64,000 nucleotides of DNA, from NCBI GenBank assembly GCA_964598205.1, contig CAZRBB010000003.1:115186-179185 (forward strand), in the 5' to 3' direction. The notes beneath the pieces are model-generated. The model did no database searches and had not been told where the DNA came from. It saw nothing but the letters and a program-made list of their open reading frames with translations. Of the stretch, positions 1 through 64,000 are shown piece after piece; the first letter of the stretch is position 1; each line of letters begins with the position of its first letter. The position numbers were made by a program, and so were the translations under genes. Source of the DNA: an uncultured Candidatus Saccharibacteria bacterium. GTDB lineage: Bacteria > Patescibacteriota > Minisyncoccia > CAIUEV01 > JAHKAQ01.

Positions 1-772
1 ACGGTTTCTGAGTATTTTTATCTATAATAATATCCGATCGAGACCAGGATAGCCCCAATGCGTTACTGGTATTAATGGCTATTTGTTTTATATGTTTGGG
101 GATTTTGATTGGATCAACAAATATTTCTTCTGCTCCATTACAGGTATTGTTGCGAAATTCTCCTTTGCAAGGATAACTTTTTTCACCAGAAACAACTACT
201 CCATTGGCAACCATTATTCCCCAATCGTATTCATTGGGAATGTATTTTTGAAAAATAAATTTCTTGTGCCCTGGAAGGTCTTTTATTTTTCGGAGAAGTT
301 CCTTTTTGGTGGCCACTTTTACCGAATGTGTTCCTCGCGATCCTCTAATATCTTTAATTACCAGCGGGTATCCGCAAATTTTTTGGATTTGGAGGAGTTT
401 TTTTTCTACTTCCTCGTTGCCAACAAACAGCGTGCTTGGAGTAGGGATTCCTTTTAAGGCAAAGAACATGTGGTCGGTTATTTTTGATGTACCTTTTTCT
501 ACATGAGTGTGGGGAACTTGATATTGTTCTAAATACAATTGAATAGCATAAGCTAAATCTCTTGAACTCCAAGAAGAGCAAAGCCAAACAAAAGAAAATT
601 CACGAATATCCACTCCTTTGTGGGTAATCGCTACTTTTCCATTTTGAAAAATGATTTCTAAGTTTTTGTATCGACCCTTGGTTAATGCTATGGGAAAGGA
701 GAACCTGTCTACTACTTGTTGCATATTAAGCACTGATGGCAGTACTAATAATTTGAATATTTTTTTTTGCAT
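1..772 (-). CDS. ATP-grasp domain protein (RimK/DdlA-like fold), partial. The C-terminus runs off the window start, so it is absent from the ORF track because no stop lies in the window.
   Basis: Manual minus-strand translation from ATG at 772-770 gives an uninterrupted ~257-codon frame (MQKKIFKLLVLPSVLNMQQVVDRFSFPIALTKGRYKNLEIIFQNGKVAITHKGVDIREFS...KKELLRKIKDLPGHKKFIFQKYIPNEYDWGIMVANGVVVSGEKSYP...). This matches an ATP-grasp-like layout: pre-ATP-grasp region, K-rich ATP-binding stretch, then an E/N-containing C-terminal region. Confidence 0.5.
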   Translation of the reverse strand, partial: MQKKIFKLLVLPSVLNMQQVVDRFSFPIALTKGRYKNLEIIFQNGKVAITHKGVDIREFSFVWLCSSWSSRDLAYAIQLYLEQYQVPHTHVEKGTSKITDHMFFALKGIPTPSTLFVGNEEVEKKLLQIQKICGYPLVIKDIRGSRGTHSVKVATKKELLRKIKDLPGHKKFIFQKYIPNEYDWGIMVANGVVVSGEKSYPCKGEFRNNTCNGAEEIFVDPIKIPKHIKQIAINTSNALGLSWSRSDIIIDKNTQKP

Positions 773-870
773 ATAAAATGAATAGTGATGAAATATTTTC
801 AATATTTGAACGCTTAAAAACCAAAAACATTGAATTTTTGGAGCCAAAATCCAACACTTAATTATTTTTT

Positions 871-1638
871 TTAAACTTCGATTTTAGAAAAAAGATAACT
901 GCCGATTGCTAAGGCAATGACCGTGAAGGAAAGTAGCACGAAAAAATCGGTTTGGAAAGTAAAGTGCATTTGAGCAGAAAGAATTCCTCGAATACCATCC
1001 ACTCCATAAGACAGGGGGTTAATATAGGTGATTGTCTGAATTGCTGGCGGAAGGCCGCCTAATGGGAACAAGGCTCCAGAAAGAAAGAAAAGGGGCATAA
1101 TCAGAAAATTGATAATCAACGGAAAAGCTTGCATGTCTTCCATTCGAGAAGCAATGGCTGTTCCAAAGGCGGTAAAAAAGGTGGCCATTAAAATCATATA
1201 AACAATTGCTAAAGGAGCAGTAAGAACATTTTCTGGCCGAAAGCCAACTAAAAGCGCAATGAAGAAAACCACAATTCCTTGGATAGTAGCAACGGTGGCT
1301 CCTCCAAAAGTTCGGCCAAGCATAATTGTCCAGCGAGGAACAGGAGCGACTAAGGTTTCTTTAAGAAAGCCAAACTGCCTGTCGTAAATAACTTCTATTC
1401 CAGCAAACATAGCGGTAAAAATAATGCTCATGGCAATAATTCCAGGGGCAATAAACTGAATGTAATTACCTTCGCCAGCTTTTTGGTAGATTGGTCCAAA
1501 GCCAAAACCTAGGGCCACCAAAAAAAGAACTGGTTGAGCCAAGGAGCCGATCATTCTGGCTCGGGAACGAGAGTACCTTTTAAGCTGGCGAAGCCAAAGG
1601 ATGTAAATGACTTTTGAATATTTTTTTATTTTTTCCAT
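871..1638 (-). CDS. ABC-2 type transporter permease
   Basis: 255 aa with 6 predicted TM helices. ABC-2 permease-like sequence directly downstream of, and overlapping, an ABC ATPase gene. Confidence 0.75.
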   Translation of the reverse strand: MEKIKKYSKVIYILWLRQLKRYSRSRARMIGSLAQPVLFLVALGFGFGPIYQKAGEGNYIQFIAPGIIAMSIIFTAMFAGIEVIYDRQFGFLKETLVAPVPRWTIMLGRTFGGATVATIQGIVVFFIALLVGFRPENVLTAPLAIVYMILMATFFTAFGTAIASRMEDMQAFPLIINFLIMPLFFLSGALFPLGGLPPAIQTITYINPLSYGVDGIRGILSAQMHFTFQTDFFVLLSFTVIALAIGSYLFSKIEV

Positions 1639-2417
1639 ACGCGTCTCATGTCTCTTAATTTATCTATTCCCTTGGCGCTTTCTTCTCGGATCTGTTTACC
1701 AGTAAGCAAAAGAAAAGCTTCTTCCAATGTCTTAGTGGCAGTTTTTTCTTGAAGTTCCTTGGCCGTTCCTTGGGCCACGATTTCCCCATTATCTATAATA
1801 GCGATTTGGTTGGCCATTCTTTGGGCCTCTTCCATGTAATGAGTGCTAAAAAAAACGGTAATGCCTTCTTTTTGGTTCATGTCTTTGATGTAGCTCCATA
1901 AGTGGTTTCTAGTTTGTGGGTCTAGTCCAATAGTTGGTTCATCTAGGAAAATTATTTTTGGGTGATGAAGCAATCCCCTGGCAATTTCGAGGCGCCTCTT
2001 CATGCCTCCAGAAAATTCTTTTACTAGATCGTTGCGACGATTTTCTAGTTCTACTATTTGCAAGAGTTCATCGATTCTTAATCGGCGGATCTTTCAGCGA
2101 ACATCATAAAGAACCCCATGGAATTCTAGGTTTTCAAAGGCAGTTAGTTCGTCGTCTAAACTTGGGTCTTGAAAAATTATACCAAAAGAACGACGGACAT
2201 CGTCTGGGTTAGTTACCGGATCAAAACCATTGATTAGAATTTTTCCACTAGTTGGCTTAAGGAGGGTGGTGAACATTTTAATAGTAGTGGTTTTTCCGGC
2301 ACCATTGGGACCAAGGAACGCAAAAATTCCTCCTTTTTTTACACTAAAAGAGATGTTATTAACGGCGGTAATGTCGTTGAATTTTTTTGTTAGATTTTTA
2401 ACTTCGATAATATTCAT
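1626..2417 (-). pseudogene. ABC transporter ATP-binding protein interrupted by one in-frame TGA (stop at 2094-2096). The N-terminal part is 2097-2417 and the C-terminal part 1626-2093, in the same frame.
   Basis: Walker A GPNGAGKTT lies in the 2094..2417 fragment. ABC signature LSGGMKRRLEIARGL and Walker B IIFLDEPTIGLD lie in the 1626..2063 fragment. Reading through gives ...YDVR*KIRRLRIDELLQIVELENRR..., and 2063 and 2096 are in the same frame. Confidence 0.6.
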
Positions 2418-2787
2418 TTTTCAATTAAACTACATAAACGGTGATGGGGCAATTTGTTCGTGGAAGGCTTTATCTTACTGGATTTATGCCACTTTTTATT
2501 TTGCGTGGTAGAATTAAGACATGAAAAATAGGATAAAAATATTTTTTGGTGTTTTGGGAAAAGGAGGAAGCGCGGAGATTGATGGAGAAAGAAAGCATTT
2601 GCATTCGGTTAGTTTGGCACAAAAATAAGTGACGCCATTTGTCTTTGGATTATATTTGGGGGTATGAGAGAGCGTTCAAAAATGGAATTGCTCTTGAACT
2701 ACTGGAAAAAAACCGTTGTTATGTTAAAATGGCGATTATAATAGGAATAGATAAGAAAAAATTTAAGGCGCATTTACGCTGGCTGTT

Positions 2788-4368
2788 GTGGTTTTGTTTT
2801 TTATTTGCTTGCGGTTTTGGCGTCAATTAAACATTGAATTGGTGAGTATAGGACTTGTTTTGGTCTTTCTCTTTATCTTGATAGCATCGATCATTACACC
2901 TCAATTTGTGGTTTTTTTTCTTGTTCTAAATTTGTTTTTGGGATTTTCTTTGTCTTTGTTTCAGATGGTGATTGTTTTTCTTCCAAAATTTAAAGCAAAA
3001 TACGGTAAAGTTAAAAATCAACCATTTGTTTCGGTTTTTGTTCCCGCCTACAACGAACCTCCAATTATCTTGATGCATGTTTTGGATATGCTATCTCAAA
3101 TGGACTATAAGAGATTCGAAGTGTTGGTAATAGACAATAATACCGAGGACCCCGATATTTGGAAGCCTGTTTTATCTTTTGTAAAGACATTGGGTCCCAA
3201 ATTTAAATTTTTTCATGTAGATGGTCTTCCTGGATTCAAGGCGGGAGCTCTTAATTATCTTCTGGATCACATTAATCCCAAATCAAAATATGTAGCGGTA
3301 ATTGATGCTGATTATGTTGTAAAAAGGGATTTTTTAAAGAAATCTTTGGCCTATTTTACGGATAATAAAACGGCTTTTGTGCAGTTTCCTCAACGATATA
3401 GAAATATTGCTAACGGAAACAAATCAATTGCCGACGAGTATCGACATTTTTTTTGTGTTTATATGAATATGGCTAATCATTTAGATTGTGTGCCGTCAAC
3501 GGGAACGGTGAGTGTTTATAAATTAGCTGTTTTGCGTCAAATAGGAGGATTTCATGGTGATGTATTGACCGAGGATGCTGATTTTGGATTAAGGATTTAT
3601 GGTGCTGGGTATCAAGGTTTATATGTTGATCAATCGATGGGCTATGGTCTTATGCCTTATGATCTGGAAGCTTATAAAAAACAAAAGTGGCGCTGGGCTT
3701 TTGGAAATGCGCAAACATTAAAAACTCTTTTTTTATTGCTTCCTAAAATTCCATTTAAATCTTGGATTGGTTTTCTTTCTCATCTTACAGCTTGGCATCA
3801 TTTTAATTTTTTGCCTTTTGCTACAATAGCCGCTTTTCCGGTAATTCTATTTTTAAAGATTCCGATTGTTCATTCCTATGAGCAAATTTTAATGTTTGCT
3901 TCCCTGTCTATTCTTATAACACTAGTGTCTAAGATGTTTCTTTTTTGGGCATCGCTAAGGAAGCAAAAAAAATGTTTTATTCGAGCTATTCGAGCATTCA
4001 TTGTCCATATGGGCATGACGCTAGTGTATTCTGGAGCTTGGATTTCTTATGCTTTTCAGAAAAACTTTTCTTTTGAAAGAACTAATAAATTTGTTTTAGA
4101 AAAAAAGCCAAGCCTACTAAAGAATACATATAGCGAGTTTTTTCTTGGAAGCTGGTTTCTTGTCGGCGCGGTTTTATCGGCGTATTATGGTTACGCAATG
4201 GAGACGATTGTTTTTTTACTTTCTGCTTCTGCGCTGTTTTCTATTTACTTTGTTTATTGGAAGATAGTTCCAACAAAAAAATACTCCAAGGATATTCTTT
4301 TTGGGTTGGAAAATAAATATCAAGCGTTTATTGACAAAAATACAGGGAAAATTCGGGGTAGCGGTTGA
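2788..4368 (+). CDS. Family 2 glycosyltransferase, membrane-bound processive type (cellulose/chitin synthase-like). The start codon is uncertain (TTG/GTG).
   Basis: VPAYNEPP, DADY(V), and Q(K)xRW as KQKWRWAFG; N- and C-terminal TM helices. Confidence 0.75.
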   Translation: MVLFFICLRFWRQLNIELVSIGLVLVFLFILIASIITPQFVVFFLVLNLFLGFSLSLFQMVIVFLPKFKAKYGKVKNQPFVSVFVPAYNEPPIILMHVLDMLSQMDYKRFEVLVIDNNTEDPDIWKPVLSFVKTLGPKFKFFHVDGLPGFKAGALNYLLDHINPKSKYVAVIDADYVVKRDFLKKSLAYFTDNKTAFVQFPQRYRNIANGNKSIADEYRHFFCVYMNMANHLDCVPSTGTVSVYKLAVLRQIGGFHGDVLTEDADFGLRIYGAGYQGLYVDQSMGYGLMPYDLEAYKKQKWRWAFGNAQTLKTLFLLLPKIPFKSWIGFLSHLTAWHHFNFLPFATIAAFPVILFLKIPIVHSYEQILMFASLSILITLVSKMFLFWASLRKQKKCFIRAIRAFIVHMGMTLVYSGAWISYAFQKNFSFERTNKFVLEKKPSLLKNTYSEFFLGSWFLVGAVLSAYYGYAMETIVFLLSASALFSIYFVYWKIVPTKKYSKDILFGLENKYQAFIDKNTGKIRGSG

Positions 4369-4397
4369 AAACTGAGATATAAAATTACAACATATTT

Positions 4398-5432
4398 ATG
4401 AAGATAGCTCTATTGGCCCCTCTTTGGAAAAAGATTCCACCAGATAAATATGGAGGTTCGGAGTTGGTGGTTGCTAATTTGGCCAAAGGGCTAACAAACC
4501 TTGGGCACGAAGTAACAACCTTTGCTTGTGCTGGATCAAATGTTTCTGGGAAACTTATTCCGGTGATCCCAGAGCCAATGTACGATTTAGTTGGTGGATT
4601 TGATTGGAACGGGATTAAGCAGTACGAATTTTTATCTTTTTTTGAATTAGGGAAACATATTGGGGATTTTGATGTGGTACATAACCACATGGGGTTTCAT
4701 CCTGTTGCGCTTGCTCCTTTTATTTCCATTCCTTTTGTAACAACTCTGCACAGCAGTTTACCACCAGACTTTCCTTTTTTGGCTGAAGCTTTCCGGGAGT
4801 ATCCTTTTATTTCGATTAGTAATTCTCAACGGAATTTGGCTCCTAAATTAAATTATGTAGAAACGGTTTATCATGGAATTGATACAGAGGCTTTTCTAAA
4901 AGATTTTAGAAAACATGACAATGAATTTTTCTTTTTAGGGACTCTTTCTAAAAATAAAGGAATTGATATTGCAGTGCGAGGAGCTAAGGCATTGGGTGCG
5001 CGACTCACCATTGCTGGAGAGATCCGTGAGGAGGATAAGGCGTTTTTGGAAAGCGAGGTTCTCCCTTTTGTTGATGGGGAACGGATTCGTTTTATAGGAG
5101 AGGTTTCTCATGCGGAAAAAATGAAGCTTCTTAATAATTCTTCGGCGCTTCTTTTTCCATCGCGCTGGAGTGAAGCTTTTGGCTTGGTAATGGTTGAGGC
5201 TCTGGCTTGTGGTACGCCGGTAGTGGCCTTAAACAACGGGGCGGTATCCGAGGTTTTGCGTCACGAGAAAACTGGTTTTATTGCGGAAAACGAAGATCAA
5301 TTCATTGAATCAATGAAGCGAGTAGGAGAGATTTCTCGGGAAGCGTGTCGTGATGAGGCTGAAAAGAGATTTGATATTTCGGTTATGGCAACTAATCATT
5401 TAGAGGTATATAAAAAATTAATAACAAAATAA
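4398..5432 (+). CDS. Glycosyltransferase family 4 (GT-B)
   Basis: C-terminal EAFGLVMVEALACGTPVVA motif typical of GT4 and a GT-B fold layout. Tandem paralog of the next gene. Confidence 0.8.
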   Translation: MKIALLAPLWKKIPPDKYGGSELVVANLAKGLTNLGHEVTTFACAGSNVSGKLIPVIPEPMYDLVGGFDWNGIKQYEFLSFFELGKHIGDFDVVHNHMGFHPVALAPFISIPFVTTLHSSLPPDFPFLAEAFREYPFISISNSQRNLAPKLNYVETVYHGIDTEAFLKDFRKHDNEFFFLGTLSKNKGIDIAVRGAKALGARLTIAGEIREEDKAFLESEVLPFVDGERIRFIGEVSHAEKMKLLNNSSALLFPSRWSEAFGLVMVEALACGTPVVALNNGAVSEVLRHEKTGFIAENEDQFIESMKRVGEISREACRDEAEKRFDISVMATNHLEVYKKLITK

Positions 5433-5434
5433 CA

Positions 5435-6496
5435 ATGAAAATAGCTATTGTTTCTCCGGTAATGGTTGTGGTCCCTCCTATAAAATATGGTGGGATCGAA
5501 AGAATAATCGATGAATTGGCTCAGGGATTAGCTCAAAGAGGGCACGAAGTAACGGTTTTTTGTGCTGGAGGCTCTACTCTTACGGGAGAAAATATTACTC
5601 GAGTTGAATGTTCGCCGTATCCTACTAAAGATCGATTAGAGGAAAATCGTGCTTGGGAAATTCGGCAATTACTTTTGGTACTTGGTCGGCAAGGTGAATT
5701 CGATGTGATCCATTTTAATTATGAACCGCTGGTGTGCCGATTGAATGCCGAGGGAACAAGTGTGAATTTGCTTGATTTTTTCACCACTCCGGTGGCGGCG
5801 ACTTTTCACAATACAACGCATATTCCCGAGCATGTGGAATATTACAAAAAAACTGAATCGCTATATCGTCATAACATGATATTGATCAGCGAAAATCAGC
5901 GACAACCGGTATCGTTTTTTCCCAACTCTAGCGTGATCTATAATGCTTTGGCCCTAAAGGAGTATCCCTTTGAAGAAAAAAAGGAAGATTTTTTGTTGTT
6001 TCTTGGAAGAATTACTCCCTTTAAGGGAATTATTGAAGCAATAGAAGTGGCTAAGAAAACAAAGATTCCTCTAAAAATTGTAGCAAAGGTAGATCCTGTT
6101 GATAAAGAATTTTACGAAAAAGAAGTGGCGCCATTGATTGATGGAGAATTAGTGCAGTATATGGGGGAAGCGGATTTTAAAGAAAAAATTGAATATTACA
6201 AGAAGGCGCGTTGTCTTTTGTTTCCTATTCTTTGGGAAGAGCCGTTTGGCTTGGTAATGATTGAAGCCTTGGCTTGTGGTACGCCGGTAATTGCTTTCCG
6301 TCGGGGATCGGTTCCAGAGATTATTCAAGACGGTGTTAATGGGTTTGTGGTGGAGAATACGGAAGAAATGATAGAGGCGCTAGACAAGTTGAAGAATATA
6401 TTGCCAGTTAATTGTAGGAAAAGTGTAGAAGAACGATTTACGGTGGAGCGAATGGTGGGAGAATACGAAAATCTTTTAATTAAAATTGCTAAATAG
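5435..6496 (+). CDS. Glycosyltransferase family 4 (GT-B), paralog
   Basis: EPFGLVMIEALACGTPVIA motif. N-terminus shares KYGG(S/I)E with the upstream GT4. Confidence 0.8.
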   Translation: MKIAIVSPVMVVVPPIKYGGIERIIDELAQGLAQRGHEVTVFCAGGSTLTGENITRVECSPYPTKDRLEENRAWEIRQLLLVLGRQGEFDVIHFNYEPLVCRLNAEGTSVNLLDFFTTPVAATFHNTTHIPEHVEYYKKTESLYRHNMILISENQRQPVSFFPNSSVIYNALALKEYPFEEKKEDFLLFLGRITPFKGIIEAIEVAKKTKIPLKIVAKVDPVDKEFYEKEVAPLIDGELVQYMGEADFKEKIEYYKKARCLLFPILWEEPFGLVMIEALACGTPVIAFRRGSVPEIIQDGVNGFVVENTEEMIEALDKLKNILPVNCRKSVEERFTVERMVGEYENLLIKIAK

Positions 6497-6508
6497 GGCT
6501 AAAAAATG

Positions 6509-6545
6509 AAAAGGCTTTTAGATTTTTTTCTAAAAGCCTTTTTAA
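6509..6545. terminator. Bidirectional rho-independent terminator between convergent genes
   Basis: 12-bp stem aaaaggctttta/taaaagcctttt with a T-run on the plus side and an A-run read as U on the minus side. Confidence 0.6.
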
Positions 6546-6592
6546 GATTGTTGGTTTATTTGATTCAAAACTTAACTCCTTCTTTGTATTTG

Positions 6593-7180
6593 TTAGGAAA
6601 TAAGCCGAAGGCCGATGGCAACGGCTTCTTCTATGGTGGTGTTAAAGGCGGTGGCGATTTTTTTAGCCTTTGCCAGTGATCCTTGTTGGCGATTTTTTAA
6701 GCCAACAAACCAGGCCGAGGAAACGCCAGTGTCTTTAAAGAAGGCGAGTTGGTTGGTAGGTTTACCTTCTTTTTTTGCTCTCTTCTTCCATTCTTCGATT
6801 TGGATTTTTATAAAAGTGGCAAAGGCCTTGGCCGCCTGAGGATCCTCTCGGAGATTTCTTTTGATCCCAGAGAGTATTCTGGCGGTTTCCTTTTTGGGAT
6901 CGGGTCTGATGAAAAACTTAATCCCTAGAGCGGTGGGAAAAACTTCTTTTCTTCTATTTCCTGCCTCTCCCCATTTGTAGTAGCAATCAAGACATGCCCA
7001 ATAAAGGGGATCTTTTTTACTGGAACAGATTGGACAGATTATGGCCGACCATTTGGTGTAAGCCATTAGGTCTAGAGCCCCGTAGTCAATACTAACAGGC
7101 ACTTCCATTCCTAGTTGCATTTTTTTTATTTCTCCTTCCTTTTTTAAATTCGGTTGGTAAAGATCCTGTTTAAAAAACAA
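6593..7180 (-). CDS. Hypothetical protein with a zinc-ribbon (CPIC...CLDC) and a basic C-terminal region
   Basis: 195-aa ORF. The Cys pattern is CxxC-(12)-CxxC, and no enzyme motif was recognised. Confidence 0.4.
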   Translation of the reverse strand: MFFKQDLYQPNLKKEGEIKKMQLGMEVPVSIDYGALDLMAYTKWSAIICPICSSKKDPLYWACLDCYYKWGEAGNRRKEVFPTALGIKFFIRPDPKKETARILSGIKRNLREDPQAAKAFATFIKIQIEEWKKRAKKEGKPTNQLAFFKDTGVSSAWFVGLKNRQQGSLAKAKKIATAFNTTIEEAVAIGLRLIS

Positions 7181-7530
7181 ACAGGTCTATTAGTTCTGCG
7201 TTTTAAAAACTTAGAGTGAGCCTAACGAATTGATTTTTTAAAAGCAAAGGATTTTAACTGGTAATGATTGACAATGCTGGCGGGTTTTAATAGCTTACAA
7301 TGAAGGTTCAGAGGGAGTAGGGGCGCTTTACCATGAAAAGAAAACGATAGAGGAACTTCATGGCACGAGATGTTTAAGGCCTTGTATTGGGGTCGCCGAA
7401 GCCTGTGGTCTTGAGGCTAAGGCGATTGGTCGGGTAAATTCCTGCCGATACCGAGAAGAATCAGGTTCTGATTAGGGTTGATGGTACCTGGTACGATTAT
7501 TAAGATCTTTTTCATAATGATTTTGAATAT

Positions 7531-8505
7531 ATGTTAATTGACGAAGTAACAATTAGAGTTTTTTCTGGTAAGGGCGGTGACGGCCGAGCGGCTTTTAATA
7601 AAACCAAAATGAATTTGGGTCCGACTGGGGGCAATGGTGGTGCTGGCGGTAGCGTTTATTTGGAAGGAACGGCAGATATTGGTGCTCTTTCTAGGTTTAG
7701 AGGGGTAAAAGTCTTTAGAGCGGAGTCGGGTCAGCCGGGCGGAACCAAGAATGACGAAGGTAGCGATGGCGATGATTTGATTTTAAAGGTTCCTACGGGA
7801 ACGGTGGTACATTTTTTATCTCCACTAAAAGAAGAGGCGGAAATTACCAAAATCGGTCAAAGATTGTTAGTGGCAGAAGGAGGACGCGGTGGGCGAGGGA
7901 ATTTTCTTTTTCGTTCAGCTCAAAATACTAGCCCTAAAGAATTTGAAAAAGGCACTGAAGGTCAAGAAGTGGAAACTTGTTTGGAATTGAAGTTAATTGC
8001 CGATGTAGGCTTTATTGGTTTTCCCAATGTGGGAAAGTCGAGTCTTTTAAACGAGCTGACCAATGCTAAAAGCAAGGTGGCGAATTATTCTTTTACAACG
8101 CTAGAGCCTAATCTGGGAGTTTTTTATGAATTAATTTTAGCAGATATTCCTGGACTAATAGAAGGAGCCGCTGGTGGCAAGGGGCTGGGAGTAAAGTTTT
8201 TAAGACACATTGAGCGGACAAGTGTTTTTTTCCATTTTGTTTCGGCGGAAACAGCAGATCCAGTTAGTGATTACAAGGCGGTAAGAAAGGAATTAGAGCT
8301 GTATAATTCTAAGCTTTTAGAAAAAAAGGAATATATTTTTCTTTCTAAAAGCGACATGATAGAGCCAAAGGAATTAGAAAAAAAGATTAAGGAATTAAAG
8401 AAAATTAACTCTCAGATATTTGCACTTTCCGTTTTGGACGAAGAAAGCTTAGAGACAGTTAGAAAGATTCTAAGAGAAATTATTAAAGAAAAGAAGGCAA
8501 AATAA
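7531..8505 (+). CDS. obg: GTPase Obg (short form without the C-terminal TGS domain)
   Basis: Gly-rich Obg fold at the N-terminus (GKGGDG, GGNGGAGG), then G motifs GFPNVGKSS and DIPG. Confidence 0.9.
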   Translation: MLIDEVTIRVFSGKGGDGRAAFNKTKMNLGPTGGNGGAGGSVYLEGTADIGALSRFRGVKVFRAESGQPGGTKNDEGSDGDDLILKVPTGTVVHFLSPLKEEAEITKIGQRLLVAEGGRGGRGNFLFRSAQNTSPKEFEKGTEGQEVETCLELKLIADVGFIGFPNVGKSSLLNELTNAKSKVANYSFTTLEPNLGVFYELILADIPGLIEGAAGGKGLGVKFLRHIERTSVFFHFVSAETADPVSDYKAVRKELELYNSKLLEKKEYIFLSKSDMIEPKELEKKIKELKKINSQIFALSVLDEESLETVRKILREIIKEKKAK

Positions 8506-8618
8506 TTGACATATTTTTATTTTTGTGGCAGACTGAGTTTTCATTAAAGACCGTGGGCTCTTAACCAGATAAAGAGTCTTGGTTGAGAGGCAGTAAATTG
8601 AATTTTGTCATTCTTTAT

Positions 8619-8642
8619 AACCGCCTTTTGAGCGGTTTTTGT
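8619..8642 (+). terminator. Rho-independent terminator
   Basis: aaccgc-cttttga-gcggtt followed by tttttgtt. Confidence 0.55.
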
Positions 8643-8651
8643 TATGAAAAA

Positions 8652-8770
8652 AGCACTTTCGCACTCGGCACATTTCTTTGTTAAAATCTTCGTCGTTTGC
8701 TTACCGTAACTTAATTACGCTTGGCTTGCTTCCTTGGTTTTGTTTCGAACTGTGCCAAATGTGAAAGTAC
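8652..8770 (+). repeat. Dispersed TIR repeat family, copy A (diverged termini gcactttcgcac / gtgaaagtac, still mutually complementary)
   Basis: Shares the core cacatttctttgttaaaa...ccgtaac(t)taattacg...ggttttg..tcgaact with copies C and G. Confidence 0.8.
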
Positions 8771-8861
8771 TTAAGAGGCGATGCTTTGCTTGGTTTATAT
8801 TTAAACAAGTAAGCGCTGAAGAATTTAAGAAAATTTTTAGATAATAATAATATTTTTTCCA

Positions 8862-10100
8862 ATGTTTAACACAGGTTACAGAACAGGTACTGATAGTCGT
8901 CGTTCATCTTCTCGCCCGGGGTCTTCTTTTAGAGGAGCCAGAACAGGTTCTTCTTTTAGGGGCGGCGGTCGTTCTCGCTTTGGTCGGGCCAGAAAGGCGC
9001 CACGGTTTTTTGATCCGTCTCTTTTAACTCGCAAGGCTCAGGTTACAAAATCTGAGATATATGTTCCTAAGCATGTATTTGCCGATTTTGATTTGGCGCC
9101 AGAATTAAAAAAGAACATTGAACACAAAGGATACGAAAAACCAACGCCAATTCAGGATCAAGTAATTCCGCTTTTAATTCAAGGTAAAGATGTGATTGGC
9201 TTGGCCAACACTGGTACCGGAAAAACGGTGGCTTTTTTACTGCCATTGATCAACAAAGTTTTAAATAATAGAAATCAAAAATCATTAATTATTGCTCCAA
9301 CCAGAGAACTGGCCGTGCAAATAGACGAAGAATTGCGGTCTTTGGTGCACAATCTGCGGATTTATTCCACGGTTTGTATTGGTGGAGTTTCTTTGGGTAG
9401 GCAAATGAGCGAACTTAGAAGAGGTCCTAATTTTACCATTGGTACCCCGGGAAGATTAAAGGATTTAGCCCAAAGACGAGCGATTAATTTTAAAGAATAC
9501 CGATCAATCGTATTAGACGAAGTGGACCGAATGTTAGACATGGGATTTTTGCCAGAAATGCAAAAAATTGTTGAAAGCTTGGCTTTTCCTAGGCAATCGC
9601 TGTTTTTTTCGGCAACCTTGCCAGAAAAAACAAAAGTAATTACCAAGGATTTCCTAAAGGATCCGGTTTTTGTTTCGGTAGGAACTAAAGTGGCGGCGGA
9701 AAATGTGGATCAAGATGTAGTGCGGGTTCGTGGAGCGGTCAAGATTGACTTGCTTCATGATCTACTTTTAAAGGAAGGTTTTGACAAAGTGCTTATTTTT
9801 GGCCGGACCAAATGGGGAATAGAAAAGCTAACCGAGGATCTTTCCGTAAGAGGATTCAAGGTATCTTCTATTCATGGAAATAAAAATCAGAGTCAACGGC
9901 AAAGAGCTTTGGCACAATTCAAAGAAGGTAGAATTCAAGCGCTTTTGGCTACAGATATTGCTTCTAGAGGCTTGGATATTAGCGATGTGACTCATGTGAT
10001 TAACTATGAATTGCCAGAATCTTACGAAGATTATATTCATCGAATTGGAAGAACTGGTCGGATTGGTAAAAAAGGAACGGCACTTTCTTTTATAGATTAA
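8862..10100 (+). CDS. DEAD-box ATP-dependent RNA helicase with an N-terminal Arg/Gly/Ser-rich tail
   Basis: Q-motif, ANTGTGKT, DEVD, SAT, HRIGRTGR. Confidence 0.9.
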   Translation: MFNTGYRTGTDSRRSSSRPGSSFRGARTGSSFRGGGRSRFGRARKAPRFFDPSLLTRKAQVTKSEIYVPKHVFADFDLAPELKKNIEHKGYEKPTPIQDQVIPLLIQGKDVIGLANTGTGKTVAFLLPLINKVLNNRNQKSLIIAPTRELAVQIDEELRSLVHNLRIYSTVCIGGVSLGRQMSELRRGPNFTIGTPGRLKDLAQRRAINFKEYRSIVLDEVDRMLDMGFLPEMQKIVESLAFPRQSLFFSATLPEKTKVITKDFLKDPVFVSVGTKVAAENVDQDVVRVRGAVKIDLLHDLLLKEGFDKVLIFGRTKWGIEKLTEDLSVRGFKVSSIHGNKNQSQRQRALAQFKEGRIQALLATDIASRGLDISDVTHVINYELPESYEDYIHRIGRTGRIGKKGTALSFID

Positions 10101-10150
10101 TTGGCAAAAATTAGCTGTGATTGGGTTTAAATTTTTCTTATTGATTTCTA

Positions 10151-10178
10151 AACCGCTCCTTTGGGAGCGGTTTTTTTA
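10151..10178 (+). terminator. Rho-independent terminator after the helicase gene
   Basis: accgctcc-tttg-ggagcggt + TTTTTTT. Confidence 0.7.
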
Positions 10179-10246
10179 TTAAACAATTTGTTTGACTAGG
10201 CGAGGCCGGTTTGTTAGCTTAGAAGGAGAATTTTTTAACTCTTTTT

Positions 10247-11653
10247 ATGAAGCTAGACATTGCCGAGCTTAATTGTAAGATTGGGGAGAAAATTATTTTT
10301 TTAGGTTGGGCGGAAAGGATTAGAAGCCATAAGAATGTGGCTTTTATTGACTTAAGAGATCGTTCGGGAGTGGTTCAGGCAGTGGTAACTGGTGGAGAAA
10401 AGCTGGATTTTTTAAACAAGGAAATAAAAACAGAAAGTCTTTTAAAGATAGAGGGATTAGTCAAAGAGCGGCCAGAAAAGTTGGTGAATCCTAAATTGGT
10501 TACGGGAGGAATAGAGGTGGATGTAGAAAAGTTAGAAATTTTATCTAGCACTCTCGATCTACCATTTGTAATCAATGAGGACACCAAGGAGGTTTCAGAG
10601 GCTTTGCGCTTAAAATATCGTTATCTAGATTTACGATCAGAACGAATGCGGCGCAATTTAGAATTTAGACATAAGTTTAATCTTTTTTTAAGAAACTATT
10701 TTTCTAGGGAAGGTTTTTGGGAAATAGAGACACCTTTTTTGGCCAAGGGAACGCCAGAAGGATCACGGGAGTATATTGTTCCTTCTCGTTTGCATCAGGG
10801 AGAATTTTTCGTTTTGCCTCAGTCGCCGCAGCAGTTTAAACAGCTGTTAATGGTGGGAGGAGTAGAGAAATATTTTCAGATTGTTCGTTGTTTTAGGGAT
10901 GAAGACCAAAGAAGCGATCGTCAGCCAGAATTTACTCAATTGGATTACGAAATGTCTTTTGTGGAAGAAGAAGATGTGCTGGAATTTACAGAAAAAGTAG
11001 TTTTAGCTTTACTAAAAGAGTTAGTGCCAGAAAAAAATATTCTTAAAACGCCATTCCCGCGGTTAACTTATGCTGAGGCAATGGCTAAGTATAAAACCGA
11101 TAAGCCCGATCTTCGCTCCGATGGAGAAAAAGACATGCTGGCTTTTTGTTGGATAACGGATTTTCCTTTGTTCGAAGAAAGCGAAGAAGAAGGTAGGTTG
11201 GTTTCGGCGCACCATCCCTTTACAGCTCCAAAAGAAGAAGATGCAAAATTTTTAGAAAAAAATCCCGAAAAAGCGCGGGCCAAAGCTTATGATTTAGTGT
11301 TGAATGGTTATGAAGTGGGTGGAGGAAGTATTCGGATTTTTCAAAGAGAATTACAGGAAAAAATATTTAAGGTTTTAGGTCTTTCCGAAGAAGAAACAAA
11401 AGAACGCTTTGGCCATATGTTAGAAGCTTTTGAATTTTCTCCACCACCGCACGGAGGAATGGCTTGGGGACTGGATCGATTTATTGCCTTGTTGATGGGA
11501 GAGGAAAATATTAGAGAGGTAATTGCTTTTCCAAAAACTGGCGACGCTAAGGATTTATTAATGGGAAGTCCTTCACCGCTTCCAGAAAAGGCGTTGAGAG
11601 AGGCGGGAGTGGAACTGAGGAAGAAAAAATTAACTGGGAAATCTTCTCTTTGA
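10247..11653 (+). CDS. aspS: Aspartyl-tRNA synthetase, short archaeal/eukaryal-like type without the GAD insertion
   Basis: Class II motifs: FRDED...QPEFTQLD (motif 2) and GGGSIRIF (motif 3), plus an N-terminal OB-fold anticodon-binding domain. 468 aa. Confidence 0.8.
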   Translation: MKLDIAELNCKIGEKIIFLGWAERIRSHKNVAFIDLRDRSGVVQAVVTGGEKLDFLNKEIKTESLLKIEGLVKERPEKLVNPKLVTGGIEVDVEKLEILSSTLDLPFVINEDTKEVSEALRLKYRYLDLRSERMRRNLEFRHKFNLFLRNYFSREGFWEIETPFLAKGTPEGSREYIVPSRLHQGEFFVLPQSPQQFKQLLMVGGVEKYFQIVRCFRDEDQRSDRQPEFTQLDYEMSFVEEEDVLEFTEKVVLALLKELVPEKNILKTPFPRLTYAEAMAKYKTDKPDLRSDGEKDMLAFCWITDFPLFEESEEEGRLVSAHHPFTAPKEEDAKFLEKNPEKARAKAYDLVLNGYEVGGGSIRIFQRELQEKIFKVLGLSEEETKERFGHMLEAFEFSPPPHGGMAWGLDRFIALLMGEENIREVIAFPKTGDAKDLLMGSPSPLPEKALREAGVELRKKKLTGKSSL

Positions 11654-11659
11654 TTTTCT

Positions 11660-13414
11660 ATGAAGAAAAAGACAGTACAAATTAAAAAATCCTCTCCAAT
11701 TTTAGTAACGGCAGCGTTGCCTTATATTAATAATGTTCCCCATTTGGGGCATATTGCTGGTTCTCATTTGCCGGCGGATATTTTTACTCGTTATCTTCGG
11801 GCTACTGGCAAGGAAGTATATTTTGTAGGTGGTTCGGATGAGCATGGAACGCCTTCGGTAATCGCTGCTAAAGAATTGGGAGTTCCGGTACAGGTTTTGG
11901 CTGATCGATTGCACGCTATTCATAAAAAAGTTTACCAGAAATTGGGGATTAGTTATGACAATTACTCCCGGACTTCTTTAGCTAAACATCATTTAGTAAC
12001 ACAGGATTTTTTTAGGGAGATCAAGAAGAAATCTGAATTGATATTAGAAAAAGAAGCGGAAATGTATTACTGCGAAACGGATAAGATGTTTTTGCCGGAT
12101 CGTTTTGTGGTGGGGGTTTGCCCAAAGTGTGGCTATGATTCGGCGAATGCCGATCAATGCGAGGTTTGTAGCCAAGTGATTGCACCAGGAGAATTAATTT
12201 CTCCTTGTTGTAAGGTTTGTGGCTTGCCGCCAATAATGAAAAAAACTAAACATCTCTATCTTGATTTAGAAAAACTCTCTCTGTTATTGAATCGTTGGAT
12301 TGAAGGCAAAAAGAAAATATTTAGGCCATATGTTTATAGTTCGGCTAAAAAGTGGATTAACGAAGGGCTTAGAGCCCGATCTATTACTAGAGATCTTACC
12401 TGGGGAGTGAAGGTGCCCCAAGAAGGATTTTTAGATAAGGTTTTTTATGTTTGGTTTGATGCGCCGATTGGTTATTTAACTTTTACCAAAGAGATAAAAG
12501 AAGATTTAGAAAAAAGACTGTGGCAAGATAGAGAAGCGCGCATTTATCATTTTGTAGGGAAAGACAATATTCCTTTTCATACTATTTTTTGGCCAGCATT
12601 ACTTTTGGCGGAAGGCAAACATAATCTTCCTTATAATGTGATTGGACTGAATTATTTGAATTACGGTGGCAAGAAATTTTCTAAAAGCAAGGGGGTAGGA
12701 GTGTTTTGTTTGAACTTGCTTGATTCGCCTATTAACATTGATACTTTGCGAGCGTATTTGGCAACAGTGATTCCCGAAACCAAGGATTCTGATTTTAAAT
12801 GGGAAGAGTACCAAGAACATACCAACAGTGAGGTGATTGGAAAGTTGGGTAATTTTCTGAATAGAACTCTTTCCATGATAGATAATTATTTTGGCGGAAA
12901 GTTAGAAGCGGATTTGGGGGCTAAGAAAAGATTAACGGACCTAGATAAAAAAATTCTAAAAGAAATCAAAAATTCTTCTAAAAAGGTAGGCGGATATTTA
13001 GTAAAGGCAGAAATTCGGAAGGGATACAGGGCGGTAATGGATTTAGCACGGGCAGGGAATGTTTATTTTGATCGCTCCAAGCCGTGGGAATTAATGAAGT
13101 TAGGAAAAAGGGAAGAGGCAAAATTGGTATTGCGCTTGGCTTTCTTTTTGGCAAGATCACTGATGATTACGGCAACGCCTTTTATGCCGGAAGGAATGGC
13201 GGAAATTTGGCAAAAGCAGTTTGGCTTTTTGGGATCGCCGGGAGATTGTGGTCGGTGGGAGGAGGCAGGCGAAGTAGATTTTTCTGTGACTTACCGAACC
13301 AAAAAACCCAAGCCTTTTTATTCTAGAATAGAGGATAAAGATTTAGAGGAATTAGAAAAAGATTTGGGACAGAAGCCGGCTTTAAGAGAAATAGTAGGCT
13401 CAATTAAGAATTAG
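11660..13414 (+). CDS. metG: Methionyl-tRNA synthetase
   Basis: HIGH-type motif PHLGHIAG, KMSKS as KFSKSKG, and zinc knuckle CPKCGY...CEVC. Confidence 0.9.
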   Translation: MKKKTVQIKKSSPILVTAALPYINNVPHLGHIAGSHLPADIFTRYLRATGKEVYFVGGSDEHGTPSVIAAKELGVPVQVLADRLHAIHKKVYQKLGISYDNYSRTSLAKHHLVTQDFFREIKKKSELILEKEAEMYYCETDKMFLPDRFVVGVCPKCGYDSANADQCEVCSQVIAPGELISPCCKVCGLPPIMKKTKHLYLDLEKLSLLLNRWIEGKKKIFRPYVYSSAKKWINEGLRARSITRDLTWGVKVPQEGFLDKVFYVWFDAPIGYLTFTKEIKEDLEKRLWQDREARIYHFVGKDNIPFHTIFWPALLLAEGKHNLPYNVIGLNYLNYGGKKFSKSKGVGVFCLNLLDSPINIDTLRAYLATVIPETKDSDFKWEEYQEHTNSEVIGKLGNFLNRTLSMIDNYFGGKLEADLGAKKRLTDLDKKILKEIKNSSKKVGGYLVKAEIRKGYRAVMDLARAGNVYFDRSKPWELMKLGKREEAKLVLRLAFFLARSLMITATPFMPEGMAEIWQKQFGFLGSPGDCGRWEEAGEVDFSVTYRTKKPKPFYSRIEDKDLEELEKDLGQKPALREIVGSIKN

Positions 13415-13486
13415 TAATTCAGTATTGTTCGGTTTGTAATCGAGTTTGAGGGAGGGGGCACCTTAAAAAAACAGGAGGATCGCCTA

Positions 13487-13837
13487 ATGAGAAAGAAAAA
13501 TGGTGGAAATGGAAGGAATGGAAAGGGAAGTGGCGGTGGAATATCGTTGATTCGTTGCCTAGTTTGCTTGGATATCCATGGTTGTTCTTCTGAAAAATGG
13601 GGAGTTTGCTTTTGTGGGCTACTGTGCCGGCGTCGTCGTCGCTGTTTAATCCCATGGAGAAAAGATCTTATTTTTGTTTATCAAACTTGTATTCTATGTG
13701 CCGTTAAAAGTCAGATTCTTTTTAAAGGAACCAGTTTTTTAAACCCATTGGACGAACTCTTTCAATTATTGCCACCGGACTTTTCGGAAATTGTACCGGT
13801 AGAAATTGAAGCGGCGAAATTAAAAGAGTGCTGTTGA
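13487..13837 (+). CDS. Small Cys-rich protein (116 aa, 13 Cys, Gly-rich N-terminus); hypothetical
   Basis: Complete ORF with a strong SD aggagg 8 nt upstream, inside a GC-rich islet. The competing antisense ORF has no SD. Confidence 0.35.
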   Translation: MRKKNGGNGRNGKGSGGGISLIRCLVCLDIHGCSSEKWGVCFCGLLCRRRRRCLIPWRKDLIFVYQTCILCAVKSQILFKGTSFLNPLDELFQLLPPDFSEIVPVEIEAAKLKECC

Positions 13838-13904
13838 TTTTGGTGGAAGCGAAGTTTTTTGTTGAATCAGACCTTTTGTTGATCAATACGAGGGAGGTGA
13901 TTCG

Positions 13905-13973
13905 ATGAGCAAAGGGATGAAAAAATGGTTGAAATCTAAATGGTGGAGACAGGCAAAGAAAAGAAAATGTTAA
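13905..13973 (+). CDS. Candidate 22-aa cationic Trp/Lys-rich peptide MSKGMKKWLKSKWWRQAKKRKC
   Basis: Perfect SD gagggaggtga 4-5 nt upstream of the ATG. No homology claimed. Confidence 0.3.
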   Translation: MSKGMKKWLKSKWWRQAKKRKC

Positions 13974-14077
13974 TAATAAACGGAACGGCTCAAAATGAGC
14001 GCAAGACGGCCATCAATTGGAGAAGATGGTCGTTTTAATTTTGTTTTGATTTCTGTCTTTAATTATTTTGGCGGAAA

Positions 14078-14125
14078 TTGAAAAGAGACCCAAGGAAGCA
14101 AATTATAAGCTTTCTGGGGTCTCTT
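14078..14125 (-). terminator. Rho-independent terminator for the minus-strand secreted-protein gene
   Basis: 9-bp stem aagagaccc/gggtctctt, followed on the minus strand by TTTT. Confidence 0.55.
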
Positions 14126-14141
14126 GTTGGGGGTTATTGGG

Positions 14142-15281
14142 TTAGTTGCCGATACACTGGCAATTTAAAAATTTCCACTCTACCGTTTCCCAGCTATAAG
14201 CGCCATTTCTGCTGGGAATAGGAACGGTTCTGGCGTGGACTTCGGCGCTGTGTCCGGAGCAAGGAGTGGGCGTGGTGTTGTAATAAATCACTTTTGCCTC
14301 CCACTTCATTCTGCCTTGGTTCCATTGCAAGGAACCGGAGACATCGCAATTCCCCTTGGTACTATCATTTTTCTGCTGGAAAATAGGGGTTAGCCCATTG
14401 TTGCAGCCGTCCAAGACACTCCAATATTGGGTGTTCCGGATTTCCAGTTCTGCTCCCGGAGTGCCTGGTATCCCCAATTCCCAGAAATATCCAAAAATCG
14501 GGTGCGTTGGACATGGTTCTGGTGCGCCATTGTAAGTCAAGATCAAGCGCAGCCAGCCCCAATGGGAGGTGTAGACCAATGATCCCGAAATGTATTCGTT
14601 GCTTTCGGTGCTTACCGGACATTGAAGCATGGCCGGATAATTTTCGCATCCGGTAATGCATTCAAATTTTTTCCACTCCACTGTCTCCCAGGCAGAAGTG
14701 CCAGGGCGATTTGGGATGCGGATGTTTTGGGAGTGTTTCCCAGCCGGATGAATCTCGCAGGGTGGCGGTGCCCCATTGTAAGAGATAGCTTTCGCTTCCC
14801 ATTTTTGAGTACCCGCATTCCACTGCAAGGAACCGGAAACATCGCAGCCACTTTTCTGGGAATCATTTTGGGCTTCAATAATTACTTGGAGCCCGTTGGT
14901 GTATGTTCCGCAATTGGTACTTTCATCACAGGTGAATCTTTTCCACCGTGTGGTTTCTCCTATTTCCGTCCCTGGTCCAGGAGGAAGATTCTGTAAATAT
15001 ATCCAGGCCTCATGTTCCGGGCAAGGGACTGGCGTTTGATAGTACAGGAGAAGCCCGGCAATCCATTTTTCTCCTGACCACCAAAAGCCTGCGTCCATTT
15101 GGCAACTGTTCCAGCTGCCATCCGTTACTCCTGTATGAACTTCGGGGTAGGTAGCGGTGGTGGAATTTATTGTTTTGGCGGTCGTATTGGCCGCGGCCAT
15201 GTTAGTGTTTAAAAAACTTGCTCCAATCAAAAAAACGATCAGGGCGACTAATACGGTGAAACCGGCTGTTCTTTTTTCCAT
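14142..15281 (-). CDS. Secreted Cys/Trp-rich protein with internal tandem ~60-90 aa repeats; function unknown
   Basis: N-terminal signal/TM segment. Repeats of type CDVSGSLQWN.G..KWEAK.I.YN..P.PC..H......IP.R.G..WETVEWK.F.C, containing (QxW)-like motifs. Coding sequence is ~50% GC versus ~35% for the flanks. Confidence 0.7.
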   Translation of the reverse strand: MEKRTAGFTVLVALIVFLIGASFLNTNMAAANTTAKTINSTTATYPEVHTGVTDGSWNSCQMDAGFWWSGEKWIAGLLLYYQTPVPCPEHEAWIYLQNLPPGPGTEIGETTRWKRFTCDESTNCGTYTNGLQVIIEAQNDSQKSGCDVSGSLQWNAGTQKWEAKAISYNGAPPPCEIHPAGKHSQNIRIPNRPGTSAWETVEWKKFECITGCENYPAMLQCPVSTESNEYISGSLVYTSHWGWLRLILTYNGAPEPCPTHPIFGYFWELGIPGTPGAELEIRNTQYWSVLDGCNNGLTPIFQQKNDSTKGNCDVSGSLQWNQGRMKWEAKVIYYNTTPTPCSGHSAEVHARTVPIPSRNGAYSWETVEWKFLNCQCIGN

Positions 15282-15459
15282 GGGTCTCTCCTTGTCTCTT
15301 CTTGGTTGTGGTTTGGTGCATCAAAAAATATCCGTGAACATTCTAGATATTGGTAAGGGGCTGAGAACTCGGTATTTAATAACAAAAAAGCGATTATGTC
15401 AAGCTAAGCTGCCGATTTTCACAGGCATTTTCCGATTTTTGGGTGTTTGTTTTTTGATT

Positions 15460-17133
15460 TTAGAACAATCCGGTAATTTCTCCGTTTTTATCTAAATCTA
15501 TTTTTTCGGCCGCAGGAATGGCAGGGAGTCCGGGCATAGTCATGATTTCTCCGGCCAAAGCTACAATAAAGCCAGCACCGCTAGAGATTCTTAACTCTTT
15601 AATGGTTAAATCAAAATCGGTGGGTGCTCCTAGGAGAGTGGGGTTGCCGGAAAAAGAATATTGATTTTTAGCAATACAAACCGGAAGCTCTCCCAGTCCC
15701 TGAGCCTCTATCTTTGCTAGTTGTTTTTGAGCTTTTTCTTCCAAAACTACTTTTTGGGCGTGGTATATTTTTTGGCCAATGGCTTCTATTTTTTGGGGAA
15801 TGCTCATTTTTAGAGAGTAGGAAAAATTTAGCCGGGGATCGGGATTATTTTTAATGGATTGAAGTGCTTTTTGAGCCAAATCCAATCCACCTGCACCACC
15901 AAGTTCCCAAACGCGACTTTCGGCAAACTCAGCGGTTAATTTTTGGCAGGTTCGGGCAATCAAATTTATTTCCTGGGGTCTATCGTTTTGAAAACGATTT
16001 ACTGTTACTACTACTGGTAAGCCAAAACTTTGAAGATTTTCTAAGTGTTGTTTAAGATTGGCAATTCCTTTTTCTAATCCCGCTTGATCTTCTTTCCCAA
16101 CATCTTCTAAGAGAACGCCACCATTGTATTTCAGCGAACGAACAGTGGTCACAATAACTACTAGGCTTGGTTTTAATTTAGCCAAGCGACATTTAATATT
16201 TAAAAACTTCTCTGCTCCCAAGTCGGCACCAAAGCCGGCTTCTGTAACCAAATAATCGCCAAGCTTTAAGCCATAACGGGTGGCTAGAACACTATTGCAA
16301 CCGTGAGCAATATTGGCGAATGGTCCTCCATGAATAATGGCAGGGGTATTTTCCAGGGTTTGAACTAGGTTGGGTTTTAGGGCGTCTTTTAACAGAACGG
16401 CTAGCGGACCTTCGGCCTTAAGGCTTTCGGCATAAACTGGTTCATTGTTGTAGGTGTAAGCAATACAGATTTTCTTAAGGCGTTTTTTAAGATCGGCTAA
16501 ATTTTCTGACAAACAAAGAATGGCCATGATTTCTGAGGCCACTGTAATGTTAAAGCCGTCTTCTCGTGGCATTCCCTGGAGCTTGCCACCAAGGCCGATG
16601 ATTACTTGCCGTAAGGCGCGATCGTTCAGATCTACTGCTCGCTTCCAAAGAATTTGGCGAGGATCAATGTTTAATTTGTTGCCAAAAAACAGATGGTTGT
16701 CTATTAAGGTGGCTAGCAGATTGTTGGCAGTAGTAATGGCGTGCAGGTCGCCGGTAAAGTGAAGGTTAATATCTTCCATTGGGGCGACTTGGGAGAAGCC
16801 ACCACCACAGGCGCCACCTTTAATGCCAAAACAGGGACCCAATGAAGGTTCGCGGATGGCTAGAACAGTCTTTTTTCCTAAACGATTTAGGGCCATAGCT
16901 AGGCCAATAGAAGTAGTGGTCTTGCCTTCTCCTAGAGGAGTAGGGCTGGTAGCGGTAACCAAAATTAATTTGCCATCTGGTTTATTTTTGATTCTTTCCC
17001 AAAGCTTGGGACTGAGCTTGGCTTTATCTTCCCCATAGAGTGTTAATTCTTGGGCTTTGATTCCCAATTTTTCGGCAATTGTTTTTATGGGAAGGAGTTT
17101 AGATTTACGAGCGATTTCTAGGTCAGATTTCAT
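15460..17133 (-). CDS. fhs: Formate--tetrahydrofolate ligase
   Basis: TPLGEGKTTT P-loop and full-length FTHFS-like sequence (557 aa). Confidence 0.9.
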   Translation of the reverse strand: MKSDLEIARKSKLLPIKTIAEKLGIKAQELTLYGEDKAKLSPKLWERIKNKPDGKLILVTATSPTPLGEGKTTTSIGLAMALNRLGKKTVLAIREPSLGPCFGIKGGACGGGFSQVAPMEDINLHFTGDLHAITTANNLLATLIDNHLFFGNKLNIDPRQILWKRAVDLNDRALRQVIIGLGGKLQGMPREDGFNITVASEIMAILCLSENLADLKKRLKKICIAYTYNNEPVYAESLKAEGPLAVLLKDALKPNLVQTLENTPAIIHGGPFANIAHGCNSVLATRYGLKLGDYLVTEAGFGADLGAEKFLNIKCRLAKLKPSLVVIVTTVRSLKYNGGVLLEDVGKEDQAGLEKGIANLKQHLENLQSFGLPVVVTVNRFQNDRPQEINLIARTCQKLTAEFAESRVWELGGAGGLDLAQKALQSIKNNPDPRLNFSYSLKMSIPQKIEAIGQKIYHAQKVVLEEKAQKQLAKIEAQGLGELPVCIAKNQYSFSGNPTLLGAPTDFDLTIKELRISSGAGFIVALAGEIMTMPGLPAIPAAEKIDLDKNGEITGLF

Positions 17134-17168
17134 TGGTAGAATTATGACTTATATACCGGGTATTGATT

Positions 17169-18572
17169 TTAGTAGCGATAGTTTTCTGGTTTATAAGGAC
17201 CGCTAACTTCTACGCCTAAGTATTGAGCCTGGCTTTTGGTAAGTTTGGTTAATTTAACTCCAAGACTGGCTAGGTGATAGCGGGCAACGGTTTCGTCTAA
17301 TTTTTTTGGTAGCAGATAAACTCCTGGTGAATAATTTTTTTGCCAAAGTTCTATTTGTGCCAGTACTTGATTGGAAAAGGAAGAAGACATAACAAATGAA
17401 GGGTGGCCGGTGGCACAACCTAAATTAACTAAACGGCCTTCGGCTAAGAGAAGAATAAAACGACCGTCTGGAAAAATGTATTTGTCTACTTGAGGTTTAA
17501 TGTTTATTTTTTTGATTTTTTTATCGGCGTTTAATTTGGCGACTTCTATTTCGTTATCAAAGTGGCCAATATTACAAACAATAGTACCAGATTTCATGCG
17601 GGTTAGGTGTTGATAGGTAATTACCGCTTGATTGCCGGTGGCGGTGACAAAGATATCGGCTTCCTTTAGTATTTCTTCTACTGTTTTAACCGGATAGCCT
17701 TCCATGGCTGCTTGTAGGGCGTTGATGGGGTCAATTTCTGTAATAATTACTTTAGCTCCTAAGCCACGCATTGATTGAGCACAGCCTTTACCAACATCAC
17801 CATAACCGCAGATTACAACGGTCTTTCCGGCGATCATAATATCTGTGGCTCTTTTAATGCCGTCGGCCAAAGACTCCCTACAACCGTAAATGTTGTCGAA
17901 TTTAGACTTGGTAACTGAATCGTTAACATTGATGGCAGGGAAAAGCAGTTTTCCTTCTTTTTCTAGTTGATAAAGGCGATGAACACCAGTGGTGGTTTCT
18001 TCGGAAACTCCTTTAATTTGAGAAGTTATTTTTTGAAAGTATTCTTTGTCTTTTTGGTAAGTGGATTTTAAAAGTTTAAAGAATTCTTGAGTGTCGGCCG
18101 GTTCTTTTGAATAATCTTTTTTAAGTAGTGCTGGATTTTTAGTAATAGCCATTCCCTGATGAACAAAGAGAGTGGCGTCGCCGCCGTCGTCCACGATTAA
18201 ATTTGGTCCTTGGCCATTACCAAAATCAAAAGATTGTTTAAGGCACCACCAATATTCGGCGAGGGTTTCTTCTTTCCAGGCAAAAACAGGAATTCCGGCT
18301 TGGGCAATAGCGGCGGCAGCATGGTCTTGAGTGGAAAAAATGTTACAGGAGCTCCAGCGAATGACGGCACCAAGGGCAACTAAGGTTTCTATAAGGACGG
18401 CGGTTTGAATAGTCATGTGGAGCGAGCCGGTAATTCGGGAACCTAAAAGAGGTTTCTTTTTTTGATACTCGGCGCGAATGGCAATTAATCCTGGCATTTC
18501 TTTCTCTGCTAATTCAATTTCTTTTCTACCCCATTCGGCTAATTTTAGATCTTTAACTTTATATTTTTCCAT
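17169..18572 (-). CDS. ahcY: Adenosylhomocysteinase
   Basis: NAD-binding [10 protein letters not shown] and conserved SAHH core (467 aa). Confidence 0.9.
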
Positions 18573-18661
18573 GGTGGTTTTTAAAAATTAAATGATGGGC
18601 ACTTGAGTCTGTTATTTTATTGCAAAATCAAGGGGTAGGCAATTATTGAACGGTAAGGTAA

Positions 18662-19399
18662 TTATTTTTTAATCAGTTTTTTTAAAGAAGGACCAAAGAC
18701 TAAAGAGCCTAACAATAAAAAAGAAATTAAAAAAATAAAAATCAGGAAATTAAATTCAAAAAGGGAAGCGCCTAAGAGTACATAAAAAATAGTTCCGGGA
18801 ATAATTCCTAGGGCAGTAGCAAAAAAATAATCACGAAAACTGATTTTAAAAAGTCCTAAAGAAAAATTAAGAGGGGCAAAGGGGAGGAAGGTGAGTAACC
18901 TTAGAACGACAATGGTTTTAAAGCTGTCTTTTTCTAGTCTTATTTTATAAGGGTTAATTTTTTTTAATTGTTTTTGGAATAGTTTGTTCAACCAGGTGGA
19001 TCCTAGATATTTAGCAACGCCAAAAGAAATGATTGCTCCTAAAAGTGCTCCTGTAAAAGTCCAAAGAAGGCCACCGAGAGTACCAAAAAGAGCAACAGCG
19101 GAAAGACTTAGCGGGTAAACTGGAACAAATAGAATAGAAACAAAAGCGAATAATAAAACAAAAAAGAGTGGTGCCAAAAAACCAAACTCAGTTATTCTTT
19201 CTTTTAGATTAAGGCTTTCTTGCCAGTTGGTTTGGGAGAGAAAAAAAGAAAAGATTCCTAAAATAAAAATGAGCAGAATGAAAAGAAATATTCTAACGGA
19301 GCTATGATTAGTGGAAAGCTTGGACATATAAATCAAAAACTTCTTAATCGGAACTGTTCTTGGTAGTATTGAAAATGCTGGGTGTCTCTTTTCCCCCAT
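18662..19399 (-). CDS. DedA/TVP38 (VTT domain) family membrane protein
   Basis: Polytopic membrane protein, 245 aa, with a VTT-like core. Confidence 0.55.
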   Translation of the reverse strand: MGEKRHPAFSILPRTVPIKKFLIYMSKLSTNHSSVRIFLFILLIFILGIFSFFLSQTNWQESLNLKERITEFGFLAPLFFVLLFAFVSILFVPVYPLSLSAVALFGTLGGLLWTFTGALLGAIISFGVAKYLGSTWLNKLFQKQLKKINPYKIRLEKDSFKTIVVLRLLTFLPFAPLNFSLGLFKISFRDYFFATALGIIPGTIFYVLLGASLFEFNFLIFIFLISFLLLGSLVFGPSLKKLIKK

Positions 19400-19531
19400 A
19401 GTATTCGGCTAACCGAAAGATGGTTTCTAAATGCTCTTTCGGCTTTGGCTATTTTTTTTAATCTAAAAAGAGAACGCCTAAGTTATTATAGTGGATTTTT
19501 TTTCCAGGAGAAATTTTTATCTATTTACAAA

Positions 19532-20488
19532 ATGTGGAAATATTTTAAATTTTTATTGCTGGGGCTTGTTTTGCTGGGAATTGCTAGCTTGATGATGTTT
19601 TGGATGCGATTTTCCAAAGAAAAAGCTCGTTTATTGGCGGTTCGCAATGATTTAAAAGAAGTTGTTTTTTGCCAAGATGGGCTTTGTGTTCCAACAGAAA
19701 CAAAGAAGGCTTTTCTAGCTGATTTTTTAGAGGAAAAAAAGATCAAAAAGGAAGAAGGGGACTATCTTTTTCCGCGAGTGGAATCGGCGCTTTATTCAGG
19801 AGCAACGGTCTTTTTGAATCGAAAAGTGCCAGTAGAAATCTTAGCTGACGGTCAGAAGAGAGAGGTAAAGACATTTGGATTAACGGTAGCCGATGTTCTG
19901 GCGGAAGAAGGGGTGGTTTTAAGCCATTTAGACTTAGTTTTACCTGGGAAAGAGGTGCGGCCGTTTTTGGGGATGAAGGTGGAAGTGGTGAGGATTAATG
20001 TAGAAGAAGTGGCGGAAAAAGAGGCAATTCCCTTTAAAACACAGGAAAAAGAGGACAATACGCTGAAATGGAGGACTACCAAGATAGGGACAGAAGGGCA
20101 AAATGGGGAAAAAGAGATTATTTACCGCATTACTTATACCAATGGAAAAGAGAGCAAGAGAGAGAAAATTGCCACTAAAACAACAAAAGAACCAGTAAAT
20201 AAGGTGATATTAAATGGTACAAAATTAGTTTTGGCTCCGGCTTACAAGGGAAGGGCTAGTTGGTATGCTTTTAATGGAGAAATGAGCTGTGCTTCACTAA
20301 AACATCCTTTTGGAACTTGGCTTAAGGTAACTAATCGAATTAATGGGAAAAGTGTTTTAGTGGAGGTAAAAGACAGCGGTCCTTATTCGCCAGACAAAAT
20401 CATAGATCTAGACAAAACAGCCTTTAAAAAGCTGGGCGATTTGGGTCAAGGGGTAATGGATGTGAAAATAGAAGAAATTTTGGACTAA
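19532..20488 (+). CDS. rlpA: RlpA-like lipoprotein (double-psi beta-barrel) with an upstream G5-like domain and N-terminal TM. The start is placed at ATG 19532 rather than the track's 19382.
   Basis: C-terminal GRASWYAF...HPFGTWLKVTNRINGKSVLVEVKDSGPY..KIIDLDKTAFKKLG matches the RlpA DPBB signature. Confidence 0.75.
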   Translation: MWKYFKFLLLGLVLLGIASLMMFWMRFSKEKARLLAVRNDLKEVVFCQDGLCVPTETKKAFLADFLEEKKIKKEEGDYLFPRVESALYSGATVFLNRKVPVEILADGQKREVKTFGLTVADVLAEEGVVLSHLDLVLPGKEVRPFLGMKVEVVRINVEEVAEKEAIPFKTQEKEDNTLKWRTTKIGTEGQNGEKEIIYRITYTNGKESKREKIATKTTKEPVNKVILNGTKLVLAPAYKGRASWYAFNGEMSCASLKHPFGTWLKVTNRINGKSVLVEVKDSGPYSPDKIIDLDKTAFKKLGDLGQGVMDVKIEEILD

Positions 20489-20516
20489 TTTACTGGTATT
20501 TTAAGGCTTTTGGCGA

Positions 20517-21533
20517 TTAATCTAGGGAAATTGTTTTTGGGGCCTTCTTCCAAGGCTTGTTTTTTTGCCAATTTTTAATCCAAGATTCGGGGATTACTAG
20601 GCTTAAAGCGGCTAAATCGGGTAAATGTTCGCCTAAAGCGGTGGGCAGGATCTCTACTTTTTGAGCAAGAGCGGGGAAAGATTCGTCTAAAAATGTCTTT
20701 TTTACAAGGGGTAAGAGGATTTTTTGGTTATTAGCAAAGACACTACCTCCTAAAATAAAGACTTTAGCGTCTAAGATGGCGTTTAGAGCAGAAAGGGCGC
20801 GACCAAAGTATTTAGCGGCTTCTTGCACTACTTTTAGGGCTTTGGGGTCCTTTTTTTGATAAAGCGTAAAGACTTCGGCGGTAGTTTTCCCTTGGCCATA
20901 GTCTCGAGCAATGGCTACCCCAGAACTCAAGGCTTCTAGGTGTCCTGTTTTACTACAGCCACATTGAGGACCGTTTTCTTTCATTAAAAAGTGGCTAAAA
21001 TGAGGAGCATTGCCATCTTTTCCGTCTATTAAGTGGCCATCTACAAAGGCGCCGGCACCAATTCCGGTGCTCCAAGTAGAATAAACTAGGTTATTTTCTC
21101 CTTGATGGGAGCCAAAAAGTCGCTCGGCAGCTACGGCAGCTACGCAATCGTTTTTGATTACTAGAACAGGAAAGGCTTTTTTTAGCTCAGTTTCTAGTGG
21201 AATATAGGTCCAATTGTTGGGAATAATACCCCTCTTTTTAGCTAAGCCACCGCAAAGATTAGGAGCAACTAGCACTCTTTCTTTGCCTTTTTGGGCAAAG
21301 GGACTGCAAGTACTGACTCCTAGGGCCTTAATTTGGGACTTTGAGACGCCGATTTTTTTAGCCAGAAAGGTGATTAATTCAATGGCCTGAGTGGGGATAG
21401 CGTTGTTTTTACCAGTGTTTTTAACCTTTTGGAAGACTTTTCCTAGAATACCGGATTCATTGATTAGGCTGGCGGTTATTTTAGTACCACCAATGTCTAG
21501 GGCAGCAATAAGAGGGTTTTTGGGAGAGTTCAT
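20517..21533 (-). CDS. ROK-family sugar kinase (glucokinase/fructokinase-like)
   Basis: N-terminal ALDIGGTK and the ROK zinc motif CGCSKTGHLEA. Confidence 0.8.
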   Translation of the reverse strand: MNSPKNPLIAALDIGGTKITASLINESGILGKVFQKVKNTGKNNAIPTQAIELITFLAKKIGVSKSQIKALGVSTCSPFAQKGKERVLVAPNLCGGLAKKRGIIPNNWTYIPLETELKKAFPVLVIKNDCVAAVAAERLFGSHQGENNLVYSTWSTGIGAGAFVDGHLIDGKDGNAPHFSHFLMKENGPQCGCSKTGHLEALSSGVAIARDYGQGKTTAEVFTLYQKKDPKALKVVQEAAKYFGRALSALNAILDAKVFILGGSVFANNQKILLPLVKKTFLDESFPALAQKVEILPTALGEHLPDLAALSLVIPESWIKNWQKNKPWKKAPKTISLD

Positions 21534-21759
21534 AGGGGAAAGTTAAGAATTATGATGTTATTATAGCGGAAAGAGGTGGTTAATCAATTGTGGATGGAGA
21601 ATAATGAATAATTGACTAGCAGCAATATTAAAATTCTAAGGAATACATTCTAACGGGCTTAGCTTTTAGGAGTACGCTACGCTTCGCCCAGCGGCTTCGC
21701 TTGCTCGAGTTGGCTTTCTTTGATTTATAATCGATTTTTGGAAAATTGGGTGGAAGGGG

Positions 21760-21788
21760 TTGCCAGAAAGTGTTATTTATGATATAGT
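21760..21788 (+). promoter_or_regulatory. Sigma70-like promoter TTGCCA-N17-TATAGT with extended -10 TG
   Basis: Hexamers at 21760-21765 and 21783-21788 with an exact 17-nt spacer. A near-identical promoter lies at 24330-24358. Confidence 0.6.
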
Positions 21789-21892
21789 ATGATGTTGTAT
21801 TACGGAGAGGCAGATTAAGAAAGAATCGGAAAGAATGAGAGAACTTTAAAAATCTGCCGAATAAAAATCAATTACCTTGAGGGAGGTCAAAC

Positions 21893-22828
21893 ATGTTTGG
21901 AATTGCAAGAGGAAGAAAACGGGAAAGAAGTTTGGCTATTGGGGCGACTGGCAGTAACGGTCGCCAGGTGTCCGGTATTTTTACGGACATCGATAATACA
22001 TTTGTTTATGATGGCTGCAAAGCGGCTACAGTGGCTGTTCTGGGCCTGGCGTGCAAACGCCGGATGCCCGTAGTTGCAGTGACCGGGGCGGATTTAAATT
22101 CGGTTTTTTCACGAATCATGGCAGACGAACTGCCATACTTTAGGGCCCTGGCTACTTCTTGCGGAACGGAGATTTATTTTTTGTCCAAAGGAGGGTATTA
22201 CCAGGATCATCATTGGGATAACCAGCTCCGAAGCAGGTTCAACCGGAAAGAAGTTTTTTTCCGGGCGGAGAATTTGGCAAGGGAATGGGCTGTAACAAGC
22301 CCAGGCTGTGAACTGGAAATTCAGAAGAAGAAGGTTACCGAGAAGTACAAGGTAAGCTTCTATTTTAAAGCCAGCGACGGCTTGGTAGCGTCGATGGCGG
22401 CAGAGGAAATTTTAAGCTACTTTTCTGAGTACCAGTTGGCTTGGTGTGAGGATATTACTTGGGAACCGAAAGACGGTTTGCGGCGGTACTGTGTGGATGT
22501 GTTAGCCGCAAACAAGCAAGACGCGGTAGAATACATTACGGAGCAACTTGGGATCACTGATGGCATTGTAGCTGGAGATTCTGGCAACGATGCCGAAATG
22601 GTTCTGGATTGCGATCGGCGTTTTGTCGGAGTAGTTGTTGGCGGTGCGAGGGAAGAGCTGAAAGAAGCGCTCCGCAAGCGTGATCCGCGGCCAGTCGGCA
22701 AAATCCAGGACAGCAGAGGTTTTTCTCGGTACTACCTTGACGGACGCTTTGTCCTGGTGGACGAACATCCGGACAGGAGAGGGCCGGAGTCAATTTTAGC
22801 AGCTCTGGAGGTGCTTTACAGCGCTTAA
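21893..22828 (+). CDS. HAD-IIB phosphatase, sucrose-phosphate phosphatase-like
   Basis: Motif I TDIDNTF and motif IV AGDSGNDAEM. SD gagggagg. GC-rich coding sequence. Immediately upstream of the SPS-like gene. Confidence 0.75.
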   Translation: MFGIARGRKRERSLAIGATGSNGRQVSGIFTDIDNTFVYDGCKAATVAVLGLACKRRMPVVAVTGADLNSVFSRIMADELPYFRALATSCGTEIYFLSKGGYYQDHHWDNQLRSRFNRKEVFFRAENLAREWAVTSPGCELEIQKKKVTEKYKVSFYFKASDGLVASMAAEEILSYFSEYQLAWCEDITWEPKDGLRRYCVDVLAANKQDAVEYITEQLGITDGIVAGDSGNDAEMVLDCDRRFVGVVVGGAREELKEALRKRDPRPVGKIQDSRGFSRYYLDGRFVLVDEHPDRRGPESILAALEVLYSA

Positions 22829-22897
22829 GGAGTAAAAATCAAAAAAACCAAAAAACAGAAGCAGGCTCTGGGGCGACTTGGGGCCGAGGAGTGGATA

Positions 22898-24268
22898 ATG
22901 GAAGCGACAGCAAAAACAGCGACAGGACGGCAAGAGGCGGGGAAAGCCATTTACGTGGTTAGTACCCATGGTTACTTTGACCTGAGTTCGGAGACCGGCA
23001 GTGTATCGACAGCCGGTCGGCCGGACACCGGTGGGCAGACGGTATATACCGTCGAGCTTGCCAAGGCGTTGGGCCGGCTGGGCTACCTGGTATTTCTCGT
23101 GGTCCGGTGGTTTGACCCGTCCAAAAGAGAGTTGCAAAAGCTGGGCGATAATGCCTGGTTGCTGCGACTTCGGGGCGGACCTTGGGGATTCGTTCCCAAG
23201 GAAAGGATCTACTCGTTACTTCCGGAAATTTCCGACAATCTGGTCTCCTTTATAGAGGATGACTGGAAGGAAATGTTTAGGGAAGCAGGCGATAAGGCAC
23301 CAGAAAATGTAGATCCGGCACTGATCCATGGCCACTACATCGATGGCGGATTAGTAGCCGTTTCCGTGGCCCGCCATTTCCGTTGTCCGGTTTTTTGGAC
23401 CAGTCATTCGCTGGGTGCATTGAAAAGAGAGCGGATGGGTGGTGATCCCGAAAAGATGGAAACGGAGTTCAACTTTCGTCATCGGATAGAACAGGAAGTA
23501 GCGGTGATGAAGAAGGTCGCTAAACATGGCGGACAAACAGTGACCGCCAAAACAGAACCGGGGGACATTGAGCGCCTTTATGGGCTTGAGTTGCCGGATC
23601 TGCAGTTTATTCCGCCGGGGGTGGACACAAAAAAGTTTCATCCACTGCCATGTGGGAAAGAGATTGATCCGATTCCCGGTTGGCCAGCAGTTGGTGGACC
23701 TGTTGTCTTAATGGGTGGCCGGATTGCTAAGACCAAGGGCTATGAGCTAGCGCTCTATGCGTTTCACCGAGTGTTGCGTGAATTTCCAGACGCAAGCTTG
23801 GTGATATTTGGTGGATCGGATAACCCGTCTGGAGAGGAACAAGCTGTTCTCCAGGTAATGGACGATTACCGGGAAAAAAAAGGGATTGCCCGGCGCGTCT
23901 TTTTTCTTGGTGGCTTGACCCATGACCAGCTTCCAAAAGTTTACCGGCGAGCAGACTTGTTTTTGCTGCCGAGCAAGCACGAACCTTTTGGGATGGTACC
24001 GCTGGAGGCAGCAGCTTGCGGAACACCGGTAGTGGTCAGTTGCCATGCCGGGATTGCTTCGGAACTGAAGGACGGCGAGAATTGTTTGATCGTTGATCCC
24101 GAGGATACCCACGAGTTGGCAGAAGCGATGGCGACGCTGTTGCGCTCTTGCGAATGCGCCAAAAAAGTCGCTAAAAACGGTCACTTGACCGTCACCCGGG
24201 ATTATTCTTGGGAAGGCATCGCCAGGAGGCACTTAATTTTTTGGCGCGCCAATGGCGCCGTGATTTGA
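22898..24268 (+). CDS. Sucrose-phosphate synthase-like GT4 glycosyltransferase (GT domain only)
   Basis: GRPDTGGQTVYTVELAKALG, IHGHYIDGG, SHSLGALKRERM, PPGVDTKKF and EPFGMVPLEAAACGTPVV align with the SPS/sucrose-synthase family signatures. Confidence 0.85.
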   Translation: MEATAKTATGRQEAGKAIYVVSTHGYFDLSSETGSVSTAGRPDTGGQTVYTVELAKALGRLGYLVFLVVRWFDPSKRELQKLGDNAWLLRLRGGPWGFVPKERIYSLLPEISDNLVSFIEDDWKEMFREAGDKAPENVDPALIHGHYIDGGLVAVSVARHFRCPVFWTSHSLGALKRERMGGDPEKMETEFNFRHRIEQEVAVMKKVAKHGGQTVTAKTEPGDIERLYGLELPDLQFIPPGVDTKKFHPLPCGKEIDPIPGWPAVGGPVVLMGGRIAKTKGYELALYAFHRVLREFPDASLVIFGGSDNPSGEEQAVLQVMDDYREKKGIARRVFFLGGLTHDQLPKVYRRADLFLLPSKHEPFGMVPLEAAACGTPVVVSCHAGIASELKDGENCLIVDPEDTHELAEAMATLLRSCECAKKVAKNGHLTVTRDYSWEGIARRHLIFWRANGAVI

Positions 24269-24329
24269 ACCTTATAGCAGGGAGGAAGAAGAGAAGCCTA
24301 ATTGCTTTTACTTCTACCTCCCTTTTTTG

Positions 24330-24358
24330 TTACCAATAAAATAAAAGTATGATATAGT
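24330..24358 (+). promoter_or_regulatory. Sigma70-like promoter TTACCA-N17-TATAGT with extended -10 TG
   Basis: Shares the 15-mer tatgatatagtatga with the promoter at 21760-21788. Confidence 0.6.
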
Positions 24359-24429
24359 ATGAAAAATAGATCGGAGCACCTTACCAAAAACAAACAACCC
24401 CCAACATCTGGTTGAGGGAGGTACTTTAC

Positions 24430-25191
24430 ATGGGAACTCTTGTATTCGATATCGACGGAACATTGACTAAGGCAGGAGGGTTCGCGGCCGTTCCATGTGA
24501 ACCTCCAACAGAAGTAAAAACCGCTATCCAAGCACAGCAACGAAAGCATCAGATCGTGCTGTTAACTGGACAACCTTTGCGCGTGGCTACCGGGATGGCT
24601 AGAATGCTGGATCTTCCGCATTGTTTGGTAGCACCAGACTATGGGGCGTTCGTTTGTAGCCCAAGAAATCTGGCAGAAAAGGAGTTTCTGATTAATAGAA
24701 AGGCTTTAGAGGCTTTAATGTTGGTTAAGAATTTTTTAGTGCCGTCGTTTCAAAAATTAGGAGGCAGAATTGACTCCCGCGACGGCATCGGCATTATCAG
24801 TTTTATTTGGGAGTGTCGAGATGGTTGGGCCGATGCTCAGCGGCTCGTGGTCTCTTCTGCCTACGACAAGTTTGTGGCTAATAACGGTTTACGGTTTCAG
24901 TGGAACAGGATTGATTTGTCCATGAATGTAATGCCGGCCGAGCTTTCAAAGGGACTGATTGCTTCCAGGTATTCCGATATTCTGGTGGCAGCCGGAGACA
25001 CCAGCAGCGATCTGCCGGTAATTCAAAAAGCTCTTTTTCCCATAGTTACCCATGACGAGGGAATGTCGATTCATCCTGATCTTGCGGCAGTCGCTGTGGA
25101 TCGGGGATATATCGCTTCCCCAGAAGAACATCATGGATGGGGGTTGATTTCAGGACTCCAAGCTGCACAAGCGGCTGGGATACTGAATTAA
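24430..25191 (+). CDS. HAD-IIB phosphatase (second SPP/Cof-like paralog). The start is placed at ATG 24430.
   Basis: FDIDGTLT and AAGDTSSDLP motifs. SD gagggagg 8 nt upstream. Confidence 0.7.
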   Translation: MGTLVFDIDGTLTKAGGFAAVPCEPPTEVKTAIQAQQRKHQIVLLTGQPLRVATGMARMLDLPHCLVAPDYGAFVCSPRNLAEKEFLINRKALEALMLVKNFLVPSFQKLGGRIDSRDGIGIISFIWECRDGWADAQRLVVSSAYDKFVANNGLRFQWNRIDLSMNVMPAELSKGLIASRYSDILVAAGDTSSDLPVIQKALFPIVTHDEGMSIHPDLAAVAVDRGYIASPEEHHGWGLISGLQAAQAAGILN

Positions 25192-25333
25192 AACTAGGAG
25201 CGGCTTTGCCTTTGGGCAATCGCCGCTTCTTTTAGTTTTGGTGATTTGTTATTATTATGGGGTTCATGCATCTTTGATTAGATGAATTTTGCACTAATTT
25301 GTTGTTTGTAGATTTAAAACATAATTAAAAACT

Positions 25334-26404
25334 ATGAGTCGACACAACTATGGAGTGCGGATCGATGCTAGCGGGACATATCACGGTATGCGTTCTCTTG
25401 TTTTGGAAAACGAAAAATTACGGATTACTGTATTGTTAGATAAGGGAACGGATATTGTTGAGTTTTTGCATAAGCCAACAGATACTGATTTTATGTGGAA
25501 ATCACCACTGGATTGGCATTCGGCCGGTCAATTTTTGCCTACTACTCATAGTTCTATTAGCAGTTTTATGGATTCTTTTGGCGGTGGGTGGCAAGAATGT
25601 TTTCCTAGCGGTGGTCCGCATACTCAATACAAAGGCACAGAGATTGGTTTGCACGGTGAGGTGTGCACTATTCCTTGGGACTGCATTATTACTAAGGATT
25701 CTCCGGAAGTTGTGGAAGCGGTTTGTACTGTTAGAACTTATCGCACCCCTTTTATAATCAAAAAAACATTGAGACTAAAACGGGAAAGTTCAGTGCTAGA
25801 AATGGACGAAGAAATTACCAATGAAGGAAAGGAAGATTTACCTTATATGTGGGGACATCACCCTTCTTTTGGCGAAAATATTTTAGATGATTCTTGCCGA
25901 ATTGATTTACCGGCCGGCAAGGTAGAAACTTACAGTAAAGTTCAAGATAAAATTTCTTCCCAGTTTGCTCCGGAAACTAAGGGTAAGTGGCCGTTTTTAA
26001 AAAACATTAAAGGGGAGCTGATTGACAATTCAAAGGTTCTTCCGGCTAGTAAAAAAACGCACGATCTTTTATTTATCTCTGGATTAAAAGCGGGTTGGTA
26101 CGCCTTGACTAACACCAAGAAAAAATTGGGCATTGGAATGAGTTGGGATGAAAAACTTTTTCCCTATGTGTGGTTTTGGCAAGTTTATGGTGGAGGAAGC
26201 GGTTATCCTTGGTATGGTCGAACTTATAATATTGCGCTTGAACCTTGGACCAGCTGGCCCAACGATGGGGTGGAGGTGGCGGTAAAAAATGGAACAGCCC
26301 CTATTCTAAAAGCGGGGAAAACGATTAAAACTAATTTTTCAGCGGTTGTTTATTGTGGGAAAAAAAAGGTTAGTTTAATCGATAGAAAAGGGAATGTTAA
26401 ATAG
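25334..26404 (+). CDS. Aldose 1-epimerase (mutarotase) superfamily protein, DUF4432-like
   Basis: WGHHPSFGEN resembles the mutarotase HPYFN motif. 356 aa. Confidence 0.55.
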   Translation: MSRHNYGVRIDASGTYHGMRSLVLENEKLRITVLLDKGTDIVEFLHKPTDTDFMWKSPLDWHSAGQFLPTTHSSISSFMDSFGGGWQECFPSGGPHTQYKGTEIGLHGEVCTIPWDCIITKDSPEVVEAVCTVRTYRTPFIIKKTLRLKRESSVLEMDEEITNEGKEDLPYMWGHHPSFGENILDDSCRIDLPAGKVETYSKVQDKISSQFAPETKGKWPFLKNIKGELIDNSKVLPASKKTHDLLFISGLKAGWYALTNTKKKLGIGMSWDEKLFPYVWFWQVYGGGSGYPWYGRTYNIALEPWTSWPNDGVEVAVKNGTAPILKAGKTIKTNFSAVVYCGKKKVSLIDRKGNVK

Positions 26405-26508
26405 ATTCTGCTAGGATTCATCTTTTTTCTTGGTGGGCAAGGTTTTTACGACTTATTCATTTGTATTTTTGTTCCTTAAATTCTGTATGATACAATATCT
26501 GTACCGTT

Positions 26509-26604
26509 CGCTTACCGTAATCTAATTACGCCCCGCCTCGGACGGCGGGTATGCTCACTTACTTCTCCGGCTTTGCCTTGAACTATAACCAAATGTGTAA
26601 GTCC
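26509..26604 (+). repeat. Dispersed TIR repeat family, copy B (5'-truncated; carries the GC-hairpin insert ccgcctcggacggcggg)
   Basis: cgcttaccgtaatctaattacgcc...ggctttgccttgaactataaccaaatgtgtaagtcc. Confidence 0.8.
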
Positions 26605-26634
26605 TAATTTTCATAAAATAATTAAAATAAAATT

Positions 26635-28194
26635 ATGTCCATTCCATCTTCTGGCCTAAAGAATAAAGTACAATTGATTACTTATGCCGACAGTCTTGGT
26701 CGGAATTTAAAGGAACTAAATATTGTTTTAGATAATTATTTTAAAGGGGTTGTTTACGGGGTGCATATTCTACCTTTCTATCCGTCTTCTTCGGATCGCG
26801 GCTTTTCTCCTTTAACGCATTTTAAAGTAGATTCGGCTTTTGGAGATTGGGAAGATGTAGAAAGAATCGCTAAAAAGTACGATCTAATGTGCGATTTTAT
26901 TCCGAATCATGTTTCTGCTAAGTCTGATTGGTTTTGTGATTTTTTAGAAAAAGGAGACAAGTCTCTTTATAAAGATTATTTTATTACGGCGGAGAAATTT
27001 TCTAGGCGAATCAAAAAAAATCGAGAAATTTTTCCAGCACTGACCGATTACCTAGAAAGAATTGCTAATAAATTAAGGCGATTAGATATTGTTTTTCATA
27101 AAGGGGGTGTTAATCGTTTTGTGCTAAAAAAAATTTATCGTCCTCGTCCGGGAACACCGTTTGTGGAGTTTAAGTTAAAAGATGGCACAATAAGAAATAT
27201 TTGGTGTACTTTTTCTGCTGATCAGATTGATCTAGATATCAACAATCCCGAAGTTAAGAATCATTTTAAAAAAACTTTAATTTTTTTGGCTGAAAGGGGA
27301 ATAAGATTAGTGCGCTTGGATGCGGTGGGTTATGCAGCCAAAGAGAGAGGAACTAATAACTTTTTAATTCCCGAAACTTATCAGTTGATTGAAGATCTGA
27401 CTAGAATTGCGCATCAGCGAGGAATAAAAATTCTTCCAGAAGTCCATAATCATTACACTTTCCAAATGCAGTTGGCGCGGGCTAAGGGAGTGGATTATAT
27501 TTACGATTTTGCTTTGCCTCTTTTATTAATGAATGCACTTTTTACCAAAAATGTTAAAAATTTAAAACACTGGATTAAGATTAGACCCAAAAAGGCGATT
27601 ACCACCCTAGACACGCACGACGGCTTGCCAGTGCCAGATGTAGAAGATTTAATGCCAGAAGAAGAACGAAAGATGGTGATTAAAAGAATTCGGGAAAATG
27701 GTGGGAATGATGCATTGCGGGCTTCTGGGGCCAATTCCAACAATGTGGATGTTTATCAGATTAATTGCACTTATTATTCTGCTCTAGGGGAAGATGATAA
27801 TAGTTATATTATTGCGCGGGCGGTGCAATTTTTTGTGCCGGGAATTCCCCAAGTTTATTATGTGGGACTTTTGGCTGGCAAAAATGATGCTCAAAGATTA
27901 AATAAAACCGGTATTGGTCGAGACATTAATCGTCATGCTTATACTATTGCTGAAGTAGCGGAAGAAATGAAACGGCCGGTGGTGGAGCGGTTGTTTTGGT
28001 TGATTCGTTTCCGGAATCGCTATCCAGCATTTAATGGTCGATTTTATACCAAGAAAACGGAAGAATCTGCTTTGGTTATAGGATGGAAAAAGGAAACCTG
28101 TTATTGTGAGCTGAGAGTGGATTTTTTAACCAAGAGAGCAATCGTGGAATATAGGGAGAAGAAGTCGGGTAAGCGTCGTCGCCATGAGCTTTAG
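26635..28194 (+). CDS. GH13_18 sucrose phosphorylase family (sucrose, glucosylglycerol or glucosylglycerate phosphorylase)
   Basis: KNKVQLITYADSLG...GVHILPFYPSSSDRGFSP...IPNHVS, RLDAVGYAAKE, LDTHDG, and YQINCTYYSALG...QFFVPGIPQVYYVGLLAGKND closely follow sucrose phosphorylase signatures. Confidence 0.9.
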   Translation: MSIPSSGLKNKVQLITYADSLGRNLKELNIVLDNYFKGVVYGVHILPFYPSSSDRGFSPLTHFKVDSAFGDWEDVERIAKKYDLMCDFIPNHVSAKSDWFCDFLEKGDKSLYKDYFITAEKFSRRIKKNREIFPALTDYLERIANKLRRLDIVFHKGGVNRFVLKKIYRPRPGTPFVEFKLKDGTIRNIWCTFSADQIDLDINNPEVKNHFKKTLIFLAERGIRLVRLDAVGYAAKERGTNNFLIPETYQLIEDLTRIAHQRGIKILPEVHNHYTFQMQLARAKGVDYIYDFALPLLLMNALFTKNVKNLKHWIKIRPKKAITTLDTHDGLPVPDVEDLMPEEERKMVIKRIRENGGNDALRASGANSNNVDVYQINCTYYSALGEDDNSYIIARAVQFFVPGIPQVYYVGLLAGKNDAQRLNKTGIGRDINRHAYTIAEVAEEMKRPVVERLFWLIRFRNRYPAFNGRFYTKKTEESALVIGWKKETCYCELRVDFLTKRAIVEYREKKSGKRRRHEL

Positions 28195-28223
28195 GAAATA
28201 AATGCCTTATTAATCAAAATAAA

Positions 28224-29054
28224 ATGACCAGAGAAAGGCTAACTATTACACTAAAAAAAGATATCATCGGTTTTTTGGATCGTTTTGTAGATGGGGCACG
28301 GATTAGAAACCGTTCTCATGCCATAGAATATATTTTGGCTAAGCATTTTTTACCGGAATCGGTTAAGGTGTTGATTCTAACAGGGGGAGAGGGGATAAAG
28401 TTGCGACCAATAACTTACGAAATTCCTAAAGCATTGATCCCGATTCATAATCGACCGCTTTTGGAATACACGCTGGAATTTTTAGCTAAGGCGAATTTAA
28501 AAGACTTAATTTTTGCGACTGGTCACTTGGGAGAAAAAATAGAAGCTCACTTTTTAGATGGGACTCGGTTTGGAGTAAAAATAAGTTATTCCAGAGAGAA
28601 AGAAAAAAATTCAGGAACAGTAGTGCCGCTTTTAGAAGCGCGTTCTCAATTGGAAGGTGGGACTTTTTTGGTAGTTTATGGCGATGTTCTAGCTGATATT
28701 GATTACTTGGATCTTTTAGAGTTTCATAAAAAAAATAAGGGATTGGCAACGGTGGCTTTGACTTCGGTAGATCGACCGGCGGAATGGGGAGTAGCAAGTT
28801 TGCAGGGTAATCGGATTACGCAGTTCGAAGAGAAACCAAAAACTAAAGTTTCTTCTCACTTGATTAATGCTGGGGTTTATGTTTTTGATTCGCGGATTTT
28901 TGATTATTTGAGCCCAGACCAGCGAAGTTTGTCTGGGGATGTTTTCCCTCTTTTGGCTCAAAAAGGTGAATTGTTGGGATATTCTTTTTTTGGTCGGTGG
29001 CACGATGTTGGTTCGCCACGGGCCTATACTCAGGCGCTTAAGGAATGGCGGTAA
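28224..29054 (+). CDS. Fusion protein: N-terminal ribbon-helix-helix (CopG/Arc/MetJ-like) domain plus a sugar-1-phosphate nucleotidyltransferase (RmlA/GalU/GlgC-like NTP_transferase)
   Basis: Residues ~4-42 RLTITLKKDIIGFLDRFVDGARIRNRSHAIEYILAKH fit the RHH beta-alphaA-G-x-(S/N)-alphaB pattern. They are followed by LILTGGEGIKLRPITYEIPKALIPI, the G-rich NDP-sugar pyrophosphorylase motif. Confidence 0.7.
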   Translation: MTRERLTITLKKDIIGFLDRFVDGARIRNRSHAIEYILAKHFLPESVKVLILTGGEGIKLRPITYEIPKALIPIHNRPLLEYTLEFLAKANLKDLIFATGHLGEKIEAHFLDGTRFGVKISYSREKEKNSGTVVPLLEARSQLEGGTFLVVYGDVLADIDYLDLLEFHKKNKGLATVALTSVDRPAEWGVASLQGNRITQFEEKPKTKVSSHLINAGVYVFDSRIFDYLSPDQRSLSGDVFPLLAQKGELLGYSFFGRWHDVGSPRAYTQALKEWR

Positions 29055-29413
29055 TTCAATTACGAATAAAGAATAAAGAATTACGAATAAAATTAGAATT
29101 GAGAGTTTTAAATTATTTTGGAATTCAGAATTAACAAGAAGGGATTCTTCGCTTCGCTCAGTATGACAAAAATAATTTGTAATTTAGAATTAAAAATTTA
29201 TTCGAAATTCAAAACTCGAAATTAAGAATTATATGTCTTGGTAAATTTGACAGTACAAAAAAAAGGCTTATGATAAAGCCATAAATTATTCAATGATTTT
29301 AAGACAAACCACAATCTGTTCCGCAGTAAAAAAGGCAGGGTCTACCCCAGCCGGTTTTGGTTTGTTCTTAAGAAGTAACGGATGATCTAAGGAAAAAATC
29401 TAAGAGCAAACCA

Positions 29414-29448
29414 AAATCGGCAATCAAAAAGCCGATTTTTTGTTTTTT
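29414..29448 (+). terminator. Rho-independent terminator at the end of a 360-nt noncoding stretch
   Basis: aaatcggc-aatcaaaaa-gccgattt + TTTTTGTTTTTT. Confidence 0.5.
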
Positions 29449-29570
29449 GAACCTTTTGGTCGGAAGATAAACTTCTCCCAAACGGCTCAAAATGAGTCGG
29501 AAAGAACATTACAAACCAATCAACAAAAAATCCAAATGGGTAAGAACCAATAACCGAGGGAGGTTAAAGC

Positions 29571-31142
29571 ATGGAAGCACAAGCACAAACATTACAGAGT
29601 CAGGGGCAGACTGTTGCCAGCATAGCGACGGTCAAAGAATTACAACTTTTTAATGCACCGGTAGTAAATTGGGTGCGCGGCTGGCCGGCAATTAGTTTTG
29701 AGCCGGAGTTTTCCAAAGAAGGCAACCAGATTGCGGATATTATTCACGCGGGATGTTATGCTAAGCGAGTGCCAGTGGAAGTAGTGAAAGAGCTGGTGAA
29801 GATTGCTTACGCAACTGGCTTAGTTGCTGGTAGTGATGGGCATCGGATCGGTTACGACGGTTCTTGTATTGCACAAATTGCCCCGGAGTGCGCAGGTCGG
29901 AACGGTGACGGAATTTTTCTGGCTGATCTTGACCGGTTACGGAGCCAAAAGCCGGCGAGCGTTCCGGAATTTGTGACGCAGAGCGTAAAGTTTTTTCAGC
30001 GGAACGGAGATTTATTTTCCGGATTCTCCGGTTGCAATGGCGACTTTTCCAAAAAGTTTAAGTATGGAGTTTTCCGGATGGAATCGCTTTATTCCATTCC
30101 GCCGGGATTTAGGGAAATGGGACTTGAGGATTTTTTCCGCTTCGTGGCGATAAATCTTTGGGAGCGAAAAGAATTGTTTGGGGAGAATTTTGTGGAGGTG
30201 CATCGATCTTCTACAATTCCAAAGGACGACGACCCCGAAAGATGTTTATTCGAAACCTTTGGTCACTGGGAACAACTGGAAGGCGTCCTGGACACACAGC
30301 AGTGGGGGAAGGTGCCGCTTTTCTGCCGCATTGCTCCGTCTTACGGTGAGTGCTGTTTGGGGTGGGAACTGGCAATCACGGTGACCGATCCTCGGTCCAA
30401 CCTGTTTACCGTTGGGGTAAATATGGTGTGGGACAGTGTGCGGCATCAGTTTGTGCCGATTATCAACAAGATCCAGACCATGGTGCTTCACCTCGACAAG
30501 TGTCTTCGGTATTGGGGGCAGGAAATGCTTTCTGACGACGAGCTCTTGAGCCGAAAACTGTTCTTGGAGCTTCAGGGGGAAATCAACAAGTTTTTGGGTG
30601 GTGACCTGTTTTACACCATGATCGCCGCGATTGTTTCTTTCTATCGGTTGCGAGAGTATCCAGCAATCAAGGGGATTTGCGGTCGGGATAATCTTTGGCT
30701 GAAGTATCACGCCAAAGAAGTTCTGGCCAAGAAGGGTGTGGCGGCGGCAGAACAGGTACGGAAACGATCGGAGGAGATTTACGACAAGAAATTTGCTCAC
30801 CTGGGATTTGCCCGAACGCACGGTTGCTGGGAATTGCCGCAGGAGAGCTATGCTAAATTTCTTCGGCGAGCACTGGTTCCATATCAACTGGCACAAAACG
30901 AGATCATAAGGGTAGAGGTGGAGCGAGGCGGTCGGATTCAGCCAAAGAACATTAGTCTTCCGACTTATGCGGAAAAAACAACGCCGAATGGGTTGGGAGC
31001 GGTTTTAAAGGTGATGGACAATTGTTTTTGTTCCGTCCCCTTGGAGATTGGTTCCTTTCAGGGGATAGGCGAAGTTCTCCAGGAACGGCGGAACGAGCGT
31101 TCAAGAATCAAAAAAGAGAGGGAGGCCCTGTTGATTGGTTAA
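29571..31142 (+). CDS. Hypothetical protein, 523 aa, GC-rich, with no recognisable motif
   Basis: Long clean ORF with SD gagggagg 6 nt upstream, ~50% GC, and a terminator at 31180-31212. Confidence 0.6.
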   Translation: MEAQAQTLQSQGQTVASIATVKELQLFNAPVVNWVRGWPAISFEPEFSKEGNQIADIIHAGCYAKRVPVEVVKELVKIAYATGLVAGSDGHRIGYDGSCIAQIAPECAGRNGDGIFLADLDRLRSQKPASVPEFVTQSVKFFQRNGDLFSGFSGCNGDFSKKFKYGVFRMESLYSIPPGFREMGLEDFFRFVAINLWERKELFGENFVEVHRSSTIPKDDDPERCLFETFGHWEQLEGVLDTQQWGKVPLFCRIAPSYGECCLGWELAITVTDPRSNLFTVGVNMVWDSVRHQFVPIINKIQTMVLHLDKCLRYWGQEMLSDDELLSRKLFLELQGEINKFLGGDLFYTMIAAIVSFYRLREYPAIKGICGRDNLWLKYHAKEVLAKKGVAAAEQVRKRSEEIYDKKFAHLGFARTHGCWELPQESYAKFLRRALVPYQLAQNEIIRVEVERGGRIQPKNISLPTYAEKTTPNGLGAVLKVMDNCFCSVPLEIGSFQGIGEVLQERRNERSRIKKEREALLIG

Positions 31143-31179
31143 TAAACAAATAACGGCTAGAGAACTAGCCACAACAAGA

Positions 31180-31212
31180 AGGACAAAAGCTTTACGCTTT
31201 TGTCCTTCTTTT
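31180..31212 (+). terminator. Rho-independent terminator
   Basis: aggacaaaagc-tttac-gcttttgtcct + TCTTTT. Confidence 0.65.
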
Positions 31213-31273
31213 AATTTAGGAGAGAAAATTTTAGATTTATGCTAAATTGGCGAATCTTAAAATTGTTTTTGAT

Positions 31274-32365
31274 TCAAGCTAAATGGTCAGAGGTAATGAT
31301 GTCTAGTAGAATTTTGGTGAATTTAGAAAATTGAGAAATATTTAATTTTTCTTTAGTGGTATGGCAACCAGTATAGCCTAAGCCTAGATTCAAAGATTTA
31401 ATTTCTTTTTCTTCTAAGCAATTATTGCTACTGATTAGGAGTTTTTTTTGCAACTTTAATTTGATGCCATTTTTTTGGTAAGCGACAACAATTTTTTGAA
31501 CAAATGGGCTTTTGGGGCCGGCGTTTGTACCGGTGTAGGTTTCTAAAATTTCTACTTTGGTTTTGGTTTTGAATTTTTGATCGGCCAAATGGGCTTCTTT
31601 TTTTATTTTTTTTAAAAAGGTAGTAACATCTTTTTCTTTAAAGCAATAGATGTTGCCTTTTAATTCGGCGGACTTGGGAACCATGGTGGTGGCGGTGCCA
31701 CCAGTAATAATGCCGGTATTAGCTATGCAACCTTTTTGGTAAAATCCCCAAGGCAAACGGCTAATAATTTGAGTTAGGGCGGTAATGGCGTTAGCTCCTT
31801 TAGGGTAGTCCATTTGAGCGTAAACTTCTTTACCTAAAACTTTAATCAAGAAAACTTTAGCAAAAGGTCCTTGGGCAATGGCTTCGTTAATTGGGGCGGC
31901 ATTATCTAGCACCAAAGAAAGTTTTGATTCTGGCTGGGCATAATTTAGTGTATGATCGCCAGCTTCTTCGTTGGTGGAAAAAATAAATTCCAAATTTTTT
32001 AATTCTTTTTTTTGATTGCGGAAAAAATCCAAAACAAAAAGAATGGCGGCGATGCCAGACTTGGGGTCGGCGCCGAGAATAGTAGTGCCATCGCTAGTAA
32101 TAAAACTTCCTTTTATTTTTGGTTTAATATTTTCTCCGGGAGAAACGGTATCTAGGTGGGTGGTCAGGAGAAGAGCTTTTTTAGCGTCAAATTTTTTAGT
32201 CTTAAAAACTAAATTACCAAATCGGTCTAGTTTTCCTTTTAGATTTCTTTTTTTTAATTCTTTTTTTAGGTGATTTTGAAAACGCTCAACTCTACCAGTA
32301 GGACTGCCAATTCTTACCAGTTCTAAAAAAATCCTTATCAATTGATTTTGGAATACTTGATTCAT
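31274..32365 (-). CDS. M20-family metallopeptidase (PepT/ArgE/DapE-like)
   Basis: THLDTV, GADPKSGIAA and NEEAGD metal-ligand motifs. Confidence 0.55.
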   Translation of the reverse strand: MNQVFQNQLIRIFLELVRIGSPTGRVERFQNHLKKELKKRNLKGKLDRFGNLVFKTKKFDAKKALLLTTHLDTVSPGENIKPKIKGSFITSDGTTILGADPKSGIAAILFVLDFFRNQKKELKNLEFIFSTNEEAGDHTLNYAQPESKLSLVLDNAAPINEAIAQGPFAKVFLIKVLGKEVYAQMDYPKGANAITALTQIISRLPWGFYQKGCIANTGIITGGTATTMVPKSAELKGNIYCFKEKDVTTFLKKIKKEAHLADQKFKTKTKVEILETYTGTNAGPKSPFVQKIVVAYQKNGIKLKLQKKLLISSNNCLEEKEIKSLNLGLGYTGCHTTKEKLNISQFSKFTKILLDIITSDHLA

Positions 32366-32501
32366 AAAGTGAATTTACTGGTTTGTTTAAAAAAATGGAA
32401 GAGGGTGTTTTTTTATATTGATCTAGTTATTAAAATAAAAGTTTGAGCTTTGGAAAGAGTTGTTGTATATTAAAGAAGAAATTTAACCATTAACAAAAAA
32501 A

Positions 32502-32735
32502 ATGGGTCTTAAAGAACTCTTGCAAAAATGGGGTCTAATGAAAAAAGATGAATCAGTGGAAGGTGGAGAAGTGCAAAGCAACAACGAAGAAGAAGTTGCT
32601 ACACCAACAGAGACCGAAGAAGACTCAGAGGTAACAGTGGTGGACGATGATTCGGAAACCGAAACAGAAGAAGCCCCTGTTTCAACAGAGATGCCTACCA
32701 AAGAAACAGACGAAACAGACGAAACAAACAATTAA
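32502..32735 (+). CDS. Small acidic protein (77 aa, E/D/T-rich tail); hypothetical
   Basis: Complete ORF followed by a strong terminator. Confidence 0.45.
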   Translation: MGLKELLQKWGLMKKDESVEGGEVQSNNEEEVATPTETEEDSEVTVVDDDSETETEEAPVSTEMPTKETDETDETNN

Positions 32736-32754
32736 AACTGTTTTTTCAAGTCAA

Positions 32755-32780
32755 AAAGCGCGCCACTGGCGCGCTTTTTG
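32755..32780 (+). terminator. Rho-independent terminator
   Basis: agcgcgcc-actg-ggcgcgct + TTTTT. Confidence 0.8.
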
Positions 32781-32790
32781 ATATTTAAAT

Positions 32791-32932
32791 GGACTTACGC
32801 GTAGCCGCATATTTCTTTGTTAAAACCTGCGCCACTCGCTCACCGTAACCTAATTACGTCCCGCCTCGGACGGCGGGCATGCTCGCTCGCTTGCTCGGTT
32901 TTGCCTCGAACTATACTCAAACGCGTAAGTCC
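32791..32932 (+). repeat. Dispersed TIR repeat family, copy C (full length, 142 bp, 12-bp perfect TIR ggacttacgcgt/acgcgtaagtcc, with GC-hairpin insert)
   Basis: Reference copy. Convergent intergenic region between the small acidic ORF and zupT. Confidence 0.85.
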
Positions 32933-32947
32933 TAATTTTTAAGAGAA

Positions 32948-33685
32948 TTATTTGAAAAGGAACATTAATAATATACCAGCAATAATCCCCAAGAGTTGTA
33001 AGAATGATTTAGGGAAACTAATTTCTTTTTGGAGTTCTGGAATTAAATCAGCGGTGGCGATGTAGATAAAGCCACCGGCGGCCAGGGGAAGAAGGTTGGC
33101 AGTAATAGTGGTTGATCCTTGGAAAAGAAAAAATATTGTCCAAAAGCCTAAAAAAGCGGTTAAAGAGGTTAGAAAATTAAGCCAGAGAGCCTTTTTGGGA
33201 GAGAAGCCGGCATGAATTAAAACTCCAAAGTCGCCGATTTCTTGAGGAACTTCGTGAAGGGCAATGGCAATGGTAGAAGAAATTCCCAGAGCTGGATTGG
33301 CCAAAAAGGAGGCAGCAATAATGGTGCCATCTATAAAATTGTGAATTAAATCTCCAATAATATTCATTAGCCCTAGGTGGTGAGGGTGTTTGGGGCCCGT
33401 AGTAATGTGACAGTGGCGCCAGCAGATTAGTTTTTCCAAAATAAAAAAAAGGATGATTCCCGCTAAGACTCCTATAAACAAGTGTTCTTTGTTGGTGGAT
33501 ATTTCTAGGGCTTCTGGAATAAGATGTAAGAAGGCTCCCCCTAAAAGGGTTCCAGCAGAGAGAGAAACGAGTAAAAAAATTAATTTATTAAGAACGGTTC
33601 TTCCTAGAAGCAAAGTTAAAGCGCCACCTAGAGAAATTAGGGAAATAATAAAAATAGAAATTGACCCTTGAATAAATGGAGACAT
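32948..33685 (-). CDS. zupT: ZIP-family zinc transporter
   Basis: HEVPQEIGDFGVL motif and 8 TM helices. Confidence 0.85.
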   Translation of the reverse strand: MSPFIQGSISIFIISLISLGGALTLLLGRTVLNKLIFLLVSLSAGTLLGGAFLHLIPEALEISTNKEHLFIGVLAGIILFFILEKLICWRHCHITTGPKHPHHLGLMNIIGDLIHNFIDGTIIAASFLANPALGISSTIAIALHEVPQEIGDFGVLIHAGFSPKKALWLNFLTSLTAFLGFWTIFFLFQGSTTITANLLPLAAGGFIYIATADLIPELQKEISFPKSFLQLLGIIAGILLMFLFK

Positions 33686-33734
33686 TGGTTCTTTTAATGA
33701 CTTGTAGTATACACATAATATACTAGAAAAATAA

Positions 33735-34829
33735 ATGAGTTATAAAATTGTTTTAAATTCTAAGTTAAGTGGGGCGCGCTTGGGTCGACTCAAAACTGCA
33801 CATGGGGTTTTAGGGACGCCTTTTTTTATGACGATTGCTACACGAGGAGTGGTAAAGGGGATTACGGTGGAAGAATTAAAAGAAGCGCAGACGGAAATCG
33901 TTTTAGGGAATACTTATCATTTAATGATTCGACCGGGTCGAAAATTTTTAAAAGAGAAAGGCGGTCTGCATCAATTTATGAACTGGGACGGACCGATTCT
34001 AACGGATAGTGGTGGGTATCAAGTGTTTAGTCTTAAGGATCATCGGAAGATAACTGAAGAAGGGGTGGAGTTTAAAGATCCTCGGGATGGCAAGAAATAT
34101 TTTTTAAGTCCCAAAGAATCTATTTTGGTACAAAAGGCGATTGGTTCGGATATTATTTTAGCACTCGATGAATGTACGCCTTATTCTCCCCAGAAAGAAA
34201 AAGTGGCCGAAGCGGTAAGAAGAACAATCAAGTGGGCTCATGAAAGTTACAAAGAGCACGCTAAAAATCCTAATGGTCAGTTGATTTTTGCGGTTGGCCA
34301 GGGCGATCGTTTCCTAGATTTGCGGGAAGAGTGTTTGGCGAGATTAAAAGAAATTCCTTTTGACGGTTTTTGTTATGGAGGGATGGCGCCTTTAAAAACG
34401 GTTTATAAAATGTTAGAAAAAACCACGCCTTTTTATTCGGTGGATAAGCCAAGGTATTTAATGGGAGTAGGCTATCCAGAAGACATTGTAGAAGCGGTAA
34501 GACGAGGGATCGATATGTTTGATTGCGTAATTCCCACCAGAGAAGGTCGTCATGGCAGGGTTTTTGTGCGGGATAAGAAGGTTAAGTTGGGGGATCCTGG
34601 ATTTTATAAAAGATTGAATTTTTATAATGCCGAATGGCAAAAGGAAACTGCTTCTATTGCCAATGATTGTGCTTGTCCGGCCTGCCGGATGTATGGTAAA
34701 GATTATATAAATTACTTATTCAAAATGGAGGATTATTTGGGGCCAAGATTGGCTAGTTTGCACAATATTTATTTTTACCAATCTTTAATGCGGGAAATTC
34801 GGAGAGAAATTCAGCAGGGTAATTTTTAA
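33735..34829 (+). CDS. tgt: Queuine tRNA-ribosyltransferase
   Basis: LGTPFFM, DSGGYQV, LDEC, and zinc site CACPACRMY...H. Confidence 0.9.
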   Translation: MSYKIVLNSKLSGARLGRLKTAHGVLGTPFFMTIATRGVVKGITVEELKEAQTEIVLGNTYHLMIRPGRKFLKEKGGLHQFMNWDGPILTDSGGYQVFSLKDHRKITEEGVEFKDPRDGKKYFLSPKESILVQKAIGSDIILALDECTPYSPQKEKVAEAVRRTIKWAHESYKEHAKNPNGQLIFAVGQGDRFLDLREECLARLKEIPFDGFCYGGMAPLKTVYKMLEKTTPFYSVDKPRYLMGVGYPEDIVEAVRRGIDMFDCVIPTREGRHGRVFVRDKKVKLGDPGFYKRLNFYNAEWQKETASIANDCACPACRMYGKDYINYLFKMEDYLGPRLASLHNIYFYQSLMREIRREIQQGNF

Positions 34830-34871
34830 CATCAGCAAGGCTTGGGGGCGGTAAGATACCGAAACTATAAT

Positions 34872-34944
34872 GGGCCAATAGCTCAGTTGGTAGAGCGCAG
34901 CATTCGCATTGCTGAGGTCAGGGGTTCGATTCCCCTTTGGTCCA
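34872..34944 (+). tRNA. tRNA-Ala (anticodon CGC)
   Basis: GGGCCAATAGCTCAGTTGGTAGAGCGCAGCATTCGCATTGCTGAGGTCAGGGGTTCGATTCCCCTTTGGTCCA. G3:U70 Ala identity pair; anticodon loop TTCGCAT; CCA not encoded. Confidence 0.9.
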
Positions 34945-35003
34945 CAATTTTAAAAATTCCCTTCCGGTTTTTTACGCGGTAGAGACATATCTTAAAATGA
35001 GCG

Positions 35004-36182
35004 TTACGATACTTTGTTTTCGGTGTCTATGGCTTTTTGATAAAGCGATTCGTACTTTTTAATTATCTTATTAATATCGTGCTCTTCTATTATTTTTAAA
35101 CTTTCTTCTGACATTTTATTTCTTAACTCTTTGTCAGAAAAAATACTAACAATATGCTTGGCAACGGATTCTGTTTGACCTTCTTGGAACAAAAACCCAT
35201 TTTTTCCATGCTTAACTAGATGAGGCAGTGCCATGGCATTAACTGCAATAATCGGCAGACCAGAGGCCATGGCTTCCATGGTGGCAATGCTTTGCAGTTC
35301 TACGGTGCCAGCAATTAGAAAGCAATCGGCGACTCGATATAAATTGGGCTTGTCTTTGTCGGGTACAAAACCAGTAAAGGTAACAGATTTCTCTATTCCC
35401 AAATCGGTTACTAATTTTTTTAAATTAGCTTCTTCGGCGCCAAATCCAGCGGTCACAAAATGAGCATCAATTTTTTTTGTGGCAATAGCAAATGCTTTTA
35501 AAAGAAAATCAACATACTTTTCCTTATCTAGCCTTCCTAAATACATTAAAGTTGGTTTGTTTGGAAGGTGGTATTTCTTTCTAAGATAATCGCTGTTGTT
35601 TTTGTTGTTAAAGATCTCAAGATCGATTCCATTGGAGATTGAGCTGATTGGTTTTTTGAGGCCGATTTTAGTTAATATTTGGGCTCCGGTTTCGGTGGGG
35701 GCAGTAACGGCGTTTAATTTTTCAAAGACTCTTCTAAAATCATTCCAGGCTAATCGAATAATATAAGCTTCTATTTTTTTGGGTAAATGCAGATAATGGG
35801 TTAAGTTTTCTGGCATAAAGTGATTGGTTCCTACTACGGGGATTCCAAGCTCTTTGGCAACTTTTATAATTGTATTGCTGAAGGCGAGATGGCTTTGAAG
35901 GTGAATAATATCTGGTGAAAATTCTTTGATAATTTTCTGAATAGTGTTTTTTATAAAAAAAGATTGAGCGATTCTAACCCCGTTGATAAATATTGAGAAA
36001 GATCGAATTCCCAAAACCGAAACGCCATTTAGTTTATAGGTTTCATGATGTAGGAATCGAGAAGGGGCAATCACCAAGACGGAATGTCCTCTTTTATTAA
36101 GATAGTGGGCTAGTCTTTGGGTAAAGTAAGAGGCGCCATTAACATTGGGATAAAAAGTAGGACCAGCAATGAGAATCTTCAT
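35004..36182 (-). CDS. Glycosyltransferase family 4
   Basis: GT-B layout; E...EAMASGLPIIA motif near the C-terminus. Confidence 0.8.
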   Translation of the reverse strand: MKILIAGPTFYPNVNGASYFTQRLAHYLNKRGHSVLVIAPSRFLHHETYKLNGVSVLGIRSFSIFINGVRIAQSFFIKNTIQKIIKEFSPDIIHLQSHLAFSNTIIKVAKELGIPVVGTNHFMPENLTHYLHLPKKIEAYIIRLAWNDFRRVFEKLNAVTAPTETGAQILTKIGLKKPISSISNGIDLEIFNNKNNSDYLRKKYHLPNKPTLMYLGRLDKEKYVDFLLKAFAIATKKIDAHFVTAGFGAEEANLKKLVTDLGIEKSVTFTGFVPDKDKPNLYRVADCFLIAGTVELQSIATMEAMASGLPIIAVNAMALPHLVKHGKNGFLFQEGQTESVAKHIVSIFSDKELRNKMSEESLKIIEEHDINKIIKKYESLYQKAIDTENKVS

Positions 36183-36194
36183 TTTATTGGCGGA

Positions 36195-36785
36195 TTAAAG
36201 GTCTTTGCTCCCATATTTTGCACTGACCCTTTTTAGCGTTAAGTGGATTACAATAAATATAATGCTCAGTCCGATTGTGATGATTGCCGTATAATCTAAA
36301 TATGTATTGATCTTGTTATAGGTTTCACCAAAAAAGTAACCAATAAGCAAAAGAATTAACGATTTTGGTAGGGTAGGAATAAAGTTATACCAAATAAACT
36401 TTCTAAAGGGTATCCTAGCTACTCCGGCGGCCACCAACAAAACAGCACCAATGGCATTAGTTAGCTTTCCAATGATTAATGTTTTGCCACTATGTTTTTT
36501 AAAATGTTTTTCTAATCTTTCTATGCGCTTTACTGTGATGCCTAGAAAATGCCCCCAGCGTTCAATAAAGTTTTTTCTGCCATAATATCCTAATGCGTAA
36601 TAAAGACTATCTCCTACTAAATCACCAACTACTACCACTGCATATACGGCAAAAAGATTAAGATGACCAATAGAAGATAGGAATCCTGCAATAACGGTAA
36701 TAATCGGTCCTTCAACAATGACCATTGGAAAAAGGAAAAAATAGGTATAGGTATTTAGGAGAAAAATAATTTCTTGAAACGACAT
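36195..36785 (-). CDS. DedA family (VTT domain) membrane protein
   Basis: 196 aa polytopic. GKLTNAIGAVLLVAAGVARIPFRKF is DedA core-like. Confidence 0.65.
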   Translation of the reverse strand: MSFQEIIFLLNTYTYFFLFPMVIVEGPIITVIAGFLSSIGHLNLFAVYAVVVVGDLVGDSLYYALGYYGRKNFIERWGHFLGITVKRIERLEKHFKKHSGKTLIIGKLTNAIGAVLLVAAGVARIPFRKFIWYNFIPTLPKSLILLLIGYFFGETYNKINTYLDYTAIITIGLSIIFIVIHLTLKRVSAKYGSKDL

Positions 36786-36938
36786 TAAGTTTGTATAGTT
36801 TTTTCTGGCTATAAACGCTATTAAGGTTCGTTTATAATATCTCTATCCTTAATTAATTCCAACTATAAAAAGCCCCTGCTTTGGCAGGAGCTTTTTATGC
36901 TGATAATAAAATAAATAAGGCCGAGCGAGTAAAAAATG

Positions 36939-37982
36939 CTACTCGCCAATTCCTTTAAATAACGGCATGCCAGAAGCAGGGTTAATTGGAATATAGATGG
37001 TTCCTTGGCGATCCTTTAGTTCTTTAATGTAAAGGTATTTTAAATATTCATTGGTCAAGCTTTCGTTGATTATTTTTTGGGCATCTCGTTGACCTCCGGC
37101 TTCAATAATTTTTCTTTCGGCTTCTTTCTTTTCTTTGGCTAAAAGAAATTCATAGGTTTGTGATTCTTGCTCAGCTTTTAATTTTTCTTGAATGGCTTGG
37201 GTAAGATTGGCTGGAAGAAGGACATCGCGAATTACCACATCTTCGGCAATAATGCCACGGGGATCTAGCTTGCTTTTTAGGTAGTCCAAAATTTCCTTAC
37301 CGGCAACTTGTCTTTTTTCTGAATAAACTTCTTTTGCATCATAACGGGCAACAATTTCTCTAATGGCGCCTCTAATTTCTGGGCGGATTATTTTTTCTTC
37401 GTAGTCAATACCTAATTCTCGGTAAACATCAGAAGCCTTGGTTTCTTCGAGGTGGTAAAGGGCGGTAATGTCTAGACTAACATTCAAACCTTCTTTAGTA
37501 AGTGCAGTAATGGAATCGTCGTTTTTTCTTTGACCCTCACCAATGGCGCGACTCATGGTGTATTGTTCAGTGCGGACGCTTAATTTTTGAACCTTTCCAA
37601 AGGGATTAATAATATGGAATCCAGAGCGGAGCTCAGTGTCTTTGACTTTACCAAATAAGGAATAAATACCGGTTTGTCCAGCGTCTATAATAACAAAAGA
37701 AGCAGAGGCCAGCCAAACAAGCAAAAGGACAACGACAATACTCAAAAATATCTTCTTGGAACTTCCAGGGAGGTTTACGGTAGCGGATTTGTAAAGGTTG
37801 GTTGGCTCACTCATTTTTTTATTGAACAAATTATTAAGGGGTAATCTTTTTCTAAAAACTTTAAAAATCAGGAATAAAAGAACTAGAATAAAAAACCAGC
37901 TTTTGGAAGCAACAAGAAAGAGGAAGATAATTATTGAAAAAACAATCAATACCAATTTTGTCTTGAGATTTGCTTCGTTCAT
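36939..37982 (-). CDS. SPFH/band-7 domain protein (HflK/HflC-like)
   Basis: N-terminal TM, SPFH core, and a C-terminal coiled coil rich in E/K/Q. Confidence 0.7.
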   Translation of the reverse strand: MNEANLKTKLVLIVFSIIIFLFLVASKSWFFILVLLFLIFKVFRKRLPLNNLFNKKMSEPTNLYKSATVNLPGSSKKIFLSIVVVLLLVWLASASFVIIDAGQTGIYSLFGKVKDTELRSGFHIINPFGKVQKLSVRTEQYTMSRAIGEGQRKNDDSITALTKEGLNVSLDITALYHLEETKASDVYRELGIDYEEKIIRPEIRGAIREIVARYDAKEVYSEKRQVAGKEILDYLKSKLDPRGIIAEDVVIRDVLLPANLTQAIQEKLKAEQESQTYEFLLAKEKKEAERKIIEAGGQRDAQKIINESLTNEYLKYLYIKELKDRQGTIYIPINPASGMPLFKGIGE

Positions 37983-38803
37983 TATTTTACTTCGTAGCTA
38001 ATATTAACATCAATAATAATCTCTTCTTTGCCGGGGGTAATTTGTGGAGTACCAACGCCTCCGTCCACGGCCATTCCGCTATAAGCAACATTATTTAGAT
38101 CTGGTGATTGAATTAAGTTTTCGTACCAGCCGGTTATTTTGCCCAACTTAACGCCTGCTGTTTTGGCTGTTTCTTGAGATTGCTTTTTAGCATCTTGAAT
38201 TGCCAAGAGTCGAGCCCTTTGTTTTAAATCACTTAGCTTAGAAGAAGTAAAAGCAACGCCTTTTATTTGGTTGGCGCCAGCTTCTGTGGCTTTGGCAACG
38301 GTTTTATTAACTAAATCTTTTCCAACTGAAAGGTCTTTAATAGAAACAATGACCATTTGATCGGCGTTATAGCCAGAAATAGTACTTGGTTCTCCGGTTT
38401 CTGTGACAAAGCTTTGCTTGGGATAAAGATTGTAAGCTAATGTCCGAATATCTTTTTTGGGAATACCAAGAGATTCTAGGGCAGGAATTATTTTCCCAAT
38501 GGTTGTATTTAGTTCTTGAATGGCAACATTGGCTGTGCTGGCATTATCAATACTTACCCCCAATGTAACTTCGGCAGTGTCAGGATCTAAAAGGACTTTT
38601 CCTTGTCCGGTAACATTAACTTGGTAATTGTTTTGGGACACCAAGCGCTCTCTTAAAATAGAGATAACAATAATTCCAAAAAAAAGAACGACTCCCAGAA
38701 TGAGCAGAACTTTTTTGAATTTGTTTTGACAACAGCAACTGGATCCGCAATTACACTGGGAATCGGTTTTTGTGGTATCGGACTTTGAGTCGAAGTTTTT
38801 CAT
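37982..38803 (-). CDS. SIMPL/DUF541 (BP26-like) periplasmic protein with a Cys-rich N-terminus
   Basis: TM anchor then DUF541-like YNLYPKQ...ISGYNADQMV. CNCGSSCCC lies near the N-terminus. Confidence 0.6.
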   Translation of the reverse strand: MKNFDSKSDTTKTDSQCNCGSSCCCQNKFKKVLLILGVVLFFGIIVISILRERLVSQNNYQVNVTGQGKVLLDPDTAEVTLGVSIDNASTANVAIQELNTTIGKIIPALESLGIPKKDIRTLAYNLYPKQSFVTETGEPSTISGYNADQMVIVSIKDLSVGKDLVNKTVAKATEAGANQIKGVAFTSSKLSDLKQRARLLAIQDAKKQSQETAKTAGVKLGKITGWYENLIQSPDLNNVAYSGMAVDGGVGTPQITPGKEEIIIDVNISYEVK

Positions 38804-39138
38804 GATAGATTTTAAAAATAATTGTTTTTTATTTTAGCATATTCTGTTTCATTGGGAATGATTTGTAAAGAAAGTAAAATTTAGAAATTGTTGAACAGCC
38901 ATCTTCTATGGAGCTCACTTGGACAGACAAGGCTCTGAGTCTGTCTACGCGAGCTCCATGGAAAATGGCCAGGGAAATATTGGTTGATTTTCAGAAGAAT
39001 TGTTCAGGCAAAAAGCCTCTTAAGCTTGCTTACACAAGCCCTCTAACTGATGTTAAATTTCTTTTTAAAAAATTATTTATATAATCTTTTAATTTAAGAG
39101 AAGCAAAGGTATAGTAGAAGAAGGTTTTTAAAAACAAA

Positions 39139-39894
39139 ATGAAAAAGATAGTTATTTTAATAGGACTTATTTTTGTACTGCTTTTAGTGGTGATGATTGG
39201 GCGTTTCTTTTATTTACGGGTGACTAATTCTCCTAAAATTATTCCAAGAATTGTGACCAAAGAAACTGGCAAGGTCGGGGAGCTAGAAAGTATTGAAGTT
39301 TTTAGGAAATCTATTTTGCAGAAAGAAACGGAAGAAAGAGAAAAGATAACCAAAGAAGACGAAAAGATAAAAGATTTTTGGCCTTATATTCCGTTATTTT
39401 TTAATAACGGATTTAGTTATTTAACGGTAGCGTCCGTTTCGCCGGATCCTGATTTTGGGACAGTTTTTACTCCTCACGGATCAGAAAAGATAGGGTCTTT
39501 GGCTGGATACGAAACAACTTATTGTCATCCAGAGAAGGGTTGTATTGTTCGGGTTAAAACAGAAAAACTAAATCCGGACACTTACGAAGGAGATAGGGTA
39601 AAGTTTTTTTATTCTTTAATGGTACTAACGAATTCTGGACAAAGGGAAGATGTAAAAAAGGAGCGGTATAATGGGTTGGAGTGTGAGTATGTGGAGAATG
39701 GAAACCTTGAAGATCTTCTTTTAGGTGTGACGGTGATTTATCTTCCAAGGGAAAAAATGATCACCACGGTTTCTTTTTTGGGAGAAATTTCTGAAGATAA
39801 GAAATTTAGAAACTGGGAAGAATTTTTAGATTTTAAGGTGAAATTTTTAAAAGAATTAACCAGTTACTACACTCGTCAGGGAGAGATAAAGTAA
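39139..39894 (+). CDS. Hypothetical membrane-anchored protein
   Basis: 251-aa ORF with an N-terminal TM; no motif recognised. Confidence 0.5.
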   Translation: MKKIVILIGLIFVLLLVVMIGRFFYLRVTNSPKIIPRIVTKETGKVGELESIEVFRKSILQKETEEREKITKEDEKIKDFWPYIPLFFNNGFSYLTVASVSPDPDFGTVFTPHGSEKIGSLAGYETTYCHPEKGCIVRVKTEKLNPDTYEGDRVKFFYSLMVLTNSGQREDVKKERYNGLECEYVENGNLEDLLLGVTVIYLPREKMITTVSFLGEISEDKKFRNWEEFLDFKVKFLKELTSYYTRQGEIK

Positions 39895-39988
39895 GAAAAG
39901 TCAGGTCAACTTGAATTTTCTTAGGAATTAACAAAAGCAACTAGAAAGTTGAAAATCAGTTTTTATTTTCTATTGAAGATGTTTAAGT

Positions 39989-40065
39989 TGGTCGGGGCAG
40001 CCGGACTTGAACCGGCGACCTCACGCACCCCATGCGTACGCGCTAGCCAACTGCGCTATGCCCCG
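39989..40065 (-). tRNA. tRNA-Pro (anticodon GGG), CCA encoded
   Basis: Reverse complement CGGGGCATAGCGCAGTTGGCTAGCGCGTACGCATGGGGTGCGTGAGGTCGCCGGTTCAAGTCCGGCTGCCCCGACCA. Anticodon loop ATGGGGT with G37. Confidence 0.85.
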
Positions 40066-40210
40066 ATAGGAACTATATATGTTTAACAAAAAGCATATAG
40101 GTTCTTAAATTAATGGATTTTCTTGATTGCTGCAACCAGAAAGAAAAATTTTAGTGGGCTGGGGGAATTTTTTTTGTTACAATCAGTAGTAAATCAATTA
40201 ATAAATTTCT

Positions 40211-41053
40211 ATGGAAGAGAAACAAGCGCTAAACAAAGAAATTTGGTCAGATCTATCTAAAATTTGGGCGGTAGGGATTCCTCCTTGGCGACCATCTAAG
40301 ATGGAAGTTGATATTTACAGGGAATGCTTAGAAAATATAAAACATAAAACGGGAAATAAAATAAAAGCCTTGCTTTTAGGAGCAACGCCGGAGTTGAGAG
40401 ATCTTTTGGCAAAACAAGATATTGAAACAACAATTGTGGATATTAATCCCAATATGGTTCGGGCCATGGAGGAACTTTTGGAGTATTCTAATGGTAAAGA
40501 AGAAGTAGTAATTGCCAATTGGTTAAGCATTCCCTTAGAAGCCGAGCAATTCGATTTAGTGCTTTGTGATCAAGGCTTGCACCATATTTTCTTTGAACAA
40601 TGGGATGATTTTTTTAGGGAGATTTCTCGCTTGCTAAAAAAAGACGGCTCTTTTTTATTGGGAATAGTTACAGTAAACAAGGCAGAGGGGGTAACGGCAG
40701 AGCAAGTAATTGATTCTTACAAAAAGTCTATCTTTACCAAAGAAGACTCTTTTTATTTTAATTATCGCTTTTGGGTGAACTTGAAAGATATAGAAGGAAA
40801 AAAGCATTATAAGTTCGTAGAAGATATTAACACTGCTTTAGAGGAGTTTGTAAAAAAAGGACAAATCAAGAGAGAGGAGCTTGAATTTTTAAAGTTGCCG
40901 GGACCGGCAGCGAACTTTAAAGTAGTAATGCCTCCCAAAGAAGTGATAGACGAAGTTTTTTCAAAACATATGCTTATTAAAGCAGTGAAAAGCGATTTTA
41001 CTCATCCGGTTTTTTCTTGTCATAAAATCTATTTTGGAAAAGTAAAAAAATAA
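40211..41053 (+). CDS. Class I SAM-dependent methyltransferase-fold protein with a degenerate Gly loop
   Basis: LLGATPE (motif I-like), acidic residue in IVDIN, FDLVLCDQGLHH, and LLKKDGSFLL (motif III). Confidence 0.5.
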   Translation: MEEKQALNKEIWSDLSKIWAVGIPPWRPSKMEVDIYRECLENIKHKTGNKIKALLLGATPELRDLLAKQDIETTIVDINPNMVRAMEELLEYSNGKEEVVIANWLSIPLEAEQFDLVLCDQGLHHIFFEQWDDFFREISRLLKKDGSFLLGIVTVNKAEGVTAEQVIDSYKKSIFTKEDSFYFNYRFWVNLKDIEGKKHYKFVEDINTALEEFVKKGQIKREELEFLKLPGPAANFKVVMPPKEVIDEVFSKHMLIKAVKSDFTHPVFSCHKIYFGKVKK

Positions 41054-41064
41054 TTTTTAAAAAA

Positions 41065-41781
41065 ATGTCGAGCTTAGTTTTTGATATTGAAACAGTGGGA
41101 GAGGATTTTAAAAAGATGGATAAAGAAACCCAAGAGGCGCTGACTTATTGGATAGAAAGGGAGTCGATGGGGGAAACGGAATATAAAAAAAATGTGGATC
41201 GGGTAAAAGAACGCTTAGGGCTTTCTCCCTTAACTGGAAGAGTGGTTTCGGTGGCCTTGGTGAATCCCGACACTAATAAAGGGGCAGTTTATTTTTCTGC
41301 TCCTAATCAAAAAATTAAAGATTTTAAAAAGGGAGAAGTAGAGTTTGTGGTTACTACGGAGAAAGGAATTTTGGAAAGGTTTTGGGCAGCGGCAGAAAAA
41401 TACGATGAATTTGTAACTTATAACGGTCATTCTTTTGATGTGCCTTTTTTGATTATGCGTTCCATGGCACACAAAATAAAACCCACTAAGAATATTATGT
41501 CTAACCGTTATTACCGAAGCCAGGATCCCAAGGCACGCCATGTGGATTTAATGGACCAGTTTACTTTTTACGGAGCAGTACCTAATCGACCGAAGCTACA
41601 CTTGGTTTGCCGGGCCCTAGGAATCAAGAGTCCTAAGGAAGAAGGTATTTCTGGTGCGGATGTGGCAAAATTATTTGCCAAAGGTTACTACAAAAAAATT
41701 GCTGAGTATAATTTACGAGACACATTGGCTACGGCTAGTGTTTATCGGGCTTGGAGGGAGTATCTTCGTTTCGGCTATTAG
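41065..41781 (+). CDS. DEDDy 3'-5' exonuclease, RNase H-like (PolB-exo/YprB-like)
   Basis: Exo I FDIETVGE, Exo II YNGHSFDVPFL, Exo III YNLRDTLATASVY. Confidence 0.65.
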   Translation: MSSLVFDIETVGEDFKKMDKETQEALTYWIERESMGETEYKKNVDRVKERLGLSPLTGRVVSVALVNPDTNKGAVYFSAPNQKIKDFKKGEVEFVVTTEKGILERFWAAAEKYDEFVTYNGHSFDVPFLIMRSMAHKIKPTKNIMSNRYYRSQDPKARHVDLMDQFTFYGAVPNRPKLHLVCRALGIKSPKEEGISGADVAKLFAKGYYKKIAEYNLRDTLATASVYRAWREYLRFGY

Positions 41782-41786
41782 GGGAG

Positions 41787-41854
41787 GGCTTATGCGGTTG
41801 GCACATTTCTTCGTTAAAACCTCCGTCGCTTGCTCACCATAATCTAATTACGCC
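41787..41854 (+). repeat. Dispersed TIR repeat family, copy D (3'-truncated)
   Basis: ggcttatgcggttggcacatttcttcgttaaaacctccgtcgcttgctcaccataatctaattacgcc. Confidence 0.75.
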
Positions 41855-42762
41855 AAAGTTTCTTTGGTTACTTCTTTTTTATTTATCTTAAAAAGGCCGA
41901 CTAATCTCCCTAGCCAAAAAATAATTTCCATTAAAAGGAAGAAGGGGAGTTCAAAAAGAAAGGCAACGGTTTTTAAAGTTAAAAACAAACCAAGGGCTAA
42001 GCCAAAAGCGGAAAGAGGGTTTGTTTTTTCTAAGGAATTTAAATAATCTTCTATTTTTTGATTAATAATTTGGTTAAATATTTCTGAAATTTTTAGTTGG
42101 GGATCAAGCTCCATTTTCCAAGATTTTTCTAAAGTAGCGAGATATTTATTTACTTCTAGGGCAGAAGGTTCTTGGGAGGACTCTTCTTTTAATGATTTAG
42201 AAATTGCTTGTTCTAAGGAAAGCGAAGAATCATAGCCGATTACTCCTAATTGGGAGAAGCTTTTGGTTTTTTTCAGAATAAAATCGGTAGTTTTTTGGGT
42301 TAAGGCTAAGCGAAGCGGTGGAAGGTGTTTGTTTTCGTGTTTTTTCGTTAGCTCAGAAAAGTAGAGACCGGATCCAGCAAGGAAAAGAGATGTGGTAATT
42401 AGAGAATAGCTTACCAAAAGGGTGGCACTGACCTTTATTTTAACGGAATTTTTAAGATGTCTTTTTGTTTTCTGGGCTCCAGCAGCAAAAAAGATAATAG
42501 CCAAAATTAAGGCGATAGAGGAAATAAGGCCAAAGCTGATAATTAATATAGGAAGGAAACTTAGGACAGAAATAAAAAGGGCAAAGCGGAAAGAAAGAAA
42601 AATTACCCAAAAAATAGCGATCAGGAAAATAAGAAAATAACCAAGAAGGGAAGCCCAGCTAAAACGCTGCCCTTTAAGGAATGAAAAGGCACAGAACCAA
42701 CCGGCTCCGGAGCCAAAGAGAGCAGCTAAAGAAAAAAACCAAAGACTAAGCTTGTTGGTCAT
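41848..42762 (-). CDS. Hypothetical polytopic membrane protein
   Basis: 304-aa ORF with multiple TM segments; overlaps the next gene. Confidence 0.5.
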   Translation of the reverse strand: MTNKLSLWFFSLAALFGSGAGWFCAFSFLKGQRFSWASLLGYFLIFLIAIFWVIFLSFRFALFISVLSFLPILIISFGLISSIALILAIIFFAAGAQKTKRHLKNSVKIKVSATLLVSYSLITTSLFLAGSGLYFSELTKKHENKHLPPLRLALTQKTTDFILKKTKSFSQLGVIGYDSSLSLEQAISKSLKEESSQEPSALEVNKYLATLEKSWKMELDPQLKISEIFNQIINQKIEDYLNSLEKTNPLSAFGLALGLFLTLKTVAFLFELPFFLLMEIIFWLGRLVGLFKINKKEVTKETLA

Positions 42763-43315
42763 AAGAAGTCTTTTGGGTAGAAGAGGGAATAACTTTTAAA
42801 ACCGCTAAGGCTAAAAGTCCTCCGGTAAGAGCGGTGATTAGTTGAGGCCATTGCATTATGGTGGCGATTGGTTGGGGGAGATGAAAAAATAGGGCGCTAG
42901 CGCCAGCAATTATTATTGATTTAGAAACGGCACTAATAATTACTGCTCCTAATTGATTTTTAGAAAATAATTTAGAAAAAATAAAAGCAAGAACAATGTT
43001 TCCCAAGATAATAAAAGGAATCATTGGAACTAATGGTATTGGCAAAAGACCACGGGTGGCGGCGATTAGCGAAGGAATTGTGGCGGGAAGAAGGGAGCCA
43101 ACGGTCTTGATTTTAGCGGCGGCTAAGAAAATAATTAGATTAACCAAAATACCGGTAATCCATTGATTGTGAGGAGTATGCGCTAAAATTGCGGGAATAA
43201 TTAAGGCCAAAAGAGTAAAACCAAAAGACAGAGCGATATTTTTTACAAAGACTTTTTGCAAAAGAGAGGCGCCGTAATTTTTTTGTGTAGCGACTTTTAT
43301 TTGAGACTCATTCAT
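42746..43315 (-). CDS. Small polytopic membrane protein (possible transporter substrate-capture component)
   Basis: 189 aa with 5-6 TM segments. Confidence 0.45.
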   Translation of the reverse strand: MNESQIKVATQKNYGASLLQKVFVKNIALSFGFTLLALIIPAILAHTPHNQWITGILVNLIIFLAAAKIKTVGSLLPATIPSLIAATRGLLPIPLVPMIPFIILGNIVLAFIFSKLFSKNQLGAVIISAVSKSIIIAGASALFFHLPQPIATIMQWPQLITALTGGLLALAVLKVIPSSTQKTSYDQQA

Positions 43316-43328
43316 TTTTATTTTTTAT

Positions 43329-43357
43329 ATTATTATAAGGATTTACGCGTAGCCGCA
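43329..43357 (+). repeat. Dispersed TIR repeat family, fragment E (left end only)
   Basis: ggatttacgcgtagccgcatatttcttt. Confidence 0.6.
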
Positions 43358-43470
43358 TATTTCTTTCTCATCTTACATTTTTGGAGATAAAATTTCAATC
43401 AATTGAGTTCTCTCGGTACAACGACTTGTTTCTCTTTTGTTAGAAAGTATAGAATGAAGAAAATATTACT

Positions 43471-44688
43471 ATGAACAATAAAAAACAATCAGCAGAAATT
43501 CCTTGGGCTGACCGCTTTCGTCCTCAAGAGATGTCAGAAATTGCAGGCCAGGAAGTCGTTTTTAAAAAAGGAAGTTTTTTGCACGGAATGATAGAAAAGG
43601 ATGCTCTTTTCTCTCTTATTTTTTGGGGTCCACCGGGGTCGGGGAAAACTAGTTTAGCTTTTGTGATTGCGAACAAAACAGGAGGGCGGTTTATTAATTT
43701 TTCGGCGGCTACTTCTGGTGTGCCAGAAATGAAAAAGGAAATAGAAAAGGCAAAAAAATTTTTAGAAGAGGAAAATCAAAAAACTATTCTTTTTATAGAT
43801 GAAATTCATCGCTTTAATAAAAGACAACAAGATGTTCTTTTACCTTATGTGGAAAAAGGAACGGTAATTTTAGTGGGAGCAACAACGGAAAATCCTAGCT
43901 TTGAAGTTAATGCGGCACTTTTGTCTCGGTCCAAAGTAGTGGTGTTAAAAAGAATAGATTCAGAATCAATGATTAAGATTTTGGATAGGGTTTGGGGAAT
44001 GGTTAAAAAAGAAAAACTTGCAGAATCAAAAAATAAAATTCGGCCGGAAGTTTTTAAACTAATTGCCTCCATGGCCAATGGGGATGCGCGGACGGCGATT
44101 AATACTCTGCAAATGGCTGTTCAAAGTGGCAAAGAAATCAGTTTGGAATTGATTAAGGAAATCTTTCAAAAGAGTCATTTATTTTACGATAAATCTGGAG
44201 AAGAACATTTTAATATTATTTCTGCATTGCATAAATCAATGCGTGGTGGTGACGCTGATGCTGCTGTTTATTGGCTTGCTAGAATGCTAGAAGGAGGGGA
44301 AGAGCCACTCTATATTGCTCGGCGCCTGGTACGGTTTGCTTCTGAAGATATTGGAATGGCTAATAACAGTGCTTTAATGCTGGCTGTTTCTGTTTACCAG
44401 GCATGTCACTTTTTAGGTCTTCCGGAATGCAATGTTCATTTGGCCCATTGTGTTATTTATTTGGCCAAATCTAAAAAAAGTGTGGCGGCTTATAAGGCAA
44501 TTAAAAGTGCTAAGGACGATGTGGTTCGTTTTGGAAATTTACCGGTGCCGCTTCATATTAGAAACGCACCAACCAAGTTAATGCGGGATCTTGGCTACAG
44601 TAAGGGTTATCAATATTCTCCGGATCATGATTGGAAAGAAAATCAAGATTATTTTCCTGACCGCTTAAAAAAAAGAAAGTATCTTTAA
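43471..44688 (+). CDS. rarA: Replication-associated recombination protein A (MgsA/RarA AAA+ ATPase)
   Basis: GPPGSGKTS, DEIHRFNK, and C-terminal MgsA domain ARMLEGGEEPLYIARRL. Confidence 0.9.
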   Translation: MNNKKQSAEIPWADRFRPQEMSEIAGQEVVFKKGSFLHGMIEKDALFSLIFWGPPGSGKTSLAFVIANKTGGRFINFSAATSGVPEMKKEIEKAKKFLEEENQKTILFIDEIHRFNKRQQDVLLPYVEKGTVILVGATTENPSFEVNAALLSRSKVVVLKRIDSESMIKILDRVWGMVKKEKLAESKNKIRPEVFKLIASMANGDARTAINTLQMAVQSGKEISLELIKEIFQKSHLFYDKSGEEHFNIISALHKSMRGGDADAAVYWLARMLEGGEEPLYIARRLVRFASEDIGMANNSALMLAVSVYQACHFLGLPECNVHLAHCVIYLAKSKKSVAAYKAIKSAKDDVVRFGNLPVPLHIRNAPTKLMRDLGYSKGYQYSPDHDWKENQDYFPDRLKKRKYL

Positions 44689-44762
44689 TGGCTAGCTTAT
44701 TAAACCAAAAGTTGTGTCTAGAAGTGTGCTATAATCGCCAAGAATAAGGATAAGTTTTTTAA

Positions 44763-45887
44763 ATGGAGCCTTTGACTATTTTTTTTGTTGTTTTAATTGT
44801 TGGCCTTTTGGGCTTGTCTTTTTATTTTTACCAAAAGCTAAAAGAGTTAGAGATTAAAAAGGAAGTAGGAAGAGGCGAGGAGCAGAGAACGCTTTTGTCT
44901 TTAATGAATGAAATTAGGAGAGATATTGCGGATTCTGCCGGAGTGAATCGAAGAGAACTTCAGGGAAGATTAGATAAAATCGGTGACAATCTTACTAGGG
45001 GTATTAGTCATTCTACTGATTCTGTGGAGCGGCAGTTTAAAGAAAGTCGAGCATTAATTCAGGAGACAGCTAAAAAAATAGCCGAGTTTGAACGGACTAA
45101 CGAAAAGATTGCTGGTTTTGCTGGACAGTTGCAGAGTTTAGAAAATATTCTTTTGAATCCTAAACAAAGAGGAGTGTTAGGAGAATATTATTTGGAAACA
45201 ATGCTTAAAAATGTTTTTGAACCAGGGCAATACCAAATGCAGTATAAATTTCCCGATGGAGAAATTGTTGATGCGGTGATTTTTTATCAGAAAAAGATTT
45301 TGCCAATAGATTCTAAATTCTCCATGGAGAACTATAACAAAATGATTTCCGAAAGAGATCCAGAAAGGAAAAAACTTTTAGGAAAAAAATTAGTTGCCGA
45401 TTTTAAAAACCGAATTCAAGAAACAGCACGCTATATTAAGGTCAAGCACAATACATTTGATTTTGCTTTTATGTTCATTCCTTCAGAAGGAGTTTTCTAT
45501 GATGTTTTGGCTGCTAGGGTCGGTTCGCTAAAGGAAACTTCTTTTAGTTTAATGGAGTATGCTCACCAAAGGAAGGTGATCATTGTTTCTCCTAGTTCCT
45601 TTTTTGCCTACTTACAAACAATTCTTCACGGTCTTCGTGCTGTTGATTTAAGAGAGTCGGTGGATTTTATTTTAAAAAGAATAGAACAATTAAATCGGCA
45701 TCTTGTTTCTTATGAAGTTTATTTTTCTAAGCTAGGAAAAAGTCTTTCTTCTTCAGTAATTGCTTATAATCAGTCTTCAAAGGAATTTGCCAAAATTGAT
45801 AAAGATATATACCGTATTACAGAGGGTCGTGAAGGCGGTAAGCTTAATTTAGAAGAGCTGGAAAGGCCCTCTGCCATTGATTCTTAG
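44763..45887 (+). CDS. rmuC: DNA recombination protein RmuC
   Basis: N-terminal TM plus coiled coil, then the RmuC core FMFIPSEGVFYDVL. Confidence 0.8.
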   Translation: MEPLTIFFVVLIVGLLGLSFYFYQKLKELEIKKEVGRGEEQRTLLSLMNEIRRDIADSAGVNRRELQGRLDKIGDNLTRGISHSTDSVERQFKESRALIQETAKKIAEFERTNEKIAGFAGQLQSLENILLNPKQRGVLGEYYLETMLKNVFEPGQYQMQYKFPDGEIVDAVIFYQKKILPIDSKFSMENYNKMISERDPERKKLLGKKLVADFKNRIQETARYIKVKHNTFDFAFMFIPSEGVFYDVLAARVGSLKETSFSLMEYAHQRKVIIVSPSSFFAYLQTILHGLRAVDLRESVDFILKRIEQLNRHLVSYEVYFSKLGKSLSSSVIAYNQSSKEFAKIDKDIYRITEGREGGKLNLEELERPSAIDS

Positions 45888-45973
45888 CCGATATGGTGAA
45901 ATTGGTAGACACGCGACACTCAAAATGTCGTGGACTTCGGTCCATGTCGGTTCGACTCCGACTATCGGCACCA
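45887..45973 (+). tRNA. tRNA-Leu (anticodon CAA), class II long variable arm, CCA encoded
   Basis: GCCGATATGGTGAAATTGGTAGACACGCGACACTCAAAATGTCGTGGACTTCGGTCCATGTCGGTTCGACTCCGACTATCGGCACCA. Confidence 0.9.
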
Positions 45974-46026
45974 GGATTCTTGCCCCTCTTGGCGGGTCTA
46001 TGCTAGAATAGACCGACAGGAGCAGG

Positions 46027-46097
46027 AGAATTACGAATTACGAATTACGAATTACGAATTACGAATTACGAATTACGAATTAGTTAATTAGTTAATA
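46027..46097 (+). repeat. Tandem heptamer (GAATTAC)x8 followed by (TTAGTTAA)x2
   Basis: Read directly in the sequence, between tRNA-Leu and hup. Confidence 0.9.
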
Positions 46098-46106
46098 AAA
46101 ACAGTA

Positions 46107-46376
46107 ATGAACAAAGGAGAACTGATTGAGGTTGTGGCTAAGAAGCTTAAAATGCCTAAGGCCCAGGTTCAAAGAGTGATTGACGAGACTCTAGGGCTCG
46201 TTAAAAAGACAATGAAGATTAAGAAGGTTCAATTGATTGGGTTTGGAACCTTCCAAGCGGTCAAGAGAAAGAAAAGAGAAGGAGTTAATCCAGCCACTGG
46301 TAAAAAGATTACTATTCCTGCCAAAAGAGTTCCTAAGTTTAAGGCTGGTCAAGCAATGAAAGACGCTGTTAAATAG
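46107..46376 (+). CDS. hup: DNA-binding protein HU
   Basis: MNKGELIEVVAKK...GFGTF...R.GVNPATGKKI.IPA HU/IHF fold. Confidence 0.9.
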   Translation: MNKGELIEVVAKKLKMPKAQVQRVIDETLGLVKKTMKIKKVQLIGFGTFQAVKRKKREGVNPATGKKITIPAKRVPKFKAGQAMKDAVK

Positions 46377-46405
46377 ACAACTATTCCGGTTCATTTTTAG
46401 GTAAA

Positions 46406-46437
46406 ACACCGCGGAATTATTCTGCGGTGTTTTTTTG
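46406..46437 (+). terminator. Rho-independent terminator after hup
   Basis: acaccgc-ggaattattct-gcggtgt + TTTTTTT. Confidence 0.75.
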
Positions 46438-46470
46438 ACAGAGAGAGTGTTTTTTTGGTTAAATGAGTTA

Positions 46471-46560
46471 GAACTTACACGCTTGGCACATTTCTTTATT
46501 AAAACCTGCGTCACTCGCTTACTCGGTTTTGCCTAGAACTGTGCTCAAGCGTGTAAGTCC
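46471..46560 (+). repeat. Dispersed TIR repeat family, copy F (internally deleted; 15-bp perfect TIR acttacacgcttg.../...caagcgtgtaagt)
   Basis: gaacttacacgcttggcacatttctttattaaaacctgcgtcactcgcttactcggttttgcctagaactgtgctcaagcgtgtaagtcc. Confidence 0.8.
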
Positions 46561-46584
46561 TATAAGTTTAAACTAAATAAAAAA

Positions 46585-47523
46585 ATGTTGAGTCAATTGA
46601 AATTTGGGGGTGTGGTTTTTTCCTTGGGTATTTTGTTTATTGGCTTAACCACTCCAGTAAAGGCAGCGAACTATGATCTTTTTGTGGATGCTAATGCTAC
46701 TGCTAGAGGGAATGGTAGCGAAGCTCTTCCTTATCTAACAATTACTCAGGCTCTAACAGCGGCAGTTGAGGGGGATAAGATATTAATCAAAGATGGAACT
46801 TATGAAGAAAGTCTTAATGTTCCCGAAAGAGTGGAATTATATGGAGAAAGTAAAAGTGGGGTGGTAATAGATGGGGGAGAAGATGGAATAACAGTTACTT
46901 TAAGTCATAAGTCAAAGTTAAAAAAATTAACAATTACAGGAGGAGATACTGGTGTTTTAGTTCCAGAAAGAGCGGGGGCGACTTTAAGTAATGTAAAAAT
47001 TAAGAAGGCTGATCATGATGGACTAGTCTTAGAAGGAGACCAAAAAACTAGAGAATCAGAAAAATACAAGAGGACGATTAAGGACTGTACAATTAAAGAC
47101 AATGACAATAAAGGAATTTATGCTAAAAAGAGCCAGCTTTCTATTGATGATTCAGAAATTTCGGAAAATGGCGAAGAGGGCGTTGATCTAAGAAAAGGGA
47201 TAAAGGTGGAAATGAAGAATAACGAACTCAGTGGAAATGGTGAAGGAAATTTGGAATTTAAAATAGATGAAGCGGATCTAGATATTAAGAGTAACTCTTT
47301 TTTGAAAGCCGGATCGAGTTCTATTGGTGCTCAGTCTTATCAGGGAAGAGGCGGAGAAATTTTAATAGAGGGGAATAAAATAAGCGGCAGTAAGCATTTT
47401 GGTTTGCGGTGTTCTGTTCAGCAAGTAAAGCCTCAAGGAGGATGGGCAAACCAGCTGTTTCTTGTAAACAATTCTTTCTCGAATAACAACAAAGGAAACA
47501 TCTCTCCTGATTGTGGTTTTTAG
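46585..47523 (+). CDS. Secreted right-handed parallel beta-helix repeat protein
   Basis: Signal peptide, then repeats of the G..G..I.N..I..N-type characteristic of the pectin-lyase fold. Confidence 0.6.
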   Translation: MLSQLKFGGVVFSLGILFIGLTTPVKAANYDLFVDANATARGNGSEALPYLTITQALTAAVEGDKILIKDGTYEESLNVPERVELYGESKSGVVIDGGEDGITVTLSHKSKLKKLTITGGDTGVLVPERAGATLSNVKIKKADHDGLVLEGDQKTRESEKYKRTIKDCTIKDNDNKGIYAKKSQLSIDDSEISENGEEGVDLRKGIKVEMKNNELSGNGEGNLEFKIDEADLDIKSNSFLKAGSSSIGAQSYQGRGGEILIEGNKISGSKHFGLRCSVQQVKPQGGWANQLFLVNNSFSNNNKGNISPDCGF

Positions 47524-47538
47524 TTTTTAATTAAATAA

Positions 47539-48021
47539 ATGATAGCCAAAAATAAAAATAAAAAAGAAAAAGTTTGCGTAATAGACGATGAGCCGGCTTT
47601 TAGGGAAATTTACGGAAGAAAGTTTAGGGATTCTGGTTACGAGGTGGTTTCCGCTAAAGATGTTGGAGAAGGTTTTAAGGTAATTTTGGATGAAATGCCA
47701 GATATTGTTTTTTTGGATATTATTTTACCGAATGGAGAAAGCGGAATGGATCTTTTAGCCAAGCTTAAATACAATCAAAGAACCAGAGAAATTCCCGTGG
47801 TTCTTTTGACTAACATGGATTCCAGTGAATTGCGCGAACAGGGTTGTCGAATAGGGGCTTTATATTTCCTAACCAAGGCGAATTTTTTGCCATCAGAATT
47901 AGTTGAATTGACTAGGGAAATTTTGGCGGTTAGAGATTATGAAAAAAATTATTCAAAAAATGTGATCAACGATAAGCCTTACATTAATAATTTTAATAAT
48001 GTTACTCCATCCCAGCATTAA
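47539..48021 (+). CDS. Stand-alone response-regulator receiver (CheY-like) domain protein
   Basis: VCVIDDE, phospho-acceptor in FLDIILP, T/K positions conserved. Confidence 0.75.
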   Translation: MIAKNKNKKEKVCVIDDEPAFREIYGRKFRDSGYEVVSAKDVGEGFKVILDEMPDIVFLDIILPNGESGMDLLAKLKYNQRTREIPVVLLTNMDSSELREQGCRIGALYFLTKANFLPSELVELTREILAVRDYEKNYSKNVINDKPYINNFNNVTPSQH

Positions 48022-48144
48022 TGGACTAGTTGCTTCCCAAAACGGTTGGTTGTAAAATGAAAAGTGCGCAAAAATAAAATACAAAAATTAAAATAAAAAG
48101 AAAATAAAAAGAAAATCGAGTTCTACTCTTGCAAGAGTCAAAAA

Positions 48145-48170
48145 CAGCCCCAGGGTGACTTCAGGGGCTG
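48145..48170. terminator. Bidirectional hairpin terminator between convergent genes
   Basis: cagcccc-agggtgacttca-ggggctg, with a U-run on the minus-strand side. Confidence 0.5.
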
Positions 48171-48191
48171 TTTAATTTCTGCCCCAATCTG

Positions 48192-49178
48192 TTAAAACTC
48201 GACACGATTAGGAACGCTAGCGATTTTTTCTTTCCCTAAAGTCTTAATAATGATTGAAATGTTTTTATGGTTTCTAATCCGTGGATAGTAGTGGCCAAGA
48301 ACCCCACCGATTTTTTTAAGATCTTGAAAATTTAGAAAAGACTTGTCAAAGTTTCGCACTAAAAGAAATGGTCCAAGAAAATCTTTTAAGGAAATTAAAA
48401 TATCTTTTTGGGAATTGTAGCTTTGAATAAGTTTTTCATTTTCTTCTTTATTTCTTCCAATAATCACTAATCTTTTTTTAAAGAAAAAAACTCGTCCAAG
48501 TTTTAACAAGGAAACATCGGAAAGATTAGTTTTTGGACTATTCTTTAAAAGGGCGGTTAATCTTTCGCTGTAACCAGGGTCGGTTAAGAGACATCCGCCA
48601 GCAGGAGAGGGATAATATTTTACTCCGTAGCGGTGGGCAAGTTCTAGTTGGTGCTTCCTTCCGCGACCACGAATATTTAGTAGATTTTTAGGACTTATTA
48701 ATTTTTCTTTTTCATATATGGTTGTTGGGAGGATTTTGGCAGAGAGAGGCCGGAGAATTTTTCCCTTAAGACCGCTTTTTCTTTCTATTAATTCTAAAGC
48801 GTTTTTGTTTTGGGACATTGGTCGTTGTCCTAAGACTTCACCACTGGCTAGAATATTAAAATTTTTCTCTTTGAATATTTTAGTTGCTGCCCGGAGCATT
48901 GCTAGTCTACAGTCTAGGCAGGGATTAAGATTTTTACCATAACCAAAGTGAGGATTCTTAATAAGAGTAAGGTGTTTTTTAGAAAAATCAGAAGAAAGAA
49001 GCTTTATTTTATTTTTTTTGGCGTAGAGGTGAGCTTTTTGGGAATCAAGAAAAATACTTTTAAGATAAAAAGCGGTAACAATTATACCGGAAGCTTCTAA
49101 GATTTTGCACGCCAAAATAGAATCTAATCCTCCAGAAAAAAGTACAAGTGCGCTCGGCGAATTATTTTTATTGTTCAT
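48192..49178 (-). CDS. THUMP-less ThiI-like PP-loop ATPase (tRNA sulfurtransferase family)
   Basis: PP-loop SGGLDS at residues 15-20, ThiI-like GEVLGQRPMSQ, and CxxC (CLDC). Confidence 0.55.
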   Translation of the reverse strand: MNNKNNSPSALVLFSGGLDSILACKILEASGIIVTAFYLKSIFLDSQKAHLYAKKNKIKLLSSDFSKKHLTLIKNPHFGYGKNLNPCLDCRLAMLRAATKIFKEKNFNILASGEVLGQRPMSQNKNALELIERKSGLKGKILRPLSAKILPTTIYEKEKLISPKNLLNIRGRGRKHQLELAHRYGVKYYPSPAGGCLLTDPGYSERLTALLKNSPKTNLSDVSLLKLGRVFFFKKRLVIIGRNKEENEKLIQSYNSQKDILISLKDFLGPFLLVRNFDKSFLNFQDLKKIGGVLGHYYPRIRNHKNISIIIKTLGKEKIASVPNRVEF

Positions 49179-49249
49179 TAGTTTCTTTACAAGCGGTTTA
49201 TCAAAAACTATACTCTTTTAGAGGAGGTGGCTTATTTTTAAATAGTATT

Positions 49250-49861
49250 ATGTCCGAATCTCTAGAATATCTTTTTGGCTCCAAGTTAAAATTAAGGATC
49301 CTAAAGACTCTGATATTAAACTCAAGTTTGAGTTTTACGGCAAGCGAAATAGCAGGAAGAATTAAATGTCCAATGGCTTCGGTAAGAAGCGAGCTTGAAA
49401 AAATGAAAAAGGTAGAGTTGGTTTTGTGTAAAATAAAAAAGAAAAAAAAGAACTATACTATTAATCGGGATTTTCCTTTTTACCCGGAAATAAAAAAAGT
49501 TGTTAGTAAATGTACAATTACTCCAGAAAGCAAAACATTAAAAGGGATAAAAACGGCGGGTTCGATTATTTATGCTGCTCTAACTGGAATTTTTACCGAT
49601 AATCGGAAGGCAGTAGTAGATTTGTTGGTGGTAGGAGACAGCTTAAGAAAGACCAAGATTAGAAAAATTGTGGCAGAGTTAGAAGCGGAAACGGGTAAAG
49701 AAATTCGTTATTCTATTCTTTCGTCTAAAGAAATGTTTTATCGAATGGAAATGTTCGATAAATTTATTACAGAAATTATGGGTGGCCCTAAATTGGTTTT
49801 AGTGGATAAAATTCAACAGGCCAAGAAAAAGCTGAGGAGTAATTTTCATAATGGTCAGTGA
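49250..49861 (+). CDS. Hypothetical protein with an N-terminal winged-helix-like segment; start uncertain
   Basis: ORF frame 49148..49861 with first ATG at 49250; LRILKTLILNSSLSFTASEIAGRIKCPMASVRSELEKM resembles a wHTH. Confidence 0.4.
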   Translation: MSESLEYLFGSKLKLRILKTLILNSSLSFTASEIAGRIKCPMASVRSELEKMKKVELVLCKIKKKKKNYTINRDFPFYPEIKKVVSKCTITPESKTLKGIKTAGSIIYAALTGIFTDNRKAVVDLLVVGDSLRKTKIRKIVAELEAETGKEIRYSILSSKEMFYRMEMFDKFITEIMGGPKLVLVDKIQQAKKKLRSNFHNGQ

Positions 49862-50198
49862 GATTAGAAAAGGAGCGATTAATCGTTTTTTATTTTTTGG
49901 GTCAGCCCTGATTAATCTTTCGGCCTTTTTTTTGGTTTTAGGAAAGTTAATGATTTTGCCTGAGCCGATCATTCTTAAATACAATGCTTTTTTGGGAGTT
50001 AGTTTGGAGGGAGATAAAAGAGAGGCACTGGTACTTCCCTTTTTGGGGCTGGCCGTGTTTTTGATTGATTGGTTTTTGGTTCTTTCCCTAGGAAAAGATA
50101 ACAAGATTGCTTTGCGAATACTCTTGAGTAATAGTTTTTTGTTTAATTTAATTATTTTGATTGCTGTTTTTTCTTTGGTTTTAGTAAATGGAATATGA
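49851..50198 (+). CDS. Small membrane protein (3 TM)
   Basis: 115-aa ORF overlapping its neighbours in operon style. Confidence 0.4.
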   Translation: MVSEIRKGAINRFLFFGSALINLSAFFLVLGKLMILPEPIILKYNAFLGVSLEGDKREALVLPFLGLAVFLIDWFLVLSLGKDNKIALRILLSNSFLFNLIILIAVFSLVLVNGI

Positions 50199-51721
50199 AA
50201 TATCCTTCTTTGCCTGAGCCGGGAATGCCGGAATATAAGTTACAGCGCTGGTTAGCAATGGTCCCCGGGGTTCTAACTTGGTCGACCTTGATTGGTGCTT
50301 TTGTTTTTTCTTTTTGGCAGCCAGTTTGGGTGGCAGTTTTTGTAATTATTTATGATCTTTATTGGTTATTTAAAGCATTGGTGATTGGTGGTCACTCCAT
50401 TTTGGCTTATAGAAGAATGAGACGAATAGTAAAAATCAATTGGCTTAGAAAATGCCAGAATATTAAGAATAGTCATGGTCTTGATCTTAAAGAAATAGTT
50501 CACTTAATTGTGATTCCTTATTGTCAGGAGGGTTTAGAGATCTTAGAGCCCACGATTAAGGCAATTGCAGATTCTAATTTTTTACTTGATCAGGTAGTCG
50601 TGGTAATGAGCGGAGAAAAAAAGGCAGGACCAGGAGTGGGGGAAAGAGGATTAATTTTGAAGGAAAAATACGGTCGATTTTTTAGGACTTTTTTAACCAC
50701 TGTTCATCCTGTTTCTTCTGGAAAAATGAGCAATAAATCGGCTAACGCTAATTGGGCGGCCGAAAAAGGAATCGCTTATTTGAAAAAAGAAAATATTGAT
50801 TCGGATCGAGTAATTGTTTCTAACTTTGACTGCGATACTTGCATTCACAAGCAATATTTGGCGAATGTGACTTATCGGTTCTTGGCTAGTAAAAATCGTT
50901 ATCGTGAAAGCTACCAACCTCTGCCAATGTATAACAATAATATTTGGGATACGATCGCCATTGTTCGTGTAGTTTCCTTAGGCTGTTCTTTTTGGCACAT
51001 GATAGAAAGCACGCGTCCAGAAAGATTAATCACTTTTTCATCTCACTCCATGAGTTTAAAGGCTCTTTTGGATGTTGGTTTGTGGCAAAGAGATGTAATT
51101 AGTGACGACTCGGCTATTTTTTGGCAGTGCTATATTTTTTATGATGGCGACTATCGTAGCGTTCCTCTTTACATTCCAGTCTCTATGGATGCCACTCTTT
51201 CTACTAGTGTAAAGAAAACAATTATCAATGAGTACAAACAAAAAAGGCGCTGGGCTTACGGAATTGAGCATTTTCCAAGAGTGACTCGGGCCTTTCTTCG
51301 CAATAAAAAAATCCCTTTTGGTGAGCGATTGCGACATTTGGGGATTATCTTGGGTGGACATTATTCTTGGGCCACTTCTTCTCTGTTAATTATGATTTTG
51401 GGTTGGCTGCCTTTGTTTATAGGGGGGTCAAAATTCAATGAAACGGTCTTGGCTCATTATTTGCCTCTTTTAACAAGAAATATCTTGATAATAGCGATGC
51501 TAGGACTTTTGGTTTCTACTTTTTTAAGTTTCTTTCTGCTTCCTCCTAAACCCAAGCGCTACGGGAAGGCAAAGTATATTCCAATGGTTTTTCAATGGGC
51601 ACTGGTTCCTGTGATTGCTTCTTTAATGGGTTCTATTCCCGCAATAGATTCCCAAACTCGCTTAATGTTGGGGAAATATGTTAATCGGTTCTGGGTAAGC
51701 GAAAAGATAAGAAAAAAATAA
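50195..51721 (+). CDS. Membrane-bound family 2 glycosyltransferase
   Basis: DCD (DxD), QKRRW (QxxRW), and N- and C-terminal TM helices. Confidence 0.65.
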   Translation: MKYPSLPEPGMPEYKLQRWLAMVPGVLTWSTLIGAFVFSFWQPVWVAVFVIIYDLYWLFKALVIGGHSILAYRRMRRIVKINWLRKCQNIKNSHGLDLKEIVHLIVIPYCQEGLEILEPTIKAIADSNFLLDQVVVVMSGEKKAGPGVGERGLILKEKYGRFFRTFLTTVHPVSSGKMSNKSANANWAAEKGIAYLKKENIDSDRVIVSNFDCDTCIHKQYLANVTYRFLASKNRYRESYQPLPMYNNNIWDTIAIVRVVSLGCSFWHMIESTRPERLITFSSHSMSLKALLDVGLWQRDVISDDSAIFWQCYIFYDGDYRSVPLYIPVSMDATLSTSVKKTIINEYKQKRRWAYGIEHFPRVTRAFLRNKKIPFGERLRHLGIILGGHYSWATSSLLIMILGWLPLFIGGSKFNETVLAHYLPLLTRNILIIAMLGLLVSTFLSFFLLPPKPKRYGKAKYIPMVFQWALVPVIASLMGSIPAIDSQTRLMLGKYVNRFWVSEKIRKK

Positions 51722-52707
51722 TGCTTCCTCTTTTTTTTATTTTTTTTGGATCTTTTATTTTTGTTGTTTCTGCTCTGCAATTTTTTAAGAGAAGAAAAGA
51801 AAATAAAGGTTTTTTCCCGCGTGGTGGTGGGTTAGTGTTGAGTCTGGTCTCTCTTTTTATTTTGACTGTTATTTTTTTTGGAGGAAATTTTTTTGGAATT
51901 AGAGCTAAGGATTATTGGAGTATTTTGATTGCTCAACTAATAATTATTGGTGGGGGATCCTGGGATGATAGGCGAGGACTTTCACCGATTTATCAGTTGG
52001 GGTATCAGGTATTGGCGATTCTTTTTTTGGTTTTGGCGGGAGACCTAATAAATCATGTGCAAATTCCTTTATTGGGAATTACGGAGCTTCCTTTTTGGAT
52101 AAACATTTTATTAACTTTTTTTTGGTTTTTAGTGGTGTTGAATTCTTTTAATTGGTTTGATGGTTTAAATGGCTTGGCTGGTGGATCGGCAGTGCTAAGT
52201 TTAGCTGCTCTTTTTTGGATTAACTTTTTTTCTTTGACTTCTCAAGCCGATGTAACGGCGATGATTGCTGTTACTGTTGGAGTAACGGCTGGTTTTTTAC
52301 TTTTTAATTTTAAAGGAGAGATTCAACTAGGAACTGCTGGAAGTGGATTTTTGGGTCTTTTACTGGCGCTTTTTTCTGTTTATTTAGGTGGCAAGGTGGC
52401 GGCAGCAGCTTTTATTTTAGCGCTTCCCGTTTTGGATTTTTTCTGGGTTTGTTTTTTGAGGATTAAAAATGGGGAAAGACCTTGGCAGGGAGGTGATCGT
52501 CGACATCTGCATTATTATTTAATAGATAAAGGATGGAGAAAGGATAGCGTGGTATCGTTTTTTTATTTTGGGAATTTTATTTTGGGAATTTTAGCTTTTT
52601 TGATTCAAGGAATTTTGAATTGGAGTTCTTTTTTCTTTTTGGTGGCTGTTTTGGGTCTAATTTTAGGAGGGCAAGCAACGAGAGATTGTTTGAGATTTAA
52701 GAAATAA
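51721..52707 (+). CDS. MraY/WecA-family polyprenyl-phosphate N-acetylhexosamine-1-phosphate transferase
   Basis: NSFNWFDGLNGLAGG motif; 10+ TM helices. Confidence 0.8.
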   Translation: MLPLFFIFFGSFIFVVSALQFFKRRKENKGFFPRGGGLVLSLVSLFILTVIFFGGNFFGIRAKDYWSILIAQLIIIGGGSWDDRRGLSPIYQLGYQVLAILFLVLAGDLINHVQIPLLGITELPFWINILLTFFWFLVVLNSFNWFDGLNGLAGGSAVLSLAALFWINFFSLTSQADVTAMIAVTVGVTAGFLLFNFKGEIQLGTAGSGFLGLLLALFSVYLGGKVAAAAFILALPVLDFFWVCFLRIKNGERPWQGGDRRHLHYYLIDKGWRKDSVVSFFYFGNFILGILAFLIQGILNWSSFFFLVAVLGLILGGQATRDCLRFKK

Positions 52708-52775
52708 AACTGTTCTTTGTTGACCAGTTTTTTTCTTAATGCTTTAATGGCGGGATAAAGAATTAAAAGAAAATA

Positions 52776-53096
52776 ATGCTGGCAGTTATAAAAACAGGCG
52801 GAAAACAATACTTAGTAAAAGAAGGTGATAAAGTTAAAATAGAAAAAGTTTCTCTAAAAGAAGGGGAGAGTATTTCTTTCGGTGAAGTGCTTTTGGCTTT
52901 TGGAGAAGATGAGAAAAATTTGAAACTGGGAAAGCCATTTTTAAATGGGGCAGAAGTTCAAGGAAAGGTAGTCAAACAAGGATTTAAAAAGAAAGTCACT
53001 ATTCTTAAAAAGAAACCCAAGAAACGCTATCAACTTAAAAAAGGTCATCGGCAACCTTATTCAGAGGTGGAGATTTCTAAGATTAAGATTGGCTAA
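52776..53096 (+). CDS. rplU: 50S ribosomal protein L21
   Basis: MLAVIKTGGKQYLVKEGD... bL21 N-terminus and a basic C-terminal tail. Confidence 0.9.
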   Translation: MLAVIKTGGKQYLVKEGDKVKIEKVSLKEGESISFGEVLLAFGEDEKNLKLGKPFLNGAEVQGKVVKQGFKKKVTILKKKPKKRYQLKKGHRQPYSEVEISKIKIG

Positions 53097-53100
53097 TTTT

Positions 53101-53126
53101 AGAACTTATGCGCCTGGCGTAGTCCT
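53101..53126 (+). repeat. Dispersed TIR repeat family, minimal ends-only copy H
   Basis: gaacttatgcgcc|tggcgtagtcctaa, i.e. left-end and right-end motifs joined. Confidence 0.5.
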
Positions 53127-53130
53127 AAAA

Positions 53131-53727
53131 TTAGAATCCTGATCGATTATTAAAAGATTCTCTCATTGATTCGGTGTCGGCATAGCCGATTTCTCCTCCA
53201 GTTGGAAGGCCTCGTCCGAGGCGGGTTATTTTTAGTTTAGGGAATTGTTCTAATATTTCTTTGATTAGGGTGGCGGTGGCTTCTCCGGTGGAAGTAAAGT
53301 TGGTGGCAATAATTACTTCTTTAATTTTTTCTTTTAAGATCCTTTCTTTTAGTTCAGTGATTTTTAACTTATTTAGATTGTTTTTTCCGCCGATTCCTAG
53401 CGTTCCTCCTAGAACATGGTAGGTTCCCTTGTAGATTGCTTTTTCTTCTATGGCCATTAAATCTAGAGGGCTTTCTGTTACGCAGAGCAGTTCCTTGATT
53501 CTTTCTGGATCTTGACAGATAGAGCAAAGATGATCTTCTGTTAAATTAAAACAAATTGGGCAAAATTTCCCCAATCGTAAGTGATCTAAGGCTTCTTTAA
53601 AGCCTTCTAATTCAGTGGCTGGTTTTTTGATTAGGTAAAGGGCTATTCGTTCGGCGCTTTTGGGGCCGATAGCTGGAAGTCTAGATAAAAGCGAAATTGC
53701 TCTTTGGATATTTCTAGGAAATGGCAT
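53131..53727 (-). CDS. recR: Recombination protein RecR
   Basis: HhH N-terminus, C4 zinc finger CPICFNL...CSIC, and a Toprim domain. Confidence 0.9.
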   Translation of the reverse strand: MPFPRNIQRAISLLSRLPAIGPKSAERIALYLIKKPATELEGFKEALDHLRLGKFCPICFNLTEDHLCSICQDPERIKELLCVTESPLDLMAIEEKAIYKGTYHVLGGTLGIGGKNNLNKLKITELKERILKEKIKEVIIATNFTSTGEATATLIKEILEQFPKLKITRLGRGLPTGGEIGYADTESMRESFNNRSGF

Positions 53728-53733
53728 AAAAAT

Positions 53734-55155
53734 TTAAAAACTGATTTCTTGTTTAGTTGGTGTCGGTGTGTTGTGTCGGGCGTCTATTTCCATGAACTTT
53801 ACTGAGTTTTCATTGAAAAAGAGCTCTGCTTTACCAATAGGGCCATTACGATGCTTGGCGATGTGAATTTCAGCGATATTTTTATTAGTAGAGTCTTGTT
53901 TTTCTCGGTCTTCTCGGTAAATAAACATTACTACATCTGCATCTTGTTCAATGGAGCCTGACTCGCGTAAATCGGAAAGCTTGGGAATTTGTGGGGAACG
54001 GCTTTCTACTGCTCTAGAAAGTTGGCTTAGGGCAAGAACGGGGACATTTAACTCTCTCGCCAGTTGTTTTAGTGAACGAGAAATTTCGGAAATTTCTTGG
54101 ACACGATTTTCGGTGTTGCCACGGCCTTCCATTAACTGAAGATAGTCAACAATAATTAAGCCCAAATTTTGTTCTGCTTGCAGGCGTCTAGCCATTGCTC
54201 GAATTTGCATAATATTGGTAGTACCGGAGTCGTCAATAAAAATCGGTGCTTCTGAAAGAAAACCCATGGCGTCTCCAAGTCTTTGAAAGTCGCTGTAGTC
54301 ACCTTTGTCAGAGAGCTTTCCCGTTCTTAATTTCCAAAGATCAACCTCTGCTTCCGAAGAAAGCATACGATCGACTAGTTGGTCCTTGCTCATTTCCAAA
54401 GAAAACATAGCCACTGGCTTTTTTTGCTTAACGGCAACATCGCGCATTATGTCTAAGGAAAGAGTGGTTTTTCCAAGACTGGGTCTGGCGGCTAAAATAA
54501 TCAAGTCGGATTTTTGGAAACCAGCTAAAATATTATCTAGGCTTTTAAATCCCGAAGACACTCCTCGCAAAGAACCCTTGTTTTTATGAAGTTCGTCAAT
54601 GCGATTAAAAGCATCTTCTAAGATATCTTTAATGGGGACAAAATCTTGTTTTAAAAAGTTTTGACTAACGGAAAATAATTTTCTTTCTGCCTCGTCTAGC
54701 ATTTTTTCTACATCTTCGTTTTCCTGGTAGGCCATTTCTGCTATTTGGGAAGCTGATTCTATTAAGCGCCTAAGAGTGGCTTTTTTAGCAACGGTTTTGG
54801 CGTAGAAAGCAGCATTGGTAGCAACGGGCATTTCGTTGGCTAGTTCTGTTAAGTAGGTGTTTCCGCCAATTTCTTGAAGAATTTTTTTTTCTCGTAACCG
54901 ACCGGCAACACTGATTAAATCTATAGGGTCGTTTTTTTCGTAAAGTTCCAGCATTGTTTCGAAGATGAGCTGGTTTTTTCGGCCGTAAAAGTCTTGGCTT
55001 CGAAGAATGTCTACTACTTTATTAGCTGCCTTTTCTTCGATCATCAAAGAGCCAAGAACGCTTTGTTCGGCGATTAAATCGTGAGGAGGGATGCGGAGAT
55101 TTTCTGTGGGAGCATTTTTTTGAATGGTGTCCCGTTTAATTTTTTTAACCATCAA
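53734..55155 (-). CDS. dnaB: Replicative DNA helicase DnaB
   Basis: Walker A ARPSLGKTT and the DnaB C-terminal RecA-like domain with IIVDYLQLM. Confidence 0.9.
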   Translation of the reverse strand: MMVKKIKRDTIQKNAPTENLRIPPHDLIAEQSVLGSLMIEEKAANKVVDILRSQDFYGRKNQLIFETMLELYEKNDPIDLISVAGRLREKKILQEIGGNTYLTELANEMPVATNAAFYAKTVAKKATLRRLIESASQIAEMAYQENEDVEKMLDEAERKLFSVSQNFLKQDFVPIKDILEDAFNRIDELHKNKGSLRGVSSGFKSLDNILAGFQKSDLIILAARPSLGKTTLSLDIMRDVAVKQKKPVAMFSLEMSKDQLVDRMLSSEAEVDLWKLRTGKLSDKGDYSDFQRLGDAMGFLSEAPIFIDDSGTTNIMQIRAMARRLQAEQNLGLIIVDYLQLMEGRGNTENRVQEISEISRSLKQLARELNVPVLALSQLSRAVESRSPQIPKLSDLRESGSIEQDADVVMFIYREDREKQDSTNKNIAEIHIAKHRNGPIGKAELFFNENSVKFMEIDARHNTPTPTKQEISF

Positions 55156-55166
55156 AGAGTGAAAAA

Positions 55167-56222
55167 TTAGTTGTTTATTTCTTTCATTAGGCTGGCGATT
55201 TCGGCAAGAGAATTGATGCTAGTAATTCTGTGCCTGAATTCTTTAGCTCCAGGAAAGCCTTTAAAATACCAAAGGAGATGCTTCCTTGATTCTAAGAGGC
55301 CATGTGTTCCTTTTAGTATATGCGAATAACGAGCGTGCTCCAAGGCAGTTTCTTTGACTAGTTGCCAAGGTGGTTTTTTTTCTGAAAGATTTGGATTTTT
55401 ATTTTTCAAACAAAGAAGCTCTAGAAAAATAAATGGTTGGCCTAGGCTTCCCGCACCTATTCCTAAGCCGTCGGCCCCAGAAGCTTGAAGCATTCTTTGG
55501 CCACTAGAAAGACTATTAATTCCGCCATTGGCAATGATAGTCCCTTTAAAAATAGAACGAGCTTCTTGGAATGCGGTGTAGTCTGGGTTTCCTTGAAACC
55601 CTTGCTCATAGGTTCGACCGTGAATCATCAGTGCCTGAATGCCAAGAGAATTTATTTTAATTCTTTTTAGAAAATCCGCCAGTCGGAATCCTTTAACCCC
55701 GGCGCGAACTTTAATGGAAAGAGGGAGATTGGTATTTTTTCTGACAGTTTGAATAATATTTTTTGCAAGTTCCGGATCAAGCATTAGAGCACAACCCGAT
55801 CCATGACTAAAAACTTTTTTTGCCGGACAACCGAAATTAATATCAATGCCTGCCGGAGGGGTAAGGGTTTCTGGGGAAGAAGGTGATGATTTTGAAGAAT
55901 AATTAATTGTGGGGACTCCTTTGCTAATAATTTGGGCGGCTTTGGCAAAATGTTCTGGAGTTTTTCCAAAAAGCTGAACAACATAGGGCTGTTCTTCTAT
56001 GGAAAAGCGGAGAAGGTTTAAGGTGCGCTCGGGCTTAAAATAGAGGGCGGAGGCGGAGGCCATTTCTGAATAAACAATGTCGGCACCGTTTTTTTTGCAA
56101 ATTAAACGAAAAGCGGAATCGGTAATACCAGCCATAGGAGCTAGGCAGAGAAGGGGCTTGGGACCGGTCCAAAAGTTAGAGTTATTTTTTACAGAGTTCA
56201 TAGGCGCCGTCTTTTTGGTCAT
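55167..56222 (-). CDS. dus: tRNA-dihydrouridine synthase
   Basis: LAPMAGITD; TIM-barrel FMN motifs. Confidence 0.8.
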   Translation of the reverse strand: MTKKTAPMNSVKNNSNFWTGPKPLLCLAPMAGITDSAFRLICKKNGADIVYSEMASASALYFKPERTLNLLRFSIEEQPYVVQLFGKTPEHFAKAAQIISKGVPTINYSSKSSPSSPETLTPPAGIDINFGCPAKKVFSHGSGCALMLDPELAKNIIQTVRKNTNLPLSIKVRAGVKGFRLADFLKRIKINSLGIQALMIHGRTYEQGFQGNPDYTAFQEARSIFKGTIIANGGINSLSSGQRMLQASGADGLGIGAGSLGQPFIFLELLCLKNKNPNLSEKKPPWQLVKETALEHARYSHILKGTHGLLESRKHLLWYFKGFPGAKEFRHRITSINSLAEIASLMKEINN

Positions 56223-57645
56223 TGATTTGGTATCCTTGTTTCTCTATTGTTTGCCGCAAAAGATCGGCAGCTTGAAATTGTTTTTTTTCTTTTAAGGACT
56301 TTCTTTCCTGGGCCATTCTTTTAATGGTGATGGGGATTTTTTCTATTTTTTCTTCCAAAAGAAGGGCGAAAATTTGATCAAAATATTTTAGAGTTTCTTT
56401 GGTTTCTTTTTTATTTTGAAGTTTATTTTGGGAGAGTAGTTGATTTCCTTTTTTTACTAGGGCAAGAACAATCTTTAGGGCTTCTGGAGTGTTCAAGTCG
56501 TTAGCCATGGCTTTTTGGAACTGATGACGATAGGAATCAAGATCTATTTTTTTGGAATCGGAAAGAGGAGAAACGGTACATTTTTTTTGGAGGTTTCTGT
56601 AAAAATCGTTAAGACGCTCCCAGTTAGTTTGGGCTTGACGCATTGCGGCTAAGGTAAAATTAGCTTGGCTTCGATAATGGGAAGCTAGCTTTAAAGTCCT
56701 AAAAGCTAAAGGGTGAAAGCCTAAAGTTTCCAAATCTTGGCAGTGACCGCTGGGAGTGGGGGAAACGGTTAGGATATTGCCCAATGACTTAGACATTTTT
56801 TGTCCATCCATTAAGAAATGGCGAACATGAAGCCAATATTTAACAAAGGGTCGATTGGTGTAGGCTTCGCTTTGAGCGATTTCACATTCGTGATGAGGAA
56901 AAATATTATCTTCGCCACCAGTATGAATATCTAAGGAGTCTCCTAAATAGCGAGTGGCCATGGCGGTGCATTCAATGTGCCAACCAGGGAAGCCTTGACC
57001 CCAAGGACTATCCCAATGTAAAGAATGTTTTTTGTTTTTGCCAACTTTTTTAATCCAGAGCGCAAAGTCGGCAGGATTTTTTTTAGCTTCATTAATAGCA
57101 ACTCTAGCTCCAGAACGAATCTTTTTCAAGGTGTTTCCGGAAAGTTTTCCATAGTTAGGAAATTTTTTAACAGCAAAATAAACACCATCCTTGGTTTCGT
57201 AGGCAAACTTTTTTTTAATCAAGTCTTTTATAATGGTAATGATGGCGTCTATTTCCTGGGTAGGGCGAGGACGGAAGTGAGGCGGTTTAATGTGGAGCTT
57301 TTTTTCGTCTAATAGGAAGTATTTTATATAGTGTTCGGCGATTTTTAGTGGAGTCTTTTTTTCTCTTTTGGCGGCCTTATCCATTTTGTCCTCTCCACTA
57401 ACGCAAAGGTCTTCGTCGTCTGTAAAATGGCCAACATCGGTAATGTTTTTGATTTGCTTTACTTCGTATCCAGAAAACTCTAAGAAACGGCGTAAAATAT
57501 CGGCGGTTAAGTAGGCCCACATATTGCCAACAGAAGCGTAGTCATAAACGGTGGGACCGCAGGAATACATTTTGACTCGGCCTTTTTCTAATGGGGTAAA
57601 GGTTTCTTTTTTCTTAGAAAGGGTGTTGTAAAGCTTAATTGCCAT
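56182..57645 (-). CDS. cysS: Cysteinyl-tRNA synthetase
   Basis: MYSCGPTVYD (HIGH region) and KMSKSLGN. Confidence 0.9.
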   Translation of the reverse strand: MAIKLYNTLSKKKETFTPLEKGRVKMYSCGPTVYDYASVGNMWAYLTADILRRFLEFSGYEVKQIKNITDVGHFTDDEDLCVSGEDKMDKAAKREKKTPLKIAEHYIKYFLLDEKKLHIKPPHFRPRPTQEIDAIITIIKDLIKKKFAYETKDGVYFAVKKFPNYGKLSGNTLKKIRSGARVAINEAKKNPADFALWIKKVGKNKKHSLHWDSPWGQGFPGWHIECTAMATRYLGDSLDIHTGGEDNIFPHHECEIAQSEAYTNRPFVKYWLHVRHFLMDGQKMSKSLGNILTVSPTPSGHCQDLETLGFHPLAFRTLKLASHYRSQANFTLAAMRQAQTNWERLNDFYRNLQKKCTVSPLSDSKKIDLDSYRHQFQKAMANDLNTPEALKIVLALVKKGNQLLSQNKLQNKKETKETLKYFDQIFALLLEEKIEKIPITIKRMAQERKSLKEKKQFQAADLLRQTIEKQGYQINDQKDGAYELCKK

Positions 57646-57654
57646 GTTTGAATT

Positions 57655-58551
57655 TTAAAGCCACTTTTTTATCTTAACAAGAAGAAATGTTAGGAGCATT
57701 AAGGAAAAAACTATTCCTAAAATTAGAGCATAACTATTTATAGGAATCTTGGTGTTCATGCCAAAGATTCCTGTGACTAAGGTGCCGGGAAGTAAAACAA
57801 TAGAAAAAATGGTTAATGTTTTAATGGTTTCATTTAATTTGTAAGAAAATAAAGAATCATTGGTGGCTTCCAGCGAGTCAATGGTTTCCTTGTGGTTTTC
57901 TAAGATATGCCAAACGCGGATGTTGGCACCGATTATATCGGCAGTTCTAATTTTTAAATCTTGATCCGACTGAAATGTTTTATTAGAAGCTAAGGACTCC
58001 AAGATAGTTCTCTGTGGTTGAACAATGCGTCGAAAATTCTGAATATTTCTTTTTACAATAGATATTTCTTTAACCATTTCTTTTTCGTTGCCCAAAAAGA
58101 TTTCTGATTCTATTTTGAAAAGGTTATCTGTAATATGGTCTAATTTGGGAAAACAGGCGCTCCAAAGGTGGTCAATGAGTTTTAAGAGAAGAAGATAGGG
58201 ACTGCGGAAAGATTCATTGTGAATATCTTTTTGTTTTTGCTGTTCTTCCTGAAAAAAATAATCTAAGACTTCTTGATGTTCTAGACAGCTAGTAACTAGG
58301 TATTCATTATTAATAAGAATGTCTATTTCTCCAGTTTCTATTCGCCTATCTTGGCGATTAAAGAGAGGGAAGTGAAGTACCATGGAAATATAGTTGAGAT
58401 GTTGTTCTACTTTTGGTCGATAGGTTGGAAGATTGAATTCTCCTAAGACAATAGGATGTAGGTTGAATATTTTTTGTAAGGCTTCTAGGTCTTGGTGATC
58501 TGGTTTTTCAAAGTAGAGCCAAGTGTAGTGGGGGGTTTTAATAGATTTCAT
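57655..58551 (-). CDS. corA: CorA-family magnesium transporter
   Basis: GMN motif (GIFGMNTK) before the two C-terminal TM helices. Confidence 0.85.
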   Translation of the reverse strand: MKSIKTPHYTWLYFEKPDHQDLEALQKIFNLHPIVLGEFNLPTYRPKVEQHLNYISMVLHFPLFNRQDRRIETGEIDILINNEYLVTSCLEHQEVLDYFFQEEQQKQKDIHNESFRSPYLLLLKLIDHLWSACFPKLDHITDNLFKIESEIFLGNEKEMVKEISIVKRNIQNFRRIVQPQRTILESLASNKTFQSDQDLKIRTADIIGANIRVWHILENHKETIDSLEATNDSLFSYKLNETIKTLTIFSIVLLPGTLVTGIFGMNTKIPINSYALILGIVFSLMLLTFLLVKIKKWL

Positions 58552-58616
58552 TTTTTTAAATTTGAATAATTGAACAGTTTGGAAGATGATACTAAATATA
58601 TCATAATCTTAACAAT

Positions 58617-58699
58617 TATGAATTACGAATTTTTAATTTCGAAATAATTTTAAATTTTAAATTAAGAATTTAATCGAAATTAAAAATTCGTAATTCATA
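58617..58699. repeat. Perfect 26-bp inverted repeat (tatgaattacgaatttttaatttcga / tcgaaattaaaaattcgtaattcata) with a 31-nt AT spacer
   Basis: Read directly; the arms are exact reverse complements. Lies in the divergent corA/yidD intergenic region. Confidence 0.9.
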
Positions 58700-58713
58700 A
58701 TTCAATCTTTCTT

Positions 58714-58941
58714 ATGAATCGTGGACAAAAAGTAATTATTTTTTTAATTTCGTTTTACCAAAAAACGCTTTCGCCGGATCATAGTTGGATTAAGGTATTT
58801 TTTCCTTTTGGAGTTTGCAGATTTCATCCTACTTGTAGCGACTATACAAAAGATAAAGTAACTCGATTGGGTGCTCTCCGTGGTCTTTTTTTGGGTTTTA
58901 AAAGGATTCTTAAATGCCATCCTTTTTATAAGCCTCGCTAG
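58714..58941 (+). CDS. yidD: Membrane protein insertion efficiency factor YidD
   Basis: CRFHPTCSDY motif. Confidence 0.8.
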   Translation: MNRGQKVIIFLISFYQKTLSPDHSWIKVFFPFGVCRFHPTCSDYTKDKVTRLGALRGLFLGFKRILKCHPFYKPR

Positions 58942-58964
58942 CACTCTATCTTGACGAGTGCTAA
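58938..58964 (+). promoter_or_regulatory. CIRCE operator (HrcA binding site) upstream of hrcA
   Basis: cTAGCACTC-tatcttgac-GAGTGCTAA against consensus TTAGCACTC-N9-GAGTGCTAA. Confidence 0.85.
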
Positions 58965-58994
58965 TAGATGTTTTAAAATGATGGTAGTAAATTT

Positions 58995-59762
58995 TTGGCA
59001 ATGCTTACCACCCGTCAGGAAAAAATTTTAGAATGTGTTGTTAAGGAATATACCCGTACTGCACAGTCGGTAGGATCAAAGAACCTTTTAAATCGATACA
59101 AGTTTGGTGTGTCTCCGGCAACAATGAGAGCGGAAATGTTTGAGCTAGAAAGATTGGGATATTTATATCATCCACACACTTCTTCGGGGAGAATTCCAAC
59201 AGACAAGGGTTATCGTTTCTTTGTGGCTTCTTTAATGAAAGATAAAGAACTTTCCCGGAAGGACCAGATATCTCTCCAAGAGGAGCTTTGGAAGTTAAGA
59301 GCCAAAAGCAATCGAATGGCGCGAACAGCGGCAAAGATGTTGTCTGTTCTAAGTCATAATTTGGCAATTTCTGGAGTGGTAGAAGAAGAGGAATACTTTC
59401 AATCGGGAATTAAGGAATTACTTTCTCAGCCAGAGTTTACAGATATCGATGGAATTTGCCGTATAGTAGAAGTGTTGGATTATTTAGATCAGAATATAGC
59501 CGATCTCTTGGTTGATTTAAAGCAGGGAGAGGTTAAGGCCTTGATTGGTAAAGAGAATCCATTAGTAAAGGGCGAGCAGTGTTCTATCGTGGTGGCTCGT
59601 TGTCGGTTGCCAGAGGGAGAAACTGGCATAATTGCAATCATGGGACCTAAAAGAATGGAATATGCAAAGAATATTTCTTTGGTGCGTTATGTTTCAGAAG
59701 TCTTGGAAGGAAGGGCAGAATTAAGCGGACCGTTGTCAATTAAAACAGAGGACAACAGCTGA
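58995..59762 (+). CDS. hrcA: Heat-inducible transcription repressor HrcA (short form)
   Basis: LTTRQEKIL...VGSKNL...SPATMRAEMFELERLGYLYHPHTSSGRIPTDKGYRFFV. Confidence 0.8.
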   Translation: MAMLTTRQEKILECVVKEYTRTAQSVGSKNLLNRYKFGVSPATMRAEMFELERLGYLYHPHTSSGRIPTDKGYRFFVASLMKDKELSRKDQISLQEELWKLRAKSNRMARTAAKMLSVLSHNLAISGVVEEEEYFQSGIKELLSQPEFTDIDGICRIVEVLDYLDQNIADLLVDLKQGEVKALIGKENPLVKGEQCSIVVARCRLPEGETGIIAIMGPKRMEYAKNISLVRYVSEVLEGRAELSGPLSIKTEDNS

Positions 59763-59776
59763 TTCTAAATTATTAT

Positions 59777-59895
59777 GACTTACGCGTAGCCACATATTTT
59801 TTCGTTAAAATCTGTGCCATTCACTCACCGTAACCTAATTATGCCTTACTTGCTTTTCCGGTTTTGCCTTGAACTATAATCAAACGCGTAAGTCC
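59777..59895 (+). repeat. Dispersed TIR repeat family, copy G (full length without GC insert) between hrcA and grpE
   Basis: gacttacgcgtagccacatattttttcgttaaaatctgtgccattcactcaccgtaacctaattatgcc...ggttttgccttgaactataatcaaacgcgtaagtcc. Confidence 0.85.
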
Positions 59896-59912
59896 TAATA
59901 ATATTAAAGATT

Positions 59913-60467
59913 ATGTGGAATAAAAAGAAGAAAAAAGAAACAACTAAAGCACCAGAGTTAAAGGAGCTCAAAAAAGAAAAGAAAGCAGAAAAAATAGTAG
60001 AGGAGAAGGCAGGGGAAGCGGTAAAAGAGGAGGTGCTTAGGGAACAAGAGGATTACTTGGCTGGCTGGCAAAGGTGCAAGGCTGACTTTGAGAATTATCA
60101 AAAAAAAGTTTCCCAATTGTTGTTTGATTCCCAGCAGAAAACAAAGGAGCGCTTAATTACAGAAGTGATCGGGGTTTTGGACAATTTTAATTTGGCGGTG
60201 GGGTATATTCCAAAGGATCAAATGAAAGAAGGCTGGGTGATTGGAGTAATCTACATTAAAAAGCAGTTAGAGGATTTTTTAAAGAAAGAAGAAGTAGAGG
60301 AAATTTTGATTTTAGGAGAAGATTTTAATCCGGAATTTGCCGAATGTTTAGAAGAACTCCCTGAATCGGGTAAAGATAATAAAGGTAAAGTAATGGAGAT
60401 TATTCAAAATGGGTATCGTTTAAATGGGAGAGTAATTAGAGCAGCCAAGGTTAAAATAGGTGGTTAA
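59913..60467 (+). CDS. grpE: Nucleotide exchange factor GrpE
   Basis: K/E-rich N-terminus, DFENYQKK, and GrpE C-terminal beta domain. Confidence 0.85.
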   Translation: MWNKKKKKETTKAPELKELKKEKKAEKIVEEKAGEAVKEEVLREQEDYLAGWQRCKADFENYQKKVSQLLFDSQQKTKERLITEVIGVLDNFNLAVGYIPKDQMKEGWVIGVIYIKKQLEDFLKKEEVEEILILGEDFNPEFAECLEELPESGKDNKGKVMEIIQNGYRLNGRVIRAAKVKIGG

Positions 60468-60531
60468 ACAGAAACCGATTCTTAAATAATTTTTAAGAAT
60501 CAATTTCTTTTTAATTAATAATCAAAAAAAG

Positions 60532-62478
60532 ATGAGTAAGATATTAGGCATTGATCTTGGCACTACTAACTCCTGCATGTCGGTAATGGAGGGAGATAAG
60601 CCAGTAGTATTAGAAAACAAAGAGGGCAATCGAACGCTGCCTTCTATGGTGGCGTTGAGCAAGTCAAAGGAAAGATTAGTGGGTCTTTTGGCTAAAAGAC
60701 AAGCGGTAACTAATTCCGCGAACACTATTTTTTCGGCTAAACGATTGATTGGTCGAAAATTTTCGGACGCTGAGGTTCAAAGAGACAAAAAGCTTTTGCC
60801 TTATGAAATTAGAGAAGGAGCGGATGGCTCAGTAGAAATTAAACTGGGAGAAGAATGGAAAAAGCCAACAGAAATTGCGGCAATGATTCTTCAGAAAATG
60901 AAAGTTGACGCCGAAGAAAAGCTGGGAGAAGAAATTAAAAAGGCAGTAATTACTGTGCCGGCTTATTTTGACGACTCTCAAAGAAAGGCAACTAAGGATG
61001 CTGGGAAAATTGCTGGGCTGGAAGTGGAACGAATTATTAACGAACCAACAGCAGCTGCCCTGGCCTATGGTTTTGACAAGCTTAAAGATGAGCAGATTGC
61101 TGTCTACGATTTAGGTGGCGGTACTTTTGATATTTCTATTTTGGAAGTAGGAACAGGCGAGGAAAAATCTATAGAAGTAAAATCCACCAACGGTGATACT
61201 CATTTAGGAGGAGATGATTTTGATCAGAAGATTATGGACTGGATTGTGACTGAGTTTAAAAAAAGTGAAGGGATAGATCTTTCTAAAGACGGGATGGCAC
61301 TGCAAAGGATTAAGGAGGCGGCAGAAAAAGCCAAGATTGAACTTTCTACTGCAGAAGAAACAGAAATCAACCAACCTTTTATCACTACTAGTAATGAAGG
61401 GCCAAAGCATTTGGTTTTAAAAATGACTAGAGCTAAATTGGAAGAATTAGTAAGTGATCTAGTGGAGAAAACTTTAGAACCTTGCCGAAAGGCGGTGGCC
61501 GATTCTGGATTAAAGACTTCTGAAATAGAAGAGGTGATTCTAGTCGGTGGTCAAACACGGATGCCTTTTGTTCAAAAAAAGGTAGAGGAATTTTTTGGTA
61601 AAAAACCAAATGTCACCGTGAATCCAGACGAAGTAGTAGCAATGGGAGCGGCAATTCAAGGAGGTGTTCTAAGAGGAGATGTAAAAGATGTACTACTCTT
61701 AGATGTAACGCCTTTGACTTTAGGAATTGAAACATTGGGTGGTGTTCGCACTCCATTAATAGAAAAGAACACTACGATTCCAACTTCTAAGAATCAAATA
61801 TTTTCTACAGCGTCGGACAGTCAGCCTTCTGTAGAAATTCATGTTTTGCAAGGAGAGCGATCAATGGCATCAGACAATAAAACTTTAGGTCGATTTCATT
61901 TGGACGGCTTACCACCAGCTCCACGAGGTATTCCTCAAATAGAAGTAGTTTTTGATTTAGACGCGAACGGAATTTTAAATGTGAAAGCCAAAGATAAAGC
62001 GACCAACAAAGAACAGTCGATTAGAATTGAAGCCTCTGGTGGATTATCTAACGAAGAAATAGAGAGAATGAGAAAAGAAGCCGAAGTTCATGCTGAGGAA
62101 GACAAAAAGAAGAAAGAAAAAGTAGAAACACTCAATTTGGCGGATAGTCTTATTTTCACCACAGAAAAAACATTAGAAGAGGCAGGAGATAAAGTTTCCG
62201 AAGAAAATAAAAAACCAGTAACTGAAAAGATAGAAGAATTGAAAAAAATAAAGAACGGTGAAGACACGGAAGCAATCAAAAAAGCGGTGGAGGCTTTGAA
62301 TCAGGAAATTTCTAAAATAGGAAAAGAGCTTTACGAAGCGGCCCAAAAGGCGGAAGCGGAAAAAACGGCTGGTAGCGAAAAACCAAAAGAAGAAGGAAAG
62401 GTAGAAGACGCAGAAGTAGAAGAAAAAGATACAAAAAAGGAAGAACCAAAAGAGCCGGAGGTGGATTCAAAAGAATAA
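60532..62478 (+). CDS. dnaK: Chaperone DnaK (Hsp70)
   Basis: [29 protein letters not shown]; 648 aa. Confidence 0.95.
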
Positions 62479-62481
62479 TTT

Positions 62482-63567
62482 ATGGAAAAAGATTACTATC
62501 ATATTTTGGGGATTTCTAAAGATGCGAATGCGGCAGAGATTAAGAAAAGTTTCCGAAAATTAGCACATCAGCACCATCCCGACAAAAAAGGAGGAGATGC
62601 TGAAAAGTTCAAGGAAATCAACGAGGCGTATCAGGTACTTTCCAGTCCAGAAAAAAGAGCCCAGTATGATCGATTTGGCTCTGGCTCTTTTTCTGGTGGT
62701 GGAGGTGGGAGAGGTGGTTTTGAGGGATTTTCTGGCGGTGGTGCCGGTGATTTTGGTTTTGATTTTTCTTCTGGAAATTTTTCGGATATTTTTTCTGATT
62801 TTTTTTCAGGGTTTCAAGGAGAAGAGGAAGTGGGTGGCCGTCAGGGAGCGGATGTTGGAGTAGACTTAGAGATTACTTTTTTGGAAATGGCCACCGGAGC
62901 GGAAAAAGAATTGGAGATTTTTAAAGGAATGATTTGCTCTTCTTGCGGTGGATCGGGAGCGGAAAAAGGTAGTGGATTTAAAGATTGCTCTTCTTGCGGT
63001 GGATCAGGGAAAATAAGAACAGAGCGAAGAACAATTCTAGGGTCTATTGCTCAGGTGATTATTTGCCCAGAATGTAAGGGGAAGGGGAAAATTCCCGCCA
63101 AACCCTGTTCTTCTTGCCGAGGAAAAGGAATTCAAAAAGGAAAAGATAGAATTAAAATTACCGTTCCTGCTGGGATTAAAGATGGTCAAACTCTGAGTAT
63201 TAGCGGGAGAGGAGAGCCAGGGGAATCGGGAGGAAGAGCTGGCGACCTCTATGTTAATATTCATGTTAAGCCGCATCCGTTTTGGGAAAGAAAGGGTGAC
63301 GACATTTATTATCAGGCGGAAATTCCTTTTTCTTTAGCGGTACTGGGAGGAAAAATAGAAGTGCCGACTCTTTTTTCTAAAGTTAAAATAAAAATTTCTT
63401 CGGGAACACCGAATGCTAAAATTTTTAGGCTTAGAGGAGAGGGAGTTAAGCGCCTTTCTAATTACGGTTCTGGTGACTTGTTTGTTAAAATAAAGGTAGA
63501 GGTGCCAAATCGCTTGACTTTTGGTCAAAAAAAACTGATAAAAGAGCTCAAGGAAAAAGGTTTATAG
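62482..63567 (+). CDS. dnaJ: Chaperone DnaJ
   Basis: J-domain with HPD, a G/F-rich region, and CxxCxGxG zinc repeats. Confidence 0.9.
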   Translation: MEKDYYHILGISKDANAAEIKKSFRKLAHQHHPDKKGGDAEKFKEINEAYQVLSSPEKRAQYDRFGSGSFSGGGGGRGGFEGFSGGGAGDFGFDFSSGNFSDIFSDFFSGFQGEEEVGGRQGADVGVDLEITFLEMATGAEKELEIFKGMICSSCGGSGAEKGSGFKDCSSCGGSGKIRTERRTILGSIAQVIICPECKGKGKIPAKPCSSCRGKGIQKGKDRIKITVPAGIKDGQTLSISGRGEPGESGGRAGDLYVNIHVKPHPFWERKGDDIYYQAEIPFSLAVLGGKIEVPTLFSKVKIKISSGTPNAKIFRLRGEGVKRLSNYGSGDLFVKIKVEVPNRLTFGQKKLIKELKEKGL

Positions 63568-63588
63568 TTATTTAGTTCTTTTACTATA

Positions 63589-63947
63589 CCAAAAGAGGAC
63601 GGATGGCCGCTTGCTTTTATTAGCAAGAGGAAAGTCCGGACATCCCTTAGACTTGATTTAAGGAAAAGAGTAGTGGGTAACACCCACCTTTTTTAGGAGC
63701 GATCCTTAAAACGGGATAGTGCCACAGAGACAATACTAGTTCCACCTTGGTGGGACGAAAGGTGAAAAGTGAATTGGTTTTGTTTACAAAATACGATTCT
63801 CGGGCGCTAGTGATAGCGTTTGTGGAAAACCCTACTTGATGCAAGGCTGGGCCTTTTTTAAAAGGAATGCCGCTTGAGCCCACTGGTAATGGTGGGTCTA
63901 GATAAATGGTCATCGATTACAGAATCCGGCTTATAGTCCTCTTTTGG
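63589..63947 (+). ncRNA. rnpB: RNase P RNA (bacterial type A)
   Basis: P1 ccaaaagaggac/gtcctcttttgg; GAGGAAAGTCCGG (P4 5' strand); GTGCCACAGAGA; ACAGAATCCGGCTTATAG (P4 3' strand). Confidence 0.85.
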
Positions 63948-64000
63948 TATAGTAGAAGAAGGGGTGTTTTTAAAAATGTTTATTCGTTATATGATAAAGG

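What the first reader, a model, noticed from the sequence alone, without database searches (positions are those of the whole stretch)
59777..59895. All repeat copies share one orientation and most sit in 3' UTR position of plus-strand genes, including inside the hrcA-grpE-dnaK operon
Every copy is in the same orientation on the plus strand. Seven of eight lie immediately downstream of a plus-strand gene: obg, the mutarotase-like gene, the acidic ORF, the exonuclease, hup, rplU and hrcA. Copy G sits between hrcA and grpE, inside the conserved heat-shock operon that the CIRCE site at 58938 controls. There it must be transcribed in sense without terminating. Strict co-orientation with transcription suggests a function at the RNA level, such as 3' UTR stabiliser, attenuator or processing site, or strand-specific insertion.
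Basis: partly seen in the sequence, partly recalled or inferred. Interest (0 to 1): 0.6.

Follow-up and report, generated by a model that had tools for sequence, protein, structure and literature searches.

The report
Same-direction hairpin repeats in a Moranbacterium
The window holds eight copies or remnants of a roughly 125-base hairpin-forming repeat that all point the same way, most likely a small mobile element whose direction follows DNA replication rather than a purpose-built RNA regulator, and a relative carries a copy inside its RNase P RNA gene.

Summary
The window (Candidatus Moranbacteria, Patescibacteria) has eight members of one repeat family, all on the + strand. They are five full hairpins of 97-163 nt, two 5' fragments and one 31-nt remnant that keeps only the termini. 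One full copy (59773-59899) fills the hrcA-grpE spacer downstream of a CIRCE site.

- Pairing is kept by compensatory changes: 90.5% of cells paired, and 17 of 31 pairs changed on both sides.
- The + strand is also the G-rich replication strand across the whole window, so direction of transcription and direction of replication cannot be separated here.
- Three copies lie beyond intrinsic terminators of the upstream gene.
- One copy (32788-32936) should be transcribed antisense, as the 3' UTR of a ZIP transporter gene.
- Eight relatives, including one with 88% HrcA identity, have a hrcA-grpE spacer of only 7-86 nt with no element.
- Fragments and deletion derivatives are common.

One relative with a 1.2 Mb contig carries a divergent subfamily with the same polarity. 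Its copies sit in the same operon, inside another copy, and in the P3 loop of RNase P RNA.

Best reading: a REPIN- or MITE-like mobile hairpin whose polarity is tied to replication. RNA-level effects are probably secondary. It is a new member of a known kind and of moderate interest.

The parts
59773..59899 (+). Full copy (the flagged one), 127 nt, between the hrcA stop codon (59762) and the grpE start (59913). Termini TTATGACTTACGCGT...ACGCGTAAGTCCTAA.
   Evidence: nhmmer 116.5 bits; CM 111.3 bits on + against 17 on -; fold z = -3.8; no Rfam match at E<=1.
8650..8774 (+). Full copy, 144 nt after the obg stop codon, 8 nt after the T run of the obg terminator, and 87 nt before a DEAD-box helicase gene.
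   Evidence: (110.8 bits).
26446..26608 (+). Full-length copy with a degenerate 5' interior and an extra GC-rich hairpin module (CCCGCCTCGGACGGCGGG). Lies between the DUF4432 gene and an alpha-amylase-family gene.
   Evidence: (45.8 bits).
32788..32936 (+). Full copy with the same extra GC hairpin. Lies between a bidirectional terminator and the stop codon of the minus-strand ZIP gene (32948), so it is probably transcribed antisense.
   Evidence: 104.2 bits; I12.
41783..41862 (+). 5' half only. Starts 1 nt after the stop codon of the PolB-type exonuclease gene and overlaps the 3' end of the convergent gene 41848-42762.
   Evidence: (49.9 bits).
43336..43368 (+). 5' terminal fragment of about 30 nt in a divergent spacer, upstream of the mgsA/rarA-like gene.
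   Evidence: (family D7).
46468..46564 (+). Centre-deleted copy of 97 nt. The apical hairpin and one of two CTCGCT direct repeats are missing. It lies after the hup terminator and 20 nt before a beta-helix gene.
   Evidence: z = -7.2; 83 bits.
53100..53130 (+). Remnant that keeps only the two termini (TAGAACTTATGCGCC/TGGCGTAGTCCTAAAA). It fills the 34-nt spacer between rplU and recR, and its flanks extend the palindrome by 9 bp.
58929..58955 (+). CIRCE operator (CTAGCACTC-N9-GAGTGCTAA) upstream of hrcA. Context only.
   Evidence: Sequence read.
59001..63567 (+). hrcA-grpE-dnaK-dnaJ operon that contains the flagged copy. Context only.
   Evidence: Pfam; called genes.
8619..8645 (+). Intrinsic terminator of obg, between obg and copy 8650.
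   Evidence: fold.
32751..32781 (.). Bidirectional terminator: a perfect 15-nt palindrome flanked by A5 and T5. It precedes copy 32788 on the + strand and follows it for the ZIP transcript.
   Evidence: I12; fold -24.7 and -23.2 kcal/mol.
46403..46440 (+). hup terminator (hairpin followed by T7), between hup and copy 46468.
   Evidence: I21; fold -20.3 kcal/mol.

Best explanation
The repeats are a lineage-restricted family of non-autonomous mobile hairpin elements, similar in kind to REPINs and MITEs. Each copy is one long imperfect palindrome with termini TTAGGAyTTAyrCG...CGyrTAArTCCTAA, a short apical hairpin flanked by CTCGCT motifs, and a pyrimidine-rich top strand.

Inference: the uniform direction is set by replication rather than transcription. 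Either the element inserts through a strand-specific single-stranded-DNA step at the fork, as IS200/IS605 and REP-associated (RAYT) systems do, or copies survive better in one orientation because the two strands form hairpins of unequal stability. In either case the pyrimidine-rich strand ends up on the G-rich strand. Most genes are on that strand too, so the copies appear co-oriented with genes.

Copies persist only where they do little harm: in spacers at gene ends, in loops of existing hairpins, and inside other copies. The hairpin is not followed by a U tract. A copy inside an operon such as hrcA-grpE is therefore expected to be read through and simply adds a stable stem-loop to the mRNA. 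That stem-loop may incidentally act as a processing or stability site.

Shown: family membership, polarity, hairpin covariation, decay forms, absence at orthologous sites, and insertion in an RNA gene. Inferred: mobility, the single-stranded or replication-linked mechanism, and read-through.
For: 1. Polarity follows the replication strand wherever it can be tested. The window + strand has GC skew +0.14 to +0.24 throughout, and the L102 + strand +0.09 to +0.22. All 14 detected copies have the same strand on the G-rich strand. This includes three copies in convergent spacers and one inside an RNA gene, where RNA folding would not care about orientation.
2. Copy 32788-32936 is placed to be transcribed antisense, and three copies lie after terminators. 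Sense transcription is therefore not a common property of the copies.
3. Signs of mobility and decay.
   - The hrcA-grpE spacer is 7-86 nt and element-free in eight relatives, including one with 88% HrcA identity.
   - The family is present in only 2 of 10 lineages sampled.
   - There are 5' fragments, a centre-deleted copy and a termini-only remnant.
4. Pairing is kept by compensatory changes: 90.5% paired against 77% in shuffles and 27-43% when partners are slid, and 17 of 31 pairs changed on both sides. Watson-Crick to Watson-Crick swaps dominate, with 37 cells changed on both sides against 7 G-U cells. Compensatory changes are also described as common in REPINs (PMC3116915).
5. Insertion into hairpin loops.
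   - L102 copy 18686-18812 sits in the P3 loop of RNase P RNA.
   - L102 copy 9746-9871 sits at the apex of an outer, divergent copy.
   - The flanks of window copies 53100 and 59773 extend the palindrome.
6. The element's top strand is C-rich (skew -0.10 to -0.29) against a G-rich background, and the opposite strand folds better in 9 of 9 copies under both RNA and DNA parameters. This is a real strand asymmetry on which a strand-specific process could act.
7. Replication-linked orientation bias is established for single-strand transposition (PMC5027513).
Against: - No transposase of any kind (Y1/HUH, DDE) appears in the roughly 100 kb available (Pfam labels).
- No target-site duplication or empty-site alignment could be obtained.
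- No copy was found next to minus-strand genes only, so the replication and transcription readings are not cleanly separated. Both sampled regions are on gene-rich leading strands.
- The asymmetry of the hairpin and the conserved unpaired CTCGCT motifs could equally be read as an RNA or protein-binding feature.
- The genome-wide test could not be run. Pattern scans of public collections returned only chance hits.
Confidence: 0.5

Rival explanations
1. This is the first reader's main idea: an RNA-level cis element. The sense transcript forms a stem-loop that protects upstream mRNA from 3' exonucleases, or is cut by RNase III to uncouple cistrons. Copies in the sense orientation are retained by selection and antisense copies are purged.
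For: - 4 of 5 full window copies and 3 of 4 full L102 copies lie between tandem co-oriented genes.
- Several start 1-10 nt after a stop codon and end 9-41 nt before the next start codon.
- Copies lie inside the hrcA-grpE-dnaK-dnaJ operon in two lineages and in sense within RNase P RNA.
- No U tract follows the hairpin in the operon copy, so read-through is plausible.
- Strong pairing covariation.
- The sense strand is pyrimidine-rich and so lacks Shine-Dalgarno-like purine runs, which could be why sense copies are tolerated.
Against: - The antisense strand folds better in 9 of 9 copies.
- G-U intermediates are rare.
- Three copies follow terminators, and one is placed for antisense transcription.
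- All three copies in convergent spacers are +.
- There are no minus-oriented copies after the 24 minus-strand genes.
- Decayed fragments are frequent.
- The site is empty in eight relatives.
Confidence: 0.25
2. Insertion has no polarity and the bias arises by differential survival. The two strands form hairpins of unequal stability. Copies that place the more stable, purine-rich hairpin on the lagging-strand template are deleted by replication slippage, so only one orientation remains.
For: - The stability asymmetry is consistent between strands: 2-8 kcal/mol with DNA parameters and up to 17 kcal/mol with RNA parameters, in 9 of 9 copies.
- The weaker strand is always on the G-rich strand, which is the lagging-strand template.
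- Deletion derivatives exist that keep the palindrome symmetric, including one bounded by CTCGCT direct repeats.
Against: - The energy differences under DNA parameters are modest.
- No decaying opposite-orientation copies were seen, although the model would expect them.
- The nine copies share ancestry, so the asymmetry is one family trait and not nine independent observations.
Confidence: 0.15
3. A promoter-carrying element. The conserved block TTTGTTAAAAT in the 5' arm acts as an extended -10 promoter that drives the downstream co-oriented gene.
For: - A promoter-like hit lies inside copy 8650 (TTCGCA-18-TAAAAT, preceded by TG).
- This block is the best conserved stretch of the window-type copies.
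- Four full copies end 13-87 nt before a + gene.
Against: - Three of the five copies with the block have TAAAAC, which loses the key final T.
- The L102 subfamily lacks the block altogether.
- Promoter-like hits are at chance level in all scans.
Confidence: 0.05
4. Independent small-RNA genes or a known structured RNA family.
For: Stable, covarying structure.
Against: - No Rfam family matches at gathering threshold or at E<=1.
- There are no consistent promoter or terminator signals.
- Many copies are truncated.
- Copies abut or overlap stop codons.
Confidence: 0.03

Closest known systems
REPINs (REP doublets forming hairpins), mobilised by RAYT Y1 transposases; Pseudomonas and enterobacteria (PMC3116915, PMC3333891)
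   Same: A dispersed extragenic repeat of about 100 nt that folds as one long hairpin. Compensatory changes across the stem are common. Half-elements occur as decay products. A single-stranded intermediate at the fork is the proposed route.
   Different: No recognisable REP units or GTAG tetranucleotide common to all copies. No RAYT gene in the DNA available. Strict single polarity is not a described REPIN trait. The host is a Patescibacterium.
IS200/IS605 family and their miniature derivatives (single-strand 'peel and paste' transposition, PMC5027513)
   Same: Orientation of genomic copies is biased relative to the replication fork. Hairpins are the recognised feature. No target duplication is expected.
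   Different: Those elements have two separate subterminal hairpins and no terminal inverted repeat. Here the whole element is one palindrome. No TnpA was found.
Correia/NEMIS elements of Neisseria and ERIC/IRU of enterobacteria (from my own knowledge, not tested here)
   Same: Intergenic palindromic repeats of 100-155 nt. They are often co-transcribed with flanking genes and affect mRNA processing by RNase III or RNase E.
   Different: No sequence similarity. Those occur in both orientations. Correia elements have 26-bp terminal repeats and a TA duplication.
Rickettsia palindromic elements (from my own knowledge)
   Same: Palindromic repeats tolerated inside functional genes, including RNA genes.
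   Different: Those elements typically insert in frame into protein-coding genes. No in-gene protein insertion was seen here.
Helix expansions of RNase P RNA in the Candidate Phyla Radiation (PMC8172020)
   Same: That paper reports large extensions of helices that defeat the standard covariance model. cmscan misplaced the 5' end of the L102 RNase P RNA in the same way.
   Different: That paper does not attribute the extensions to a dispersed repeat. Here the P3 extension is a bona fide copy of the repeat family (114 bits).

Membership tests
REPIN/RAYT system | Long hairpin made of two inverted repeat units, with pairing conserved | tested here: met
   Folds. 90.5% of cells paired and 17 of 31 pairs changed on both sides.
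REPIN/RAYT system | Each arm is a REP unit (a short palindrome with a conserved 5' GTAG-type tetranucleotide) | tested here: not met
   GTAG occurs only in three window copies (CGCGTAGCC). Other copies and the L102 subfamily have CGCTTGG or CGCGTTTGG at that position. The arms are not themselves palindromic units.
REPIN/RAYT system | A cognate single-copy RAYT gene (Y1_Tnp, PF01797) in the same genome | not testable with these tools
   None among the called genes of about 90 kb of the window genome and 20 kb of L102 or in my own scans. The rest of both genomes could not be fetched.
Classical MITE | Terminal inverted repeats | tested here: met
   11-19 bp terminal complementarity.
Classical MITE | Target-site duplication and a related autonomous insertion sequence | tested here: inconclusive
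   The flanking TA/TAA is part of the palindrome and cannot be separated from a duplication. The empty sites in relatives are too diverged to align. No insertion sequence was seen.
IS200/IS605-derived miniature elements | Uniform orientation relative to the replication fork | tested here: met
   14 of 14 copies have the same strand on the G-rich strand.
IS200/IS605-derived miniature elements | Distinct left and right subterminal hairpins with a conserved cleavage tetranucleotide at the target | tested here: not met
   Single palindrome architecture. The 5' flanks share no tetranucleotide.
Intrinsic terminator | GC-rich hairpin followed directly by a U tract | tested here: not met
   The 3' flank of copy 59773 is TAATAATATTAAAG. 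No terminator-like site was found at copies 46468, 53100 or 59773. Only copy 32788 has a T5 run, 3 nt after the stem.
Any Rfam RNA family | Covariance-model match | tested here: not met
   The whole window at gathering threshold gives only RNase P RNA and three tRNAs. The element region at E<=1 gives nothing.
Integron attC site | Imperfect palindrome bounded by RYYYAAC and GTTRRRY core sites, at the 3' end of promoterless cassettes | tested here: not met
   The termini are GGACTTACGCG and CGCGTAAGTCC, with no GTTRRRY. The neighbours are core housekeeping genes that are syntenic in relatives.

The most novel reading that the evidence does not exclude
The family is a mobile element that targets hairpin loops and acts on single-stranded DNA. 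It spreads with fixed polarity at the replication fork and lands preferentially in the loops of existing stem-loops: the ends of terminator-like palindromes, the apex of its own copies, and helices of structural RNAs. On this reading it would be one concrete source of the unexplained helix expansions in RNase P RNA of the Candidate Phyla Radiation, and possibly in their rRNAs. It would also be a recurrent remodeller of the heat-shock operon.
Probability: 0.2. Interest if true: 0.65.

Novelty: new member of a known kind. Interest (0 to 1): 0.42.

Why it matters
Patescibacteria have tiny, tightly packed genomes, and dispersed repeats in them are hardly described. My two literature searches on Patescibacteria and the Candidate Phyla Radiation found no account of this family.

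This family reaches about one copy per 4-9 kb. It sits inside an essential stress operon in two lineages and inside RNase P RNA in one. It therefore affects gene annotation and RNA-gene detection: the Rfam model misplaced the 5' end of the L102 RNase P RNA. Short contigs here may also break at repeats.

If polarity proves to be tied to replication, the family gives a clean natural case for studying single-strand mobile DNA in an uncultured phylum. It would also offer a mechanism for helix expansion in structural RNAs.

Tried and rejected
- Pattern scan of GTDB species genomes with the 5' block CAYATTTYTTYRTTAAAAYCT: 84 hits, all chance by nhmmer.
- The same block in the metagenome collection: 3 chance hits.
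- Two scans of viral contigs: chance palindromes only.
- Obg homologue search: too conserved to surface the genome that carries the family.
- A concatenated five-protein query: the word filter collapsed, one irrelevant hit, and the last protein search was wasted.
- HU look-up, in the hope of finding strains without the element: it returned the same species only.
- G-U versus A-C counts in the stems as a test for the selected strand: roughly equal (about 6-8 against 5-9, read), so uninformative.
- Absence from minus-minus spacers as a test: only 13 such spacers totalling 523 bp, so uninformative.
- Rejected readings: intrinsic terminator, integron attC, known Rfam RNA, and a coding ORF on either strand of the element. 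No gene was called in any element-bearing spacer.
- The 82-aa minus-strand ORF at 32483-32731 looks like an antisense shadow of the acidic + ORF.

Full report
**What is there**

The window has 39% G+C. Names given to HrcA homologues place it in Candidatus Moranbacteria, Patescibacteria. The same sequence occurs in JGI metagenome 3300044991 and several Logan assemblies.

A direct-repeat survey, an nhmmer profile and a covariance model all recover one family, and only on the + strand.
- Full copies: 8650-8774, 26446-26608, 32788-32936, 46468-46564 and 59773-59899.
- 5' fragments: 41783-41862 and 43336-43368.
- A 31-nt remnant at 53100-53130 keeps just the two termini.
- A ninth member, a 5' fragment, lies about 2 kb left of the window in the same polarity (L106 12962-12993).

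When the same loci are read on the opposite strand they score 17-58 bits, against 83-130 bits on the + strand for the well-preserved full copies (45.8 bits for the degenerate copy at 26446-26608), so the orientation call is robust. Rfam has no match at gathering threshold or at E<=1.

**Anatomy**

Each copy is one long imperfect palindrome.
- The termini read TTAGGAyTTAyrCG...CGyrTAArTCCTAA.
- An outer stem of 11-19 bp is followed by a small asymmetric internal loop and a middle stem.
- A 5-6-bp apical hairpin is flanked on both sides by unpaired CTCGCT motifs.
- Two copies carry an extra GC-rich hairpin (CCCGCCTCGGACGGCGGG).
- One copy has lost the apical hairpin together with one CTCGCT repeat.

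Across eight full copies from two genomes, 90.5% of cells pair. The figure is 77% in shuffles and 27-43% when the partners are slid. Seventeen of 31 pairs show changes on both sides, a count reached by none of 500 shuffles. Watson-Crick to Watson-Crick swaps dominate: 37 cells changed on both sides against 7 G-U cells.

The + strand of every copy is C-rich, with skew -0.10 to -0.29, although the surrounding genome is strongly G-rich. The complementary strand folds more stably in 9 of 9 copies under both RNA and DNA parameters.

**Context in the window**

CIRCE is at 58929-58955, and the flagged copy fills the hrcA-grpE spacer, 10 nt after the hrcA stop codon and 13 nt before the grpE start. 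No U tract follows the hairpin, and no terminator-like site was found there. Read-through is therefore the expectation, although it is inferred and not shown.

'3' UTR position' is not a general property of the copies.
- The obg, acidic-ORF and hup genes each have a hairpin followed by a T run between the stop codon and the element.
- Copy 32788-32936 lies between the stop codon of the minus-strand ZIP gene and a bidirectional terminator. The ZIP transcript must cross it in antisense.
- By spacer class, the copies fall in 4 tandem ++, 3 convergent, 1 divergent and 0 tandem -- spacers. There are only 13 of the last class, totalling 523 bp, so their emptiness says little.

**The confound**

GC skew of the + strand is +0.14 to +0.24 in every 8-kb block, including the blocks of minus-strand genes. 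The + strand is therefore the G-rich leading-strand sequence, which is the lagging-strand template, across the whole window. Co-orientation with most genes and co-orientation with replication are the same thing here.

The three copies in convergent spacers, where either orientation would be a 3' UTR, are all +. This mildly favours the replication reading.

**Relatives**

I fetched the hrcA region of nine other lineages.

In eight of them the hrcA-grpE spacer is 7-86 nt, and no family member is detectable anywhere in the DNA fetched (0.9-21 kb per relative). These eight include the closest relative available, at 88% HrcA identity.

The ninth, L102, is a 1.2-Mb ENA contig with 63% HrcA identity. 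It carries a divergent subfamily with the same architecture, termini TAGGATTTACGCGTTTGGCG...CATCCAAACGCGTAAATCCTA, and fold energies of -43 to -65 kcal/mol. All of its copies are on the strand that is both gene-sense and G-rich.
- One lies in the hrcA leader downstream of CIRCE.
- A 5' fragment begins within the hrcA stop codon.
- One lies between grpE and dnaK.
- One lies between dnaJ and a NUDIX gene.
- One lies inside RNase P RNA.

The leader copy sits at the apex of an outer, more divergent hairpin that looks like an older copy. The whole 277-nt nested structure folds at -126 kcal/mol.

The RNase P copy (18686-18812, 114 bits) occupies the loop of helix P3, between CTCAGTTTTCTC and AACGTGAAAACTGGGAGGAAAGTCCGG. 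Because of this insert and a second expansion, cmscan misplaces the 5' end of the gene. Large helix extensions in RNase P RNAs of the Candidate Phyla Radiation have been reported without an explanation (PMC8172020).

**Interpretation**

Five features fit a non-autonomous mobile hairpin element of the REPIN or MITE kind better than a conserved regulatory RNA:
- a patchy distribution across lineages;
- empty orthologous sites;
- abundant decay forms;
- nesting inside other copies and insertion into hairpin loops;
- stem covariation dominated by double changes.

Bertels and Rainey describe long hairpins, common compensatory changes and half-element remnants for REPINs (PMC3116915). Single-strand transposition by Y1 enzymes is known to produce orientation bias relative to the fork (PMC5027513).

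I therefore put the replication-linked mobile-element reading first, at 0.5. Second is selection for sense orientation at the RNA level, at 0.25. Third is survival bias from unequal hairpin stability, at 0.15. The promoter and small-RNA ideas trail.

The weak points are that no transposase, target duplication or opposite-replichore sample is available.

**Limits**

The decisive genome-wide tabulation could not be done.
- My one genome scan and one metagenome scan used a pattern that was too subfamily-specific.
- Two of the three protein searches were unproductive.
- All twelve contig look-ups are spent.

**Verdict**

This is a new member of a known kind. Interest is moderate, and most of it comes from the strict polarity and the insertion in RNase P RNA.

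Noticed in passing
L102:18686-18812 (relative, ENA ERZ21869533 contig_5): A full copy of the repeat sits in the loop of helix P3 of the RNase P RNA gene, in sense. The gene spans roughly 18640-19346, about 700 nt, and the Rfam model misplaces its 5' end.
   Followed up: partly
L102:18842-18957: A second, unrelated hairpin expansion of about 115 nt (CTGAATTGTGGGTGT...ACACCCCCATAATTCAG) in the same RNase P RNA, just after the P4 5' strand. The window's RNase P RNA has only about 19 nt there.
   Followed up: no
L102:9684-9958: Nested hairpins in the hrcA leader, downstream of CIRCE (9622-9648). Copy 9746-9871 lies at the apex of an outer hairpin with a perfect 26-bp basal stem. Its arms resemble the family (AGGGATTTGTGTTTAG against AGGATTTACGCGTTTGG).
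   Followed up: partly
window:58614-58702, 29053-29210, 46017-46099; L135:1900-2010: A second repeat type: tandem heptamers (GAATTAC) arranged as large AT-rich palindromes. One lies in the corA-yidD divergent spacer. Relative L135 has a palindromic array of a different heptamer (CGTAGTG/CCACTAC) at the same spacer.
   Followed up: no
window:59913-60467: GrpE is only 184 aa here. In the eight relatives whose grpE gene is complete in the fetched DNA it is 279-300 aa with an N-terminal NUDIX domain, and the 88% relative also begins with a NUDIX-like N-terminus. The MW start is shared, so the window lineage appears to have lost the NUDIX domain.
   Followed up: partly
window:1626-2417 (minus strand): An ABC-transporter ATPase is split into two ORFs, of 107 aa and 145 aa. 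Three independent assemblies call it the same way. It is a probable frameshift or pseudogene, or a genuine split gene.
   Followed up: no
window:1-64000: Very strong and uniform GC skew (+0.14 to +0.24 on the + strand), even across blocks of minus-strand genes. The repeat copies are the opposite: C-rich on the + strand, with skew -0.10 to -0.29.
   Followed up: yes
window:26531-26548 and 32860-32877: An optional GC-rich mini-hairpin module (CCCGCCTCGGACGGCGGG) is present in two of the copies, just 3' of the apical hairpin. It could be a nested insertion or a subfamily marker.
   Followed up: no
window:46468-46564: The short copy looks like a deletion between the two CTCGCT direct repeats that flank the apical hairpin in full copies. 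This is the pattern expected from replication slippage.
   Followed up: partly
L102:10721-10757; window:41781-41783; L102:15040-15046: Several copies abut or overlap the stop codon of the upstream gene. In L102 the TAG of hrcA and the TAA of dnaJ overlap the element's TTAGG/AAAGG terminus. Insertions may therefore have replaced the native gene ends.
   Followed up: no
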